Shown here: positions 1-64,000 of the stretch, piece by piece
Layout of the letters: each line of letters begins with the position of its first letter
Position numbering within the stretch: the first letter of the stretch is position 1
Source of the DNA: Thermoplasmatota archaeon
GTDB lineage: Archaea; Thermoplasmatota; Penumbrarchaeia; Penumbrarchaeales; Penumbrarchaeaceae
Assembly: GCA_965234725.1 (NCBI GenBank)
Contig: CBDDUX010000038.1
Location: 19,323 to 83,322 of the forward strand
Direction of reading: 5' to 3'
Length of the DNA: 64,000 nucleotides
Position numbers and translations under genes: made by a program
The notes under the pieces: model-generated
Seen by the model: only the letters and a program-made list of their open reading frames with translations
What the model was told of the DNA's origin: nothing
The model's database searches: none

Positions 1-108
1 GAACGACGTTTGATACTTAAACATTTCACATTGATTGTACTGATAATGTCTTTTCACAACTTTTAAGAACAAGAACTCTATTGGCCGCTGAACAGGAGGA
101 CCTTTTAA

Positions 109-276
109 ATGTCTGTTGAAGAAAAATGCTCATCCTGCGGCATTCCGTTGAAGAGAGAAAAGTCGGTTGGCTTCAAATGCCCGTCATGCGGTGTAGGATT
201 CATCGGTCGATGCTCTAACTGTAGAGACCAGTCAGCCATATATGTGTGCAAGAACTGTGGTTTCGAGGGTCCTTGA
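109..276 (+). CDS. Small Zn-ribbon protein (DUF1610/COG2888-like), 55 aa; not in the ORF track
   Basis: Translated by hand as MSVEEKCSSCGIPLKREKSVGFKCPSCGVGFIGRCSNCRDQSAIYVCKNCGFEGP, with four CxxC motifs and a GFEGP end. AGGAGG lies upstream, and the position before EF-1beta is the usual archaeal arrangement. Confidence 0.9.
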   Translation: MSVEEKCSSCGIPLKREKSVGFKCPSCGVGFIGRCSNCRDQSAIYVCKNCGFEGP

Positions 277-288
277 GGAGTGATTTCC

Positions 289-555
289 ATGGGAGACGTT
301 CTTATCAGGTACAAGGTCATGCCCGAGGGACCGGAAGTTGACCTTGAGGAGATAGCCAGGAAATTCAAGGAATATGTTCCGGACCATGGCAGGATATCCT
401 CTTCTGAAGTGAAACCCGCTTTTTTCGGTATGAATATGTTGGAATGGGCAGTGGTCCTCGATGACAAGATCGGCGGGGGAGAAGAACTCGAAGAGAAGAT
501 GAGGGGTACAGAGGGAGTCAGTTCCCTTGAGATCCTGGAAATGGGGCTCCTTTGA
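289..555 (+). CDS. ef1b: Translation elongation factor aEF-1beta
   Basis: Motifs MGDVLIRYKVMPEGPEVDL and EVKPAFFGM. ATG at 289 follows GAGGAGTGA (ORF track opens at 280). Confidence 0.9.
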   Translation: MGDVLIRYKVMPEGPEVDLEEIARKFKEYVPDHGRISSSEVKPAFFGMNMLEWAVVLDDKIGGGEELEEKMRGTEGVSSLEILEMGLL

Positions 556-923
556 TCATGATCCTTATCGAGGGAAGGGTTGCGATCCATCCAACTGAGG
601 ATCCGGATAGGGTCAGATCCTCCGTTTTGAATATCTTTCCTGATTCAAGCATTCGGGAGATCGATGATCATCTACTGTTCACATCAAAAGAAATCGATAC
701 TTTCGCTGAGATAATCAGGGACCATTCCATCAGGGATACTGCATCGATGGTCTTGGAGAGAGCCAGGATCGAGGATGCCACATCTTTTTACCTCAACAAG
801 CAGGCCGCATTCATGGGTGTTGTTAATTTCACTGAAGGTGAATCCACTTTGGGTGATATTGAGGTTCAGGTGAAGGAAGGGGCCAGAGAGTTCATAGAGT
901 CAATAAGACCCGGTCTAATTTAG
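552..923 (+). CDS. UPF0201/COG1931 RNA-binding domain protein
   Basis: Motifs HPTED..V...V.NIFP, IRDTA and LNKQAAFMGVVNF. Overlaps the EF-1beta stop codon. Confidence 0.8.
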   Translation: MIMILIEGRVAIHPTEDPDRVRSSVLNIFPDSSIREIDDHLLFTSKEIDTFAEIIRDHSIRDTASMVLERARIEDATSFYLNKQAAFMGVVNFTEGESTLGDIEVQVKEGAREFIESIRPGLI

Positions 924-973
924 GACATGTCAGTTCAACACCACTTATATACTCTCCAGGACAATCGACCATT

Positions 974-2674
974 ATGGCAGCCAAGATTACGATCATTACT
1001 GCTGCAGTTCTTATCTTGTCTTTATCATTGCTACTATTCTCACAAAAGGAATCCTTTACAGCCTCTGCCATACCACAGATAGTGGATATTGAACAGGAAC
1101 TCGCATTCATTTCGGTTTCGGAAGATGAGACCGGGTCGCTGGAATTGAACGTAACCATACGATCCCCATCCAACCAGAATATCATACTAAACATCGCATC
1201 GGAATTGAAGGGGGCTCCTTTCTGGACCGTCGAGCATATAAAAAGCATCTATCTTGAACCATTCGAGGAATGGAAATTCAAGGTCACTGTCACTGCTCCT
1301 GCCGGTGAAAGGGCAGACAAAGAGGTTGACCTAATGATGTCAGTTTCCTCAGACAGCGGTCTTGTAACTGGTGAGGATTCCTGCAGATTGAAAGTGCTTC
1401 CGTTCCTTTCTACAGAGGTCTCCTCCCAGGTCGACTATCTCCTGGAAAGACCACTCAGCGGTTCATTCCCACTCATCATCAAGAACAATGGAAATACAGT
1501 ATCTCCTGTGGGACTGACCTGGGATGGTGAGATCGAACTGACCTCCGGTGGAAGCATCATGCTCGACCCGGGTGAAAAGACCACCCTGAACATCGATTAC
1601 GACATACCAGACGATCTATCGGATACAACGATCTCCATCACTTCGTTTTCGGGAACGACATCGGGAAACGGAATGGATGTAAGTTTCATTTTGGAAAGGC
1701 CATTTGTCCATATCCTATTCAAAAAAGGACCTTTCCTTGTCCTCCTTCCTGGTATCCTGGAAAAGGATTCCGTCAAGGTACTCTGCATCGGGGGAGAACT
1801 GACCAATGTCGGGATAGAAGTGGTGGATCCTGATCCGGACCATAGTGTGGTAACCGAGAAGGGAGTGAACCTCGATCATCTCGAAAGAGAGGACCTCACA
1901 CTCTCTGGGAAAGACTATTCCGGGACCAAACTCTTAACGGTAGAAGCTTACGGGTTCTGGGGGGAACAGAGGATAACCTCCAATATCCTCAAGGTACCTG
2001 TCACGGGTGAGGATGATAGAAGGGATGGCATTCCTACAGCGATGATATTGTATGCCGGCGGAGGAACCGCGGCGATCGGTGCCACACTTGCCGGGACCAT
2101 TGCCTATCTGTATACGGCTTCCGAGATCTTCAGGTACAGATGGCTCCTGATAGCTTTCATACCCCTTTATTCAACGATTCATGGGGAGAAGGTCCTTGAC
2201 CATTTCTTCCGCGGCAGGTTGTTCGAGTTCATCAAAGAGCATCCTGGTGTAACCTTCACTGCTCTGAAGGACCATTTCGAGGTGAACAATGGAACCCTGA
2301 CCTATCACCTCCACAAGCTGGAAAGGGAAGAGCTTATTGTCTACAGGAACTATGGAAAATACAAGCTCTTCTATGCTGACGGGGTGAGGATCAAAGGGGT
2401 GGAAGCCGTGATCTCCCCTATTGACAAGGAGATATTCGACCTTGTTACTGACAACCCGGGGATCTCATCCGGAGCGATCATCAGCAATCTAACATCCGAG
2501 AGATCTGCAAGAACGATCTCCAGGCATCTCAAACAGCTGGAAAGAAAAGGATTCGTCACATCGGAGAGAAGGGATGGGAGGAGGGTTTTCTTCATTTCTT
2601 CTGACCTTGAACGGGTCCTGATGCCCGGAAGAGGAGTCATCGAGGTGTCAGAAATAGCAGGTCTGGACATATGA
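974..2674 (+). CDS. Membrane-anchored regulator: exported Ig-like region, TM segments, two C-terminal winged-HTH domains (COG3398-like)
   Basis: N-terminal signal/TM, beta-rich middle, PLYS..HGEKVLDHFFRGRLFEFIKEHPG...NNGTLTYHLHKLERE, and a second HTH TISRHLKQLERKG. Confidence 0.75.
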   Translation: MAAKITIITAAVLILSLSLLLFSQKESFTASAIPQIVDIEQELAFISVSEDETGSLELNVTIRSPSNQNIILNIASELKGAPFWTVEHIKSIYLEPFEEWKFKVTVTAPAGERADKEVDLMMSVSSDSGLVTGEDSCRLKVLPFLSTEVSSQVDYLLERPLSGSFPLIIKNNGNTVSPVGLTWDGEIELTSGGSIMLDPGEKTTLNIDYDIPDDLSDTTISITSFSGTTSGNGMDVSFILERPFVHILFKKGPFLVLLPGILEKDSVKVLCIGGELTNVGIEVVDPDPDHSVVTEKGVNLDHLEREDLTLSGKDYSGTKLLTVEAYGFWGEQRITSNILKVPVTGEDDRRDGIPTAMILYAGGGTAAIGATLAGTIAYLYTASEIFRYRWLLIAFIPLYSTIHGEKVLDHFFRGRLFEFIKEHPGVTFTALKDHFEVNNGTLTYHLHKLEREELIVYRNYGKYKLFYADGVRIKGVEAVISPIDKEIFDLVTDNPGISSGAIISNLTSERSARTISRHLKQLERKGFVTSERRDGRRVFFISSDLERVLMPGRGVIEVSEIAGLDI

Positions 2675-2701
2675 AACTTTACGGTCTTTGACCATAGACA
2701 A

Positions 2702-2709
2702 TTTAAAAT
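2702..2709 (+). promoter_or_regulatory. Probable TATA box of tRNA-Asn
   Basis: TTTAAAAT ends ~33 nt upstream of the tRNA 5' end. Confidence 0.5.
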
Positions 2710-2741
2710 AAGAAGTCATTATTCATCGCAACCTACCCTGT

Positions 2742-2815
2742 GCCGCAGTAGCTTAGCAGGTTAGAGCGTACGGCTGTTAACCGTAAGGTCGTCGGTTCGA
2801 ATCCGCCCTGCGGCG
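2742..2815 (+). tRNA. tRNA-Asn (GTT), intronless, CCA not encoded
   Basis: Acceptor stem GCCGCAG/CTGCGGC, anticodon arm TACGG-CTGTTAA-CCGTA, T-loop GGTTCGAATCC. Confidence 0.97.
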
Positions 2816-2862
2816 CTTTTTACATCAACATATTATTTGAACAATGAAGTTGGGACAATAAT

Positions 2863-4692
2863 TCATCTATTCCAATTGACGGGTTTTTTGGGGATCCTCA
2901 TCAGGAATATTGTTCCATGTGATACATCATCCTTGATCCACACATCCCCGCCATATCTCTCAACTACCTTTTTCACGATATACAATCCTAATCCGGTTCC
3001 CCTGTTCTCACCGAAAGAGAAGCTCTCTTCGAAAACCATATCCCTGATGTCCTCTGGAATCCCTTTCCCATTATCTGCGAAGGATATCAGGACATTCCCA
3101 TCCTCCTCGACTATCTCCACATTCATTCTGTCCGCACCACCATGGAACATTGCATTTCCGATGATATTTTCCACAACAGAATCGAAGGCTGAATCAACCA
3201 GGACCGATGAATCTCCCTCGATACTGTACTTCAAAGGAAAATCAGCGAGGATCTCTTCGATGGTATCCCTGAGGGAGATCTCTTTCTTTTCTTGACCCGA
3301 AACCATCAGGTTCTCCAGCTGGTTCATACGCTTTGTGATATCGATCGATTTCCTCACGGATTTGAAGGCCTCCTCGATAAGGATAGGATCCAATGTCGAT
3401 CCCTGCCTCAACATATCAAGGATCCCGAATGCTATTGTCAAACGATTCCTGATATCGTGACGGGTTATCCTTGCTATCAATCTTAAAATCTCATTCAGAT
3501 CGATGAGTTCTTCTTGTGCTCTCTTCAAAGTAGAAACATCCCACGATACAACACTGATAACATTCCTTTCATTGTATTCGATGAGACTTGCGGAAACCTC
3601 CACATCAATTGTCTTTCCTTCCTTTGTTCTGTATATTCTTGGTCCTACAAATCCATACTGCCTGGATGGAAGTTCTTCTATCTTGATATTGACATCATCC
3701 TTCGAATGGTCAATGAAATCATAGGGTGTCATCCCCTTCAGTTCCTCACCGGAATATCCCAGGAGGTCCTGCAATGTGGTATTGCTCTCTATTATCCTCA
3801 TGGTCTCCTGATCCACAAGGTAGATATTATTGGGACTGTGCTCCAAGACCGCCATATATTTCTGTTCACTACCCTTTAAGTTCAAAAGTGCCCGATTTTT
3901 CTCCGTAACATCCATATGGATCCCGGAGATGTAAAGGGGCTTTCCATTCTCATCCCATTCCTGTATCTGTCCCAGATCCAGAAACCATTTCCATGAACCA
4001 TCCTTACATCTCAACCTGTATTCAACTGTGAAATTCTCCGACCTCCCCTCAAGATGATCGGATTTCCTCCTGTTGAATTCCTCGACATCATCGGGGTGAA
4101 TGCTATCTTTCCAGGTTTCAGAGGTAAATTCTCTCTCACCTGGTTCGTAACCAAGAAGTGTTGACCATTTCTCATCGAATTCTATTCTCATATTCACGAG
4201 GTCCCATTCCCAGATCGCAATGTTCGCACCTCTGTAGGCCAGGTCCAGTTTCTTTTCGCTCAGGGATAGGTTTTCCTGGATTCTTTTCATCTCGGATATA
4301 TCAAGTGCGGTGATCAGCAGATATTGAATCCCTTCCAAGTTTACAAGGTCGGCATCGATCCTTAGTATCCTTGTTTCTCCATCCTTTCTGAATACCGGGA
4401 TCTCTATCGGTTGTTCGGTATCGGGATCCTTCAATAATCTTGCTGCAGCCTCCAGGACCTCTTCCATATGCTCTTCATCGGTGAGTTCCCAGAAATCCAT
4501 ACCTCTGAGTTCTTCAAGAGAAAAACCGGTATATTCAAGGACTTTGGGATTGGCATAGATGATCTTTGTATCCTTGACAATTGCCATCCCGTGTCTGGTC
4601 TTGTCAAGAAATAACCTGATCACTTCCGAAATTTCGGCCTCGGTATCAGACATCCCATCAAGAGAATTATCATTCTCTAACCTTGAAGGCAT
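2863..4692 (-). CDS. Cytoplasmic multi-PAS sensor histidine kinase
   Basis: Three PAS/PAC domains, H-box RHDIRNRL, N-box NIIGNAMFHG, DNGKGIP and GTGLGLYIV. Confidence 0.93.
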   Translation of the reverse strand: MPSRLENDNSLDGMSDTEAEISEVIRLFLDKTRHGMAIVKDTKIIYANPKVLEYTGFSLEELRGMDFWELTDEEHMEEVLEAAARLLKDPDTEQPIEIPVFRKDGETRILRIDADLVNLEGIQYLLITALDISEMKRIQENLSLSEKKLDLAYRGANIAIWEWDLVNMRIEFDEKWSTLLGYEPGEREFTSETWKDSIHPDDVEEFNRRKSDHLEGRSENFTVEYRLRCKDGSWKWFLDLGQIQEWDENGKPLYISGIHMDVTEKNRALLNLKGSEQKYMAVLEHSPNNIYLVDQETMRIIESNTTLQDLLGYSGEELKGMTPYDFIDHSKDDVNIKIEELPSRQYGFVGPRIYRTKEGKTIDVEVSASLIEYNERNVISVVSWDVSTLKRAQEELIDLNEILRLIARITRHDIRNRLTIAFGILDMLRQGSTLDPILIEEAFKSVRKSIDITKRMNQLENLMVSGQEKKEISLRDTIEEILADFPLKYSIEGDSSVLVDSAFDSVVENIIGNAMFHGGADRMNVEIVEEDGNVLISFADNGKGIPEDIRDMVFEESFSFGENRGTGLGLYIVKKVVERYGGDVWIKDDVSHGTIFLMRIPKKPVNWNR

Positions 4693-4811
4693 CGAAGGTG
4701 ACCCCTATTCGTATCATGAAAAACCATTGGATCTCCTTAATATGTTTTCCACCATGGTATCAAATCAGGTTACCCAGTCTCCGGGTTTCCTTCTGAAGGA
4801 TATCGAAATAC

Positions 4812-5462
4812 TCATACCTTCTTGATAAGGTCAAGGATCATCTTCTCGGGGGCGGCCCCTTCCTGATGATGAGCCTCATTTATTACCGTTCGAGGAACGC
4901 CCATTACCTTGTATTTTTGTGAAAGGTCCGGGAATTCCTGTGCTTCCACCATATCAGCTGTGATCCTGTCATTTAAAATTGCCATGTGATGAGCAAGAAC
5001 AACTGCCCGAGGACAGTATGGACATGTCGGTGTTACGAAAACCTGTAAATGAATATCCTTTTCCAGATTCTTGAGGTATTCCTGTCCTTCCTCGGAGATA
5101 CCAACGATACCTCTTGAGATTGTCAAGATCGAATCCAGTAGAGATGTGAACTCGTATCCAGCCGGAATTCCAAAGAACCTGATACCAAGATATTTTCCAT
5201 TCCTATCCGATCCTTTAAGAGGAACGATCGCCGGGACCTTGTCAACTCCATAGGTTTCCGATGTCACAGGATCCTCATCAGTATCTATCTCCTCGAAGGT
5301 TATCCCATCGCTCAGACCTGATAACTCCTCCACTATCATCCTTGTATCATTGCACATGGAACAGTCTGTCTTTTTAGTGAATACCAAAATGTGGACTGGT
5401 TCATCCATCTCCAACAAAGATTCTCTCACCTTCTCAGCTGTCTCTTCGTCCATTAACGACAT
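4812..5462 (-). CDS. Protein disulfide oxidoreductase (two thioredoxin folds, PDO/AhpF-N-like)
   Basis: CSMC and CPYC motifs, GIPAGYEF, VMGVP. Confidence 0.9.
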   Translation of the reverse strand: MSLMDEETAEKVRESLLEMDEPVHILVFTKKTDCSMCNDTRMIVEELSGLSDGITFEEIDTDEDPVTSETYGVDKVPAIVPLKGSDRNGKYLGIRFFGIPAGYEFTSLLDSILTISRGIVGISEEGQEYLKNLEKDIHLQVFVTPTCPYCPRAVVLAHHMAILNDRITADMVEAQEFPDLSQKYKVMGVPRTVINEAHHQEGAAPEKMILDLIKKV

Positions 5463-5547
5463 ATATAGATCTCCTTGTTTCGACTAGGACTATTAAAAGG
5501 TGTTTAATAACGTTTGTGCATAAAATTCACATAACCGATCGGTACGA

Positions 5548-6003
5548 TCAAGACCGTGACCACATATCGTCCGGGAGGTCCTCATATATCTCCTCCCCTC
5601 CGAGTCCCATATCCCCTTCCTGGCAGGTAAGATCTCCCGAGGTCAGGTCAGCGATATACTTCTTCTTCAGGGTCCAGTAATTTATCCTCCACTCCCTGCC
5701 ATCATAAAGGGTCGTCTCTTCCCTCTCCGTCTTGAGGATCCCAAGGTCCTCAAGCATGTAGAATATATCCCTGTCATCGGTCTTTAGCATGTTGTCTATG
5801 ATCCTTTCCCCGAATCCAAAAAAGTTGAGTACATGCTCGGCCATTTCCTCAGCCACATCGCATTCTATCTTCTCTTCCTCGTTCTTCCTGCTGAATGAGG
5901 ACTGAATAGCCCTTGACAGGACCAACCTTGAAATTACATCATCCCTTCCACCTGGAAAGTAAGGTTTGCTTCCCTGGAGGGGTACATCATATATTATAGG
6001 CAT
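5548..6003 (-). CDS. Conserved Thermoplasmata hypothetical protein (DUF6015-like)
   Basis: VLNFFGF.ERIIDNML...DRDIFYMLED.GIL.TEREETTLYDGREWRINYW, recognised from memory. Confidence 0.65.
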   Translation of the reverse strand: MPIIYDVPLQGSKPYFPGGRDDVISRLVLSRAIQSSFSRKNEEEKIECDVAEEMAEHVLNFFGFGERIIDNMLKTDDRDIFYMLEDLGILKTEREETTLYDGREWRINYWTLKKKYIADLTSGDLTCQEGDMGLGGEEIYEDLPDDMWSRS

Positions 6004-6136
6004 TTAAGATCAGACCTGTAGAAACACAACTCCTACCTTAAGTGTATTGTTTTGTTCCATATTTAATGTTCTCCTAATTCCATGTTGAAATTGTCTTTTT
6101 GTTACAATGTAACGGAAAAAGCTTTTACCATCATCC

Positions 6137-7357
6137 ATGGATGGTTTCCCGAGGATGAGTGCAATGTCTGGTATTTCTGTATCAGAGCGTACTGTAAAGA
6201 TAATTGTGATAACACTATCCATTGCGGGAGTGCTCGGTCTGGTAGTGCTTGCTCAATGGTCTGAAACTCCGCAGGTGAATATTTCTGAACTCCAGGACCA
6301 TGAAGGAGAAACCGTCAGGTCATATGGATTGGTTATAGGACAGGATCTTCTTTCTTCCGGAGCTTCCAGACTTCTGTTGGTGGATGGGAATGAGACAGCA
6401 GAAATATACATTGAAAGATCCTCCAATGAATATCCTTCGGGAACAAACATAAAGGTAAAAGGTGAGGTCTTCAGTTCTGATGGGAGCTTCTCGATAACAG
6501 TACAATCCGACAGTGGGATCCAGAAAATAGGTGAAATGGAGGAAATCGCATTTGGGAGGGATTCCATCACGGGCTCGATAGTCACTTTCCAGGGAAACCT
6601 TGTCAGCAAGGATTCAGGAGGGTGGAATGATGAGGAATGTATCATTATGGTGGAGGGAGATGATGGCCCGCTCTTTGTTGATGTTACCATATCCAGAGTA
6701 GATGAGGAATTCCACAACGGAGACCTCATTTCATTTTCTGGATATCTTTGGGAGGGGGGAGATGTACTTTGTTACGGCGACTCATCCGCTGAGCTCATAT
6801 ACAGACCTGAATCGGCTACCAGTTCTCTGGTCGCTTTGATAGATAGACTGAAAGATGATCAAAATGACATACCCGCAGGAAAGATGAATATCCTCTCATA
6901 TGTGAAGTATGAGCCTGTTTCAAAGAGTCTTTATGTAAGTGACGAGGTGGAAGGATCCGCGATCTCCGTGAAGGTCATTCTTCCGGATCCGGATCCTCTG
7001 ATCCATAAGGGAGATCTTATCGAGCTCATCAATACTACAATACTTTGGGATCCTCAATCACTGAGATACGAATTCCATGCCGAGTGGGCTTCGGTAATAA
7101 TGCCGTACGGTCCCTGGAGACTCGGACTGGATAATCTGGACTTCGGGGTCTCATCCTATGAAAACACCGAAGTGATCCTGACAGGGGAGCCGGTATTGAC
7201 AGGTGATGAACAATTTCTCTATAACGGTAATTCCAGGATCGAACTGAGATCCATTGATACCATCCCAATGGGAAGGGACATTGAACTGAGAGGATACATA
7301 CGTTTTGACCCTCTGACCAATTCATTTTACCTGGAGGTTATGGAGGTCAATGGATGA
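6137..7357 (+). CDS. Membrane-anchored multi-OB-fold protein (start may be 6155 or 6164)
   Basis: N-terminal TM followed by repeated OB-like strands (GETVRSYGLV, GTNIKVKGEV, GSIVTFQGNL, NTEVILTG, GRDIELRGYI). Confidence 0.6.
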   Translation: MDGFPRMSAMSGISVSERTVKIIVITLSIAGVLGLVVLAQWSETPQVNISELQDHEGETVRSYGLVIGQDLLSSGASRLLLVDGNETAEIYIERSSNEYPSGTNIKVKGEVFSSDGSFSITVQSDSGIQKIGEMEEIAFGRDSITGSIVTFQGNLVSKDSGGWNDEECIIMVEGDDGPLFVDVTISRVDEEFHNGDLISFSGYLWEGGDVLCYGDSSAELIYRPESATSSLVALIDRLKDDQNDIPAGKMNILSYVKYEPVSKSLYVSDEVEGSAISVKVILPDPDPLIHKGDLIELINTTILWDPQSLRYEFHAEWASVIMPYGPWRLGLDNLDFGVSSYENTEVILTGEPVLTGDEQFLYNGNSRIELRSIDTIPMGRDIELRGYIRFDPLTNSFYLEVMEVNG

Positions 7358-8712
7358 TAGAGACCATTCTATTGATCTCGATAACTGCTCTCCTTGGTAC
7401 TTGCTTAGGTGTCCTGACCGGACTTATACCCGGTCTGCATGTGAACAATGTGGCGATCATTCTGCTTTCCATATCACCTCTGGCTGCTGAAGGATTGATG
7501 GACCTTCTCGGACTCGATCAGTATACGGTCCTTCTCATGGTATCTGCAGCGATCGTAGCAACCTCCATGGCCCATACATTCCTTGATTTCATACCTTCGA
7601 CCTTCCTGGGCGCACCGGAACCGGAAACCGCTCTTTCGGTACTACCGGCACATGGAATGCTGATGGAGGGAAATGGGTTCAGGGCCGTATTCCTTTCAGC
7701 AGTTGGTAGTTTCGGAGCTGTTGTAGTCGGATGCCTTCTTCTGATACCTTACAGGCTCATGGTCAATGAACCGGTGAACGGTTATGCTGCCCTGAAGGAA
7801 TACATGGTATGGGTCCTGATAGGTGTTGTTATCCTGATGCTTGTCACCGAAACATCGAAGATTCCCTATATTAGAAAAAAGGAGGAAGGAGGAGAGGTCA
7901 AATGGTCAGAAGGGAGATTCTCAAGGACTTTGGGCGTAGTACTTGCAATGTTCCTATTTCTGCTTTCAGGGATCCTTGGACTTGCTGCACTGGACCTGAA
8001 GGTCACATCTCCTTTCGGCCTTCCGGCAACAGTCCTGTTTCCACTATTATCCGGTCTTTTTGGAACTTCCACACTTATAGAGAGTCTCAGAGGAGGAGCG
8101 GAGGTGCCTGACCAGATCACAGAACAAGGGGAGGTCGATCTGACCGAGGCCGCTGGTTCTGTAACTTCCGGAGGGATAGCGGGTTCCGTAGTTGGATTCC
8201 TTCCGGGAATGAGCGGGGGAGTTGCCACGATAATTGCAATGTTGTTCAGGAAGGACCCGTCACCTTCTTCGGTCATTTTGACGCTTTCAGCCATCAATAC
8301 GGCCAATTCTTTCTTTGTTCTGTCCGCATTATTTCTCATTCTCAGACCGAGGTCCGGAGCTGCGATAGTGGTGAATGAACTGATCGATGCTACGGAATGG
8401 ACCTCTCTTTCACCACCTATAGACCTGACACTCCTCATGATCTCGGCATTGATAGCTTCCACGCTTGGGTTCTTCCTAACCATCTTCCTCGGACGCAAAC
8501 TGGCCAATCTTCTACCCAAGGTGCCTTATCATTTACTTGTGAAGAGTATAATCGGTTTCATAATTACCATGGTCTTTGTCTTCACAGGACCTATCGGTTT
8601 ATTTGCCCTTCTTGTGGCAACCGCGGTAGGAATGATAGCCCCTTTGATCGGAATAAGGAGGTCGCATGCCATGGGAGTCCTTCTGCTGCCAGTTATCGTG
8701 ATGCTCTGGTGA
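7354..8712 (+). CDS. Archaeal TctA-like membrane protein (COG1784)
   Basis: GLIPGLHVN, HTFLDFIPSTFLGAP, LSVLPAH, GFLPG, RPRSGA and RRSHAMG motifs; polytopic. ATGA overlap with the upstream gene. Confidence 0.88.
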   Translation: MIETILLISITALLGTCLGVLTGLIPGLHVNNVAIILLSISPLAAEGLMDLLGLDQYTVLLMVSAAIVATSMAHTFLDFIPSTFLGAPEPETALSVLPAHGMLMEGNGFRAVFLSAVGSFGAVVVGCLLLIPYRLMVNEPVNGYAALKEYMVWVLIGVVILMLVTETSKIPYIRKKEEGGEVKWSEGRFSRTLGVVLAMFLFLLSGILGLAALDLKVTSPFGLPATVLFPLLSGLFGTSTLIESLRGGAEVPDQITEQGEVDLTEAAGSVTSGGIAGSVVGFLPGMSGGVATIIAMLFRKDPSPSSVILTLSAINTANSFFVLSALFLILRPRSGAAIVVNELIDATEWTSLSPPIDLTLLMISALIASTLGFFLTIFLGRKLANLLPKVPYHLLVKSIIGFIITMVFVFTGPIGLFALLVATAVGMIAPLIGIRRSHAMGVLLLPVIVMLW

Positions 8713-9519
8713 TCAGGAACTGCCAGGAGGTCTAACATGACCTATCTTCCTTGCTGGCACTCCCGTCCATATCTCATAGGGTCCTATCCTCGTATTCTTT
8801 GTCACGATGGAGTATGCTCCTACGATGCACCCCTTTCCAAGATGAGAACCAGGAAGGATCAGTGAAGATTGACCGATATCAACATCATCCTCTATGACAA
8901 CCTTCCTGAGGATCAGAACACCTCTCTCACCCACGTGCCCCAGGACCATTACATCACCTCCGAAGGTTACATTCCTTCCAACCGTTATGAGGTCCGGGTC
9001 ATGGAGATAGGTCGTATTGATGATGGTACCCTTTCCGATCTTCATCCCCATCAATCTGTAGAACATCACTATAAGGACCGTGGTCCTCGTAAGTTCAAGG
9101 AATAGATGCCTGTTGAAGAGGATAATGCCGTTGACCACCGACCAGTATCCTGCAACGGGAGATATGTAGGGATACTCGCCCTCCCTTTGATGCGAGAATA
9201 GACCCAATCCCCACTTCAAGGCAGGTCCGAATATCAGAAGTCCGATCCCGAAAATGAGATAAGAAGCTCCGAAGGAAGCCCCAAGGACCATTACATCCAG
9301 CAGAGGAAATGGTGTGGACCCCATGTAATTTTCCAGAGCGAACCGTAACAGATAAATGGGCGCCACAAGTGAAGAGGTGATCAGGACCAAAGCTATAAGG
9401 AAAAGTGGTATCCAGGTGAACGAGGTGGCAATACGAAATATTAATGGTACCTTCCACCCTCGTTGGTGATATATCTCCTCTCGGGATGGAACGGAATGGT
9501 CAATGTACTTTCCTGCCAA
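8713..9519 (-). CDS. Membrane-bound hexapeptide-repeat (LbH) acyltransferase
   Basis: N-terminal TMs, YRLMGMKIGKGTII, hexapeptide repeats, WTGVPARKI. Confidence 0.8.
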   Translation of the reverse strand: MAGKYIDHSVPSREEIYHQRGWKVPLIFRIATSFTWIPLFLIALVLITSSLVAPIYLLRFALENYMGSTPFPLLDVMVLGASFGASYLIFGIGLLIFGPALKWGLGLFSHQREGEYPYISPVAGYWSVVNGIILFNRHLFLELTRTTVLIVMFYRLMGMKIGKGTIINTTYLHDPDLITVGRNVTFGGDVMVLGHVGERGVLILRKVVIEDDVDIGQSSLILPGSHLGKGCIVGAYSIVTKNTRIGPYEIWTGVPARKIGHVRPPGSS

Positions 9520-9591
9520 GAGAAAACACCCTGATATTGGAACGATACATGTTCAAATTGCTATTAACACTTTTCACCTGGACTAAGATCA

Positions 9592-12500
9592 TCAGTCCGT
9601 TACACGGCTGAGACAGGTCGCAGCGATCCTGTAAGCTTTAAGATATTCCTTCTTTATTACAAGGTTCTGGATGGTCTCGATATCCCTCTTGATCTCTCCA
9701 GTAGCTTTTCCCTGTGTATGCCTGATCTTCATTTCCTGACGTATCTCGGCTATCAGGGAGAATAGTTTGGTCTTGGCTTCCTCTGGATCTAGCTCTATCT
9801 CATCCATCGCTATGTCACCTGGAACAGGATCAGGATCCATACCACCTGGACCGCTGATCCCAGAAGTTGAAAGCGTGGAGATCTTCTTCACAAGGGATGA
9901 CATCTCGGATCTAGCCTTTTCAACATCAGCAGCTTCTATTAGATCCCTGATTCGAGCCATTGATTCCCTAAGGCCTTCAACCGGCACCCCTGCATCGACA
10001 AGCTTCTTTATCTTCCCCTCTTGTCCAATAAGACCTCCCCTGAGCTCATCCAGCTGTGATTGCAGTTCCACTCTATTTTCTATTCTATCCTTCAAGGTCA
10101 GTATCTGTTTATCGACCAGTTCTATAACGGAATCAACATCACCAGCATCCATAAGGACCTTGGCTTTTGTGTGAGCCGCTTTAAAGGTGGCTACCTTCAA
10201 ACCAACAGATCTGGCATTCTTGATAAAGGTTCCAAGTTCCTCAAGAATAATGGATGCCCTGGCCGTTTTAACCTCCTGACTCAGCTTCTCCCTCATACCA
10301 TAAAGATGCTCCATGGCATCCTTGAACCTACCATCATCGGCCATATTATAAGAATGCTGGATCTCCGGTTCAAGATCTCCGAGAGTCAGTCCATATCTTT
10401 CAGAATCGCTCCAAAGGTCCCGGATCTCCTTCTCTATGATAGAGAAGGTCCGTTTGGTCATCCTTTCATCCAATTCCACCTGGGCCCTTGTCATGAGGTC
10501 AAGTGATTCTTCAACATCACCTGATCTCATTTTCTCCCTTGCCATGTCCATTATCCTCTTGGAAGCTTCAGTATCGACTAGGAGTCCTTCGGCTTCTTTC
10601 AGGGTGGCCATTGCATTATCGAGCCTGTCCCCGATCACAAGAGAGAGCTTCTTCTTCCGGAGCTCCTTTAATAGTGACCTCTCCCTTTCCACACTTGATT
10701 TATCCTTCCTTTCGAGATATAGGTCCTTTACCTCTTCAAGACCTTTCTCGAAGTGGTCAACATCCACTCCCTGTTGCCTCAGGCCTTTCATCTCGTTCAT
10801 TATCATTATCATTAATTTCTGATACTCGACCCTCAATTCATCACGTCTCATATAGTTGAGCCTTTCATTGAGTATATCCATCTGAGCGTCGAAGTCCTCC
10901 ATCTTACCATTGGAAAGTGCTTTGGTCGCCAATTCCAATGGCTCGTCCAGAGGTGAAACGTCTATGGATAGACCTAAAAGCTCGTTCCGTGTCGAAAGGA
11001 CCTCGTTCAGGCTTCTCTCGGCCTGTTTCCTGATACTGATGGTCACTATCTTCTTGAAGGTTGTTTCAGCCTTTGTTAGAAGTTCCTGGGCCACTTCCAG
11101 ATCATTATCCTCAAGGGCCTTCTCTGATTTCTCGAGTATCACTTCCACAGGCTTGGCGTCCATGGATTGATGGAGGGACTCAAGTTTCTCCTTTAGAACA
11201 TTGATGCCTTTTTCCAGGGTTTGTGTTCTGCTCTCTTCAAGATCGGCCAATGTATGCGCCGCATCATCAAGAAGCTTCTCCATCCCCTCAAGTGCGCCTT
11301 GAATATCAGATGAGAATCTTGACAGGAGGTGGTCCTTCTCCCTCACCATCCTGATATGATCTTCTGATGCTTCACCCAGTATGTAGGATATCCTCTGTAT
11401 CATGGGTTCAACGGACTGGAGTATCATTTCGAACTTCCGTTTCTCTGCTATTGCAGCTTCTCCCGTGACCTCTTGATAGAGTTTCCTGAAATTCATGTAA
11501 ACGGTTACTGTGTCATTTTCCGAACCTTCAGGGAACCGTTCTATCTTCTGGCTGAACGCAGTTCTTTTCTCCTCATCCACAACCCTGCTGAGAAGCGACT
11601 TCATTTCCTTTGTCTTATCTTTCATTTCCTTCTGGAGGTCTGAGAAAAGCATCTGATTATCTTTTTCAATGAGTTCAAGGGAGGTCCTCAATTCCTTCAA
11701 GGAAGTGATGAGGTGTTCCACATCACCGGAGTTGACACCTTTCATTATCGTGGTAATGTTTGGGACCTTACCATCCAATCTCACCTGTTTCCCTATATCA
11801 AGGTACTGAGATTCCACAGCCCGGATGTTGGCTATCATGTTGTTGATCGCATTTGGAGCAAGGGATACCAGGTACTGTGATAGCCAGTCGTATGATATCT
11901 TCCAGTATTGATCCAACATTCCCATATCTTTACGCTGGAAGGCCTCCTTCATAGCCTTGAGATGGGGTTGAATGCCACTTGTATCTCCTCCGATCATTCT
12001 GGCTTCCCGGTCAAGGTCTTCCACCAATCGAACCTTCTCCAAGGAGGGGTCCGTTACCTCAGCATTATCCTCCTTCAATTCAATATGATCAGGCTTGAGA
12101 GAAGGAGCTTGAGGCGCTTCCTCCATCTCATCAGGTATCTCAACGTCTTCTGTTTTTCCATGTGAACTATCATCTTTTGAGAGGTCCTTCTTCTCAAGGA
12201 CCTCCACTTCAATATTTGAAGTGGGCTGAGGGACCTGATCTTCTTTTCCAATGGATCTTGATCCTTCTTTTTTATCAGGATGAGCACTGTCCTTTTGTTT
12301 TTTGGATGTTGATGAGGAGGGAGGTTTGTCATCAACCGATCCACTTTCCTGGATGTCTGAACCTTCTGGTTTATTTTGAGTGGGTGCACCATCTGCTGAT
12401 ATCCCAAGCTGGGAGGATACTTTTTCAAGATAGACCTCGAATTTCGAAAGGGCCCGAAGAAGTTCCTTTTCAGGAGCTGCTTTGGCCACTTTTTCTATCT

Positions 12501-12615
12501 TATTCAGGCTATCTCTAAGCTTTCCTATATCCTGCCCCTTCTCTTCGATCTGTTTAAGGATACTCCAGCTCTTACTGATCCTTGCCTGAACAGAGCTATC
12601 CCCTTTCTGGACCAT
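9592..12615 (-). CDS. Large cytoplasmic helical-repeat/coiled-coil hypothetical protein (1007 aa)
   Basis: E/K/L-rich with recurring G-x-D-V...A...GD helical units and a disordered N-proximal linker. Confidence 0.7.
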   Translation of the reverse strand: MVQKGDSSVQARISKSWSILKQIEEKGQDIGKLRDSLNKIEKVAKAAPEKELLRALSKFEVYLEKVSSQLGISADGAPTQNKPEGSDIQESGSVDDKPPSSSTSKKQKDSAHPDKKEGSRSIGKEDQVPQPTSNIEVEVLEKKDLSKDDSSHGKTEDVEIPDEMEEAPQAPSLKPDHIELKEDNAEVTDPSLEKVRLVEDLDREARMIGGDTSGIQPHLKAMKEAFQRKDMGMLDQYWKISYDWLSQYLVSLAPNAINNMIANIRAVESQYLDIGKQVRLDGKVPNITTIMKGVNSGDVEHLITSLKELRTSLELIEKDNQMLFSDLQKEMKDKTKEMKSLLSRVVDEEKRTAFSQKIERFPEGSENDTVTVYMNFRKLYQEVTGEAAIAEKRKFEMILQSVEPMIQRISYILGEASEDHIRMVREKDHLLSRFSSDIQGALEGMEKLLDDAAHTLADLEESRTQTLEKGINVLKEKLESLHQSMDAKPVEVILEKSEKALEDNDLEVAQELLTKAETTFKKIVTISIRKQAERSLNEVLSTRNELLGLSIDVSPLDEPLELATKALSNGKMEDFDAQMDILNERLNYMRRDELRVEYQKLMIMIMNEMKGLRQQGVDVDHFEKGLEEVKDLYLERKDKSSVERERSLLKELRKKKLSLVIGDRLDNAMATLKEAEGLLVDTEASKRIMDMAREKMRSGDVEESLDLMTRAQVELDERMTKRTFSIIEKEIRDLWSDSERYGLTLGDLEPEIQHSYNMADDGRFKDAMEHLYGMREKLSQEVKTARASIILEELGTFIKNARSVGLKVATFKAAHTKAKVLMDAGDVDSVIELVDKQILTLKDRIENRVELQSQLDELRGGLIGQEGKIKKLVDAGVPVEGLRESMARIRDLIEAADVEKARSEMSSLVKKISTLSTSGISGPGGMDPDPVPGDIAMDEIELDPEEAKTKLFSLIAEIRQEMKIRHTQGKATGEIKRDIETIQNLVIKKEYLKAYRIAATCLSRVTD

Positions 12616-12709
12616 TTTCCCAGCACCTCCCGAACATCCAAAATGCCGGGTTTATTAAAATGTACGTACGTTAATAAGGTTTCTTATCTAATTCACTAAT
12701 GCTGAAAAA

Positions 12710-15469
12710 CTACCGGTTGGATGTGTCATCTCCAGTGATCTTCAGTTCCTCCACATGGGAAACGTTTTCAACCGGACCACCAAGACCTGGACCTGGTAAA
12801 GAGGTCAAAGGTGCAGAAACTCCTTTTTCATTATAGCCTTCCGGTTTCGGACCTCCGTAGAGTTCCTCGTATGATACCTTGGGAGATGCTTCCTCCTCTT
12901 CAAGATCCTTCCCGAACGGGTCCTTTCCCTGCTTCTTCATCGTTTCGATATGATCCAGGAATTCCCTTTCTCGCTCCTTTTTCTCTTTCCTCTGTTTCTG
13001 CACAAGGATGAATCCTGTTATTCCGAAGATGACCAGTACCAAAATAATGCCAACAATGACCAGTATATTGGTGGGTTTTGCAAAATCACCAAAACTTGAT
13101 GAGGAACTCCCCGAAGCATTTCCCAGTGGTTCTATTGTTGCCACAGATAATGCACCCTCCCCTGCAGTATCAGTAATGATATACCTCTCCGCCAACCCTT
13201 TAATCTCTGCATAATCCAGGTGGTGAATGGATACACAGAATATTTCAAAGTCCTCCGGGTCTATCGGATATGATAATCCTCCCTCGGCCATTTCGGAAAA
13301 GGGAATATCCCAGACCAGGGTCGCCTTGTTAAGGATCCTCCCGGTTGAATTCACATAGATGGAGGGATCACCAATGTAGCTTCTATTGGCTATCATCATA
13401 TCATTTTCAGGCAATCTATAAGGGATCTCATCCCAACTTGAGATATTCTTGAAATCAATAAATGGTTCCTGATACCCGCTCTTCATAATATAGAGATGAT
13501 ATTGGAAGGATCCGTCGATCTGTATTGTATCCTTGATCTCAAGTAGGACCTGGATCGCATTCCCTCTTCTCTGCGTCTTTATCGAGAGGATATCCAGACC
13601 TGACTGTGCCACTGTAGAAACCGTAAAAACCCGATCCCCGGAACCTTTCAGCTTCCATTCCTCCTGGGTCTTAACAGAATCTGATACTGGATCCCTTATA
13701 TCCCTGAGAAGTTCTCCGATAGCAATATCTTCAGGAGCTTCAACAAGGATCGTAATATTCTTTTTGACCGATAGTTTTCCATCACTTACGGTTAGAACAA
13801 TAGTGGTATTACCGGAATGAGATGTAGCGTAGACATGGGATGCCACCATCCCTTTGGAGGTCTTCCCGTCCCCCCAATCCCATTCATAGGATAGTGGGTC
13901 CAGATCAATATCCGTGAACCCGGAAGCTTGTAAGGTTATTTCTTCGGAAGGGAACAATGTCAGGTTCCCTTTCACAATTTCTATAATTCCAGCCTCCGGC
14001 TGATCGTTCACGGGTTCTATCGACAGGGCTATTTTGACTATCTCGAACCCTCCCCTACCATCACTGAGTGAAACATTGAAGAAATAACTTCCAACATCAT
14101 CTTGAACAGGACTGAGGACCATTGTACCATTTTGGAACAGTTCGAAAAATGGCATCAATGCTTGAGATGCATTTGTTGCAAAGGAGAGGCTTTCATACGG
14201 ATCATCATCATCACCATATATCATCTTGTAGACCTTGACGGTATCCTCATCGGCATACATGTTGAATATCTCACCATTGTATTCGGAATTTCCTATCTTT
14301 GTAATAAATGGTAGATCGTCGACCTCTTTTACGGATATTCTGATCGAATCGGAAACGGAACCATCCAGATCCGATGCCTTGAAAGATACGATCTCCTCAC
14401 CGTACCAATTTTCGGAAGGTATGATCCTTGCATGGGTGAACTGGACCTTCTTTGTCCCCTTACCAATGCTGAAATTGACGAATTTTACATCTACGTTGAC
14501 ATTCTTTGATGTGATCTGGAACTCTACTTTATCTCCGCCTTCCTCTATGAAGTGACTTGATAGATTGAGAGGGGGCTGAAGTTCCTCATCCTCATTAATG
14601 ATTATAGTCTCGGCCCAGGGAGCCGAGATGTTCTCTATCGGGATGGTAGTTTGGGACCATTCGGTCACGTTCAGAGTATAAGAGGGACTGTTGCTGGACA
14701 GGTATTGCGCTCCTCCCTGCAGAGGGAAATAGATCCTGAAGAATATCCGTATCTCCTGGCCCCCGTCATTTCTCAGTTCAAATACGTCCCCTTCTCCATA
14801 AGTTCCGATCAGGTCCTGTGTTGTGTTAAGGACCTCGAAGGTGGAAGGATTTGTGGTTATGAGGTAGGCTCTAACGGCTCTGAAGGGTTGTACGTCAAAC
14901 TGATAATAATCAACCGGATCGTGTATGGGATTGAGATTGGTTCCCAGGGCCAGTGAACCGGAGATCCCAGCTGAACCGGGCCAGTTGATCCCATCATTCT
15001 TACTGTTGACGATATCCTTTTCTCCTCCCATCTGAAATGTATAGCCAGATGAGCTTCCCACGGGATCTGTTGATATCTCCATGAAATAGTCCCCATCATA
15101 TGGGACAAAGAACTCGACATCAGACCATCCTCCATCGGAGTAAAGTGTTGCGATCGGTCTTCCGTTGGGTTCGTAGAATACACCCTTTACATTTGCACCG
15201 GAATCCCTTTTTAATGAGAGTGCCAACCTCTGTGACTTTTCATATTTGATATCGTCCCCTTGAAGATCCTTTATCCTGAACACATCTCTAGTATTAACTG
15301 GATCAAGATCACCGGCTCTTGCATCGGTATCAAAGAAAATATCAACAGCTTCATCGAACAGGTACTTGTTCGAATAACCATTTACATCTGGGGCTTGTAT
15401 CATGAATGGTGTGAATAGGGACAGTACCATTATCGATGCTATAAAGAATCTATTGTAGGTTGAAAACAT
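12710..15469 (-). CDS. Surface protein with cadherin-like/PKD domains and C-terminal TM anchor
   Basis: Start placed at ATG 15469 (MFSTYNR, after GGGTGATAGG, begins a signal peptide). PKD motif YEWDWGDG...SHVY, VNDQP and VDDLP motifs, TM near the C-terminus. Confidence 0.8.
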   Translation of the reverse strand: MFSTYNRFFIASIMVLSLFTPFMIQAPDVNGYSNKYLFDEAVDIFFDTDARAGDLDPVNTRDVFRIKDLQGDDIKYEKSQRLALSLKRDSGANVKGVFYEPNGRPIATLYSDGGWSDVEFFVPYDGDYFMEISTDPVGSSSGYTFQMGGEKDIVNSKNDGINWPGSAGISGSLALGTNLNPIHDPVDYYQFDVQPFRAVRAYLITTNPSTFEVLNTTQDLIGTYGEGDVFELRNDGGQEIRIFFRIYFPLQGGAQYLSSNSPSYTLNVTEWSQTTIPIENISAPWAETIIINEDEELQPPLNLSSHFIEEGGDKVEFQITSKNVNVDVKFVNFSIGKGTKKVQFTHARIIPSENWYGEEIVSFKASDLDGSVSDSIRISVKEVDDLPFITKIGNSEYNGEIFNMYADEDTVKVYKMIYGDDDDPYESLSFATNASQALMPFFELFQNGTMVLSPVQDDVGSYFFNVSLSDGRGGFEIVKIALSIEPVNDQPEAGIIEIVKGNLTLFPSEEITLQASGFTDIDLDPLSYEWDWGDGKTSKGMVASHVYATSHSGNTTIVLTVSDGKLSVKKNITILVEAPEDIAIGELLRDIRDPVSDSVKTQEEWKLKGSGDRVFTVSTVAQSGLDILSIKTQRRGNAIQVLLEIKDTIQIDGSFQYHLYIMKSGYQEPFIDFKNISSWDEIPYRLPENDMMIANRSYIGDPSIYVNSTGRILNKATLVWDIPFSEMAEGGLSYPIDPEDFEIFCVSIHHLDYAEIKGLAERYIITDTAGEGALSVATIEPLGNASGSSSSSFGDFAKPTNILVIVGIILVLVIFGITGFILVQKQRKEKKEREREFLDHIETMKKQGKDPFGKDLEEEEASPKVSYEELYGGPKPEGYNEKGVSAPLTSLPGPGLGGPVENVSHVEELKITGDDTSNR

Positions 15470-15565
15470 CCTATCACCCTGGACGTTCTGTAAAGCCTCC
15501 ACTGGTATATTGAGGTTACCTGGATGGATATTGGAATTGGACCCATATCTACCAAGAAAATGTAC

Positions 15566-15599
15566 AAAAAAAAAGCGCCCCCGTTTAACGGGAGCGCTT
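15566..15599 (-). terminator. Hairpin + U-tract terminator
   Basis: GC-rich stem (AAGCGC..CCCG / CGGG..GCGCTT) followed by a T run on the minus strand, just after the stop at 15618. Confidence 0.75.
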
Positions 15600-15617
15600 G
15601 GTTGATTCAACCCTCAC

Positions 15618-17696
15618 TCACTGTGGGGGCATTGGAGGCTCTGGCTGTGGAGGGATCGGAGGCTGCTCGGGAACTTCCGGTGCTACTGGCTCTTCCGGAG
15701 CGGGTGGCATGGATTCGTCCACAAGAGGTTCCTCGACAGGTTCTTCGACAGGTGCCTCGACTGGTGCCTCGGCTGGTGGTTGCTCATAGCTTTCTTCCAT
15801 AGGCTGCTCATAGCCCTCTTCCACGGGCTGCTCGTAACCTTCTTCCATGGGCATTTCACCGGTCTCAATACCCATATCCTCCTCACCCATAGGTTCGGAT
15901 TCCTCAGGTATCTCCTCTTCCTTCTTCTTGCCCTTCATCACAATAAGGATGATGACCAGAAGGATGACCAAAAGGATCACAACAACGATGATGATTATGA
16001 CCATTGTATTGTCATCAGTATCTTCGTCTTTCTCGGCGATGGTCACAGAGAATGTCTGGGTTGCGGTTCCGTCATATGGGTCAACCACTGTTGCAGTAAA
16101 GGTGTATGTCCCGGGTTCCAGATCGGTTATTGTGATAGGGTTTCCGGTCTTCTCCCAGGTGTCATCTCCGGTCCTGGTCCAGGTAACGGTAAGTGTATCC
16201 TGATCGTCTGTCACATTGGCCTCCAAGGTGAAGGATTCTCCTTCCTTCACTTCCTCGGTCGGTCCCTCGATGGCATTTATTATTGGAGCTGTGTTGGAAA
16301 TGGTCACGTTAACATGGAAGTAACCGATCTCAACGGTCTCGATCCCGTCTGATACATAAGCGGATACGTTGTAGATCTTGGCAGTGGACCAGTTGTAAAG
16401 GAAGTAATCCATGTTCCACCCGGTGACAACGGTTCCGTCGATCTTCCAGCTGACAGTGAGGTCGTCGCCGTCCACATCCATGAGGTTGTCAACAGAGACG
16501 TTCACCTCTTCTCCGGTCTTCTTGTCGATCATCTCCGCATACCCGGTTCCCCACTCTCCAGTGGGTGCATCGTTGACAGCTTCCACGGTGAAAAGGATCC
16601 AGACGTAGGCTTCAAGGTCACCCTGGTCCATAATCGAGTAGTTCACTAGGAAATGACCGTTGAGGTTCTCGTCAACAGTGACATTGTACTGGTGCATTCC
16701 GGAATCCCACATGACCTCTATTCCATCCATGATATCATCGGTGATATCAACGGAGATATTCATGTGATCCGATTCTAAATCGGTGAAGTTTACTGTGAAG
16801 TTCACTCCCATCTGGTCTTCCACTAGATCGAGTTCCACAAGCCAGGAGAAGTTTCCATCCACTCCGGTCACATTGAGCAATTCGGTCACATTGACCCACA
16901 TCGGCGGGTAGCTCATCTCTTCAAAGATCACCTCATGTATAACTGGGGGATCGTTGACCGGTGCCACGTTCAGGTCAAACATCTCATATGCTGAATTACC
17001 ATTGGTATCGGCTGCAGTCACATTGACCTGGGCCATTCCCGTGAAGTTGGCGGGAGGTGTGACTTCCCACCAGGGATATCCATCCGCATCGGTGATGGGT
17101 GTGAAGGTCCAATCGTCAGGGAATCCCTCTGGCCCAACACCGAAGGTTAGGAAGGCATCTGCTTGGTCCATGACTGGGAGGAAGGCTTTGGTGAGATTCC
17201 ATGCCCACATGGTGTCCTCGGTCAGTGAGGGCATTGTAAATCCAGCGTCTAATATTACTGGATGCCAAATTGTAATCATTCCGGTTGCATTGACAGCCAG
17301 AGTGTCATTTTCAATCTCTACCATCCAGTCATGATCACCCACATAATCAGGTGAGTCTGGGGCAAATTCATATACCCATCCTCCCCTGGTTGCGTTCCAA
17401 TCATTAACATCAAGGGTCACGGGGTCAAGAGGTCCAATGGTCAACTCCAGAGTGATATTGGAATTGTTCACTGGCGCTGCCAATCCCTCGATGAACCATT
17501 CAAACGTATCCAGGATAGTGTATGCATTTCCATCGTCAGCAGGCGCAAATGTATCCGTAACAGTGACATTAATGGTTGTTGGAAGAGGCTCATCTGCCTG
17601 TACCTGAATACCAAGGAATGCCACCATAATCATAGCCATCGTAATTGATATGGCCATGGCTCTTTTTCTTAACAAGTTCTCCATACTCATCACCAC
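15618..17696 (-). CDS. Acidic surface (glyco)protein with Ig/cadherin/PKD-like domains, TM anchor and Pro/Glu-rich tail
   Basis: Signal peptide, many N-x-S/T sequons, VNDPP/VNDAP/NTAP domain starts, TM IIIIVVVILLVILLVIILIV. Confidence 0.8.
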   Translation of the reverse strand: MVMSMENLLRKRAMAISITMAMIMVAFLGIQVQADEPLPTTINVTVTDTFAPADDGNAYTILDTFEWFIEGLAAPVNNSNITLELTIGPLDPVTLDVNDWNATRGGWVYEFAPDSPDYVGDHDWMVEIENDTLAVNATGMITIWHPVILDAGFTMPSLTEDTMWAWNLTKAFLPVMDQADAFLTFGVGPEGFPDDWTFTPITDADGYPWWEVTPPANFTGMAQVNVTAADTNGNSAYEMFDLNVAPVNDPPVIHEVIFEEMSYPPMWVNVTELLNVTGVDGNFSWLVELDLVEDQMGVNFTVNFTDLESDHMNISVDITDDIMDGIEVMWDSGMHQYNVTVDENLNGHFLVNYSIMDQGDLEAYVWILFTVEAVNDAPTGEWGTGYAEMIDKKTGEEVNVSVDNLMDVDGDDLTVSWKIDGTVVTGWNMDYFLYNWSTAKIYNVSAYVSDGIETVEIGYFHVNVTISNTAPIINAIEGPTEEVKEGESFTLEANVTDDQDTLTVTWTRTGDDTWEKTGNPITITDLEPGTYTFTATVVDPYDGTATQTFSVTIAEKDEDTDDNTMVIIIIVVVILLVILLVIILIVMKGKKKEEEIPEESEPMGEEDMGIETGEMPMEEGYEQPVEEGYEQPMEESYEQPPAEAPVEAPVEEPVEEPLVDESMPPAPEEPVAPEVPEQPPIPPQPEPPMPPQ
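15778..15852 (-). repeat. Three ~24-bp intragenic tandem repeats encoding P(M/V)EE(G/S)YEQ
   Basis: The protein reads PMEEGYEQ-PVEEGYEQ-PMEESYEQ-P. Confidence 0.85.
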
Positions 17697-18129
17697 CTAG
17701 TTTTCACATAGAAACTATGCTGTGTTATCCCAGGTGAGTCTATGTCCCCTTTGAAGCTCACCCTAGCGATGAAAAACAACTAATCATTATATAAGGATTT
17801 CCAGGAATTGTTTACTCATTGTCGAAGTATTTTTAGAATTCGTTACAACGATGCGTATTTATTGTGATTTCCGAAAATATGGAAAAAAACTGTTTTTTAT
17901 CAAGGCCAGGTTTTGCATCCAACCAAGTTAAGGACCATTGATCCCAACATGAGAAATGAATAAGACAAAAAATTGTTCTTGAAAAAACCTGTAAAAGGAA
18001 AAAAAAAATGACATTCAACAGCCTTAAGTTATAAACAACAGGGGCACCCATAAATATCAGTACTTGATTCAGCGCCATGCCCCTGATGACATCAAATGTT
18101 ATTGGGAGGTAATGAAGGGGTCGGGTCCA

Positions 18130-19479
18130 ATGGAAGACGAGACCATCTGGAAAAGGACGAAATTCGCTGCAGAGATTGGTGAAGAGGATTACAATACAGA
18201 GATCACTCTCTGCGGTTGGGTCCAGTATACACGTAATCTTGGAAAAATGGCCTTCGTCCATCTAAGGGATCGGACAGGGGTCTCCCAATTGACCGCTCTA
18301 TCCAAGACCATGGACAAGGAGCTTTTCAACCTGATAGTTAACGTTCCCAGGGAATCCGCTATAAGTGTTAGAGGTATCGTGAAGCAGTCAACGCAAGCCA
18401 AGGCCGGCTGGGAGATCATACCATACAAGGTCAGGGTGATGGGAGAGGCGATGACCCCACTACCCCTAGGAGTTGTGGACAAGGTTGACGCTGACATGGA
18501 GACAAGGTTGGATAACAGGTTCCTCGATCTGAGAAAACCAGAGGTCCAGGCCATCTTCATGATCAGATCGACATTGTTGAATGCTGTCAGGGAGGTCTTC
18601 CTAGAAGAAGGTTTCATAGAGATACATACTCCCAAGATAGTCGCTACCGCAACTGAAGGAGGGACAGCTCTCTTTGAGATGAAATATTTCAATAGGAAGG
18701 CATATCTGAACCAGTCCCCCCAATTGTTCAAACAGACCATGATGGCAACCGGACTTGACCGGGTCTTCGAGATAGGACCGGCATTTAGAGCCGAAGAGCA
18801 CGATACCGTAAGGCATCTCAACGAGTACACCTCAATAGACTGTGAGATGGCATGGGGGACCTTTGATGACTCATTGGAGATACTCGAAAAGGTCATTCAG
18901 AGGGTCTATTCCAATGTTCTGAACAACAACTACATGGGCCTGGAAATGCTTGGACAGACCCTTGTATCACCAGAGAGACCGTTTCCCAGGTTGGATTATA
19001 AATGTATCATAGACAAACTCTCGGCAAGAGGACTTGAGATCCATGATGAAAAATCAGGGAAGAAGAGGGTGATCGAATGGGGAGATGACATCCCCATGGA
19101 GGGATTCAAAGAGATAGCCAAAGATAGGCCTTCCCTCTATTTCGTTATGAACTGGCCCATGAAATTGAAACCCTTCTACATTCAGCCCAATCCAGATGAT
19201 CCGGAGATTTCCATGGGTTTCGACCTGAATTTCGGTGAGAAGGAGCTGGTCTCCGGAGGACAGAGGGTCCACGATCCTGAACAATTGAAGAAATTGATCA
19301 GGGAGAGAAAACTTGACCCTGCGAATTTCGATTTTTACCTCAAATCCTTTGATTACGGAATGCCTCCTCATTCCGGTTGGGGTCTTGGAGCAGAAAGGCT
19401 CACAATGATCATAACCGGACGGACCAACGTTAGGGAAACGGTGCTTTTCCCCAGGGACAAGAACAGACTCATCCCATGA
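18130..19479 (+). CDS. aspS: Aspartyl-tRNA synthetase, archaeal type
   Basis: OB domain, TRLDNRFLDLR, ATEGGT, LNQSPQL, FRAEEHDT.RHLNE, SGGQR, YGMPPH.GWGLG.ER and FPRD. Start placed at ATG 18130 (ORF opens at 18064). Confidence 0.96.
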   Translation: MEDETIWKRTKFAAEIGEEDYNTEITLCGWVQYTRNLGKMAFVHLRDRTGVSQLTALSKTMDKELFNLIVNVPRESAISVRGIVKQSTQAKAGWEIIPYKVRVMGEAMTPLPLGVVDKVDADMETRLDNRFLDLRKPEVQAIFMIRSTLLNAVREVFLEEGFIEIHTPKIVATATEGGTALFEMKYFNRKAYLNQSPQLFKQTMMATGLDRVFEIGPAFRAEEHDTVRHLNEYTSIDCEMAWGTFDDSLEILEKVIQRVYSNVLNNNYMGLEMLGQTLVSPERPFPRLDYKCIIDKLSARGLEIHDEKSGKKRVIEWGDDIPMEGFKEIAKDRPSLYFVMNWPMKLKPFYIQPNPDDPEISMGFDLNFGEKELVSGGQRVHDPEQLKKLIRERKLDPANFDFYLKSFDYGMPPHSGWGLGAERLTMIITGRTNVRETVLFPRDKNRLIP

Positions 19480-19560
19480 ACTCGGATCTTTGCAAACTGC
19501 AAAATCTAGATATATCCAGATAATCGATGGATGTAGGCCTTGTTCAGGTAGGGGAAGAAG

Positions 19561-21093
19561 ATGGATATCCAAGAGGAAGAGGGAAGGATGCCATCCATTG
19601 TCATTGTTGGAATTGGCGGTGGTGGGTCCAGGATACTATCAGATGGAATGGAAAAGGTCATCAAATACATCAATGTGGATAGATACAACTGCCTGGCGAG
19701 AGCTGTAAGGGCAAACACCGAAAGGCCTCTCACTTTCATCGTGGATACCTCTTCGGATCCCACCCGAAAGGGATTCTTCGAGAACATTCCGGATGACCAG
19801 AAGATATCACTTTCAGAATCTGCTCGTGGTATGTCCAGAGGTGCGGGAGGGAGACCGGGTCGGGCAGCAAAGGCAGTTCTTAATGATGAAGTCGTCAAGA
19901 ACCTTGCATTCAATCTCTATAAACCGATCTCAGAAGCAGAACCTGCCATTGTTGTGATCATCCATACAGCAGACGGAGGAACCGGAGGAGGTCTGACTCC
20001 CGAGGTAATCCATCATCTTGGTTACTGCTTGCCCATGTCCACAATATTCTGGATCTTCACCGTACTTCCGAAAAGAACAGCACTCTCTCTCCTGGGTCCA
20101 AGGACCGTGGCTCCCACAATGGGGAAACTCTTGAAGGTAGCAAGAAGGGTCACACGGAGGGATTTTACAAATATTCCATTCCGCTGCAGAGAGGTTATAA
20201 ATTCAGCCATAAAACTGAAAAAGCTGGACCAGTCATATGAGTTCCAGCATTCTCGTATCGCAATTTTTCCACTCTCCAATCACCATTTCGCCCAGTGCAT
20301 GGAAGGTTTCGGCGGGAAACAGATAAGGGAAGAGGTTCTAAATCCATTCCCGATAGAACTCCTTTCCCAGGCTCTTTATCCTTATCTGAAATATAATGTC
20401 GCAACTTATGATGAACAGGTCTGGATGCAGGAGAACTGGCCTCTCGGTCCGATAGACATCCCGGACATCATGGCGGGTCTCACATCTGAAAGGCCCTTTG
20501 TGATCCCTCACCTTTTTGTGGATCCTGATATAGATGATCAGGATAGTATTGAGAGTGTGGTTAAGGACCTGGAGGAGGGGAGGATAAGATTGGAAGTTCA
20601 GAATGGGGAAAAAGGGAGTGAGGATCTGGGCCTCTTCACTTTCACAGGTTCCTCATCAGCTCTCTTCGAGTTCAGAGCAACATCACTCTACTGCATCCCC
20701 ATATACCCGGAGGGCAGTTCATATTTCGACAGTTTTGGAGATTTCGTGTCTGATATCTGGTTTCCATCACTCTCAGGGAAATTAAAATTCATCACAGGGA
20801 AACAGGGATTGAAACTAGGGGTCATCAGCCATGCAGCCAATCTCAAACCCCAACCGATCCCAAGACCTCCAGGAGATATCGACCTGGGTTTCAAAAATGG
20901 ACTTTTAGTCACACTTCTGTTTGGCGCGGTTCCCAAGGACCTACCTATCTGGCTTGAGGCGACAAGAGATATCATAGAAGGATACAAGACAGAGGATTTC
21001 TGGGAAGTATCCGGATATGATGCAAGGGATTGGTTGAACGAGATCTCAGCTTATGTTGGATGGCCTGATTGGCCTTACAAGAAATATAATTAG
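19561..21093 (+). CDS. Divergent FtsZ/tubulin-superfamily GTPase (start may be 19588)
   Basis: GIGGGGSRI (T1), GAGGRPG (T3), TADGGTGGG (T4 signature), VLP, LSN and GPIDIPDI (T7-like). Confidence 0.8.
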   Translation: MDIQEEEGRMPSIVIVGIGGGGSRILSDGMEKVIKYINVDRYNCLARAVRANTERPLTFIVDTSSDPTRKGFFENIPDDQKISLSESARGMSRGAGGRPGRAAKAVLNDEVVKNLAFNLYKPISEAEPAIVVIIHTADGGTGGGLTPEVIHHLGYCLPMSTIFWIFTVLPKRTALSLLGPRTVAPTMGKLLKVARRVTRRDFTNIPFRCREVINSAIKLKKLDQSYEFQHSRIAIFPLSNHHFAQCMEGFGGKQIREEVLNPFPIELLSQALYPYLKYNVATYDEQVWMQENWPLGPIDIPDIMAGLTSERPFVIPHLFVDPDIDDQDSIESVVKDLEEGRIRLEVQNGEKGSEDLGLFTFTGSSSALFEFRATSLYCIPIYPEGSSYFDSFGDFVSDIWFPSLSGKLKFITGKQGLKLGVISHAANLKPQPIPRPPGDIDLGFKNGLLVTLLFGAVPKDLPIWLEATRDIIEGYKTEDFWEVSGYDARDWLNEISAYVGWPDWPYKKYN

Positions 21094-21099
21094 AATATA

Positions 21100-21355
21100 T
21101 CTGGAAATTCTTAGGTAATTACTAATTGATCAACAATTTCCAGATTTTATTTATCTGGCAACTCACTTGCGTCACTGATATAGAAAAACGTGAATTCGAG
21201 ACCATTGTAAAAAACAGGCTTCGCCTTAGGTTTTTTACTGTCCTTCGCATCACAGATACGAAGGCCCAGCAACAGTAGATCGTCAATTTCAAGAACTACT
21301 GTGCGGGTCTGGAAATTCTTAGGTAATTACTAATTGATCAACAATTTCCAGATTT
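21100..21355. repeat. Two identical 48-bp palindromic direct repeats (21100-21147, 21308-21355) flanking a 160-bp multi-hairpin segment
   Basis: TCTGGAAATTCTTAGGTAATTACTAATTGATCAACAATTTCCAGATTT occurs twice with a period of 208 bp. Confidence 0.95.
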
Positions 21356-21359
21356 AAAT

Positions 21360-21394
21360 AAAAAAAAAGGGGAAGGTCAACAAAGACCTCCCCC
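21360..21394 (-). terminator. Hairpin + U-tract terminator of the 1412-aa gene
   Basis: Minus strand GGGGGAGGTC-TTTGTT-GACCTTCCCC followed by a T run. Confidence 0.75.
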
Positions 21395-21420
21395 ATCAGG
21401 TTCTTCTCTCAAACCGGTTC

Positions 21421-24400
21421 TCAGATCCTCTTGGTGGTCTTCAGCAAGAGCGCAGCTCCGACGAGTGCGACAATGGCCAGCAGGATGATGAGCATGGTGG
21501 AGATTATCGGGTTGTTGTTCACCAGCTCCTTCACAACAAAGCTGCCCTGGACCTTGACGGTCCTGCTAACTGAGTTGCTGTCTCCTTCTCCTCCGGGTGC
21601 TTCAACAACGGTGTTCTCAGGATCGAGAATTACCTCGACCTTGTGATCACCTGCTTCTGCGACCCAGGAGAAGATGACCGTCTTCTCATCGGTCTCATTG
21701 TCTCCGTTCCTTACTGACCTCAGGGTCGAGACCTTCTTCTCCTCACCATCGATCTTCAGCTGGACATCCACGTTCTCTGCGGGGATATCACCGACGTTCT
21801 TGATCTTCACTATAATAGTGAGGACATCACCGACGGTGGCATGATAACCGCTGTCTGCGTTACCACCCGAGAATTCCACTGCCCTGCCCTTATCGTCCTT
21901 CACGAAGACGAGATCGGGGAACAGGACCTCGAGCTTGATGATGGTCTCATTCCAATCGTTCGGACCACCCTCTCCGCGACCTGCGACAGAGATGTCTGTG
22001 GTCGCTGAGGACTGGACCTCGAACCTCGGAGCCTTCAAAGTCAGATGGACCCATGCGGTCTGACCCTTATCCAGGACAAGGGTTATGTCGCGGATCTCGT
22101 TCAGGTTGGATCCAGAAACCGCTGCTGCGGTGAAGTTCGGTGTGTAGTAAACATCCGCCACCAGATTCGAGATCGGGATCTCGTTGGTGAAGTCGAAGGG
22201 TCTTATGTTGGTCGTGAAGTCAGGTGTGTTGGCGATTGCAACAAACTTACCTTCCCAACCATCATAGAGGACCTCCATCTGGTCCCTGACCGGATCATAC
22301 TGCTTTCCAAGCCTCAGGGTTACCCTCTCGAGGCCGTTTCCGTAGTTGCCGACCCGGAGGACGAATGGTTTCTCCTGGTCAGGCTGGATCTGGGCGGTCA
22401 TGACATTGGTATCGTCCAGGGTTTCGACCTGTAGATCGTATGTCTGATTCACATAGACCTTAACGTATACGACCTTGGATGAGCCTTCACCTGTCAGATT
22501 CACTCCAACAACATACCAACCGGTCCTTGTGTTTTCCGGGACCTTGATACGGCCGTTGATGAAGATATTGCTCTTCCAGTCCATGGTGAACTCATACTTC
22601 TGGTAACCTTCCAGATTGTAGAAGGTCAGATTCCAATCAAGGAGGATCTCGTAGGCATTGGGCATGATCATGTCCTCGCCGTTCCCAAGGTTGGATACCT
22701 GCATCCTGAACCATACGTTGTTGCCGGGATCCACCCTTACACTGTCCTTTTCAATTACCACCGCATCGAACTCATAGACATGGTTGACTATGACCGTCAG
22801 CGGAGCAGAAGCACGGATATTGGTGGCATCTTTGACCACACCTATCACATTCAGGACCAGCTTCTGATTTGCTCCAACGTATCCGGGGGCAGTTACTCTG
22901 ATGGTAACAGGTCTTGTCTGTCCCTGGTATACCGCCTGGGGTTCCTCGGGATATCTAACTGTCCAGCCAGGCTGCTTACCTTCTATTGAGAGTACAACAT
23001 AGATAATATCCTTGTTACCAAGGTTGGTTATCTCAAGTGTGTATTCCACAGTTCCGTTCGGATCAACATATTTGGTGGAATCCTCGATCCTGAGCTGAAG
23101 TTCGTTCACCTCACCGACTATCATGATCAGTTTGTCGACCTTGATGATATCCTCGATAACTGCTTCCTTGGACCTTCCGGAAACACCGGTCAATATGATG
23201 GGGATCTGTGTATCCTTGGTAGCATCGATGGGACATTTCACCTTTACGGTGAATGAAGTTCCGGTGATCCCACCGAACTGTTCGGCAAGAGGCGGCGCAG
23301 TAAGGGATATGTTCGCTGTAATATCTCCGGTCTCAACGAAATACCAATCCCAACCAGCATCCAGTGGAGGCGGGCTGAGTGTAAGCTCGTAGGTATCATT
23401 GAGGTTGCCCTTGTTCAGTACGGATATCGTGTATATACCTTCAGCTCCCGGATTGATCTTGTCCCATTTCTCGCCAACAAGCGGATCAAGGGGATCGGTG
23501 GAAGGTTGTTTCAGGTAGTTCAACTCGAAATCCACGAACAGGTCCAGGATCGTCAGGGTGGTTATCGAATCCGAAGCGAACTGGTCCTGTGAAGAGTTGG
23601 CAGATACATTGATCCTTGCCATCTCTCCGATGTCACCTTCCCACGGAGCATAGACCGTCAACTGAAGGAAAGCAACCTCTTGTGAAGCGAGTCTCACATA
23701 GCTCGGATTATCGTTTCCTCTGTCTGGGGGTGTGTCCAGGAAGACAGACCAGCCCTGGGGGATGGAATCCTGCTCGACTTCAACATAGATAACGTCCTTG
23801 TTGACCTCTGAGATGCCCTTTCCGGTGTTCTCAACGGTCAGGTTGTATGTGACATATGATCCGGGCTGGGCGGACTTCACAACGGTGTCCAGGGGTTGTC
23901 CGGTCTCTATGTCCTTCCTGGGATAGATATCCACACCGAAGGAGGTCTGGGGGTTGTAGAATCCGGTCCTGTTGAGATCATAGTGGAACTCGGCCCAATC
24001 GGCCTGGCCCTTTACGGACCTTCCACCAGCGGAGATGCAGTAGACATGGCCTTCCTGGTCTCCAATGACGACCTCAAGCATACCATCCAGATCTATGTCA
24101 CCAACCACTGGTGATGAGATCCCTATGGGGACTGTGGTGTCGTAAACCCAGAGAACATCCTGGGTAGGACCGTCTCCCGGATATGGTACTCCTTCATCTA
24201 TACCATCGGACGGATCTCCATCGAAACAGAAGACCTTGCCCGAATCAGAACCTATAACGATCTCCAATTCATCATCATTGTTGATATTACATATCGCGGG
24301 AGAAGACATACATCTTCCACCCGTATCGAAAGACCATAGAAGGTTATGATATTCAGTGTTCATCACATACATCATACCATTATCGGATCCGAAGACCACC

Positions 24401-25659
24401 TCATAGTCGAGATGCTTCTCTTCGGGATCGTCCTTTGCCACCTGAAGATCGGCAACTGCCGGTGATGAGAAAATGGAGGCACGGGAACTGCCGGTCTGGT
24501 AGTCCCAGAGCTTCTTTCCGGAAGGAGTATAGACATAGAGCTTTCCGCCCCATCCGGTCCAGGTCCTCGGATATCCTTCGGAACATCCGATGAAGATCTC
24601 ACACTCTGGGGAACCTGTGACGTTTGCAACAGCGGATGTTGCATAGGTCTGGTGACCTCCCAGATATCCGCTTGTGCTCTCGTCATAGTTGGGTTTCCCC
24701 TCAGCGTTCTCTCCCTGCCTTTCCCAGATCCTCAGACCCCTATCGTGGTTTCCTATGATGAGCTCGGTGTCCCTTTCCTTGGATGGATCAGGATTGATCA
24801 GCTCTGGACCATCCCAGAAATCACCATCAAGGTCGTGGGCGACGACAGAGCATCCGATAAGACCTCCCTCACCGCCGGTCGGAGCTTCTTCTCTGAAGAT
24901 CGCACCACCGTCGACCTCGAAGGCCTCCATCCAACCCTTCCTTCCTTCATCATCGGAAGCAAGGACGATCTCAAGGTCCTCCTTGTCACCAGTCCAATCT
25001 CCTTCAAGATCGGTGATACAGGCTGTGGAGAAGTAATATCCAGTTGTCAATCCCTTCTTCCACTGCTTCTCTCCATCCGATCCGATACAAAGGGCTCCGT
25101 CCTTCACACCAATGATGATCTCGGGAGTATCACCAAGGTTCACATCAGCCGCAATGACCGATGCAAAGATGTGCGGAGGATCGAAATCGAGACCGGACGT
25201 ACCAGCCGTCTGTCCGAGATAATCTATGACATCATCACCATACGGATTGGGCCAAAAATAGCCCCCGTCAGGTCGTAATGCATAGATGTAATCACCAGCA
25301 GAGGCGATGACGACCTCAAGATCGTTGTCATTGTCCAGATCGACAATGGCAGGGGAAGAGAGATATTCTCCCTCAGCCTCGAACAAGGTGGTCTGCCATT
25401 CCAGCTGACCTCCGCCAGACCTGGTGATGTAGTCATTCACAAGCGGGTTTCCAGTATCATCTACGGGTGCCTTGATCTGACCAAATTTCTCGAAGAGATC
25501 CCTCTTCGAATTGAGCCAGGTATCGAAAACAAGGTTGTCGACATCAACTGTATCGACATATTTGTAAAGCACATATCCCCCAATGGCCGAAGCCGTGAGG
25601 AGCATCAGGATGCCCCCCATGAGCAGTAGTCCCTTGGGGTGGAATCTTTCTGTAATCAT
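21421..25659 (-). CDS. Large surface protein: FG-GAP/PQQ-like beta-propeller, Ig-like (NEW3-type) repeats, CARDB, TM anchor
   Basis: SSPAIVDLDNDNDLEVV-type repeats, HYDLNRTG, V.N.GN..D Ig repeats, PDL...NVGDIPA...DPENTVVE (CARDB), N- and C-terminal TMs. Confidence 0.85.
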   Translation of the reverse strand: MITERFHPKGLLLMGGILMLLTASAIGGYVLYKYVDTVDVDNLVFDTWLNSKRDLFEKFGQIKAPVDDTGNPLVNDYITRSGGGQLEWQTTLFEAEGEYLSSPAIVDLDNDNDLEVVIASAGDYIYALRPDGGYFWPNPYGDDVIDYLGQTAGTSGLDFDPPHIFASVIAADVNLGDTPEIIIGVKDGALCIGSDGEKQWKKGLTTGYYFSTACITDLEGDWTGDKEDLEIVLASDDEGRKGWMEAFEVDGGAIFREEAPTGGEGGLIGCSVVAHDLDGDFWDGPELINPDPSKERDTELIIGNHDRGLRIWERQGENAEGKPNYDESTSGYLGGHQTYATSAVANVTGSPECEIFIGCSEGYPRTWTGWGGKLYVYTPSGKKLWDYQTGSSRASIFSSPAVADLQVAKDDPEEKHLDYEVVFGSDNGMMYVMNTEYHNLLWSFDTGGRCMSSPAICNINNDDELEIVIGSDSGKVFCFDGDPSDGIDEGVPYPGDGPTQDVLWVYDTTVPIGISSPVVGDIDLDGMLEVVIGDQEGHVYCISAGGRSVKGQADWAEFHYDLNRTGFYNPQTSFGVDIYPRKDIETGQPLDTVVKSAQPGSYVTYNLTVENTGKGISEVNKDVIYVEVEQDSIPQGWSVFLDTPPDRGNDNPSYVRLASQEVAFLQLTVYAPWEGDIGEMARINVSANSSQDQFASDSITTLTILDLFVDFELNYLKQPSTDPLDPLVGEKWDKINPGAEGIYTISVLNKGNLNDTYELTLSPPPLDAGWDWYFVETGDITANISLTAPPLAEQFGGITGTSFTVKVKCPIDATKDTQIPIILTGVSGRSKEAVIEDIIKVDKLIMIVGEVNELQLRIEDSTKYVDPNGTVEYTLEITNLGNKDIIYVVLSIEGKQPGWTVRYPEEPQAVYQGQTRPVTIRVTAPGYVGANQKLVLNVIGVVKDATNIRASAPLTVIVNHVYEFDAVVIEKDSVRVDPGNNVWFRMQVSNLGNGEDMIMPNAYEILLDWNLTFYNLEGYQKYEFTMDWKSNIFINGRIKVPENTRTGWYVVGVNLTGEGSSKVVYVKVYVNQTYDLQVETLDDTNVMTAQIQPDQEKPFVLRVGNYGNGLERVTLRLGKQYDPVRDQMEVLYDGWEGKFVAIANTPDFTTNIRPFDFTNEIPISNLVADVYYTPNFTAAAVSGSNLNEIRDITLVLDKGQTAWVHLTLKAPRFEVQSSATTDISVAGRGEGGPNDWNETIIKLEVLFPDLVFVKDDKGRAVEFSGGNADSGYHATVGDVLTIIVKIKNVGDIPAENVDVQLKIDGEEKKVSTLRSVRNGDNETDEKTVIFSWVAEAGDHKVEVILDPENTVVEAPGGEGDSNSVSRTVKVQGSFVVKELVNNNPIISTMLIILLAIVALVGAALLLKTTKRI

Positions 25660-25826
25660 TTTTCCATACCTCCTTTCTAAGAACCGGTCATACGTTTCCT
25701 ACAACCAAATTATCCCTGGCGATGATATTAATACATTCCTGTACACGACTTGTATCGATCACCTGGACTTATTAGCGGGTTGGGGTTCAAAGTCTTTGTC
25801 TTATAAAAGAATAATGGGATTTACCA

Positions 25827-26396
25827 TTAGTATGCGTCCAGGTTTGGTTTGTTAACAAGCTCTTCCTTTATGAGAGGAATGATCTTGTAAGGGAGGATGT
25901 TCTTGTTTATAGGAGTGACCTCCAAAATTCGGACATCATCCCTCCTTCGGATATCCTGTAATAGTGGATTCCTGGATTTCTTGTGAAGTGTGAGGAGAAG
26001 TGGTTTATCAGCCTCCAGAGCCTCTTTAACAGCCTCCACGAACTGTTTTGATTCCACCTCCAGCTTCCCAACCTCATCAATGACTATGACATCAGCCTCA
26101 TAAGTGGACCTTCTAATTGCAGCGACCCCGATACCATCGAGGGCGTCCATATCTATCCCGTAATCAAGGAACCGGATCTCAGAGACCATGTCGGTCCGGG
26201 CCAATACTCCCTCTTCCTTTGTAAGTAGGTCCTGGACCATGAAACCGACCTTAACTCCCCGTTCTATGATACCGTCGGTTATCATGCCGCCTACCTTTAT
26301 CCCCTCTGCCTCAAGCATCTCGACGACCTTTCTAAGGGCATGGGTCTTTCCAGCTCCAGGTAATCCGGTGATACCTATCTTTATCTTCTTAGACAC
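25827..26396 (-). CDS. Nucleoside-triphosphatase (THEP1/COG1618)
   Basis: ITGLPGAGKT, VGGMIT, IVIDEVGKLE. Confidence 0.9.
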   Translation of the reverse strand: MSKKIKIGITGLPGAGKTHALRKVVEMLEAEGIKVGGMITDGIIERGVKVGFMVQDLLTKEEGVLARTDMVSEIRFLDYGIDMDALDGIGVAAIRRSTYEADVIVIDEVGKLEVESKQFVEAVKEALEADKPLLLTLHKKSRNPLLQDIRRRDDVRILEVTPINKNILPYKIIPLIKEELVNKPNLDAY

Positions 26397-26604
26397 TTAT
26401 TCTCACCAACCCCTGTTCAGATTCGCCCCACAGGTCTTTTTACCGTAATATCAACGACCCTAATTAATCTATGGATTTCAATTCTATCCGAACTACCTGG
26501 AATATCTTAAGAAGGATAAAAAAAGTAAATTTCCTTTATGCTATCAGACCAATACGAAAAGTATTTAGGGGTTTTTAGGATATGGTATATGGAGGTGAAA
26601 ATGG

Positions 26605-26841
26605 ATGGTGATAGGATTCATTCTTATAAGTACGGCGCCGGCTAAGGAACATGACGTTTTCAAATCACTGATGAACGTCCCGGAGATAGTTGAACTTCAC
26701 CCCCTGTTTGGAGAGTACGATCTGATCGCCAAGATCGAGGCAAGGGATTTCAATACATTGGGCCAGATCGTGGTCGAAAAAGTGAGGTCAATACCCGGGG
26801 TCATCGATACAAAGACCCTGACCGGGATTAAGTTCACTTGA
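26605..26841 (+). CDS. Stand-alone Lrp/AsnC ligand-binding (RAM) domain protein
   Basis: LFGEYDLIAKIEA...VRSIPGVIDTKTL, with GGAGGTGA upstream. Confidence 0.9.
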   Translation: MVIGFILISTAPAKEHDVFKSLMNVPEIVELHPLFGEYDLIAKIEARDFNTLGQIVVEKVRSIPGVIDTKTLTGIKFT

Positions 26842-26865
26842 GGCAAAACCTTCCGGTCGATCCAC

Positions 26866-27348
26866 ATGCTTGATCAGTTAGTAGTGAAACATAGAGTACC
26901 GTCCAAGGGCATGCCAAGGACGGTCCTTCTTTTTCTTATCATCTGCACCCTCATAACTCTATCATTTATCTCCATCCCGGCAAATGGTGCTGAGGAAGAT
27001 GACAGCTCGGAACATGAATACCATAATAACGAGTTGACCTTTCTTTTGATCTCCTTTGTAATGACATACGGAGCCACTGCTGTTCTAGTTAGTATTTTCA
27101 CATTCAAATATGGCCAGGGAAAAGCAAAGATCATTGCGATCCCCATGCTTATTTCAGGTCTGTTGATCTGGTTTACCTGGATCTATTTCAAGTTCATTAT
27201 CAAAGCCGCCTTCCCGGATGATACCATATTGAATATCATTCATTGGTCCGCAGCACCCATCCTGAAACCATTACTTGCCGTGGTAGGGGTTTTCCTTGGC
27301 GGGGGGCTTTCTTTGTTCATATTCCTCACCATGGTTGTTAGATCATGA
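26866..27348 (+). CDS. Hypothetical membrane protein
   Basis: Signal peptide plus three TM segments. Confidence 0.65.
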   Translation: MLDQLVVKHRVPSKGMPRTVLLFLIICTLITLSFISIPANGAEEDDSSEHEYHNNELTFLLISFVMTYGATAVLVSIFTFKYGQGKAKIIAIPMLISGLLIWFTWIYFKFIIKAAFPDDTILNIIHWSAAPILKPLLAVVGVFLGGGLSLFIFLTMVVRS

Positions 27349-27552
27349 ACACTCGATCAAGATCGCAGACAATTGACCACATGTTTTATAAAAAAATCCC
27401 AAGATAACAAATAATTATCATTCAATATATCACATATTTATAAAATATAAATATGATAAAAGAATAAAATAAGCAAAAATGGAAACGATCCCGATCACCC
27501 ATACCAATCGACCGGGATAGTTTCAGATCTGCGATCCAATAATTACGTTGTT

Positions 27553-28023
27553 CTATTCCAGGCCAAACTCAATGTGTTTTATACCTTCATCTGATATCTT
27601 GAATCTTCCCTGTTTCCGGCCCTGATTGAGAAGACCATCTCCCATGAGCTTCCTGAAATAATAGGTCATATTTCCAGGGACCTCGATCATGTTCTTTTTC
27701 ATGAAACCGATCATTTCCTTGGAGCGGAACTCCCTTTTCCTTAGTTTCTTGTTGATGCAGAATGCAGAAACGAGCACTTTCATATCATTGTTCTTACCAT
27801 CAAGTTTCGGAAGAAGGTCACCGATCTCCAATGCTTTGACATCGATAGATGGCTTCGGTTTTGGCTTTGGACCCCTTTTCGCAGGTGCACCCTTGGATCT
27901 CTGTTTGGGAAAGATGACCTTGATCTCCTTGAAAACACCGTCAACGAATTCCTTATCTCCCTCGATCTCAATAAGATTCCTTCCATTCCTTACCTTTATC
28001 TTGTATAATTCCTTGGATTCCAT
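27553..28023 (-). CDS. Basic hypothetical protein, probably DNA-binding (AT-hook-like linker + winged helix)
   Basis: IEIEGDKEFV N-domain, KRGPKPKPKP linker, YFRKLMGDGLL...RFKISDEG (wHTH-like). Confidence 0.55.
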   Translation of the reverse strand: MESKELYKIKVRNGRNLIEIEGDKEFVDGVFKEIKVIFPKQRSKGAPAKRGPKPKPKPSIDVKALEIGDLLPKLDGKNNDMKVLVSAFCINKKLRKREFRSKEMIGFMKKNMIEVPGNMTYYFRKLMGDGLLNQGRKQGRFKISDEGIKHIEFGLE

Positions 28024-28330
28024 GTGATGGGATTATCTATTTCATATATAATATTATAGAATAAAATTTTAATAGAGATTGGAATGATTTGTTTTAATAA
28101 TTTTTTAATCACTCTTAATTTATATCATTGATATTCCTTTGGACCGTAAAGAAAATTAATGGAAATTTTTCCCCATAAGAATTATCCAATAGATAGCCAG
28201 TATACTTGAAAATGATCCGATAAGAATAACATCCGAACGGTAGGTTCAAGACCAAAACACACCAGATCGGATATTCCATTCCATTTGACTTTCAAAGGTG
28301 GAGGTCCGAGAGAAAAAATAGCGCAATATT

Positions 28331-30268
28331 TCAGACCCCACCTAATACATCTGTCCCATCATCATAGGTCCCAAGGACCCTGCTTGCAAGCTCATTCGGA
28401 TCAGCAACGATAACCCTTCCCTCACCTTCCTTTGCGATCCTCCTTGCAGCATTTACGAATGTCTCATCCTCAGGTTCCAATAGGAAGATATTGAATGTAA
28501 GGTCCCTATAGCGAAGTAGTCTGGAAGCCTGGATCAGGGCGAGTTCCATCGATCTTTCCAGATCTCCAGCAACAACCGTACCTTTTTCATCGGTATAAGC
28601 TTCTGGAAGGCCATCTGTTATCAGGAAGAGGAGGAGCCTATCTGCCCTGGTATTATCGAGAATGTTGGTGGCAAGTACAAGGGCTTCATGATGGTTCGTG
28701 AAGCCTCTTGGTTCCAGTACCATCACTTCTTTCAATGAGATAGGAATTGCCCGGGTGGACATTGATATCAGGTCCACACGGTTCCTTGGATTCTCCCTCT
28801 TGATGGCCTGGGTCAAGGCCAGGACTGACCTTTTGGCGGCTTCCAATCGGGAATTCTCCTCCATGGATCCAGATGTGTCAACAATTATTACACCATGGAC
28901 CTCTGTCGTTGTAACTTCCCTCAGGACCACCATATCATTCGAATCGATCACCTTGTCCCTTGGATGGTTCGTCCTTGCATTAACAATGGTCTGTAGAAGG
29001 TCCATCCTTGCCTCTTCCCCAAGCATCCTCAACTTTGCCTTCTCGTAGACACCGGCATCCGAGATGTGTGAACCCCTGCGGTCCCTTGCTCCTTGTCTTC
29101 CTTCCATTATCTCTGCATAGATCAATTCTGAGAATTTCTCCACCAGGGCTTCCGTTATCTCCCATTCCGACTCGATCCTGTCAAGGTTATCCTGGACTTC
29201 GGTCCTTGATAGATATCCCATACGGGATAATACTGACACCAGTTCTTCCTTGACCTCTTTTTTGGATAGTTCCATTATGGACCTTTCCCTATCCTTCATT
29301 TCAGATTCAAAGTTCCTTTCCATTTTCATGATCTTCTCTCTTATCATTCGTTCTTTGTCCTTGCTCTTCTTTCTTGTCTTGAGGTGTTCGGATCTCCTAT
29401 CATCCAGCTCATCTTTCTTCAAGCGTGCTGACCTCTCCACCTCCAACCTAAGGACCTTTCTGGCCTCTTCACTATACCATTTGGGATCGAAGGACCTTCT
29501 AAGCTGGATCTCGCCACTTGTATACCCATACTCATCCGACAACCTTTTATTGACCGCCCTTTGAAGATGTTCGTTTCCATCAAGATCCTTTTCCATCCTC
29601 CTCTCCCATTCATCCAGATCACGGGAAAGGGAAGGGAAAGGTAGTGATATGGCCCCCTTTGAATGTGTTTTCTTCCGCTCTTGCGATCCTTCCTTTCTTT
29701 CTCCCCTTCTGAACCATCTCCTTATCCATCCGAGAAAGGATAGGCATTTCGATGCGATCCAAATGAAGAATGTCCTTATCCGTCTCCATAATGACCTTAA
29801 GAATCCTTCCTTCTCTTGTCGATCAATGATCCTGACCCTTCCCTCAAGAGCACCTATCAATTCAGAAGCGAGTATTTCTCCTCTGATCTCCTCCGAGGAA
29901 TATCTTCTGAAGGCGGAATCATCCCTTAAAGATCCATCATTTGACTCCCGTAGTCCGATTCCCTCTGACTCTCTCAACCCTCTTACCTGATCATTTAGAG
30001 AGGTCCTTCTCAGGGCTTTTACACGTTCCAGTTCCTTCTCCATTCTTTTACGTAATTCATCCAATCGGTCATTTATCGTACCTTCGGTCCTTTTCTCTTC
30101 CAGAAAATCGTCGATCCCCCTCATTCCTTTCTCGGCCAATTTCTTGACGAGGTCCCTCTTCTCCCTTGAGGTCAGCCTGAAGGGGGTGTAAACACCCTTT
30201 GAACAATCCGGAATGACCACACCGGCCCCTTTTATATGGGGGTAAGATATGGTTCCTTTTTCAGGCAA
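28331..30268 (-). CDS. vWA-domain protein with coiled-coil N-terminus
   Basis: MIDAS motif DTSGSM, GFTNHHEAL and LITDGLP. Confidence 0.88.
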   Translation of the reverse strand: MPEKGTISYPHIKGAGVVIPDCSKGVYTPFRLTSREKRDLVKKLAEKGMRGIDDFLEEKRTEGTINDRLDELRKRMEKELERVKALRRTSLNDQVRGLRESEGIGLRESNDGSLRDDSAFRRYSSEEIRGEILASELIGALEGRVRIIDRQEKEGFLRSLWRRIRTFFIWIASKCLSFLGWIRRWFRRGERKEGSQERKKTHSKGAISLPFPSLSRDLDEWERRMEKDLDGNEHLQRAVNKRLSDEYGYTSGEIQLRRSFDPKWYSEEARKVLRLEVERSARLKKDELDDRRSEHLKTRKKSKDKERMIREKIMKMERNFESEMKDRERSIMELSKKEVKEELVSVLSRMGYLSRTEVQDNLDRIESEWEITEALVEKFSELIYAEIMEGRQGARDRRGSHISDAGVYEKAKLRMLGEEARMDLLQTIVNARTNHPRDKVIDSNDMVVLREVTTTEVHGVIIVDTSGSMEENSRLEAAKRSVLALTQAIKRENPRNRVDLISMSTRAIPISLKEVMVLEPRGFTNHHEALVLATNILDNTRADRLLLFLITDGLPEAYTDEKGTVVAGDLERSMELALIQASRLLRYRDLTFNIFLLEPEDETFVNAARRIAKEGEGRVIVADPNELASRVLGTYDDGTDVLGGV

Positions 30269-30284
30269 ATCCGATCACCCTGGA

Positions 30285-31733
30285 TCACTGACCCTTACAG
30301 CCAAAATCGTCCATTGAGTTCAATATCTGCACGATATGGGATATGAGCTCTCCGGTTTCAATATCCGCTTTGTTCCGTTCGCTCTTAAAAATAAAACTCC
30401 TCAATAGGTCCCCATCTCCACCAGAGGGAATTGAACCAGAACCCAGGGCCTTGGCCAATTTCTCCGCTCTAGCCAGGGAAGAGGATAGTTCCCGTTGGAA
30501 GAATGTGCACCAGTATACCCTGAAAGCTCTCTCCAGTGCTAGGGGCATATTACCTTCGAGGAACTCCTTCAGCACCTCTTCGTTCCGCAGGAATGAATCA
30601 CCACCCCTGGCCCTAATCCTTCCGAAAAGTGCATCCCTCACTCCCTTTTCGAAACTCTCCCTTGAAACATATGATTCTTCATTAAGGTCCGAAAAGGCAA
30701 CCGATCTCGTTACAGTATCCAAAATGGTCCTATTTGATCCGACCTCTGATAGCTCCGGGATATCCACTGATAGGTCTCTCCATGCTTCCACAACGAAGAC
30801 TGCACTGTGGAGATATATCTCGGGGAAGAACTTCTTTACTGGAACCCCTCCCCTTGCTACATCGATCATGGTCCTGTTCTTGAGGTGGTCCCGAATATAA
30901 TCCACATATATGTTGGACAATCTATCGTTCAATGGTTCATTGATCGCATCAAGGTCCCTCAAATTGGATGTGCTAACGGCAACAAAGGAGGCGGGAAATG
31001 TCTCTCTGGATTTTGCCGGTGTAACAATTCCTTCCTGCAATGCTTGAAGAAGGACGTTCTGTGTCCCGAGTGGAAGTTTGCCTACTTCATCTACCATCAA
31101 CAGTCCTCTGTTGGCCTGAAGGAGCTTCCCAGGCTCGAGCACAAGAGGACTTGTGGGATCACCGATCTCCTCAAGTTTATGGAGATTGAACACTCCGGTT
31201 AGATTATCAGGAAAGACCTCCGATGATCCCTGGACCCTTGCCAGGCCATATCCCTCTTTGAGGTGCATGACCTTGACCGGGACATTTGAGGGTTCTACTT
31301 GCTCTGGATGGAAATCTTCACCATCCATGCCGAACCTGGATTGACAAGATGGACAGCATCTGACCTTGGCAAAATATGCAGGGTCGATCACTGACATGGG
31401 ATCATCCTGCACCGGACAGCCATCCACTGCATAGACCTCTTTTGGAAAAAGGTTCCATATCTCCTTTGCGAGACTTGTCTTCCCGGTTCCGGAAGGGCCG
31501 AAAAGGAGAATATGCGATCCACCCATTAATGCGGCAATGAGGCTCTCGAGTACATTATTGTCCATTACTGTGCCCGGGAAAAGCAGGGCCATTGCCTCAT
31601 CTCTGGAATAACCTTTCCCTCTATACTCCTTCAACCTCCTCCCGATCTCAGTAGCCAGAGACTTCTGCGCTGTAAGGGGGACGTATCCGGAACTTTTTAG
31701 TTCAAATGCGTTCGGATATGGTGTTAGGGCCAT
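30285..31733 (-). CDS. ChlI/MoxR-like AAA+ ATPase
   Basis: Walker A GPSGTGKT, PGKLLQANRGLLMVDE (Walker B), QNVLLQALQEG, L.DRL; Cys cluster GCPVQDDP...CCPSC. Confidence 0.88.
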   Translation of the reverse strand: MALTPYPNAFELKSSGYVPLTAQKSLATEIGRRLKEYRGKGYSRDEAMALLFPGTVMDNNVLESLIAALMGGSHILLFGPSGTGKTSLAKEIWNLFPKEVYAVDGCPVQDDPMSVIDPAYFAKVRCCPSCQSRFGMDGEDFHPEQVEPSNVPVKVMHLKEGYGLARVQGSSEVFPDNLTGVFNLHKLEEIGDPTSPLVLEPGKLLQANRGLLMVDEVGKLPLGTQNVLLQALQEGIVTPAKSRETFPASFVAVSTSNLRDLDAINEPLNDRLSNIYVDYIRDHLKNRTMIDVARGGVPVKKFFPEIYLHSAVFVVEAWRDLSVDIPELSEVGSNRTILDTVTRSVAFSDLNEESYVSRESFEKGVRDALFGRIRARGGDSFLRNEEVLKEFLEGNMPLALERAFRVYWCTFFQRELSSSLARAEKLAKALGSGSIPSGGDGDLLRSFIFKSERNKADIETGELISHIVQILNSMDDFGCKGQ

Positions 31734-31881
31734 CGTTGCTCCTCCATTGACCGATCAGTTCTTCCTCGGGTCGGGACCTCCCGAACGCAGTATGGTGTAT
31801 AATTATCCTACTTCCAATAGGATCAACTGGGGATGGGTTTAACTAATACCACACTTTTTGGTTCAACAAGGATGGCTGGAA

Positions 31882-32868
31882 ATGAACCGAATGAAAGACC
31901 TCCCCGAGGTCCTGGTAACCAGAAAGCTCCCAGAAGTGGCCATTCGGACCCTGGAAGGAAAGGTCTCCCTTGAACTCTGGGAGGATGAAGGACCGATGCC
32001 TCGAGATCAACTTCTTGAGGGACTGCAAGGGAAAGATGGTGTGATATGTCTTCTGAGCGATAAGATGGACCGGGAAGCGATAGATTCTGGCAGGGACCTG
32101 AGGGTTATTGCCAACTATGCCGTAGGGTATGACAATATCGATCATAATTATGCCACCACCAAGAATATAGCTGTCCTGAACACCCCTGGTGTCCTCACGG
32201 ATGCAACAGCAGACCTTGCCTTCTCACTTCTCCTTGCATCAGGGCGGAGGATCGGAGAGAGTGATAGATATGTCAGGAAAGGAAATTTCAAATCCTGGGG
32301 TCCAAAATTGATGCTTGGAAAGGATGTCTGGAAAGCCACATTGGGAGTTGTGGGGGCCGGAAAGATAGGAGAAGCGGTCCTTAAAAGAGGAAAAGGATTC
32401 GAGATGGAACTATTGTACCATTCCAGAACCCCGAAACCAAAGATCGAGAAGGAACTCGGAGCAACATATCTTCCTTTGGAAGACCTCCTGAAGAGGTCAG
32501 ATTTCATATCTCTAAATTGTCCCCTGACACCCGAAACGAGGCATATGATAGGGAATAAGGAATTTCGGTCAATGAAAGAAGATGCCATCCTTATCAATAC
32601 CTCAAGAGGTCCTGTTGTGGATGAAGAAGCTCTAGTGGAAGCATTGAGCAACGGATGGATCGGAGGTGCGGGTCTGGATGTATATGAAAGGGAACCCAAG
32701 GTCCATCCTGACCTCCTTGAGATGGAGAATGTTGTCCTGGTACCACATATAGGGTCTGCAACCCATACTACAAGGAACAAGATGGCTTTGATGGTGTCCG
32801 AAGGGACCCTCAAGGTCCTTTCCGGTGGCAGACCGGAGAATATCGTGAACCCTGAGGTCCTGGAGTAG
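31882..32868 (+). CDS. gyaR: Glyoxylate reductase / D-2-hydroxyacid dehydrogenase
   Basis: NYAVGYDNID, NTPGVLTDATAD, GAGKIG, INTSRG, LDVYE.EP, PHIGSAT. Confidence 0.88.
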   Translation: MNRMKDLPEVLVTRKLPEVAIRTLEGKVSLELWEDEGPMPRDQLLEGLQGKDGVICLLSDKMDREAIDSGRDLRVIANYAVGYDNIDHNYATTKNIAVLNTPGVLTDATADLAFSLLLASGRRIGESDRYVRKGNFKSWGPKLMLGKDVWKATLGVVGAGKIGEAVLKRGKGFEMELLYHSRTPKPKIEKELGATYLPLEDLLKRSDFISLNCPLTPETRHMIGNKEFRSMKEDAILINTSRGPVVDEEALVEALSNGWIGGAGLDVYEREPKVHPDLLEMENVVLVPHIGSATHTTRNKMALMVSEGTLKVLSGGRPENIVNPEVLE

Positions 32869-32875
32869 GAGAAAG

Positions 32876-34924
32876 ATGGCAGAAGAAAAGGACCTCAGAT
32901 CGACCTTCGAGATCGAACAATGCGACCTTATGGGCAGAAGGGGATCATTCAAGGTCAATGGTAGAAAGGTACGGACACCTGAACTGATGCCGGTAGTAAA
33001 TCCGAACAAGATCGATATCCCTGGAGCGGTCACACCCCGGGAATTGAAGGAACGGTTCAGGTTCAATATGATCATTACAAATTCATACATCATCAACAGA
33101 GGAGAGGATCTGAAGAAAAGGGCCATTGAAGAAGGACTCCACAGGATGCTTTCCTTCGATGGGGTTATCATGACAGATTCAGGGACATTTCAGAGTTATA
33201 TGTATGGTGGAGGAAAGAAAGAGGTAAATGTGGATCCACTGGAGATCGTCAGATTCCAGATAGAGATGGGAGCAGATGTGGGCACGATTCTAGACAGGTT
33301 CACTGTTCCAGGATCATCATGGGAGGAGGCCAGGTCTGACCTTGATGTAACTCTTGAACGAGCAAAGGCGTCTCTCTCTCTCCAGGGAAATATGGAAGTT
33401 GCCGTTCCCATTCAGGGTGGAAGACATACCGATCTCAGGATGGAATCTGGGAAGGAAGTGGCAGACATGGGAGCGCGGTACGCTCCGATCGGAGGTGTCG
33501 TTCCTATTATGGAATCTTATGATTACCCTCTCTTGGTGGATGTAATTGCCAATTCAAAGGAAGGGCTCGGACCTTCGATACCTGTGCACCTTTTCGGAGC
33601 AGGTCATCCCATGTTATTACCACTTGCAACAGCTCTGGGATGTGATCTGTTCGATTCCGCATCCTACATCAAGTTCGCTCAGGATAACCGATATATGACA
33701 AGGGACAGGACCTATCACCTGGGCGAAATGGAGGTATTTCCATGCTCCTGTCCGGTTTGCTCAACAAAGGATCCGTCGGACATGATGTCGATGCCACCGC
33801 AGGACAGGACCCACATGATCGCAAGGCATAACCTCTGGGTGCTAAGGACTGTTCTGGATGATGTTCGATCATCAATAGAAGAGGGGACCCTGTGGGAGCT
33901 TGTGGAAAGGTCCGCGATGTCAAATCCGAGCCTGTTCGCTGCTGTTAAGAGGGTCGGAAAATATCGTGACCTGCTTGAGGAAAACTCACCAAGGTCGACC
34001 AGACGGTTCTTGTGCTGTAGCGGTCTTTCCCTGGCAAGACCTGAATTTACCAGATTTCAAAGGCAAATGGAAGATATGGAGAGCGAACATAGGACCAAGA
34101 CCCTGCTGCTCAAGGATTGGACCAAATCCCATAACAGGAATGTAACGGAATATATGTGCAGGAGACCTTCCGGGTGGTCGATGATGATAGATACACCCCT
34201 GGGTCCTGTGCCCTATGAGATACTCGATATGTACCCTATAGGCCAGTCGATCTTCCCACCACCAGGTGGACTAGACATGGACCTTTCTGACCACATGGAC
34301 CGGAAGAGGGATCTTGTTGATCTTGGAGAGGTATGTGAATGGGATGGTTCCGGGAAACCTGATATTCAGGAAGAAAGGATTACCATGGAGGCTTCGGATA
34401 TAGGCAAGGTCCTTCATCTTATCAGGTTCCAATTCGGATCCAAAGATGGGATCGATCCTGCAAAGATATTATTCGGAGATTTCAATTCTGAAATAGAACT
34501 TCTTGGCAGATTGATCCTGACAAAATCGAGGAACACTGGACGGATAAGGAACATATCAATTCAGGATGGTAACACCAGAAAGCATCTTCTATCCATCAGG
34601 GCGGAGGATGGGATGTTGACAATAAAGATCGAAGGGGCCAAGAAACTGCAGGAAGGAACCAGACCTCCCTGGAGAAGGGTAATGGTCGACAAGGAGACCG
34701 GTGAGTTCAACTCAAAGGGTCTAAATGCATTTTGCAAGTTTGTCAAGGATGCTGATCCGAACATAAGGGCAGGAGACGATGTCATGGTCGTTGATGAGGA
34801 TGATCACCTCCTTGCCGTAGGTAGGAGCCAGGCATCCAGGCGACATCTGATCACGTCTAGATCAGGTATCGCTGTAAAAGTTCGTGTTGGGGTACTTTCA
34901 AAAAAGGACAAGGATAATAATTAA
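32876..34924 (+). CDS. tgtA: Archaeosine tRNA-guanine(15) transglycosylase with PUA domain
   Basis: TPELMPVVNP, ITNSYI, MTDSGTFQ, HLFGAGHP, GCDLFDSASY, CSCPVC and a C-terminal PUA domain. Confidence 0.95.
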   Translation: MAEEKDLRSTFEIEQCDLMGRRGSFKVNGRKVRTPELMPVVNPNKIDIPGAVTPRELKERFRFNMIITNSYIINRGEDLKKRAIEEGLHRMLSFDGVIMTDSGTFQSYMYGGGKKEVNVDPLEIVRFQIEMGADVGTILDRFTVPGSSWEEARSDLDVTLERAKASLSLQGNMEVAVPIQGGRHTDLRMESGKEVADMGARYAPIGGVVPIMESYDYPLLVDVIANSKEGLGPSIPVHLFGAGHPMLLPLATALGCDLFDSASYIKFAQDNRYMTRDRTYHLGEMEVFPCSCPVCSTKDPSDMMSMPPQDRTHMIARHNLWVLRTVLDDVRSSIEEGTLWELVERSAMSNPSLFAAVKRVGKYRDLLEENSPRSTRRFLCCSGLSLARPEFTRFQRQMEDMESEHRTKTLLLKDWTKSHNRNVTEYMCRRPSGWSMMIDTPLGPVPYEILDMYPIGQSIFPPPGGLDMDLSDHMDRKRDLVDLGEVCEWDGSGKPDIQEERITMEASDIGKVLHLIRFQFGSKDGIDPAKILFGDFNSEIELLGRLILTKSRNTGRIRNISIQDGNTRKHLLSIRAEDGMLTIKIEGAKKLQEGTRPPWRRVMVDKETGEFNSKGLNAFCKFVKDADPNIRAGDDVMVVDEDDHLLAVGRSQASRRHLITSRSGIAVKVRVGVLSKKDKDNN

Positions 34925-34966
34925 CAATAGATCATGATTATGAGGTAATGTCGGGAGTGTGATCCC

Positions 34967-35653
34967 ATGACGGATGAAAAAGACCAGATGGATTCAGGGG
35001 CAAGACAGGAATTCGGAATAAGGAAGATGGAACTTGTCAGGATAATCGAAGGCAAGGAGGGAGGTCAGGGAAAGGGGACTTCATCTGTTACCCTTGTTAA
35101 GACTCCGACATCAACAGTTGTGGTTGACTCTGGGGCAAGGCATGTCAGAGAGAGACTTGTTAGCTTCATGAGGGAGAACGAAGCAAAGGTGGAAAAGGTC
35201 AACGTACTGCTAACAACATCCGTTGACGATCTACATGCCGGCAATGATGACCTTTTCGTTCATTGCCTTCAACATATCCTTGATTCGGATTGGGGGAAAA
35301 CACCGGTCAAATCCCAGAGGAAGGTCGCAATAACCACTCCTGTGCATTGGATCGATAAATATCTGAAGATCGTCAAACTGCCCTTCCCAGGGGATGGGTC
35401 CCTGGCCCTTCTTGCACATTTTCCAGATAGGGAGGAACTTCTGGAGCCGTCCACAATACCTTTCAAAGGCCAAGTGGTGGGGATAATGGGGGCCTCTGTC
35501 CCATCCATGGATCACCCTGAGGTTAGGACCGCATTGAAGAAGGCATTGAAAACGGAAAAAAGGACCGGAAGTATCGATACATTGGAGGACCTTATAGGTT
35601 ATTGTGACCATATCATCCCATCCTATGGAGCTATGTTCAAGGTCAGGGGATGA
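34967..35653 (+). CDS. Metallo-beta-lactamase-fold protein with degenerate metal site
   Basis: SSVTLV...VVVDSG is present; TSVDDLHAGN replaces THxHxDHxGN and HIIPSYG replaces IIPGHG. Confidence 0.65.
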   Translation: MTDEKDQMDSGARQEFGIRKMELVRIIEGKEGGQGKGTSSVTLVKTPTSTVVVDSGARHVRERLVSFMRENEAKVEKVNVLLTTSVDDLHAGNDDLFVHCLQHILDSDWGKTPVKSQRKVAITTPVHWIDKYLKIVKLPFPGDGSLALLAHFPDREELLEPSTIPFKGQVVGIMGASVPSMDHPEVRTALKKALKTEKRTGSIDTLEDLIGYCDHIIPSYGAMFKVRG

Positions 35654-36636
35654 AAATCTTGAATGAAGAGGCTTGGAAGAGACTTGCGGAAACCACCGAT
35701 GGCATCAGGGACATGTCCATCAGAGGAGCCGGAAAAATTGCTCGAGCCGCATCTGCTGCATTATCCGATCTAGCCTCATCTTGGGAGGGGGCTTCAAGGG
35801 AAGAGCTACTTGGAGACCTGAAAAGAGCGGCTAATGAACTAATTTCCACCAGACCATCCGCAGTTTCCCTGAGGAACGGTATCCTTCTTACACTCACAGA
35901 TGTAGACAAGGAGAAGGACCTCAGATCAATGAAGGATCTGGTGATCTCCAGGTCCTCTCAATTCGTAAGCTCCTCCCACATGGCCATGGATAGGATCGCC
36001 GAGATAGGAAAGAAGAGGGTCCCTTCGGGTTCGACCGTAATGACACATTGTAATTCAAGCGCGGCACTGGGAGTGATATACTCAGCATTCAAGGATGGCA
36101 GGGTCAAAGAGGTGTTCTCAACAGAATCCAGACCATGGAGGCAGGGGCATCTAACGGTCAAATGGCTTGCAGAGAGAAAAGTGCCTGTAACGATGATAGT
36201 TGATTCGGCTGTAAGATATTTCATGAACGAGATCGATATCGTATGTGTGGGTGCGGATACCGTAACTGCAAATGGAGCTGTGATCAATAAAATAGGCACC
36301 TCACAGATCGCACTTGCAGCACACGAGGCAAGGACCCCGTTCATGGTATGTGCGGAAACATATAAGTTCTCGGGAGAGACGCTGATGGGTTCCCTGGTGG
36401 AAATAGAGGACAGAGGTCCTGATGAAGTGGCAGACCCACTTCGACCAGAGGACCTGCCTGGAGTGAAGTTCAGGAATCCAGTGTTCGATGCCACCCCTCC
36501 TGAATACATTGACTCAATAGCGACAGAGATCGGTATCATTTCCCCTTACATGGCCACCGAGGTCATCAGGGAAATGTTCAAGTCATCAGGACCGATCTCC
36601 TCTGATAGGTCCCGATCGGAATTCAATTGGTTTTAG
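35650..36636 (+). CDS. Ribose-1,5-bisphosphate isomerase
   Basis: IRGA, TRPSAVSLRN, MTHCNS, ESRP, GADTV, NKIGT and NPVFDATP; adjacent to AMP phosphorylase. Confidence 0.93.
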   Translation: MKILNEEAWKRLAETTDGIRDMSIRGAGKIARAASAALSDLASSWEGASREELLGDLKRAANELISTRPSAVSLRNGILLTLTDVDKEKDLRSMKDLVISRSSQFVSSSHMAMDRIAEIGKKRVPSGSTVMTHCNSSAALGVIYSAFKDGRVKEVFSTESRPWRQGHLTVKWLAERKVPVTMIVDSAVRYFMNEIDIVCVGADTVTANGAVINKIGTSQIALAAHEARTPFMVCAETYKFSGETLMGSLVEIEDRGPDEVADPLRPEDLPGVKFRNPVFDATPPEYIDSIATEIGIISPYMATEVIREMFKSSGPISSDRSRSEFNWF

Positions 36637-38220
36637 ATGGTGATCGATATGAACGAGAGTTTGAATGGAGAGGAGATGACCGGCGTTCCCACCACATTCG
36701 AGATCATTGCAATTGACCTGGAAACTGGTGAGTATACAGCCATTCTGAACAGAAAGGATGCGGACATCCTAGGATTGAGATCACTCGATAGGGTCAAGGT
36801 CTCAAACGATAAGGAAAACATGACGGCAATAGTGGAACTCACAGATTCTGTGGTTCAACCCGGGCAGGTGGGATTACTTAAAAAGGGTCGGAAGAGATTG
36901 AAAGCAGAGCACGGCGACCATGTAAGGGTCGTCCCTGTGTCAAGACCAAGATCAATCGAGCTGATCAAGAAAAGACTCAATAACAGGGAATTGACCACAG
37001 ATGAGATCAATACATTAACAGAGGAGATCACGAACCACCGACTTTCCGATGTTGAACTTTCCGCCTTCGTCTGCTCCACATATATGAACCCTCTTAACAA
37101 CAGAGAGATTACGGATCTGACCCTTGCAATGGTGAACACGGGTGAACTGATTGAGATGGATATTGGACCTATCTTCGATTTCCATTCGATAGGAGGGGTC
37201 CCTGGAAACAAAGTGACACTTATTGTCGTCCCGATCGTGGCTGCGGCAGGTCTAAGCATTCCAAAGACATGCTCAAGGGCAATATCATCTGCTGGTGGAA
37301 CTGCCGATATCCTGGAGACCATAGCTAACGTGACACTTCCGGGATGGAAGATCAAGGAGATAACAGAGAAGGTGGGGGGTACTATCGCATGGGGAGGTGG
37401 TGTCAATATCGCCCCGGCAGATGACATCATTATTAGGGTAGAGTATCCCCTCTCCATCGATCCATACTCACAGGTGATCGCATCCGTTCTTGCCAAGAAG
37501 AAAGCCGTTGGGGCAGACCATCTCCTGATGGACATTCCCGTGGGCCCGCATACCAAGGTAGAGCCCATGGAACTTGCCAGAAGATATGCAAGGGACTTTA
37601 TGGATATTGGCCAGAAGATCGGAATTAACGTACAGTGTGCAATTACTTACGGAGGACAACCTGTTGGAAGGAGCATTGGACCAGCTTTGGAGGTAAAGGA
37701 GGCATTGATGGTACTGGAGAACGATCCGCCCTCCTCCTCAACGGTTGAGAAGGCCACATCCTTGGCTGGGATCATCCTGGAGATGGGGGGGTTTTCCGGG
37801 AATGGAAAGGTCGAAGCCATGAGGATACTAAAGTCAGGTGAAGCGCTTAACAAGTTCCGGGAGATAATTCGGGCACAGGGGACGGATAATCCTGAAATAG
37901 GATCACAGGAGGTCCCAATGGGTGAGTTTACAGCGTCGGTACTCTCACCAGGTGATGGGTATGTATCATCCATCAACAACAAGGACATTGTAAGAATTGC
38001 AAGGGCCGCAGGATGCCCTCACGACAAATTCGGTGGGATCGCCCTGAAAAAGAAGATCGGACATCAAGTGGAAAAGGGTGAGGTGCTCTTCGAGATATAT
38101 TCCTCCAACGACCAGAGGCTGAAAGTAGCAATACAGACGGCCAAGAAGATGATGCCCTTCCTGATCGAGGGAATGGTCCTTGAAAGGGTTCCGGGCGAGA
38201 GGATCATCCATTCCATCTGA
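36637..38220 (+). CDS. deoA: AMP phosphorylase
   Basis: Archaeal N-terminal domain, HSIGGVPGNK, PKTCSRAISSAGGTAD, APADD, IARAAGCP.DK. Confidence 0.93.
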   Translation: MVIDMNESLNGEEMTGVPTTFEIIAIDLETGEYTAILNRKDADILGLRSLDRVKVSNDKENMTAIVELTDSVVQPGQVGLLKKGRKRLKAEHGDHVRVVPVSRPRSIELIKKRLNNRELTTDEINTLTEEITNHRLSDVELSAFVCSTYMNPLNNREITDLTLAMVNTGELIEMDIGPIFDFHSIGGVPGNKVTLIVVPIVAAAGLSIPKTCSRAISSAGGTADILETIANVTLPGWKIKEITEKVGGTIAWGGGVNIAPADDIIIRVEYPLSIDPYSQVIASVLAKKKAVGADHLLMDIPVGPHTKVEPMELARRYARDFMDIGQKIGINVQCAITYGGQPVGRSIGPALEVKEALMVLENDPPSSSTVEKATSLAGIILEMGGFSGNGKVEAMRILKSGEALNKFREIIRAQGTDNPEIGSQEVPMGEFTASVLSPGDGYVSSINNKDIVRIARAAGCPHDKFGGIALKKKIGHQVEKGEVLFEIYSSNDQRLKVAIQTAKKMMPFLIEGMVLERVPGERIIHSI

Positions 38221-38273
38221 AGATGATCTAATTACTTTCGGTCCGGGAACCGAAATGGATTTATGACCATCCT

Positions 38274-39401
38274 GTGGCTATAATTGGTGAGAAGGAGCCC
38301 CTCAACATGAATGGCAAGGGAAGAAGTCCAATTGGAGGTCTCCTCAGGGGTTTTAGGAAGAGACCCAACAGGTTCACCCAGGTACAGAAGTCGTTGAGAA
38401 GAAAGGGTGAAGGGAGGCTACCTTTATCATTCTATGGAACCTCTGACATTCTAACAAAGGAACAATGGAAGAAGACCATTGAGAGATACAACCCAAGGGA
38501 AATGCTGGAGAATCTGGATAAGATAGAGGAGAAAGCCCTCCTTTCAGGAGCTGGGATCTCCGTTCCTGAGACCTATCTGTTGCTAGAAACCATGGATGAC
38601 ATGGAGAAGCTAAGGGAGTGGTTGAAGGATTGGAATGATGGATTTGCTATCAAACCAGCTTCAGGGCACGGTGGGGCTGGGATAAAGGTGATCAACAGGA
38701 GGACCGCCGGGAGGTTCATCACGATATCGGGCAAGGGTATAGGATCCGATGATATCATGGTCCATGCTGAAAGGATCTTGAGAGGTTCCTACACAAGGGG
38801 AGAACCGGACCGGGTGATCGTGGAAAGAAGACTCATCCTTGACCGATCGCTCAGAGAACTAATGACGCCGGGACTTCTGGATATAAGGGTGGTTTCATTG
38901 CACGGTTTCCCCTTGATGGCAATGACCAGGCTCCCCACCAGAAGGTCCAGAGGAAAGGCTAACATCCATCAGGGTGCAATAGGAGCCGGGATCTCATTAT
39001 GTGACGGAAGGATCACATCAGCAACCTTGCTTCGAAGGAATGTCAAAAGGCATCCCACATCTGGCAGACAGATCCTTGGATTCAAGTTCAATATGTGGGA
39101 GGATATCCTCGAGGTCGCATCTTTGGCCTCGGATGTTTCCGGATTGGGATTCGTCGGAGTTGACCTTACAGTAGATCTCAAAACCAAAGTAACCGTCCTT
39201 GAGGTGAACAAGAGGCCTGGGTTAGAGATCCAGAATGCTAATAAGGCAGGTTTGAAAAGGCGGATACGCTGGGTGGAATCGATGGTTAAAAAGAGCGGGG
39301 ATGACATCAAGGCCCTAGGTCCCGGTATCAAAGTCGAACTCTCAAGAAAATGGGATCAGAACGAATGGAGAAAACCATTGGAGAAGATGGAAGAGGAATG
39401 A
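38274..39401 (+). CDS. ATP-grasp ligase, alpha-L-glutamate ligase-related (RimK-like)
   Basis: KPASGHGGAGI, DIRV, AMTRLPTRRSRGKANIHQGAIGAGI, GVD, LEVNKRPGLEIQNAN. Confidence 0.85.
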   Translation: MAIIGEKEPLNMNGKGRSPIGGLLRGFRKRPNRFTQVQKSLRRKGEGRLPLSFYGTSDILTKEQWKKTIERYNPREMLENLDKIEEKALLSGAGISVPETYLLLETMDDMEKLREWLKDWNDGFAIKPASGHGGAGIKVINRRTAGRFITISGKGIGSDDIMVHAERILRGSYTRGEPDRVIVERRLILDRSLRELMTPGLLDIRVVSLHGFPLMAMTRLPTRRSRGKANIHQGAIGAGISLCDGRITSATLLRRNVKRHPTSGRQILGFKFNMWEDILEVASLASDVSGLGFVGVDLTVDLKTKVTVLEVNKRPGLEIQNANKAGLKRRIRWVESMVKKSGDDIKALGPGIKVELSRKWDQNEWRKPLEKMEEE

Positions 39402-40766
39402 TCAGGAGTGATCCTCCGGAGAGCTGTCCACAATGAGTCTGATTACCGATCCCCCTTTTAAAAAGAGTATATATCCATATCTATTAAGGCGTTCAAGCGA
39501 CCTTTCGAGGTCAAATTGAGGTGTTTTCAGATCGAGATCTTCCCTTTTCAGATCGAAGTTACCTGACTCTTCAGCCTTGGTCCTTAACTGAAAGAATATC
39601 TCTCTGTCGATCGGCTTCAACCTGTCCCTCCAAGGGTGGGATCCCATGGAGGATGTCACCTTCTCCTTCCTCATCCTTCTCTCGATCTCCTCCAGACCCC
39701 GTTTCATGAGCTCGCTGAAGAGTTCCTTCCCCTTTTCAAGTCCCGTGGGTTTTCGTGAAAAACCAGAGCCGTCGAAATGTTTTCCAATGCTCAACCTTGT
39801 CAGTGACATGCCAATTCTCAGGGCTGAAAGGGGATCTACCGATGTTGCAGAGAAACCATCCCAGATCGCTTCCCTGTGGGCAGCTTTGCTCAGATCTTCT
39901 GCCATCTCCGAGATCGCTTTCTCTGTTGGTGGAGGAGTGTACAATGCAGTAAGTTGATACTCCAGGACATCCAGGTCTACAGATTCCTTCTTGGTCATCA
40001 TTTCAGCGCTGTTCAGAACAAAAGGCAAATGGATCGGGACCTGGACCTTCCTCAAGGTTTTGAGATATTTCACTTTTCTTATGACCGAATATGCGTTCTC
40101 GGTTGATCTTTCCTTCTTGAAATCCTTGTAACCGCTGAGTGAATCGAATATTGAATATCTGTACTGTCCGGAACCCTTCAACCTGAATTCGAGTGGAAGC
40201 TGAGAAAGTATGGTATTTGATACATCCATGGGGGTTCCGGAACCTCCGATCCTCATGGTCTCAAGCCCTTCCGAACCAAGACCACCCTCCCCATATACAG
40301 AAGGAGGAGCAGAGACGAAAAGAAGTGAGATAACCCTATCAAGAAGGTCCTCATCAGCATATTTCCAGTTGGAAGAGGTCCGATATACAAACTCATCCGC
40401 AGGAAGGTTTGGTGGAGGGAGTGGGATCCTAGCTTCACGGACATCCTGGGCCTCCACTACGGTACGATATTGGGTTTCCATGGATCCATCCTTTCCGGAT
40501 CCAAAAGGTAGAACTGCCTTCTCCGTCTTGCCGGGAACTATCTCAACGAACTGCCCCTCCTCTATCTTCCCTGCGATATCCTTCGGAAGAAGATAGACAC
40601 GACCTCTGTCAATATCTGTGAAGCGGGAGCCTTGAAGCTTGATCGTGCCTGAATTGATGAAATGAACAAAACCGAAATCCACATGATCCCTGTCAAAGAG
40701 CAACATCTTCTCCAGTTTACAGAACTGGGAACCAAACTCCCTTTCAGATAATCTGAAGGAGGACAT
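39402..40766 (-). CDS. Hypothetical protein; possible OB-fold + degenerate AAA/MCM-like core + C-terminal winged helix
   Basis: C-terminal LERSLERLNRYGYI is wHTH-like and RIGMSLTRL resembles an MCM helix; no intact Walker A. Confidence 0.45.
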   Translation of the reverse strand: MSSFRLSEREFGSQFCKLEKMLLFDRDHVDFGFVHFINSGTIKLQGSRFTDIDRGRVYLLPKDIAGKIEEGQFVEIVPGKTEKAVLPFGSGKDGSMETQYRTVVEAQDVREARIPLPPPNLPADEFVYRTSSNWKYADEDLLDRVISLLFVSAPPSVYGEGGLGSEGLETMRIGGSGTPMDVSNTILSQLPLEFRLKGSGQYRYSIFDSLSGYKDFKKERSTENAYSVIRKVKYLKTLRKVQVPIHLPFVLNSAEMMTKKESVDLDVLEYQLTALYTPPPTEKAISEMAEDLSKAAHREAIWDGFSATSVDPLSALRIGMSLTRLSIGKHFDGSGFSRKPTGLEKGKELFSELMKRGLEEIERRMRKEKVTSSMGSHPWRDRLKPIDREIFFQLRTKAEESGNFDLKREDLDLKTPQFDLERSLERLNRYGYILFLKGGSVIRLIVDSSPEDHS

Positions 40767-41999
40767 TCAGATCTTCCCTCCCTGGGACCTTCTCGCACTC
40801 CTCCTTTCTGCTCTCTTCATCTTCAGATAATCCTTAAGGTCGGTCTCAAGGTCGTTGGTTGTCCTCAACCTGTGGAAGTATAGAGCGGAAAGACGTCTAA
40901 GGTCAGAATATGAGTCCAGATCAAGTGTCAGATCCGCTGAGACCGGAGCGACTTTCAGGTCTACCCCGGTGGCTCTCAAGAAGCATTTTTCTGCTTCGGT
41001 AATTGCCATATTCCATCTCATTGCCCTTATTAACGGACGTCCGAACTTATAGATAAGATATGGATATGTCAATGGGTTTGCACCCATCTTCCTGAGGGAA
41101 TAGAACCGGTTAATGAACTTCCTGTTGACCCTGTCGAACCTAGTAATGAACATATTACCCATCATTAGATGTTTTCTTGAATCCCTTTCACCGAAGATCC
41201 CAAGATCATCCTTAATAGGGATGCCGAACTTATTCAGATTTCCGGAACGGGGATGGTTAGGGCCGACAGCCCCCATTGACGTCAGATCGTTCCTCTCGAT
41301 GAAGACCTTGAGTTCCTGACGGGTTCCCATGCCGAACCTGATATCCGGGTCTCCAGGCCTTTCAAAGGCCCTTTCCAGGAACAATGAAAGGTTCATGCCG
41401 GTCAATAATGGGAGATCCCCACCTATAACAAGCATATATTTTCCTTTGTAACCAAGGTCCTTAAGGACCTTCTTTCCGATCAGTATGTTCTCCCCAATGG
41501 ACTCCCTCTGGTCCTCCACATGGAAACCGGATATTTCTGATCTGTCAAGTTCTCGCTGGATCTGTCGCCTGGGGCCGATTATCACAGTCCTGTCTTTATC
41601 AAGATATCTACATTTCTGGACACCAAGGAGAACCTTGGAGATAGGTGCTTCTCCTTTCCTGGAAAGGTATTCCAGCAGGTCCTTCTTATTTCGTTTGTAT
41701 ATCCTGTCCCCGGTCTTCCCTGCGAAGTATAATACCCTCTTCAGGAAATTGATATTCTGCTGGGATATCAGGTCCGGGTGGAGATATAAAAGGGTCTTGT
41801 TCTCTCCCACAATGTAATCATCCCTGTTGATCCGGGAAGCAAGACTGGCCTCAAGCTTCTTTTTATCAACATTCCAAAGGCTTGGATGGGAAATGCGAAA
41901 GAATACTCCTCTTCTTCTTCTCCTTCTAAGCTGCCGCTTGATCTTTGCATTTCCCGCCAATACGACTGTGGCGATACCTTCTATTTCACTTACGTCCAT
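40767..41999 (-). CDS. Nucleotidyltransferase/GT-A-fold protein (MobA-like NTP transferase)
   Basis: VVLAG, GDLPLLT and LDLDSYSDL motifs. Confidence 0.7.
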   Translation of the reverse strand: MDVSEIEGIATVVLAGNAKIKRQLRRRRRRGVFFRISHPSLWNVDKKKLEASLASRINRDDYIVGENKTLLYLHPDLISQQNINFLKRVLYFAGKTGDRIYKRNKKDLLEYLSRKGEAPISKVLLGVQKCRYLDKDRTVIIGPRRQIQRELDRSEISGFHVEDQRESIGENILIGKKVLKDLGYKGKYMLVIGGDLPLLTGMNLSLFLERAFERPGDPDIRFGMGTRQELKVFIERNDLTSMGAVGPNHPRSGNLNKFGIPIKDDLGIFGERDSRKHLMMGNMFITRFDRVNRKFINRFYSLRKMGANPLTYPYLIYKFGRPLIRAMRWNMAITEAEKCFLRATGVDLKVAPVSADLTLDLDSYSDLRRLSALYFHRLRTTNDLETDLKDYLKMKRAERRSARRSQGGKI

Positions 42000-42137
42000 T
42001 CCACATGCTCCGGATCGAAACTATGGACTGGTATCGATAATTGATGATATACAATTTGTCTGGGAAATGGGCATATGTGGTCCTGAGACCGTAAATTATT
42101 AACCAAGGTATGGAGCTGTTGATGTAGGAGCGGTGTC

Positions 42138-45100
42138 ATGAAGTATCCCAGGGCTGGTAGATCCTCCATATGGAAGGTGATCGCAGCTTTTTTCCTATTG
42201 ATCGTCCTTTCGATCCAGTCTATCCCATCTGTTGGATCAGACATTACCCATATCAGCAGCCCATCAATGAATATCAATGGGAAGACCTCAGAGACCTCAA
42301 GAGGATTATCTGACGCGGTAGGTCTGGAATATATCGCAATTGGAGAATCAAGGTTCCGGGATGAAATGGAACCTCTTATAGAATGGAAGACCCAGAAGGG
42401 CGTGAAGGCAGGATTCTTCCCAATGGATGGGGAGGGAGGCATTCTCGAAACGTATTCAGGCCGTGATATTCAGGAGAAGATCCGTAATTTCATTATCGAT
42501 ATCTGGACCACAGGTGGAGAAAGCGAAGGTCCCCTCAAATGGGTCCTGCTTGTAGGTGATGGAGAGATCATTCCCCCACGAAGGACCTTCGTGAACGGAA
42601 GTTCCGAATTCGGATCCGAAAATGATGAAAATTATGTTCTTTCGGACCTCTATTACGCCGGTCTTACCGGTTCCTGGGATGAGGATTCAGATAATATCTT
42701 TGGGGAAGAGGATAGTTTAGTCCAGGAAATGGATGCAATAGCAGAGGTCAACGTTGGAAGGTTCCCAGCATCCACTGAAAAGGAGCTTAGGACAATGGTC
42801 AAAAGGCAGCTTTCCTACGAGAGGGACCCTGCACCGGGATCATGGACAGGATCAATGCTCCTTGCCGGTTCGTTGATGGATGCCCCAAATAACCAGGCAT
42901 TGTTCGACCCATACAAGGATAACGCTTTCGAACTGATCACCAAGATCGAGGAAATGCTCCCTGATGACATATCACCATACCCCCTGCTGGACTACCCGAG
43001 GCTTGAGTGGGGAGGATATAACAGGATGTTCGACACGCTGAACGAAACATCCTTTACCAAGCATTTTGAAGCAGGATTCTCAACTGTTCTTCTCGCCTGC
43101 CATGGAGATATCGATGGGAACTGCACTCACTATCAGGGGAACAGTGGCGGTAGCTACCCCTACTGGGCAGATTATGGAGTATATTTCAATTATACAACCG
43201 CTGAGACGATCAAGAACGGGGAAAGGACTCCTTTCGTATACATCTCCAATTGTGATTCATTGAACTTCACCGAACCTGATGATTCCAATATGGAACGGTT
43301 GATGACAAACCAAAACGGGGGGGCTATTGGTGTCATTGGGGCTTCAGTTACAACCTACAGGGGAGAGTATTTCGATGATACCTCATGGGGGAACTGGTGG
43401 CTTGCTGAAGAGTTCTTTGAGATATTAAATTACAACACCTCAAGACCAGGGGAAGCTTTGTACAAGCTCAAAGAGGATTATGTCAATCATGTGAACATCA
43501 AGGACCTGGTACCTGCCGAGATAAGGATGTTCAACATTGACAACCTGGCCTACAATCTTCTGGGGGATCCAGAAGTTCCCCTTTGGTTAAGATCCCCTAA
43601 GAAATTAAACATAGAATATCCTGAGGAATTTTACCAGGGTAATACTTCCATTGAGATCAGGGTGAGGGATGAGGAAACAGGGGCTTTTGTGGATCGAGCA
43701 ACCGTTTGCCTGATGGACCCAGATAATGGTTCCATATACAAGGTCTATAGGTCTAATAACTATGGCGAGGTCCAGATCCCACTTGTAATGGATGACCTTG
43801 GTGAACTCCTTCTCACGGTCACAAAGGAAGGATATCTCCCCTCTGAGAAGATCATAGATGTGGTTTCTCTAAGGAATGTAAGGATCACGGGAGAACCAAC
43901 CCTTGACCCATCCATTCCGATATATGGAAGACCATTCAGTGTCACTGTCACTGTTGGAAACACGGGCAACTCGATCCTTGAGGGGGTTACACTTTACGTT
44001 GAACTCCTGTCCCCCGATACGTCCCAGCGGATCCAAATACCAGAGGAAGGCATGGGAACCGCATTCCGATTATTATCAGGAGAGATCATCAACAAGACCA
44101 TCACATTTGACTCGCCATTCCATAGTCTCAATGGATCCAGTACAAACAAGCTGACGGCATGGGTGGAGGTCCCCCCTGGGCCTCTGGAGAATGATATTTC
44201 GGACAACAGTATCTCAATCCAATTCAGAGCCAATGAAGAGCCTTCCCTTATCGGTCTGCCATCAGGCTTCCGGATCCCGGAGGATTCCAGTCTATCTGGG
44301 ATCAATAAGACCTTGGACCTTTCAGGCCTGGTCATCGACGATGATTTTCCCGAGGAGTTGACATTCTGGACATCTGTGATCTCAGGTAATATGACAACGG
44401 AGATATCAAAGGAAGACCGTCTGGATGTCATACCTGAAAATGATTGGAACGGAGATGGGCAGATACGGGTCTTCGCTTCCGATGGTTCTGTGACAGTCAG
44501 CAGAATGTTGGGTGTGATCGTTGAACCAGTCCCTGACCCACCTGTTTTCCGATCATGGCCAGATACCGTGGAAGGACTTGAAGATGAACCAGTAACCTTC
44601 CTGATCGAACTGATCGATGTGGATACCAATGATGGAGATCTGAACTTAACCGCCCCAGGATGGGAGAACATCAGTTTCAAGAGGTTGGAGAACCGGACCT
44701 CATTTGTATTCGAGGTTAACCTGACACCAAGAGAGGAGGACCTGGGTCCGTCGGTCCTATTAATTATTGCAAGGGATGAGAGCAATCTCACTGCTGAGGT
44801 CAAGATCAGTCTGGACATCGATACAACGAACGATCCTCCTGAAGCAGAGTTCGATCCAAAGATCAGGGTTGAAAAAGGGAAGAGGATCAAGATCCCGATG
44901 ATGATCACGGATCGTGATAACGATCTGGAGATCCGTGTAGGAGTTTTGGGACTCATTGTTGCGGGTTACACGTATGAGAACGGATTACTTACGATAACAC
45001 CTGTTGACGGATTGGAGACAGGGACATATCAGGTGGACATCTGGATCGATGATACTGGTACAAGGGGTAACAGAACATACAGGGCCGAGATCGAAGTGGT

Positions 45101-45491
45101 GGATAAGGAGAATAGTCCCATCATCTTGACATTCATCTTGTTGGTCCTTGTAATAATAATTGTCCTGGTAGGTTATGGTGTATTCGTAAGGTCACAGGAG
45201 AACAAGCAGAAGAAAATGCTCGACCGTGTTGGGGATGAGGTATTACTTTCAAAAATAAAAAGAAAGAAGAAGAGGGGAAAGGAACCGCAAAGAAGTTCCC
45301 GAAAAGGTTCCATCGAGGCTCCCCCTGTCCCGAATGAACTGGAGGGTGTGCTCGCTAGGAAAGGTATCGAGGAGATCGAATCCGAGGATTGGAATGTTAC
45401 AGAATATGATGAGGTCACGGCATTCAAGGACCTGGAATCGGAACTTGAAGAAGTAATAGATGAACTCTATCCCGGTTCGGATGACAGATAA
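42138..45491 (+). CDS. Secreted membrane-anchored C25 (gingipain-family) cysteine peptidase with CARDB/cadherin-like domains
   Basis: WKTQKG, VLLVGD, SDLYY, VGRFP, catalytic CHG and SNC, YNLLGDP, C-terminal TM. Confidence 0.9.
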   Translation: MKYPRAGRSSIWKVIAAFFLLIVLSIQSIPSVGSDITHISSPSMNINGKTSETSRGLSDAVGLEYIAIGESRFRDEMEPLIEWKTQKGVKAGFFPMDGEGGILETYSGRDIQEKIRNFIIDIWTTGGESEGPLKWVLLVGDGEIIPPRRTFVNGSSEFGSENDENYVLSDLYYAGLTGSWDEDSDNIFGEEDSLVQEMDAIAEVNVGRFPASTEKELRTMVKRQLSYERDPAPGSWTGSMLLAGSLMDAPNNQALFDPYKDNAFELITKIEEMLPDDISPYPLLDYPRLEWGGYNRMFDTLNETSFTKHFEAGFSTVLLACHGDIDGNCTHYQGNSGGSYPYWADYGVYFNYTTAETIKNGERTPFVYISNCDSLNFTEPDDSNMERLMTNQNGGAIGVIGASVTTYRGEYFDDTSWGNWWLAEEFFEILNYNTSRPGEALYKLKEDYVNHVNIKDLVPAEIRMFNIDNLAYNLLGDPEVPLWLRSPKKLNIEYPEEFYQGNTSIEIRVRDEETGAFVDRATVCLMDPDNGSIYKVYRSNNYGEVQIPLVMDDLGELLLTVTKEGYLPSEKIIDVVSLRNVRITGEPTLDPSIPIYGRPFSVTVTVGNTGNSILEGVTLYVELLSPDTSQRIQIPEEGMGTAFRLLSGEIINKTITFDSPFHSLNGSSTNKLTAWVEVPPGPLENDISDNSISIQFRANEEPSLIGLPSGFRIPEDSSLSGINKTLDLSGLVIDDDFPEELTFWTSVISGNMTTEISKEDRLDVIPENDWNGDGQIRVFASDGSVTVSRMLGVIVEPVPDPPVFRSWPDTVEGLEDEPVTFLIELIDVDTNDGDLNLTAPGWENISFKRLENRTSFVFEVNLTPREEDLGPSVLLIIARDESNLTAEVKISLDIDTTNDPPEAEFDPKIRVEKGKRIKIPMMITDRDNDLEIRVGVLGLIVAGYTYENGLLTITPVDGLETGTYQVDIWIDDTGTRGNRTYRAEIEVVDKENSPIILTFILLVLVIIIVLVGYGVFVRSQENKQKKMLDRVGDEVLLSKIKRKKKRGKEPQRSSRKGSIEAPPVPNELEGVLARKGIEEIESEDWNVTEYDEVTAFKDLESELEEVIDELYPGSDDR

Positions 45492-45537
45492 TCCTTAAAT
45501 ATCAAACCTGCTTGTAGTGACCCCTCGAGGCGCTATC

Positions 45538-45756
45538 ATGCCAATAAGACCACTGAACTTGCTCAAAGAATCCCTCTCGAACAGGGTCATCGTTGAACTT
45601 AAGGGAGGAAGGGAGTTCAGGGGTACACTCGATGGATACGACGTCCACATGAACCTTGTCCTGATGGAGGCCGAGGAGATCATGGATGGCGAGGTGGTCA
45701 AGAAATCCAGAACCACCATCGTCCGAGGGGACAACGTGATCTACATCTCACCATAA
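45538..45756 (+). CDS. Sm-like (Lsm/SmAP) protein
   Basis: [30 protein letters not shown]. Confidence 0.95.
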
Positions 45757-45768
45757 GGAGGAGCTAAA

Positions 45769-45939
45769 ATGTCAAAGGGAACTCCGGCACAGGGAAAGAG
45801 GCAGAAAAGCCTCCATATCAGATGCAGAAGGTGCGGCAGGCACTCATATCATATGAGACAGAAGGCTTGCTCATCATGCGGATTCGGTAACACCGCAAAG
45901 ATCAGGTCCTATGCATGGGCAAAGACCCATCGACCATGA
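45769..45939 (+). CDS. rpl37e: 50S ribosomal protein L37e; not in the ORF track
   Basis: Translated by hand as MSKGTPAQGKRQKSLHIRCRRCGRHSYHMRQKACSSCGFGNTAKIRSYAWAKTHRP. The Lsm-L37e gene order is conserved in archaea. Confidence 0.97.
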   Translation: MSKGTPAQGKRQKSLHIRCRRCGRHSYHMRQKACSSCGFGNTAKIRSYAWAKTHRP

Positions 45940-45956
45940 TCGTTACGTCATACCTT

Positions 45957-47423
45957 TCAATCCCTGAACCCTACTCCTGAAGAAGATAGTACGGTTTCCT
46001 TCCATCTTTTATCCAGTGCATTTGATAGAATGATTATTGCAACCACTCCAAGAATGATCATGGAAGTAATTCCAAAAAGGGATACGATGGGAAGGTCCAC
46101 CATAAGGAATGATAACATGGTTGAGAACATCAAAGGAAGGACCGTGAACACCATATATCTCAAGAATACAGAAGAATCGAAGATCAGTGAATTGGTCCAT
46201 AATCCTGTCAGATATGCTGTGACGAAACCCATGTAGGGAACTGCCACGAGGATCAGTGGTACCCCGTACAAAAGTCCCTGAAGATCACCCGTAATGATCG
46301 ACATTGCAACAAGGAATACCAGGGAAATGGGTAGGGAGATGACAAGGTATACCCTTAGTTTTACTCTGATGAGTTGGGGTGTATCTATTGGGATCGTCTG
46401 ATCGAACTCAAGGAAATCGATATTGGTAAGATGGGTATAGATCGAGATGGTAAAAAATGAGACCATTACCGCAAAGAACGTGAGATTGAAAGATACTGGA
46501 ATACTCTCCAATCCGGACAGGATACCAATCATCCCTGACATCACAATAAGTGGAAAAAGTAATGAAAAACCGATCCTAATGTAGGCTTTCCCCCTTATCA
46601 ATCCCAGAAGCTCCCGTGAGAACAATGAGCGGGAAACTACATCACGAGGGTATAGAACACGGGACAAGGACATCACATTGTTATAGGACCCGGGTGAGTT
46701 GGTCCTGGAACTTCTTTCCCCACCATCGAATACCAAAGTTCCGATGGTAATATAGATCGATACAAGAAGGATCGTGATCAATATGAAGGTCCATGAGTCA
46801 TATTCGACAGCTAGCAATCCCGGAACGAATCCTCTTACATCATATGTTATGATCTGGATAATGATCAGAGGGAGGATGGATAGAGGTACGAAAAGAAGCA
46901 TTCTTCTTTTTGTGTTGTTTAATGCTGAGGACACAAGCATGCTCAGGGAAAGACCAAGGAGGAATGTGGACCATTGCGCAAATGTGATGAGCAGAACCCT
47001 GTCGATTGGGATGGGTCTGATGATCAACCCCAGCAATAATCCTGATGTCATCGGCATCAGAACGAGGAATATATAGAACACAAGGTCATGGAAGAAATAG
47101 GCAAGATACATCTTTCTCTCCCCCACAGGTTGGTACCTTGTCGATGCAGAGAGCATTGTCACCGGACCAAGCGACCTCTCTATGAACTCCTTGCCCAGGA
47201 AAGCAATTCCTCCCATGGATACACCGAACATGAAAAGAGAACCGAGGACCGCAGTGTGTATCTGTTCATAGGTGAAGGATCCCGCAAGATCGGGAAGGAA
47301 GATATATCCGCACATAGCACCGATCAGAATGACCTCGGGGAAGATTATTAGTGAGAGTGAGGATGAGAAGGATCTTCTCAACCTTATCTCCTCTATGAGG
47401 AAAAGTCTCACCAGCTTCCACAT
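45957..47423 (-). CDS. Polytopic membrane protein, ABC-2-type permease-like
   Basis: About 12-14 TMs in a duplicated architecture, EEIRL near the N-terminus. Start placed at ATG 47423. Confidence 0.65.
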   Translation of the reverse strand: MWKLVRLFLIEEIRLRRSFSSSLSLIIFPEVILIGAMCGYIFLPDLAGSFTYEQIHTAVLGSLFMFGVSMGGIAFLGKEFIERSLGPVTMLSASTRYQPVGERKMYLAYFFHDLVFYIFLVLMPMTSGLLLGLIIRPIPIDRVLLITFAQWSTFLLGLSLSMLVSSALNNTKRRMLLFVPLSILPLIIIQIITYDVRGFVPGLLAVEYDSWTFILITILLVSIYITIGTLVFDGGERSSRTNSPGSYNNVMSLSRVLYPRDVVSRSLFSRELLGLIRGKAYIRIGFSLLFPLIVMSGMIGILSGLESIPVSFNLTFFAVMVSFFTISIYTHLTNIDFLEFDQTIPIDTPQLIRVKLRVYLVISLPISLVFLVAMSIITGDLQGLLYGVPLILVAVPYMGFVTAYLTGLWTNSLIFDSSVFLRYMVFTVLPLMFSTMLSFLMVDLPIVSLFGITSMIILGVVAIIILSNALDKRWKETVLSSSGVGFRD

Positions 47424-47455
47424 GGGGGAAAAATAACAAAGGTCCACTTAACGGT

Positions 47456-48244
47456 TTACCCGTTAATATCCGCAAACGAAGGGTCCTTAAGAAGAGGTAG
47501 CAGGTCTAAAATATTAGTGATCGTGGGTGTATTGATCTCAACTCCTTCCGGAGGTTCACCATCAGTATGGTATTCTCGTGTGTATACGGCCTTCATCCTG
47601 ACATTCATTGATCCAAGGATATCTGTCCGGTACCTGTCACCAACATAGACCGTTCTTTCGGGCCGGATATCCATCTCATCAAGGGCCATTTCAAAGATCT
47701 CGGGATGGGGTTTGGTCATTCCCACCTCTGATGATATGATCAACGGATCGAAATATCTCTGAAGGTCCTCTTTTTCCAGGAAGGATCTTATTGCCGTGCC
47801 ATCCATGGCATTGGAGATCAGGCCTACCTTGAGTTCCGAACCATCCAGGGTCCTTGTTGATCTCAGGATATTTAGAACATATCTAGAGGAGGATCTCATG
47901 TTCAGGCAAGCTGAAAAACTATCGGAATGAGTGGAAGAAAGTCGTTCGAAGAGGTCCGAACCATTATTTGTAAGCTTCTTGAGCTCAGTAGCGATCATCT
48001 GACTCCTGTATTCCACCGATGATTCCCACAGTGTCTCGTCAGCTCTTTTCCTTTCCTGCTTTACAACGGATCTGAATAGTTCCAGAAAGGTCCTGAAAGG
48101 GACCTCTTCTTCTGTCAGACCGGATGAACTGTACCACCTTACAACAAATTCCATGGAATCCCTTGGAGTAAAGGGAATGAGGGTGTTTCCCAGATCGAAT
48201 AGAACACCTTCAAAAAGGAAAGCCGAATCCATCCTATCAGCCAT
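47456..48244 (-). CDS. HAD-superfamily hydrolase
   Basis: FDLGNTL, LISN, KPHPEIF, YVGD...DILG. Confidence 0.9.
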   Translation of the reverse strand: MADRMDSAFLFEGVLFDLGNTLIPFTPRDSMEFVVRWYSSSGLTEEEVPFRTFLELFRSVVKQERKRADETLWESSVEYRSQMIATELKKLTNNGSDLFERLSSTHSDSFSACLNMRSSSRYVLNILRSTRTLDGSELKVGLISNAMDGTAIRSFLEKEDLQRYFDPLIISSEVGMTKPHPEIFEMALDEMDIRPERTVYVGDRYRTDILGSMNVRMKAVYTREYHTDGEPPEGVEINTPTITNILDLLPLLKDPSFADING

Positions 48245-48250
48245 CAGTGA

Positions 48251-48598
48251 TTATCGGGCCTTGTTGAAGTAGTTGGCAAGGTAGGTGAAAAGAGCACCAC
48301 CAATGATGATCGGCCACGCGACCTCGGGTTTTCCGTTCTGGGCCTCGTATACTCCCCAGAGAATGATTATCATACCGATGGGAGTAACGAAGTGATAAGC
48401 CCATCTCATTAAGTAGAATATCCTAGCAGCAGTGGATACTCTCCTCTTGGGTGTTGGAGGCGCCTTGGGTCCGCTTACCCCTGTATTCCGTGGTGCCGCT
48501 CTCCTTACACCTGCACTAACCCTTTGTTGCAAGAAATCCACTCCTTTTCTCCGGGTCAATGTCTTAAGGGTAGAATAAGGTTGTTGTCCAAGTATCAA
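48251..48598 (-). CDS. Small hypothetical membrane protein
   Basis: Basic N-terminus and two TMs; overlaps the upstream stop codon. Confidence 0.55.
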   Translation of the reverse strand: MILGQQPYSTLKTLTRRKGVDFLQQRVSAGVRRAAPRNTGVSGPKAPPTPKRRVSTAARIFYLMRWAYHFVTPIGMIIILWGVYEAQNGKPEVAWPIIIGGALFTYLANYFNKAR

Positions 48599-49350
48599 GT
48601 GGGTATGTCCTCTATCTTTGTGACCTCAGGGTGTGCCTTAGGGATCCATGGAATTCCTACCTTGCCGTTGCTGTAAAGCCACTTTGTGTCATCCTTCAAA
48701 GAAGGTTCCTTATCATTAACGGATGCAACAGGTCCGGTCCTAATCGGAAATCTCTTTCTTCTTTTCTTGTCGAACATCAACTCATTTAATCTCTTACCTG
48801 GCTTGATATCCTTGATGGCATGATACCGGTTCAATCCTCTGAATCCGTAACAAAGGTCCCAATCACCATGGTAGATGCAGCCTGCGCAGGTCCGGTAAAA
48901 ATAGTAGAGTCTCAAGGTGCCCATAAAACTGATCGATACCATGATCAAGAAAATGAAAAGAAGAATGAATTGCCATCCTGCAGGAATTGTGAGTGCCCAT
49001 ACGATCAACCCAGCCAGTGAAAAGCTTAAAGATACCTTTGCGGCCAGTCGGGTTATCCTGCCTTCTGATCTCATAAGATATTTCATCATATGAAAAAGGC
49101 CGAATAGGACCGATATTCCAATAAGGACCGATTGATGGAAGTATGGTTCAGGTATGTGTCTGTAGGATCTTGTGAGGAGTGTAAAAATGATAAGAATGAG
49201 AGCAAGGGGATATGAAATGGTGCATCCCATGCAGAATCTCCTTCCAAGAATAATATAGGTATCATTGTTGTAGAAAGAGCACAAAGGATGATGAGATCTG
49301 AGGAAGGGAGCCAGAGCTCTGAACACCGATAGGACCTCCCCGAAAACCAT
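48595..49350 (-). CDS. Membrane protein with His/Cys metal-binding motifs (DUF2085-like)
   Basis: SHHPLC...FCMGC, four TMs, CAGC...DLC. Confidence 0.6.
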   Translation of the reverse strand: MVFGEVLSVFRALAPFLRSHHPLCSFYNNDTYIILGRRFCMGCTISYPLALILIIFTLLTRSYRHIPEPYFHQSVLIGISVLFGLFHMMKYLMRSEGRITRLAAKVSLSFSLAGLIVWALTIPAGWQFILLFIFLIMVSISFMGTLRLYYFYRTCAGCIYHGDWDLCYGFRGLNRYHAIKDIKPGKRLNELMFDKKRRKRFPIRTGPVASVNDKEPSLKDDTKWLYSNGKVGIPWIPKAHPEVTKIEDIPT

Positions 49351-49536
49351 GAAGGAGCAGCCCTATCATCTATTTTGAAATTTTTGCATCCTTTTTACAA
49401 GATGTGAGTGAATTGAACTGGACATGATCGATCTTGAAAATATGTTAATGAAAAATGCGAACAATTTAAATATTGATTTCATCAATCAGCTATTGTCTTG
49501 TTCCTATGGACATAGATGATGATCGGGGGACTAAAA

Positions 49537-49770
49537 ATGGTTGATAAGACTGTATTTGGAATATTGGCAATCTTGCTTGGATGGTTAGGTGTTCATAAAT
49601 TCGTGGTGGGCCACACAAAATGGGGCGTAGTGTACCTGCTCATAACTGTTTGTACTGGTGGAGCCCTGGCCTTCATTCCAGGGATCCTCGGACTCATAGC
49701 TGGGATCAAGGTCCTTATCGGAACGGATGAAGAGTACCAGGAATACATCGATAGCGAAGGATTCCTCTGA
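49537..49770 (+). CDS. TM2-domain protein
   Basis: GILAILLGWLGVHKFVVG...GVVYLL. Confidence 0.85.
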   Translation: MVDKTVFGILAILLGWLGVHKFVVGHTKWGVVYLLITVCTGGALAFIPGILGLIAGIKVLIGTDEEYQEYIDSEGFL

Positions 49771-49782
49771 TCCAGAACATAC

Positions 49783-49814
49783 GGGGAGCAGACTATACTG
49801 CTTCCCTTTTTTTT
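49783..49814 (+). terminator. Hairpin + U-tract terminator
   Basis: GGGGAGCAG-ACTATA-CTGCTTCCC followed by TTTTTTTT. Confidence 0.75.
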
Positions 49815-49837
49815 ATTCAATTCATTCCCTAATGACC

Positions 49838-52800
49838 TCATTCCTCAATATCAATTTGGACCTGAGCGGTCACTATCTTTTGTGGAGATGGTTTCTTCTT
49901 TCCTTTAAGAATAAGGAAAATGACAACACTGGTGATAATAAGCAGTAAAATTGTCATTATGGCAATGAACCAGGATTCCGGCTCACCTTCGTTCACCACA
50001 AGGGCCTGATAGAATCCGGAGAAAGCCACCATGATGAATGAACCCGCACCTATCCTGCCTGCATATTTATGGATCTTCATGGTCGGCCTTTTATGTTTCA
50101 TTATCTTGGTGTATTTGAAATATAATCCCAATCCAAGAGCAGTGAAGGACCCAATTATAGCAATGATACCGAACCAGGAATGCAGCACTCTCAGATGATC
50201 CCCGGTTCCGGATTCAACCATGATATAACCCAGGATCAAACCGATCGTTCCCATTATCACTGAGGTCGACATCACATAGATATGGAATTTTAAGAAGAAT
50301 TTCCATTTCTTTCGGTATTGTGAGACCCAGGCAGCTATCATACCTCCTACACCCAGGGTCATGAATATTGCATGGAACGGCCACAATACAACAGGGTCCT
50401 CACTTGAGGTCTCTCCTGATGCGATATCGATAGTTCCATAACCGACTCTTGTATGCATATTACTGAAGGAATCCGAATCACCGACCCCCCAGATTATCTT
50501 GACAGTTCCGTTCCTGGGGATCGGATTATCCTTATCATCACCGGTATCCAGTTTTCGGACTATCTCTATGGTGGTAACACCATTTATCTCCCTTCCTCCG
50601 AATGAATCGATATCATCTGTTCCTCCCTGTTCAGTATCAGCGGGATGGGGGCCGGTTGGTCCTGTTGAATATGCATCAATGACCTTGACTGTTCCGTCTC
50701 CTTCCACCCATCCGAATATCATGTCGGAATCTGACATTGCCGTACTGTAATCGATTCCAATTGAGACCCATCCAGTGGTCTTACCCTGAATGGCCAACCT
50801 TATCGAATCACCTTCCACTTTCCAGTATATGGTGATGATCCCGTCTCCAAATGTACCGTTGAAATCATACTCATCTTCTGATATCATTCCATCCAGATCG
50901 GCTGTTACCGGTGGTTCTTTTCCGCCTGGACCAATGGTTAAAACGGCAAATCCTCTCTTGGAGTGTGTCTCCCCGAAATCGTCGTGCTCTCCATAGGCCC
51001 ACATGATGTTCAGGTTGCCTGCAGTGGGAATATCCTTGTCGTAATCGTCACCAGTGGAGATATTCCTTACGAACTCGATCGTCGTCACACCGTCAATTTC
51101 AGTTCCGTTATACTGAAGGATATCCATTGTTCCTCCAAGATGGGTGTCGGGAGGATGAGGGCCGAATTGACCCGTCGAATACGCATCTATGATATGGACA
51201 GCTCCATTTTCGATCCAACCAAGGACCACATCAGAGTCCATCATGACATCTTCTGGGTCGAACCCTATGGAGATCCATCCAGTGGTCCTGGCTGATATTG
51301 CCATGTGAAGGTCCTGGCCCTCGATCGTCCAGTGTACCTTGAAATTGTCGAAGTCAAAACTGGCAGAATCCTTGTACTCACCAGTTGAGATGATTCCATC
51401 CAATCCTCCCACAGGTTGGGGTTCATCCATGTATAGTAGTAGTGTTCCGGATCCTCTATCTGAATGACTGCTCTCCGGATCATCCGAAGAACCCAATCCC
51501 CAGATGATATTGAGGGATCCGGAAGAGGGGATCTCTTTGTCGTATACATCCTGGGTATCCAATTCTCTTATGAATTCTATTGTTGTGTTCCCTTCTGTCT
51601 GGGTTCCGTTGAATGTGATGATATCATCCGAACCACCAAGGTCCGTATCTAACGGGTGAGGTCCCAGGTTTCCCGTAGAATATGTATCCCAGAGACCTGG
51701 CCCGTCATCATCCACCCATCCGATGAGTAGATCGGCATCTTTCATCATGGTGGTTGGTTCGAATCCAATGGATACCCAGCCTTCGGTCTCACCAACCATT
51801 GCCATCCATATCCTGGTCCCGTTAATGGACCAGTGCAAAACAAAAGAACCTCCTCCGAAGGATGCGGAATCATCATATTCGTCCTCTGAAACGATTCCGT
51901 CCAGTGTGGTATTCCTCAGAGGTGGAGGGGGGGGTGGAGGAGTTGTATTGGTCCCGATCTTCCAGGTAGTTGTTCCTCTCCGTGTATGAAGTGAAGTTGG
52001 ATCGTCCGAATCAGAGACTGCCCAGATGATCGTCATAAGACCTGTTTTGTTGATGCTCTTATCATAAAGGTCTGTTGAGGTCATGTTCCTGAGGAACTCT
52101 ATTGTTGTCCATCCATCCGACTCCGTCACATTGAAATCCAGGATATCATTTGTCCCACCAAGGGTAGTATCTTCAGGATGCGGTCCTTCAGGTCCTGTTG
52201 AAAATTGATCGAAAAGATGGGGATCGCCGTCATGATATCCAAGCATCATATCGCCATCTGCCATCCTGTCGGAAGGATCGATGCCGAGAGATATCCACCC
52301 AGTTGCCTGGGCCCTGATCCCAATTGATATTGTGGTTCCATTTAAGTTCCAATGAAGTTCGAACCTATCTGAGTCGAATATCTTCGAGCTGTTATATTCC
52401 CCTTCAGAGATCATACCATCGAATTCTGAAAAATGTAACGGTGGTGGAGGTGGTGGAGGAGGAACGGTTTCATTGGAGAGGTTCCACATGATCGTCCCTC
52501 TCCTTGTATGGGTGGCCATCGGATCGTCTGATTCAGCAACTGCCCAGATAAGTGGGAAAGCATGATCGGTCCAAATCGTACGATCATTAGAATCGCTGGT
52601 GGAAAGGTTCCTTCTGAACTCGAATGTGGTCCAGCCTCCGGATTCCGTTCCGTTATAGGAGATAATATCGAAAGTTCCACCCAGGTCCTCATCGCGGGAA
52701 TGAGGACCTGTCGCACCCGTTGCGAAATGGTCCTCTGACTTTGCGAGGTTTCCTTCAACCCACCCGAAGATAAGATCCGCATCCAACATTCTATCGGTCG

Positions 52801-54100
52801 GGTCGATCCCGATCGACACATAACCGGAGACCTGTGCCCTGATCCCGATATCTATTGATGTTCCGTTCACTTTCCAGTATAGTTCGAACATGTCGCTGTC
52901 AGTTTTCGTTACGTTCCCATATTCATCCGGATCTATAATACCATCAAAATCAGATTTTGGAGGTGGAGGGGGAGGTGGCGGAGGAGTAGCGTCTACCCTC
53001 CAGGTGCCGTAACCGACCTTTGTATGTTTCGCGGAGATATCATCGGATGTTGAGATGCCCCAGATAATGTTCAGCGGAGTTCCTATCGAAATATCCTTGT
53101 CATTGGGATCTCCAGTTGAAAGCGCTCTCTTGATCTCGAGCGTGGTCCAGCCTCCGGATTCTGTAGCGTTGAAAGCCTTGATGTCGTCTGTTCCTCCGGT
53201 CAGATCGGTGTCAAGGATATGTGATGTTGTGGTCGTTGCATAATGGTCCTCTGCATAGGGACCGAAAGCAGAATATCCACCCATCAGGAAATCCGCACCG
53301 AGCATCATTGTAGTGGGGGATATCCCCAGAGATATCCAACCTGTGGTCAATGCCTTCACACCAATTGTGATATTCGGACCTGTAACATTCCAGTACAAAA
53401 GGAAATTCCCCGAATCATATGAAGTGCTGTTTGAATACTCTCCGTCCGTTATAATTCCGTCAAGTTCATCAGAAGCAGGAGGTGGAGGAGGAGGGGTTCC
53501 ATCCATCATGATAGTGTCGAAATCAGCATCATCGTGTTCTTTTGTCCAGTCATCATCTTCCCTTGTGGCCCATATTATCTTCATCGAGGTCCCGTTGACG
53601 AACTTCTTATCATATGCATCCCCGGTTGACATAGCTCTCTTGAATTCTATGGTGGTCGATCCAGCGGATTCAGTCCCGTCAAATTCATCGATATCGAAGG
53701 TCCCGCCGGTGAAGGTAGTATCTTCAGGATGGTTGCCCTTGTCATCGGTACAAAACGTGTCCTTGATGTGTGGTGTCCCGGTTCCATCAACCCATCCGAA
53801 TATCATGTCTGCATTTGTCATGAGGTTCACAGGATCTAATCCCAGGGAAAGCCAGCCAGTGACTTCCGACCTCATCCCTATGTAGATGTCGGCTCCTGTA
53901 GTGGTCCAGAATATCTCGAATTTCCCCTCATCAATGTTCTTGGAACTCTCATATTCGGATACTCCAATTACACCGTCTATTGTAGGATCCGCTCGGGTTG
54001 GAGCAGACTCTCCAGATGATCCGGTAGGACCAAATGGAATTATGAAGAAAGCTAATGCAATGTAGAGGACCGTGATCAGATGAATACCTTTTAAAGACAA
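49838..54100 (-). CDS. Secreted 7x DOMON (heme b-type) protein fused to a cytochrome b561-like membrane domain
   Basis: Seven repeats DG.I...EY / GW.S.G....M..AD / H..RG with Pro-rich linkers. The C-terminal TMs carry four His (FHAIFM, FHIYVM, LHSWFG, IHKYAG). Confidence 0.88.
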   Translation of the reverse strand: MSLKGIHLITVLYIALAFFIIPFGPTGSSGESAPTRADPTIDGVIGVSEYESSKNIDEGKFEIFWTTTGADIYIGMRSEVTGWLSLGLDPVNLMTNADMIFGWVDGTGTPHIKDTFCTDDKGNHPEDTTFTGGTFDIDEFDGTESAGSTTIEFKRAMSTGDAYDKKFVNGTSMKIIWATREDDDWTKEHDDADFDTIMMDGTPPPPPPASDELDGIITDGEYSNSTSYDSGNFLLYWNVTGPNITIGVKALTTGWISLGISPTTMMLGADFLMGGYSAFGPYAEDHYATTTTSHILDTDLTGGTDDIKAFNATESGGWTTLEIKRALSTGDPNDKDISIGTPLNIIWGISTSDDISAKHTKVGYGTWRVDATPPPPPPPPPKSDFDGIIDPDEYGNVTKTDSDMFELYWKVNGTSIDIGIRAQVSGYVSIGIDPTDRMLDADLIFGWVEGNLAKSEDHFATGATGPHSRDEDLGGTFDIISYNGTESGGWTTFEFRRNLSTSDSNDRTIWTDHAFPLIWAVAESDDPMATHTRRGTIMWNLSNETVPPPPPPPPLHFSEFDGMISEGEYNSSKIFDSDRFELHWNLNGTTISIGIRAQATGWISLGIDPSDRMADGDMMLGYHDGDPHLFDQFSTGPEGPHPEDTTLGGTNDILDFNVTESDGWTTIEFLRNMTSTDLYDKSINKTGLMTIIWAVSDSDDPTSLHTRRGTTTWKIGTNTTPPPPPPPLRNTTLDGIVSEDEYDDSASFGGGSFVLHWSINGTRIWMAMVGETEGWVSIGFEPTTMMKDADLLIGWVDDDGPGLWDTYSTGNLGPHPLDTDLGGSDDIITFNGTQTEGNTTIEFIRELDTQDVYDKEIPSSGSLNIIWGLGSSDDPESSHSDRGSGTLLLYMDEPQPVGGLDGIISTGEYKDSASFDFDNFKVHWTIEGQDLHMAISARTTGWISIGFDPEDVMMDSDVVLGWIENGAVHIIDAYSTGQFGPHPPDTHLGGTMDILQYNGTEIDGVTTIEFVRNISTGDDYDKDIPTAGNLNIMWAYGEHDDFGETHSKRGFAVLTIGPGGKEPPVTADLDGMISEDEYDFNGTFGDGIITIYWKVEGDSIRLAIQGKTTGWVSIGIDYSTAMSDSDMIFGWVEGDGTVKVIDAYSTGPTGPHPADTEQGGTDDIDSFGGREINGVTTIEIVRKLDTGDDKDNPIPRNGTVKIIWGVGDSDSFSNMHTRVGYGTIDIASGETSSEDPVVLWPFHAIFMTLGVGGMIAAWVSQYRKKWKFFLKFHIYVMSTSVIMGTIGLILGYIMVESGTGDHLRVLHSWFGIIAIIGSFTALGLGLYFKYTKIMKHKRPTMKIHKYAGRIGAGSFIMVAFSGFYQALVVNEGEPESWFIAIMTILLLIITSVVIFLILKGKKKPSPQKIVTAQVQIDIEE

Positions 54101-54183
54101 AACGACACCTCGATTTTTCCCAAATAGGATTTATCTTCATTCATTATATGGGTTTTTCTCTTGAAAAAGTGATTTTACAGGCA

Positions 54184-54737
54184 AAGGTGTGACTAAAGGA
54201 GGTTTAAATCAAGATGTAATTTCCTTTAGTCTACAGAGCGGTCCATTCTAACTTTAGTTTAAAAATCGTTGAAATTGAAATTATCCACACAAGGACCGGT
54301 TGGGAGGGGTCTTATCGTAGTATTATTGTCGATATTCAAGATAAGACCCCTGAGATGAAAAACGGTTCTCAGTTTATCTCATCATTTTTCATCGTGTGTA
54401 ATCAATTTGTAGCAGTGAAATCCGTATCAATATATCATTGACGATAGGAGTTCACTGCGGAAGAGGTCCACTCCCCGAATAGGATTATAAAACAATAAGA
54501 GGGGAGTGGACCGGTCGGGAGGAGGGTGAAATGCTTTTCACACGACTTAGGAAAATCGTTTGCGATTTTCTGGTATCTTGACCGCGGGGCAGAGTAATTT
54601 GAGAGTATCTGCCAGGTCAAGGTGTGACTAAAGGAGATTTTAATCTAAATCTAATAACCTTTAGTCTACGGGCCGGTCCATTCTTCGCAATAATTCAATA
54701 GTAATTATAAGAAGAATGGACCGGTCGGGATTTGAAC
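54184..54737. repeat. Structured repeat cluster 1: hairpin modules delimited by tRNA 3'-end fragments at 54293-54305, 54507-54520 and 54717-54737
   Basis: (T)GGACCGGTCGGGA copies, the first with one mismatch; the last extends to the reverse complement of GTTCAAATCCCGACCGGTCCA. The modules recur at 57.75-58.34 kb. Confidence 0.9.
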
Positions 54738-54839
54738 TAAATATGGTTTAGAACTTATTTTTATTCATTTAAGTTATTAAAGAGGTGATCTGTTCGAACC
54801 TACCTTTGCGAATCTCCTGGGATCGATTGTCCACTTATT

Positions 54840-55032
54840 GGGTGGACCAAGAGAAAACTCTGCCGCCCCCGGATGAAGTAGCATTGGAGGAAACCTCTCC
54901 TTTCCGGCCATTGAATTATCCGAATTGGAGAGGCTTCCGCCCGCGAAAAAGGAAATCTTGGACGAAAACCCGGATATGGAACCCGGGAAGGACGAAGAGC
55001 CGGAGATGGAGTATCTGGACCCAGAAGCATAG
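54840..55032 (+). pseudogene. Frameshifted remnant of an acidic Pro-rich C-terminal tail
   Basis: VDQEKTLPPPDEVALEETS, then in another frame FPAIELSELERLPPAKKEILDENPDMEPGKDEEPEMEYLDPEA*. Resembles tails of surface proteins elsewhere in this window. Confidence 0.45.
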
Positions 55033-55041
55033 ATGACCTCT

Positions 55042-57297
55042 CTACCTGTAGACTGTGTAAGGGACAGTGAACGAACCCGCGGTTGTTTGGATGCTCAGCT
55101 CCCCGCTTACGGACTGCGCGGTCATATAACCCGAAGCACCTTCCATAATCCCATAGTCTGAGGATGCGGAAACACTGGATATATAACCCGATACGGATCC
55201 CGAACTGCTGATCAGTCCATTTTTTTCTTGGTAGATCAGATGAGGACAACCCCCGGAACACGTGCTTGTCCAGGAACCTGTGACCTTCAATGTTCCGGTA
55301 ACCTTTCCGTTGTTGTTCACAGTCGCGGTCAACGTGACCGTCCCGGAAACCGTGAAGAGATTATTGTAGGCGACGGTCCCGCACTCGGGACAGTTCTGCG
55401 TCAATGTAAATACCGTATTTCCGGTAAAGGGACCTTGGTAGACCAACTCCTGATCGATCGGAGGTTTCTCGATCTTTCCGACAAAGGACTCGTATACATC
55501 TTTTCCTCCCTCGAAAATGCTCTTGATGGTCCCTTCGGCGTTGGGAATTATCAAGCTCTCCACTTTGGACCGAAAGCAGTTCTCGACCCTGTTGATACCA
55601 TTCTTGATCATATCGACAGTACCGGGGACATTCAGATTGTGCAAGGCGGCACCCAGGCCGATCTCCCCCATGCCGCCCGTTAATGTCACGTACAGAAGGG
55701 CAGCTGTTGGTAACGCCAGAGCAGCGGCCGGCGCCCCGAAAAGCGCGGCGATCCCAATGGCCACGGCAGCAGTACCGCCAATAACCTTGTAGGCCGTATT
55801 GAAGGCCTCTGCCGGTCCTCTCGCGGAATCGCCGAAATAACCCCTGGACGCCATATTCACATTAGATTCTTGACCGTTCGACAGTGCATCGTAATATGCT
55901 TTAAAGCAATCGCCGGACCGCGTTACGGATCGAACGGGACCTTCATCGATAACCGGTGATTCCCAGTCAGTATCCAATTCCGATTGGGCCAACAACATGC
56001 CCATTATCATCCTGTCAACGAAAGCGAGGGAGGACAGGTCAATATCGATATTATCATCACCGATCGTCCCTATTTTGTAGTTATCGGTATATCCCTGGAT
56101 AACGGGGCGAATACCCTCCACCAGGGATTCCAGGTTTGATAATTGAGCATTTACGGCAGAGGTCATCTCCGTGGTCTCCAGGGATGTGCCCTGGACCCCG
56201 TTCCTGTTCTCCCGGGCAAATTCCAAGGCCGCTTCGAGGAAAATGAGGGTCGCCTGGCCGTCGGGCAGCCCGGAATTGGGCAATTCCAGCGCATGGAATC
56301 CGGACAATGTGTTGGATTTCGTGATCTTGCCTCCGGATTCCTTGATCACCTGGATATCGTAACTCCCGGAGGAGAAGCCCCCATCGCTTGTGATCAAGGG
56401 CGGGACCGCGACCGATACAGTCTTTAGGGTAACATCCACCGAAGGCACCTCAATGGAAATACCATGGTCGTCGGTAAAGCATACCAGGATATCGCCGTAT
56501 GTCCCGAAACCCGTCCCCGAAACCGTAAGTATGGCACCGGGTACGCCGGAGTCCATGTCCATCGACGCTATCTCGAACTTGTCCTCGTCTTCAGTTCCAA
56601 ATCCCATGAACAAAAGACCCGCACCCACGATTATTGCGCCAAGGATCAAAAGGACAATTAAGATGGCAATTGCTCCCAGACAAAGGAACGGGGTCGCGGA
56701 CCCCTTCTTCCTGGGTTTTCTTCTTTCTTCCTCCCCGGTAGATGGAAGATGAGGCGCCTTCCAAGTGAACTTATGACCGCAATCGTTGCATTCCCCCCGG
56801 CCGTCGTCCAGGAAATCGATATCCTTGCTATTGCACTTCTTGCATTTGCCAGTTCTTAGAGTCTTCACATGCTCTTCGACCTGCTCAGGCGCCTTGGGCC
56901 TGGAACTCTTTCTTCTTGAAAGGATAATTATGACTATGATCAATACCACGATCAAAACAAGGATCCCGAGCACTATGGCGCAGATGCCGCAGATTGCAAG
57001 ACCGGAAAAAGCAAAGAGACTAAGATTGTTCCCTTCCTCGGGCTTGTTGGTAGCATCCCTGGGACCTGTTCCTGCCTCGTACTCCTCCTGGTTGTCGTAC
57101 CCCTCCCTGTCCGGGTCCTCATAAATTCCTTCTTCAACACCACCGAGATATTGGATCTCCCACAAATCCAGGAGCCCATCCGAATCGGAATCGCCCACAT
57201 TGTCCTGCGCCGATGTTGAAGTAAAGGCGCAGATCAGTATCAAAGTGGATAAGAACAATGCAAAGCTAATAAGGACAGTTCTTCTTTTATTCTTCAC
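55042..57297 (-). CDS. Cargo membrane protein: Ca-binding DxDxDG, TM, Zn ribbon, TM, IPT/TIG-like domain, long hydrophobic segment
   Basis: DSDSDGLLDLWE, CKKC...CNDC, SGVPGAILTVSGTGFG, and a Gly/Ala-rich hydrophobic stretch. Confidence 0.75.
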   Translation of the reverse strand: MKNKRRTVLISFALFLSTLILICAFTSTSAQDNVGDSDSDGLLDLWEIQYLGGVEEGIYEDPDREGYDNQEEYEAGTGPRDATNKPEEGNNLSLFAFSGLAICGICAIVLGILVLIVVLIIVIIILSRRKSSRPKAPEQVEEHVKTLRTGKCKKCNSKDIDFLDDGRGECNDCGHKFTWKAPHLPSTGEEERRKPRKKGSATPFLCLGAIAILIVLLILGAIIVGAGLLFMGFGTEDEDKFEIASMDMDSGVPGAILTVSGTGFGTYGDILVCFTDDHGISIEVPSVDVTLKTVSVAVPPLITSDGGFSSGSYDIQVIKESGGKITKSNTLSGFHALELPNSGLPDGQATLIFLEAALEFARENRNGVQGTSLETTEMTSAVNAQLSNLESLVEGIRPVIQGYTDNYKIGTIGDDNIDIDLSSLAFVDRMIMGMLLAQSELDTDWESPVIDEGPVRSVTRSGDCFKAYYDALSNGQESNVNMASRGYFGDSARGPAEAFNTAYKVIGGTAAVAIGIAALFGAPAAALALPTAALLYVTLTGGMGEIGLGAALHNLNVPGTVDMIKNGINRVENCFRSKVESLIIPNAEGTIKSIFEGGKDVYESFVGKIEKPPIDQELVYQGPFTGNTVFTLTQNCPECGTVAYNNLFTVSGTVTLTATVNNNGKVTGTLKVTGSWTSTCSGGCPHLIYQEKNGLISSSGSVSGYISSVSASSDYGIMEGASGYMTAQSVSGELSIQTTAGSFTVPYTVYR

Positions 57298-57372
57298 CTT
57301 GAGACCTCAAGTATATAGGTTTGTAGTAATATTAAAAACATCTCAATTATAAAGAAAATATTGTTTTATTGG

Positions 57373-57642
57373 CTAATGAATAGCGTTAACTCGATCTTTC
57401 ACGTGCTGATCGAGGGTGAACTGTTTGTTCCCCTTACCGTTCTTCTTCATATATTGACGGGTCCCTCGGCCGAATCCCATCTTCTCACACACAATATATG
57501 AAAAGGATAGAATTTTCTTTCGGAGGTCCTGATTATCAACACGTTCAAGTTTCAGAGTAGGTTGAGATGGATCGAGCGTTTTCCAATTGCCTATAATATG
57601 GTTGGATAATTCTTGAGTTTTCATTTGGATGATATTAATCCA
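57373..57642 (-). pseudogene. cas1: 5'-truncated remnant of a Cas1-solo/casposase gene (C-terminal helices + HTH)
   Basis: WINIIQMKTQELSNHIIG..KTLD...P..KLERVDNQDLRKKILSFSY...KMGFGRGT.QYMKKN...NKQFTL..HVKDR resembles, from memory, the HTH-bearing C-terminus of archaeal stand-alone Cas1/casposases. An in-frame TGA precedes the Trp. Confidence 0.7.
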
Positions 57643-57752
57643 TCACTGGTTTAGACTTAATAATTGGACCAATTGAGTTCTAAACCGGTTTTAGGGCAGA
57701 ACGTAATAATCTTGTTTAATCCAGATATATTGAGAATATTTCTAAATATGAA

Positions 57753-58341
57753 TGGTGGACCGGTCGGGACCTTGGCCGCGGGGCAGAGTATTTTGAGAGT
57801 ATCTGCCAGGTCAAGGTGTGACTAAAGGAGTTGTTCTTCAGAATATCATTACCTTTAGTCTACAGACCGGGACACTTTTCCTTTAGTTTTGAAAAGGTTG
57901 AAATTGATATTATACACACAGGACCGGTCGGGACCTTTGAATCGTAGTGATATTATCGTTTATTCAGATTCAAAGGCATCGCCAAAACCTTCGGTTTTGT
58001 CTGTCCCTCGGTTTCCCTACACTCAACCTCGGGAGCCAGATGAAAAACGAAAAAATGAGTTGTGATCTTTCAAATCTTTTCAATCATTGAAATTATTTTA
58101 ATAAACACAGGTGGACCGGTCGGGAGGGGTCTTATCGTAGTATTATTGTCGATTTTCAAGATAAGACCCCTCAGATGAAAAACGGTCATCATTAATATAT
58201 CATCATTTTTCATCGCGTATAATCAATATGTAGCAATGGTTTTCGTAGAAATTTGGAATTGACGATAGAAAACCATTGCGGAATAGGTCCACTCTCCGTT
58301 AATAATTAGAAAATAATTAGAGGAGAGTGGACCGGTCGGGA
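57753..58341. repeat. Structured repeat cluster 2: hairpin modules delimited by tRNA 3'-end fragments at 57753-57769, 57921-57933, 58110-58125 and 58328-58341
   Basis: The first copy is the reverse complement of TCCCGACCGGTCCACCA, including CCA. Module 58126-58327 is homologous to 54306-54506; 57770-57920 is homologous to 54577-54670 and 54184-54292. Confidence 0.9.
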
Positions 58342-58612
58342 TCAATACCATTTAAGGTTTTGACCACTTTTTTTTATTTCCTTTAAAAACTCGTATTTAC
58401 AAATAGTTTTTACCTTTAAATATTGATATATTTTAGATATAATTTAAATTAATATTTCATTCTACATGTCAATTCTTGGGAGTAAAGTAGATATCCCCTT
58501 GTTGATGACAATAATATATCTTGACCGGTTTCAAATATCAATGTGATGTAAGTGATATGTGTACAATAGCTTTTTATAATCGGTTAGAGATATAAATTTC
58601 AATTAGAAGGAG

Positions 58613-61600
58613 GTGTTCATCCTGAGAGGAAAAGAAGTGTATATAGTATTTGTTACAGTCCTGTTTCTGACCTCTGGCTTGTCTTTCTTGATGCAAGGAG
58701 AAGTTGATTCATTTGAAGATACCCTCTACAAAAATGTGAAAGGTCTTCATCTTAATCTGGATCTGATATCTGATTATTCTAAGGAATATGATTTGAAATC
58801 TGAAAACAATATACGGACAATATCATTCAATAAGAATAATCATGAAAAAGGTATTTTCTCAATTGAGGTTGATGATTTAAAGTTAAATGTTGAATCATTT
58901 ATCCTTTGTGAAGAAAATGGAATAGAAGAATATAAAGAGAAATCTAATGACAAAAATGCCTTAAATGGTTTTCCAAATGAAAATAAAATTAAGTACACCA
59001 GCGAGAATAATTATGAAATCAATTATGATGTTACTGTAAATGGGATAAAGGAAACTCTTGTATTGTATTCATATCCCGATAATATTACATCTGATTTAAT
59101 TCTCCGGTCGAAGATCTGGACGAACTCTTTTGTCAAAACTAACAATAATAATGGTAGTTATAATATTCCTGAAAAGGATATCAAATTCTTTTTCAATGAC
59201 TTCATGGAAAAAGAAATATTTTCAATATCAAAACCTTTCCTTTTATCATCACCTGAATCTATAATGACTGAAAATGGGAAGCTGGAAATGCAGGATACCA
59301 TTAAAAGGATGCCACTAGAACATAGATATCATTATGATAAACATTACATTTACCATGATATTATAATACCAAAGGATGTTGTCTATTCCGATATCAAGTA
59401 TCCATTATATGTCGATCCCTCTATCACTACATTCAGTGGAATAACGACGTATGAAGGTTATGTTAATGGTTCGATTTCACAAACAATTGACGGTGATACA
59501 ACATGGTATTATGATTGTTCAAGGACAATTCTACTTGATAGTAGTATAACAATTGGTGTTGATGAAGTTCTAACTTTCAAAAATATAAGAGTGAAAGCTA
59601 ATGATAATGATATGGCTATAAATGTTGATTATGGGGGAACCTTAAATATTATTGATAATTCAGTTTTAACAGCTAACTATGATTATTACGAGTATACAGT
59701 CATATATAAATATGGAAGTTATGGAAATATCTTGGATAGTGAAGTTAAAAAAGCAAAATTTGGAAATGGGATTGAAATTCGATCATCTAATGTTTGGATT
59801 AATAATTCTCTTATTCATATAAATGGAGATTATGGTGTTTATATTTATCAATCCAATCCTATAGTATCTCATTCAAATATTAATACAAACGATTATGGAG
59901 TATATGTCACAGCATTCTCAAGTCCAACATTAGTTGGAAATGACATTAATATCAACACATATGGTGTTTATTATGAGAGTTCCAATGTGGTTGAAGAATT
60001 TTCCTCTTCAATAAATATTGATCAGTTGGTTGGAACAAAGTACGAAAGTAATTCAGTTCAATGGGATGTCGGGTTGGGAAATTATGCTTTGACTTGCCCT
60101 TCTGTCACGGTAGATTCGACCTATCAAGCAGCATATAATGCAGGACACCTTTACGACGGAATAACTGAGGAAGTATGGTGGAATCAATGGGATAGTTGGT
60201 ATGATTATAATCCACATTGGGCAGTGTTTGATTTTCAAGAACAAAAGACAGTCGATGAATTTATAATTCATCATAGATCAGATTTCCTGACTCAGGATTA
60301 TCTAATTCAAACATGGACAGGCAGTTCTTGGTCAACCCAAGTGAATGTGAATGACAATACTCAACAGATCAGAACTCATACTTTGGGATCAAGTGTGACA
60401 ACTCAAAAGATTAGACTCTACATCACGGATGCGAATCCTTCTGATGGTATGGCAAGAGTACGTGAGTTTGAAATATATGGTGAAACAGACGATTATGAAT
60501 GTCATTACATGATTACAGATCCAATTGAAACACATGGAGATACCATTTTCGGTAACTTAATCTTGGATAAAACCGAACCAGGTGATTCTCAAATACTCGT
60601 TTCTATTCTTGATGGTGTGACTGAAAATGTCATTACTGGATTTGATAGACTCGAATCTGATGAAATTGACCTGAAATGGATCGACACTGAAGATCATCCA
60701 TCCATCAAAATAAAAGCTGAGTTTGAAAAGGTAGATACTGACACTCCAACCCTGAACGGGTATGACCTCTATTTCAGTCCGTTGAAAGATTATCTATCCG
60801 ATTTTGAATCAGATGACGAGTTTTCTTCAATGAATTATTTAGAAACAAGAAACGGTCAGGCAACTCTAGAGTTGGAAGAAGAAATCCTTGATGAGGAATG
60901 GAGCACTGGTTGGGATTCAAGATGGACGGTTGAGACCTTTGAAGACGGTGGAGATGTGTATGTCTCAACTGACTATTGGGAGGATTCTGGTAATGACCTC
61001 TATATGCATGGAAAATCACTTTCATCTACTTCAGGTCATAATGGTCATGTCCAGGTTTCTAAAAACTTCGGTGAGATTGATCCTGGTGACACTATTCAAA
61101 CTCATTTTGAGGGGAGTATCCACCGGTATGATTATAATGAAGCCGATTTCGAGATTTATCTCTATAACTCTGGAATGACCTCATTTAAGAAGATCAGATG
61201 GACAACAAATAATAATACGTATGATCCGGGAATTAGTGGTGATACTTATTACATCATCGCTCAGGATACTCATCCGTTTGCTCCTTACTTTTATGATGTT
61301 GTCATCCATTCTACCATTGAAAATCTCTTTGAGAAATACTTTGGAGAGGAACAGGTAGACTTCGAAACGTATAACGTTTTGTATGTGAAATCATTCGCAA
61401 TAGAACAATACAATCATCATGAAAATCCAAAGGTGTACATTGATTATTTCATTGTATCAGACATCGCAAAATCAGGTTCTGCAATTTCGACTGTATTTGA
61501 ACTTGAACCTTTGACCAAATGGGCTTTTGTTGCTCTTAACAAAGATGCTTATTATAACACAGATGTGAAGGTAAGTATTCTCAATGGTTATGGTGAATCA

Positions 61601-64000
61601 ATAGAGGGATACACAGAACTATCTGATGAAGTGATTGATATATCAAATCTAAATTATTTTGGTATAGAGTCAATCCGTGTGAAATATGATTTGATCTATA
61701 GCGAAGAACCTCCTGCCATTAACTGGATGAAAGTTCTGATGTCTCCCATATTCGATGATAATATAATTGATAACAATGAATATGGAATAGTCATTTTAAA
61801 TTCTCTTCCGATGGTGAGTAATAATACAATATCCAACTCAACATATTATGGTTTACATATTCAAGAAGATAGAGTTGAAACCAGGACAAATACTGGTATC
61901 AAATTTATTGCAAATGATAATTATTTCTATAATAATCCTGTAGGTGTTGAAGCTGAAATGACCTGTGCCTCATTTTCAGGTAATGAATATCGGAACAATG
62001 ACGTATCGATTGATGTTAAAGATTCTTCTGTCTGGTTTATAAGGGAATTTATATACGGAAATGAAGGAAATATCTGGTTAAATGACAGTTATATTTATTT
62101 CAAACAATGTTTATTCACTGAAGGTCATTTTGATTTGTTTCTTTTGAATTCTGAAGTGATGTTCGATAATCTCACAGGAACAGATAATGACCAAAACAGT
62201 ATTGATCTTAAAAATTCAATAGCGACTTTCCTTGATTCCCGATATTGTGACAGTCTTACAAAATCTCTTGATGCAACATCTGAGATCTATCATAACTGGA
62301 GGTTCAGTCTTTATGTGAATGATGATGGTTATCCGAATGTGAAAAACATTGATGTCTATGATAGAAATGAAGTTTCTGTATTATCTGTTCAAACAGATGA
62401 TAACGGGTATTATGAAGGATCACTTCCTGAAAAAGTGATTGATAACGTTGGGGAAGATATACTATCTCCGTTGAATGTAAAAGTAAATACAAATTACAAC
62501 AATTTTTATCTGAATATGAAATCCCCTCAACATCATTCCATCATCTTCGGGTATGATTCAGATGGTGACAGTATTGCTGATCTGGATGAGAAAGAGGAAG
62601 GAAAATACCTTTTTGAAGCTGAAGATTTCGTAGGATTGGATAAGCAGAATAACACAGGAGCCTTCCAGGTTATATCTCTTGATGATTCCAATATCGTTCC
62701 CATTGACATTGATTTAACCGAATCAGATGTTGGTGATTACAAATATTCTATTGCAGTTAAGGCTCATTATTTTGATGGATCATCAGATCAAAGTTTTCAG
62801 GTTGTTCTATCACAAGGTGTATCAGGTGGCTTGGATGAATCTTTTGAAGTGGATTCAGTCAGTAGATGGTACCAGACTCCATGGTTTATAGCCACAGATG
62901 ACAATATTATTGGTGAAATCATCGACCTGGGAGGGGGTGAAGAAGTTGAAGTTGATAAGTTCATGTGCTTAAAAAGGTATAATGATCCTCTTGAAAATCC
63001 ACCGGTTATCAATTCTCCATTGATATCTGACATTGATGAAGATGATCTTCCCGATGGGTATGAAACCACACCATTTGGTTGTTATATTGAAGCAGAACAT
63101 ACTACGTTAGCCAATGGTGATATCGAAGAATCCATTGACGCAATAAATTCAAAATATGTTGAAAATACTAATAATAACGATCCCACCTTGTCATTTTCTC
63201 TTGTTGTTGATGAAACCACAGATTATTATGTTTACGTAAGAGCAATTGATATCAGTTGTGATGATCCGCATTTCTCTGTAGATATCGGAGGTATTTCAAA
63301 GAATTCTCCCGAACTGGATGAAGAATTCAACTGGTATCCTTTTACATTTTCTTTAACCCAAGGAACGAAAACAGTTAATATTCGTGCATATGATGCAGAA
63401 ACAATAATCGGGATTGACCGTATTATTATTATTAAGGTCAGTGACGTTGAAATATCTACGGCTGAATCAGAAAATATTGAAATCCCGATATGGGCTAATA
63501 TAAGACAAGCCAATTTCGATTATATCGTTGGCTATGGAAGTTCCTCCACTATTTACGATAATCATATGCAGTCCAACTTGGAGTTTGATATAGATAATAA
63601 CCTGACAGTTTTCTCGTCAAATGATAATATTTATGCTTACAATGATACAAATGATCTTCTCTATGAGATTGAAACGGGAGGGGAGATCGATTCCGAAAAA
63701 CCTAGCATAAGTCGAGGTGAGGTTGTTTACCAGGATGATTCAGGAAATATTTATTATTCCGATATTAGGAAAGGACCATCGAATATTGATACCGAACTGA
63801 TTTCGTATTATGATGAAACTAACTATTATGGCAATACTCCAAAAATCTCTGATGGAACAGTCGTGTGGTCATATAACAATCAGTTAGTTGCTAGATTAAC
63901 AGATAGCTGGCATTTGATCCCCATACAAGATGAATCAAATTACCAGATAAAACAGCTTTATGATGTTAGTGGTAGAACAGTAGCATGGGTGTCCATTTAT
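58613..64000 (+). CDS. Giant secreted multidomain protein, 3' end beyond the window: beta-helix repeats, F5/8 discoidin, Ca-binding and CBM-like domains
   Basis: The frame is open in every segment I translated and at the window end (...DVSGRTVAWVSIY); its absence from the ORF track fits the lack of a stop. It has a signal-like N-terminus, N..YGVY beta-helix repeats, PHWAVFDF...KIRLYI...VREFEIYG, DSDGD and FEAED/IEAEH. AT-rich. Confidence 0.85.
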   Translation, partial: MFILRGKEVYIVFVTVLFLTSGLSFLMQGEVDSFEDTLYKNVKGLHLNLDLISDYSKEYDLKSENNIRTISFNKNNHEKGIFSIEVDDLKLNVESFILCEENGIEEYKEKSNDKNALNGFPNENKIKYTSENNYEINYDVTVNGIKETLVLYSYPDNITSDLILRSKIWTNSFVKTNNNNGSYNIPEKDIKFFFNDFMEKEIFSISKPFLLSSPESIMTENGKLEMQDTIKRMPLEHRYHYDKHYIYHDIIIPKDVVYSDIKYPLYVDPSITTFSGITTYEGYVNGSISQTIDGDTTWYYDCSRTILLDSSITIGVDEVLTFKNIRVKANDNDMAINVDYGGTLNIIDNSVLTANYDYYEYTVIYKYGSYGNILDSEVKKAKFGNGIEIRSSNVWINNSLIHINGDYGVYIYQSNPIVSHSNINTNDYGVYVTAFSSPTLVGNDININTYGVYYESSNVVEEFSSSINIDQLVGTKYESNSVQWDVGLGNYALTCPSVTVDSTYQAAYNAGHLYDGITEEVWWNQWDSWYDYNPHWAVFDFQEQKTVDEFIIHHRSDFLTQDYLIQTWTGSSWSTQVNVNDNTQQIRTHTLGSSVTTQKIRLYITDANPSDGMARVREFEIYGETDDYECHYMITDPIETHGDTIFGNLILDKTEPGDSQILVSILDGVTENVITGFDRLESDEIDLKWIDTEDHPSIKIKAEFEKVDTDTPTLNGYDLYFSPLKDYLSDFESDDEFSSMNYLETRNGQATLELEEEILDEEWSTGWDSRWTVETFEDGGDVYVSTDYWEDSGNDLYMHGKSLSSTSGHNGHVQVSKNFGEIDPGDTIQTHFEGSIHRYDYNEADFEIYLYNSGMTSFKKIRWTTNNNTYDPGISGDTYYIIAQDTHPFAPYFYDVVIHSTIENLFEKYFGEEQVDFETYNVLYVKSFAIEQYNHHENPKVYIDYFIVSDIAKSGSAISTVFELEPLTKWAFVALNKDAYYNTDVKVSILNGYGESIEGYTELSDEVIDISNLNYFGIESIRVKYDLIYSEEPPAINWMKVLMSPIFDDNIIDNNEYGIVILNSLPMVSNNTISNSTYYGLHIQEDRVETRTNTGIKFIANDNYFYNNPVGVEAEMTCASFSGNEYRNNDVSIDVKDSSVWFIREFIYGNEGNIWLNDSYIYFKQCLFTEGHFDLFLLNSEVMFDNLTGTDNDQNSIDLKNSIATFLDSRYCDSLTKSLDATSEIYHNWRFSLYVNDDGYPNVKNIDVYDRNEVSVLSVQTDDNGYYEGSLPEKVIDNVGEDILSPLNVKVNTNYNNFYLNMKSPQHHSIIFGYDSDGDSIADLDEKEEGKYLFEAEDFVGLDKQNNTGAFQVISLDDSNIVPIDIDLTESDVGDYKYSIAVKAHYFDGSSDQSFQVVLSQGVSGGLDESFEVDSVSRWYQTPWFIATDDNIIGEIIDLGGGEEVEVDKFMCLKRYNDPLENPPVINSPLISDIDEDDLPDGYETTPFGCYIEAEHTTLANGDIEESIDAINSKYVENTNNNDPTLSFSLVVDETTDYYVYVRAIDISCDDPHFSVDIGGISKNSPELDEEFNWYPFTFSLTQGTKTVNIRAYDAETIIGIDRIIIIKVSDVEISTAESENIEIPIWANIRQANFDYIVGYGSSSTIYDNHMQSNLEFDIDNNLTVFSSNDNIYAYNDTNDLLYEIETGGEIDSEKPSISRGEVVYQDDSGNIYYSDIRKGPSNIDTELISYYDETNYYGNTPKISDGTVVWSYNNQLVARLTDSWHLIPIQDESNYQIKQLYDVSGRTVAWVSIY

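Follow-up and report, generated by a model that had tools for sequence, protein, structure and literature searches.

A predicted casposase tail relic at a tRNA-Ala trailer module in a variable island of a Thermoplasmatota archaeon

In the DNA that we analysed (the window, 64,000 nucleotides), a stretch of Cas1 DNA joined to a tRNA-Ala 3'-end/trailer module is very probably the tail of a casposase pseudogene, situated in a variable island at a former tRNA-Ala(TGC) site. Judged by comparison with full-length relatives, the relic corresponds to the final ~90-100 codons of a casposase gene of family 2, which encode the linker and the C-terminal HTH together with the end of the catalytic domain. 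We regard it as one more decayed casposase in a lineage where casposons clearly came and went. Because casposase relics and casposon remnants have already been described, the relic itself will not surprise a specialist. The repeat arrays beside it, on the other hand, reveal how hot spots of integration are assembled beside tRNA genes. The features of the locus are collected in Table 1.

Table 1. Features of the relic and its surroundings, in window coordinates
Feature	Position	Strand	Remarks
Array A: three tRNA-Ala-end copies	54293..54737	-	
Left arm of imperfect 24-nt inverted repeat	54737..54760	.	partner 57671-57694; 19/24 (79% complementary)
751-aa ORF	55042..57297	-	no Pfam family; 52% G+C; same direction as relic
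Predicted casposase (Cas1-solo) C-terminal relic	57373..57642	-	89 codons plus natural stop 57373-57375
TGA and ~11 more codons with fading Cas1 similarity (..TQLVQLLSLNQ, then stop)	57643..57678	-	protein and codon comparison
Inverted repeat across the break, 11 bp (one mismatch), 23-nt spacer	57645..57689	.	
Degenerate tRNA-Ala 3' part (acceptor 3' strand and T arm)	57664..57687	-	TTGGACCAATTGAGTTCTAAACC on the + strand; judged by eye
Trailer module	57688..57756	-	homologous to the DNA right behind tRNA-Ala(GGC) in congener G001 and on this genome's contig C28
Copy of the 3'-terminal 13 nt of tRNA-Ala (14 with 57756); first repeat of array B	57757..57769	-	
Array B: four tRNA-Ala-end copies, spacing 164, 192 and 216 nt, hairpin-rich units between	57757..58341	-	

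The casposase relic

An earlier note on this DNA, made from the letters alone, had described an 89-aa frame behind a TGA and likened it to the C-terminus of Cas1/casposases. The frame is real: the minus-strand translation of 57373-57642 reads WINIIQMKTQEL...VNAIH and ends at a stop, without any internal stop, and the codon directly upstream of it is the in-frame TGA at 57643-57645. Inside this frame, an ATG at 57624 opens an 83-aa ORF (57373..57624). The proposed identity was borne out as well. In a phmmer search, the relic matched residues 327-412 of the 431 residues of PDB chain 6opm_A (E 2.9e-20), and BLASTP aligned it with residues 313-397 of P0002, the intact Cas1 of the same genome, at 43 identical residues out of 85 (51%; E 2e-28). 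P0002 is the full-length homologue that the earlier note had proposed to look for. It has 407 aa, is encoded on another contig next to a tRNA 3' end, and matches both Pfam Cas_Cas1 (5e-65) and, over its whole length, 6OPM (E 1.3e-117). The closest match of the relic is P0005 (66% over 88 aa, residues 313-400 of 400). In full-length relatives, the relic is equivalent to residues 313-400, and its end is the natural stop of the family. In Pfam, NCBIfam and PHROGs, with E values of up to 10 admitted, the 89-aa frame matched no family; these libraries hold no model of the casposase tail, and the identification came from the paralogue in the genome and from PDB sequences.

The first ~300 codons, which encode the Cas1 fold and the active site, are missing, and the Cas1 N-terminal and catalytic domains (PF01867) are absent from the reading frame. 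The relic is, therefore, a fragment of a family-2 casposase and not a functional member, and the loss of the catalytic domain should leave it unable to integrate DNA. In an alignment of 29 sequences, the tail retains seven of the eight invariant and five of the seven near-invariant columns. Substitutions at otherwise conserved columns are L374R, W364C and S370G, and three such replacements would be as expected under relaxed constraint. Ten casposase relics were counted in this genome (G000) and in G001, G003 and G004; nine of them include the HTH region, and most of the relics of the genus carry stop codons or frameshifts.

The break, the palindrome and the tRNA-Ala island

Upstream of the TGA, the Cas1 similarity continues for a short distance. 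The LNQ that precedes the TGA corresponds to the conserved LNQQW of the family, 20 of the 36 nt in 57643-57678 are shared with the relic of G003, and a genome search stretched the match to P0002 residues 303-405, through one TGA and one TAG. From the other side, the blastn alignment of 57665-57769 with positions 6717-6822 of the G001 locus L028 (78% identity, E 1e-11) begins at 57665, and 57698-57769 is 81% identical to 12793-12865 of C28. The G001 counterpart of the trailer module stands behind an intact tRNA-Ala(GGC), with no Cas1 there. As these alignments indicate, the right-hand trailer module has an independent, non-Cas1 origin. By eye, the degenerate tRNA-Ala copy agrees at 17 of 23 nt with the tRNA-Ala(GGC) trailer of G001 and at 14 of 23 with the tRNA itself; it was also compared with the equivalent stretch in the tRNA-Ala(GGC) trailer on C28.

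The break between Cas1 and trailer DNA lies within 57656-57678, and is thereby placed to about 20 nt. The exact breakpoint is ambiguous because 57664-57678 is two-faced, resembling the cas1 codons of a congener's relic at 8 of 15 nt and the tRNA-Ala copy of G001 at 10 of 14. The junction is not an assembly chimera, since three overlapping contigs from an independent second study (X2) span 57331-57830 without a single differing letter. In sequencing run X1, one contig has its loose end at 57673, from where it matches rightwards but with a different left partner; this loose-end motif was not found in the assembly of the present genome. Runs X3 and X4 gave scattered short pieces only.

The break falls inside the 23-nt spacer of the inverted repeat, so that the frame is indeed cut off at the palindrome, as had been claimed. 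The arms, ACTGGTTTAGA at 57645-57655 and TCTAAACCGGT at 57679-57689, are 11 nt each and 91% complementary; the left arm consists of the cas1 codons (S)LNQ, and the right arm lies within the degenerate tRNA-Ala copy. The claim that the palindrome has the geometry of the array hairpins also stood, given that three array hairpins of the window (I6, I9 and I14) have a spacing of exactly 23 nt and that the palindrome shares with the tRNA-linked hairpins of this genome, whose stems measure 10-13 bp and whose spacers measure about 23 nt, a stem of at least 10 bp, the 23-nt spacer and a tRNA-end copy within 400 nt. Across the genome (3.54 Mb), we found 93 inverted repeats of 11 nt with at most one mismatch and a 23-nt spacer, or about one per 38 kb. 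For 21 of these, the junction palindrome among them, the distance to a tRNA-end copy is no more than 400 nt; regions this close to a copy make up 2.1% of the genome. That a palindrome should sit exactly at the break by chance is unlikely, although we noticed the coincidence post hoc. Because its spacing is that of the array hairpins, the palindrome may be a functional site and not a by-product of the junction. Its spacer ends with CAATTGAGT, which by eye bears a partial likeness to ATTGACGA(G/T)A, a spacer motif of many array hairpins. A blastn search of 57643-57697 against the rest of the genome gave no match at E 1e-3.

Just 114 nt separate the relic frame from the tRNA-Ala-end copy at 57757, close to the 110 bp of the earlier note. 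Positions 57757-57769 read GGACCGGTCGGGA, and all three tRNA-Ala genes of the genome end in the reverse complement of these 13 nt. At one mismatch or fewer, the 13-mer occurs seven times in the window, where 0.10 occurrences are expected, and none of 100 shuffles reached seven. The units of array B have homologues in array A and also behind other tRNAs. The last copy of array A, 54718-54737, is the final 20 nt of the former tRNA-Ala(TGC) gene. The G004 counterpart has an intact tRNA-Ala(TGC) along with the array and this DOMON gene, and matches at 97.6% over window positions 54612-54737; the tRNA-Ala(TGC) that the present genome possesses is found at the start of another contig. These results demonstrate that the tRNA-Ala(TGC) site is disrupted here, and that a variable island interrupts a locus that is simple in the congener: DOMON gene, repeat array, tRNA-Ala(TGC).

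The setting is, then, an island of large surface-protein genes that broke open a tRNA-Ala site, each of its blocks having, at its borders, tRNA-Ala-end copies and an inverted motif that recurs. The motif, GGTTTAGAAC, is the perfect core of the 24-nt inverted repeat, which bounds a 2.96-kb segment with the 751-aa gene and the relic. It occurs nine times in the genome, and seven of these sites adjoin tRNA-Ala-end copies. The 751-aa ORF starts 76 nt downstream of the relic stop and is not homologous to the ORF of 1376 aa that takes its place in G001. Pfam detected no integrase in six neighbouring ORFs. Phage_integrase matches number seven in the genome, with none on the window's contig (C38) or on C28 and C12, the contigs with tRNA-Ala cassettes. 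An Rfam search of 53500-59000 yielded nine matches at E up to 10, none of them close to the gathering score, and thus offered no named RNA family for the units of the arrays.

Origin of the relic and of the arrays

The earlier note had proposed that a casposon-like element once occupied this site and decayed, with TCCCGACCGGTCCA as its target-site duplication, and had seen neither polB nor terminal inverted repeats. In all six assembled casposon ends of the relic's clade, 14 nt (YGCA plus 10 nt) are followed by the terminal repeat GGGGTA(T/G)TATACAA, and a tRNA-Leu or Leu-like 3' end adjoins five of the six. A terminal repeat of the GGGGTA type is absent from C38 at up to two mismatches and was found on contigs C59 and C55. 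Related loci were retrieved by alignment-based scans, a single-protein query having found nothing; in the fetched stretches, tRNA-Ala lay beside none of 42 other casposase loci, and some tRNA beside 19. PolB was not detected by Pfam in the six neighbouring ORFs, and PF03175 had no match in the genome, which is 97.65% complete. Comparison of eight sequences revealed no shared DNA behind relic stop codons that could be a candidate terminal repeat. The tRNA-end copies near other relics amounted to single 10-mer matches, at chance level, and no convincing GGTTTAGAAC or tRNA-Ala end was seen at other casposase loci.

One possible hypothesis, in line with the earlier note, is that a casposon inserted at the tRNA-Ala 3' end, duplicated TCCCGACCGGTCCA and decayed in place, the 14-mers at 54718 and 57757 being the duplication. 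Direct copies of the 13/14-mer do stand on both sides of the 3-kb relic segment, 14 bp is the duplication length reported for M. mazei casposons, tRNA 3' ends are reported as targets of family-2 casposons, and the imperfect 24-nt inverted repeat that frames the segment might be the terminal repeat of another casposon lineage. However, the six clade ends all have the YGCA-plus-10 arrangement followed by the GGGGTA repeat, five of them at a tRNA-Leu or Leu-like end, and the published duplications overlap the tRNA by only 4-5 bp. The clade repeat is missing from C38, PolB was not recovered, and the 42 casposase loci provide no second case at tRNA-Ala. Moreover, the 14 nt outside the two arms of the 24-nt repeat differ, and the 13-mers at 54718 and 57757 do not abut the arms. 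The seven occurrences of the 13-mer, together with the arrays of the same kind behind other tRNAs, assign it to the arrays, and its role as a target-site duplication is not supported. We consider this hypothesis unlikely. The proposal of a decayed casposon at this site thus finds partial support: the relic is a casposase tail, but neither a clade repeat, nor a matching duplication, nor a precedent at tRNA-Ala was seen. The reported absence of polB and terminal repeats agrees with our searches for PolB and for the GGGGTA repeat on C38, but an imperfect 24-nt inverted repeat does bound the segment.

That repeat invites another hypothesis, namely that the relic marks a formerly autonomous member of a family of casposon-derived, now non-autonomous cassettes that are bounded by inverted GGTTTAGAAC, lie beside tRNA-Ala-end copies and carry large surface-protein genes. 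In addition to the prevalence of the motif beside such copies, the distance from motif to 13-mer is a constant 14 nt at five genomic sites and two loose ends from sequencing runs, and inverted pairs bound window positions 54746-57687 as well as C28 5705-9293, which holds a gene for a 1085-aa lectin/peptidase. The motif also begins exactly 10 nt past the ends of tRNA-Ala(TGC) and tRNA-Ala(CGC), a geometry equal to that of YGCA plus 10 nt and then the repeat at tRNA-Leu. Yet neither cassette is surrounded by a direct duplication, the two one-mismatch matches found in a search of six casposase loci are not beside a tRNA-Ala-end copy, and the orientation is opposite: in the five tRNA-Leu-type elements where both were observed (C59 and L122-L125), the casposase reads towards its nearby terminal repeat, but the relic away from the motif next to it. 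The motif furthermore resembles a degenerate tRNA T arm, and its association with tRNA-Ala may, therefore, be trivial. We think that this origin is very unlikely. Still less probable, in our view, is that the 83-aa ORF became a domesticated stand-alone HTH protein, a transposase-derived regulator whose targets might be casposon ends or the hairpins nearby. No stop interrupts the frame between its ATG and the natural stop, it has kept all but one of the invariant columns, and the HTH region is what survives in nearly all relics of the genus. Against this, those relics are mostly interrupted, three (near-)invariant residues are replaced in this one, and a search of 5.8 billion proteins returned the window's own ORF as the sole find among proteins of 48-156 aa, which argues that the relic is not a stand-alone family. 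The authors of the M. mazei study could not demonstrate DNA binding by the isolated HTH domain.

Our preferred reading is a casposase pseudogene tail joined to trailer-derived DNA. Most likely, its parent element did not use the tRNA-Ala 14-mer as a target duplication. It is plausible that a casposon was formerly present at the relic site or nearby; that this element targeted tRNA-Ala is speculation, and so is the connection with the origin of CRISPR repeats. The tRNA-facing side of an old casposon, or of another casposase-bearing element, was probably deleted or replaced by recombination at a tRNA-Ala-type attachment module. The cas1 codons CTGGTTTAGAC may have served this recombination as a cryptic version of GGTTTAGAAC, the motif at the cassette borders of tRNA-Ala sites. 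What suggests such a cryptic site is one 9-nt resemblance.

Arrays of tRNA-end copies similar to A and B occur behind at least nine other tRNAs of this genome and in all four other genomes of the genus. Queries with P0002 and P0005 found no intact casposase in three of those four (G002, G003 and G004). The structured units measure 143-261 nt, and each ends in a copy of the 3' end of the host tRNA; the arrays appear to grow at the tRNA-proximal end. In one unit type, present behind eight tRNAs, the last 14 nt of every unit are an exact copy of the 3' end of the host tRNA (positions 60-73). A hairpin with the ends GGGGT...ACCCC abuts the 14-nt copy in several units, and by eye the first 10 nt of such hairpins agree at nine of ten positions with GGGGTATTAT, the terminal repeat of the casposons. 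The apparent growth at the tRNA-proximal end is illustrated by G001, where the outermost copy of a tRNA-Leu array adjoins a casposon end. Since the 14-nt copy has the target-duplication length of the casposase family, one could envision array writing by a casposase-like enzyme. If this is true, the arrays would be CRISPR-like records made in nature, with a casposase as the writer and a tRNA as the 'leader', and the Cas1 relic beside array B would be a footprint of that writer. We attach very little credence to the view that the short-unit tRNA arrays of the genus are products of Cas1-family (casposase-like) integration. Were a Cas1-family enzyme to make them, the arrays would have a direct bearing on the route from target duplications to CRISPR repeats, a link that the evidence does not establish. 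A limited literature search, directed at small inserts in tandem beside archaeal tRNA genes, retrieved no account of such arrays, which does not imply their absence from print.

Comparison with known systems

The closest structural reference is the M. mazei casposase 6OPM, to which the relic aligns at its tail and P0002 at its whole length. Unlike 6OPM, the relic is a tail only, without the Cas1 catalytic domain and with three conserved residues replaced. According to the paper that cites and describes the structure (eLife 2020), the M. mazei enzyme has 60-70 extra C-terminal residues with a predicted HTH, which is disordered in the crystal and required for activity; a 1-341 truncation is inactive. 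Because both parts of that enzyme are, by this account, needed together, the relic's tail alone would be without function. The M. mazei and A. boonei papers describe a geometry of duplication and then repeat like that of the clade ends, with the 4-5 bp overlap with the tRNA noted above.

Methanosarcina offers a parallel for the decay. Krupovic et al. 2016 (Genome Biol Evol) report casposon remnants and solo terminal repeats there, both between genes and at tRNA-Leu, as well as tandem and mixed occupancy of a single tRNA site. Like those remnants, the relic is a decayed casposon part at a hot spot common to other mobile elements. Unlike them, it has no terminal repeat of the clade's type, PolB or matching duplication, and its neighbour is a tRNA-Ala instead of a tRNA-Leu. 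The repeats also differ: beside the relic they comprise the last 13-20 nt of the tRNA, and in Methanosarcina only its final 4 nt, followed by 10 nt of trailer.

Within the genus, the relic belongs to the same clade as the casposons at tRNA-Leu (C59 and C55 of this genome, C183 of G001, and the metagenome loci L123-L125), to which its tail is 48-66% identical. Those casposons end in GGGGTA(T/G)TATACAA, 10 nt past the YGCA of the tRNA end, whereas nothing alike is found near the relic.

Site-specific recombination lets integrated elements accrete at tRNA gene 3' ends, where copies of the attachment site are left behind in tandem. The island departs from such accretion in that no integrase was found in it (six ORFs, Pfam) and in that many of the 'inserts' are just 143-261 nt long. 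It resembles accretion in having an intact tRNA at one end and, from one insert to the next, partial copies of the 3' end that all point the same way, and 54718-54737 behaves as would a partial attachment-site copy at the far end of an insert.

Identity of the relic frame

Profile scans of the 89 residues of the relic frame against Pfam, NCBIfam and PHROGs gave no match. When the peptide was compared with the contigs of the source genome, G000, it matched contig C59 (E 2.9e-24), in an open frame whose 407-aa product, P0002, is a Cas1 by Pfam PF01867 (5.1e-65) and TIGR00287 (2.1e-58). In a search of PDB sequences, P0002 gave a full-length match (E 1.3e-117) to the solved M. mazei casposase 6OPM, which is cited in the eLife 2020 paper on that enzyme. 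The relic itself is identical to P0002 at 43 of 85 positions (residues 313-397) and aligns with residues 327-412 of the 431-residue 6OPM chain (E 2.9e-20). The earlier note was thus right to recognize the C-terminal part of a casposase, and the Cas1 C-terminal matches that it expected from a peptide search were obtained. Among the best 120 of 580 homologues, the closest to the relic is the 400-aa casposase P0005 (66% over 88 aa); the match reaches residue 400 of 400, and the natural stop of the family is therefore kept in the relic.

According to the eLife 2020 paper, family-2 casposases carry 60-70 additional C-terminal residues with a predicted HTH, and an M. mazei casposase truncated to residues 1-341 is inactive. 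In an alignment of 29 sequences, the relic keeps seven of the eight invariant and five of the seven near-invariant columns and has lost the conserved residues L374, W364 and S370, a pattern that fits drift after inactivation. One alternative is that the frame, which contains an 83-aa ORF from an ATG at 57624, belongs to a stand-alone HTH family; a search of 5.8 billion proteins returned no relic-like protein of 48-156 aa apart from the window's own ORF, so there is no sign of such a family. The relic is a true pseudogene fragment from the C-terminal end of a casposase and is non-functional as an integrase.

With P0002 and P0005 as queries, 10 relics in total were found in four genomes of the genus, a count that leaves out genes merely cut by contig ends. 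The HTH region is present in nine of them, most contain stops, and in one, upstream of the window on contig C38, an internal deletion has joined residues ~123-161 to ~350-401. Nothing was shared among eight sequences compared after the relics' stop codons. In all five elements of the tRNA-Leu type that showed both parts (C59 and loci L122-L125), the casposase gene points to a terminal repeat at a distance of 0.3-2.8 kb, and therefore a deletion that leaves one end of the element intact would tend to spare the 3' end of the gene too. Among the relics examined, only that of the window adjoins tRNA-end arrays.

A full-length 402-aa casposase of a same-family genome (L112, G012:C4, 15045-16253) has ordinary cellular genes as neighbours (clostripain-like peptidase, serpin, peroxiredoxin), with no PolB among nine ORFs scanned and no tRNA in the 20 kb fetched, and looks like a solitary cas1. 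The source genome also holds a second, distant Cas1 (C106:583-1461; 25% identical to P0002) inside a 565-aa open frame, perhaps a fused Cas1 or one associated with CRISPR.

Locations of the features discussed (window coordinates unless a contig or locus is named; G000 is the source genome, and G001, G003 and G004 are other genomes of the genus)
Feature	Location	Strand	Remark
Relic frame	57373-57642	-	89 stop-free codons, WINIIQMKTQEL...VNAIH*
Inverted repeat ACTGGTTTAGA / TCTAAACCGGT	57645-57655 and 57679-57689		1 mismatch, 23 nt between arms
Degenerate antisense tRNA-Ala 3'-part copy, TTGGACCAATTGAGTTCTAAACC	57664-57687		equivalent degenerate copy at corresponding place in G001 and C28
tRNA-Ala-end 13-mer GGACCGGTCGGGA	57757-57769		reverse complement of final 13 nt of all three G000 tRNA-Ala genes
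tRNA-end arrays	54293-54737, 57757-58341; G000 contigs C5, C14, C20, C26, C31, C63, C76, C109, C2		
Array hairpins	57934-57976; 58124-58172; 58233-58279; 58286-58333		
GGTTTAGAAC sites	54746-54755, 57678-57687, 58357-58366; C28:5705, 9284, 9392; C12:8940; ends of C102, C103		
Relics, G000	window relic; C38:4755-5045; C54:2793-2879		
Relics, G001	C53; C155		
Relics, G003	C26 (two); C2		
Relics, G004	C4; C11		
Casposon ends	G000 C59:2349-2362; C55:260-273; L122 (G001:C183) 360-400; L123-L125		internal palindrome in terminal sequence

The island at tRNA-Ala(TGC) and the tRNA-end arrays

The window corresponds to positions 19323-83322 of contig C38, in a 3.54-Mb assembly of 114 contigs. It contains seven copies of the tRNA-Ala-end 13-mer, all in one orientation (chance expectation 0.10), and ARAGORN called no tRNA-Ala gene in it, only a tRNA-Asn at 2742. 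In the G004 counterpart, the same DOMON-domain gene (Pfam) is followed by a six-unit array and then by an intact tRNA-Ala(TGC). Window positions 54612-54737 are 97.6% identical to the last G004 unit plus the final 20-21 nt of this tRNA; from 54738 other DNA stands in place of the tRNA body, and contig C103 begins with the intact tRNA-Ala(TGC) of G000. All DNA right of 54737 is therefore an island that arose at tRNA-Ala(TGC) by insertion or recombination, and the relic sits in this variable island at the former site of the gene.

The island holds a 751-aa ORF without a Pfam family, the relic, an array with four tRNA-Ala-end copies, and a gene with an F5/8 type C domain, which encodes more than 1795 aa and is truncated by the contig end. 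At the equivalent position, G001 has an unrelated 1376-aa gene, flanked by tRNA-Ala-end copies and tRNA-Ala(GGC). Pfam scans of six neighbouring ORFs found no PolB, integrase or other cas genes near the relic, and the PolB profile PF03175 matched nothing in the G000 genome. Over 57300-64000, G+C falls: the 751-aa gene has ~52%, and the 1-kb bins between 58001 and the end of the contig, which the F5/8 type C ORF occupies, have 30-39%.

Tandem arrays with units of 143-261 nt follow at least ten G000 tRNA species, and every unit terminates in a copy of the 3' end of its own host tRNA. Units of the ...CCCC-hairpin type have a copy of exactly 14 nt, with CCA added where it is encoded, in 8/8 tRNAs where this type was seen; in another type the copy is 19-20 nt. 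Homology between the units of different tRNAs is ~75%, and 10 of the family's 24 genomes, among them every genome of the genus, contain unit DNA; a scan of window 53500-59000 gave no Rfam family match to the units. In the neighbourhood of tRNA-end copies, hairpins with a 10-13-bp stem and a 23-24-nt spacer show an enrichment of about tenfold (21 of 93 in 2.1% of the genome). Their stem sequence varies between copies while complementarity stays, many spacers contain ATTGACGA(G/T)A, and the tRNA-adjacent hairpin contains an inverted copy of the last 2-6 nt of that tRNA.

Window 58172-58214 and its counterpart in units of other tRNAs form a conserved module, GATGAAAAA..ATGATGA..CCGTTTTTCATC, which folds into a hairpin and carries box-C-like ATGATGA words on the strand reading in the direction of the tRNA; its only Rfam match was to a C/D-box family, at 12.7 bits, far under the family threshold. 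On G000 contig C2 (~90960-91100, minus strand), ahead of an "orphan" tRNA-Ser-end array, a stretch not called by ARAGORN resembles a tRNA-Ser gene whose anticodon region is split by intervening sequence.

The break and the cassette-border motif

The codon directly upstream of the relic frame is a TGA (57643-57645). Upstream of it the frame reads ..TQLVQLLSLNQ*, where relatives have ..SQTV(K/I)YKGLNQQ; the DNA of the break region matches a congener's relic at 20 of 36 nt, and the genome-wide search stretches the match to P0002 residue 303, across two stops. Rightwards of 57665, the DNA is homologous to the trailer (the DNA downstream) of tRNA-Ala(GGC), at 78% to G001 (L028 6717-6822) and 81% identity to G000 contig C28, and Cas1 is absent at both counterparts. 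One contig of sequencing run X1 matches from 57673 onward with a different left partner. The Cas1-like DNA to the left and the trailer homology to the right place the break between 57656 and 57678, in the 23 nt that separate the arms of the palindrome. Contigs of run X2, from an independent study, span 57331-57830 with zero differences, and the junction is therefore real DNA. The earlier note's description of a gene cut off at a palindrome is correct, but the palindrome is put together from two unrelated sources, its left arm being cas1 codons, (S)LNQ, conserved in the family, and its right arm part of the trailer module. Even without a neighbouring cas1, the G001 trailer is complementary to this left arm at 9 of 11 positions, as counted by eye.

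The motif GGTTTAGAAC has nine copies in the G000 genome, seven of them beside tRNA-Ala-end copies, and keeps a constant distance to the 13-mer, 14 nt towards the cassette. An inverted pair bounds the relic's 2.96-kb segment, and another bounds a 3.6-kb segment of C28; both segments carry large surface-protein genes, of 751 aa in the window and 1085 aa (lectin/peptidase) on C28. On contigs C102 and C103 the motif starts 10 nt beyond the tRNA-Ala end, and each contig breaks off shortly after it. The cas1 codons at the break site (CTGGTTTAGAC) resemble the motif, which suggests, without proving it, that cas1 offered a cryptic site to a recombinase that acts on the motif.

Casposon ends of the clade and tRNA-Ala

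The earlier note had proposed that the tRNA-Ala copies are the target duplication of a casposon-like element that once occupied this site, and had seen in this a bearing on models in which CRISPR repeats arose from such duplications. In six of six ends of the clade (G000 C59 and C55, G001 C183, and the metagenome loci L123-L125, with casposases that share 70-71% identity with P0005), YGCA plus 10 nt is followed by GGGGTA(T/G)TATACAA, where one end was seen per element and target duplication is read from the geometry. Five of the six abut a tRNA-Leu or Leu-like 3' end, and no end of this type is present on contig C38. The note had asked for the duplication of a full-length homologue; P0002 on C59 provides the homologue, but it reads towards tRNA-Leu(CAG), and the 14 nt preceding its element end, GGGGTATTATACAAATCGAGGATTTGT, are TGCA+10. 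Some tRNA was found at 19 of 42 other casposase loci and tRNA-Ala at none, within the stretch fetched. Furthermore, the tRNA-Ala 3' end is TCCA, not YGCA, and the repeats at the relic correspond to tRNA positions 60-73, not to the last 4 nt plus trailer. On all these grounds, the 14-mers at the relic were most likely not made by its parent element. The proposed duplication is thus unsupported, and the CRISPR-origin inference receives no support from the hallmarks of the relic's casposase clade.

A tRNA-Leu(TAG) array of three copies in G001 has a casposon end next to its outermost copy, which suggests that the units entered between tRNA and casposon later. In published accounts, the M. mazei casposon duplication takes in the final 4 bp of tRNA-Leu and another 10 bp, with a conserved CGCA, and that of the A. 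boonei casposon is 15 bp, with a 5-bp overlap with tRNA-Pro. The YGCA+10 geometry of the ends in this clade agrees with that described for these two casposons.
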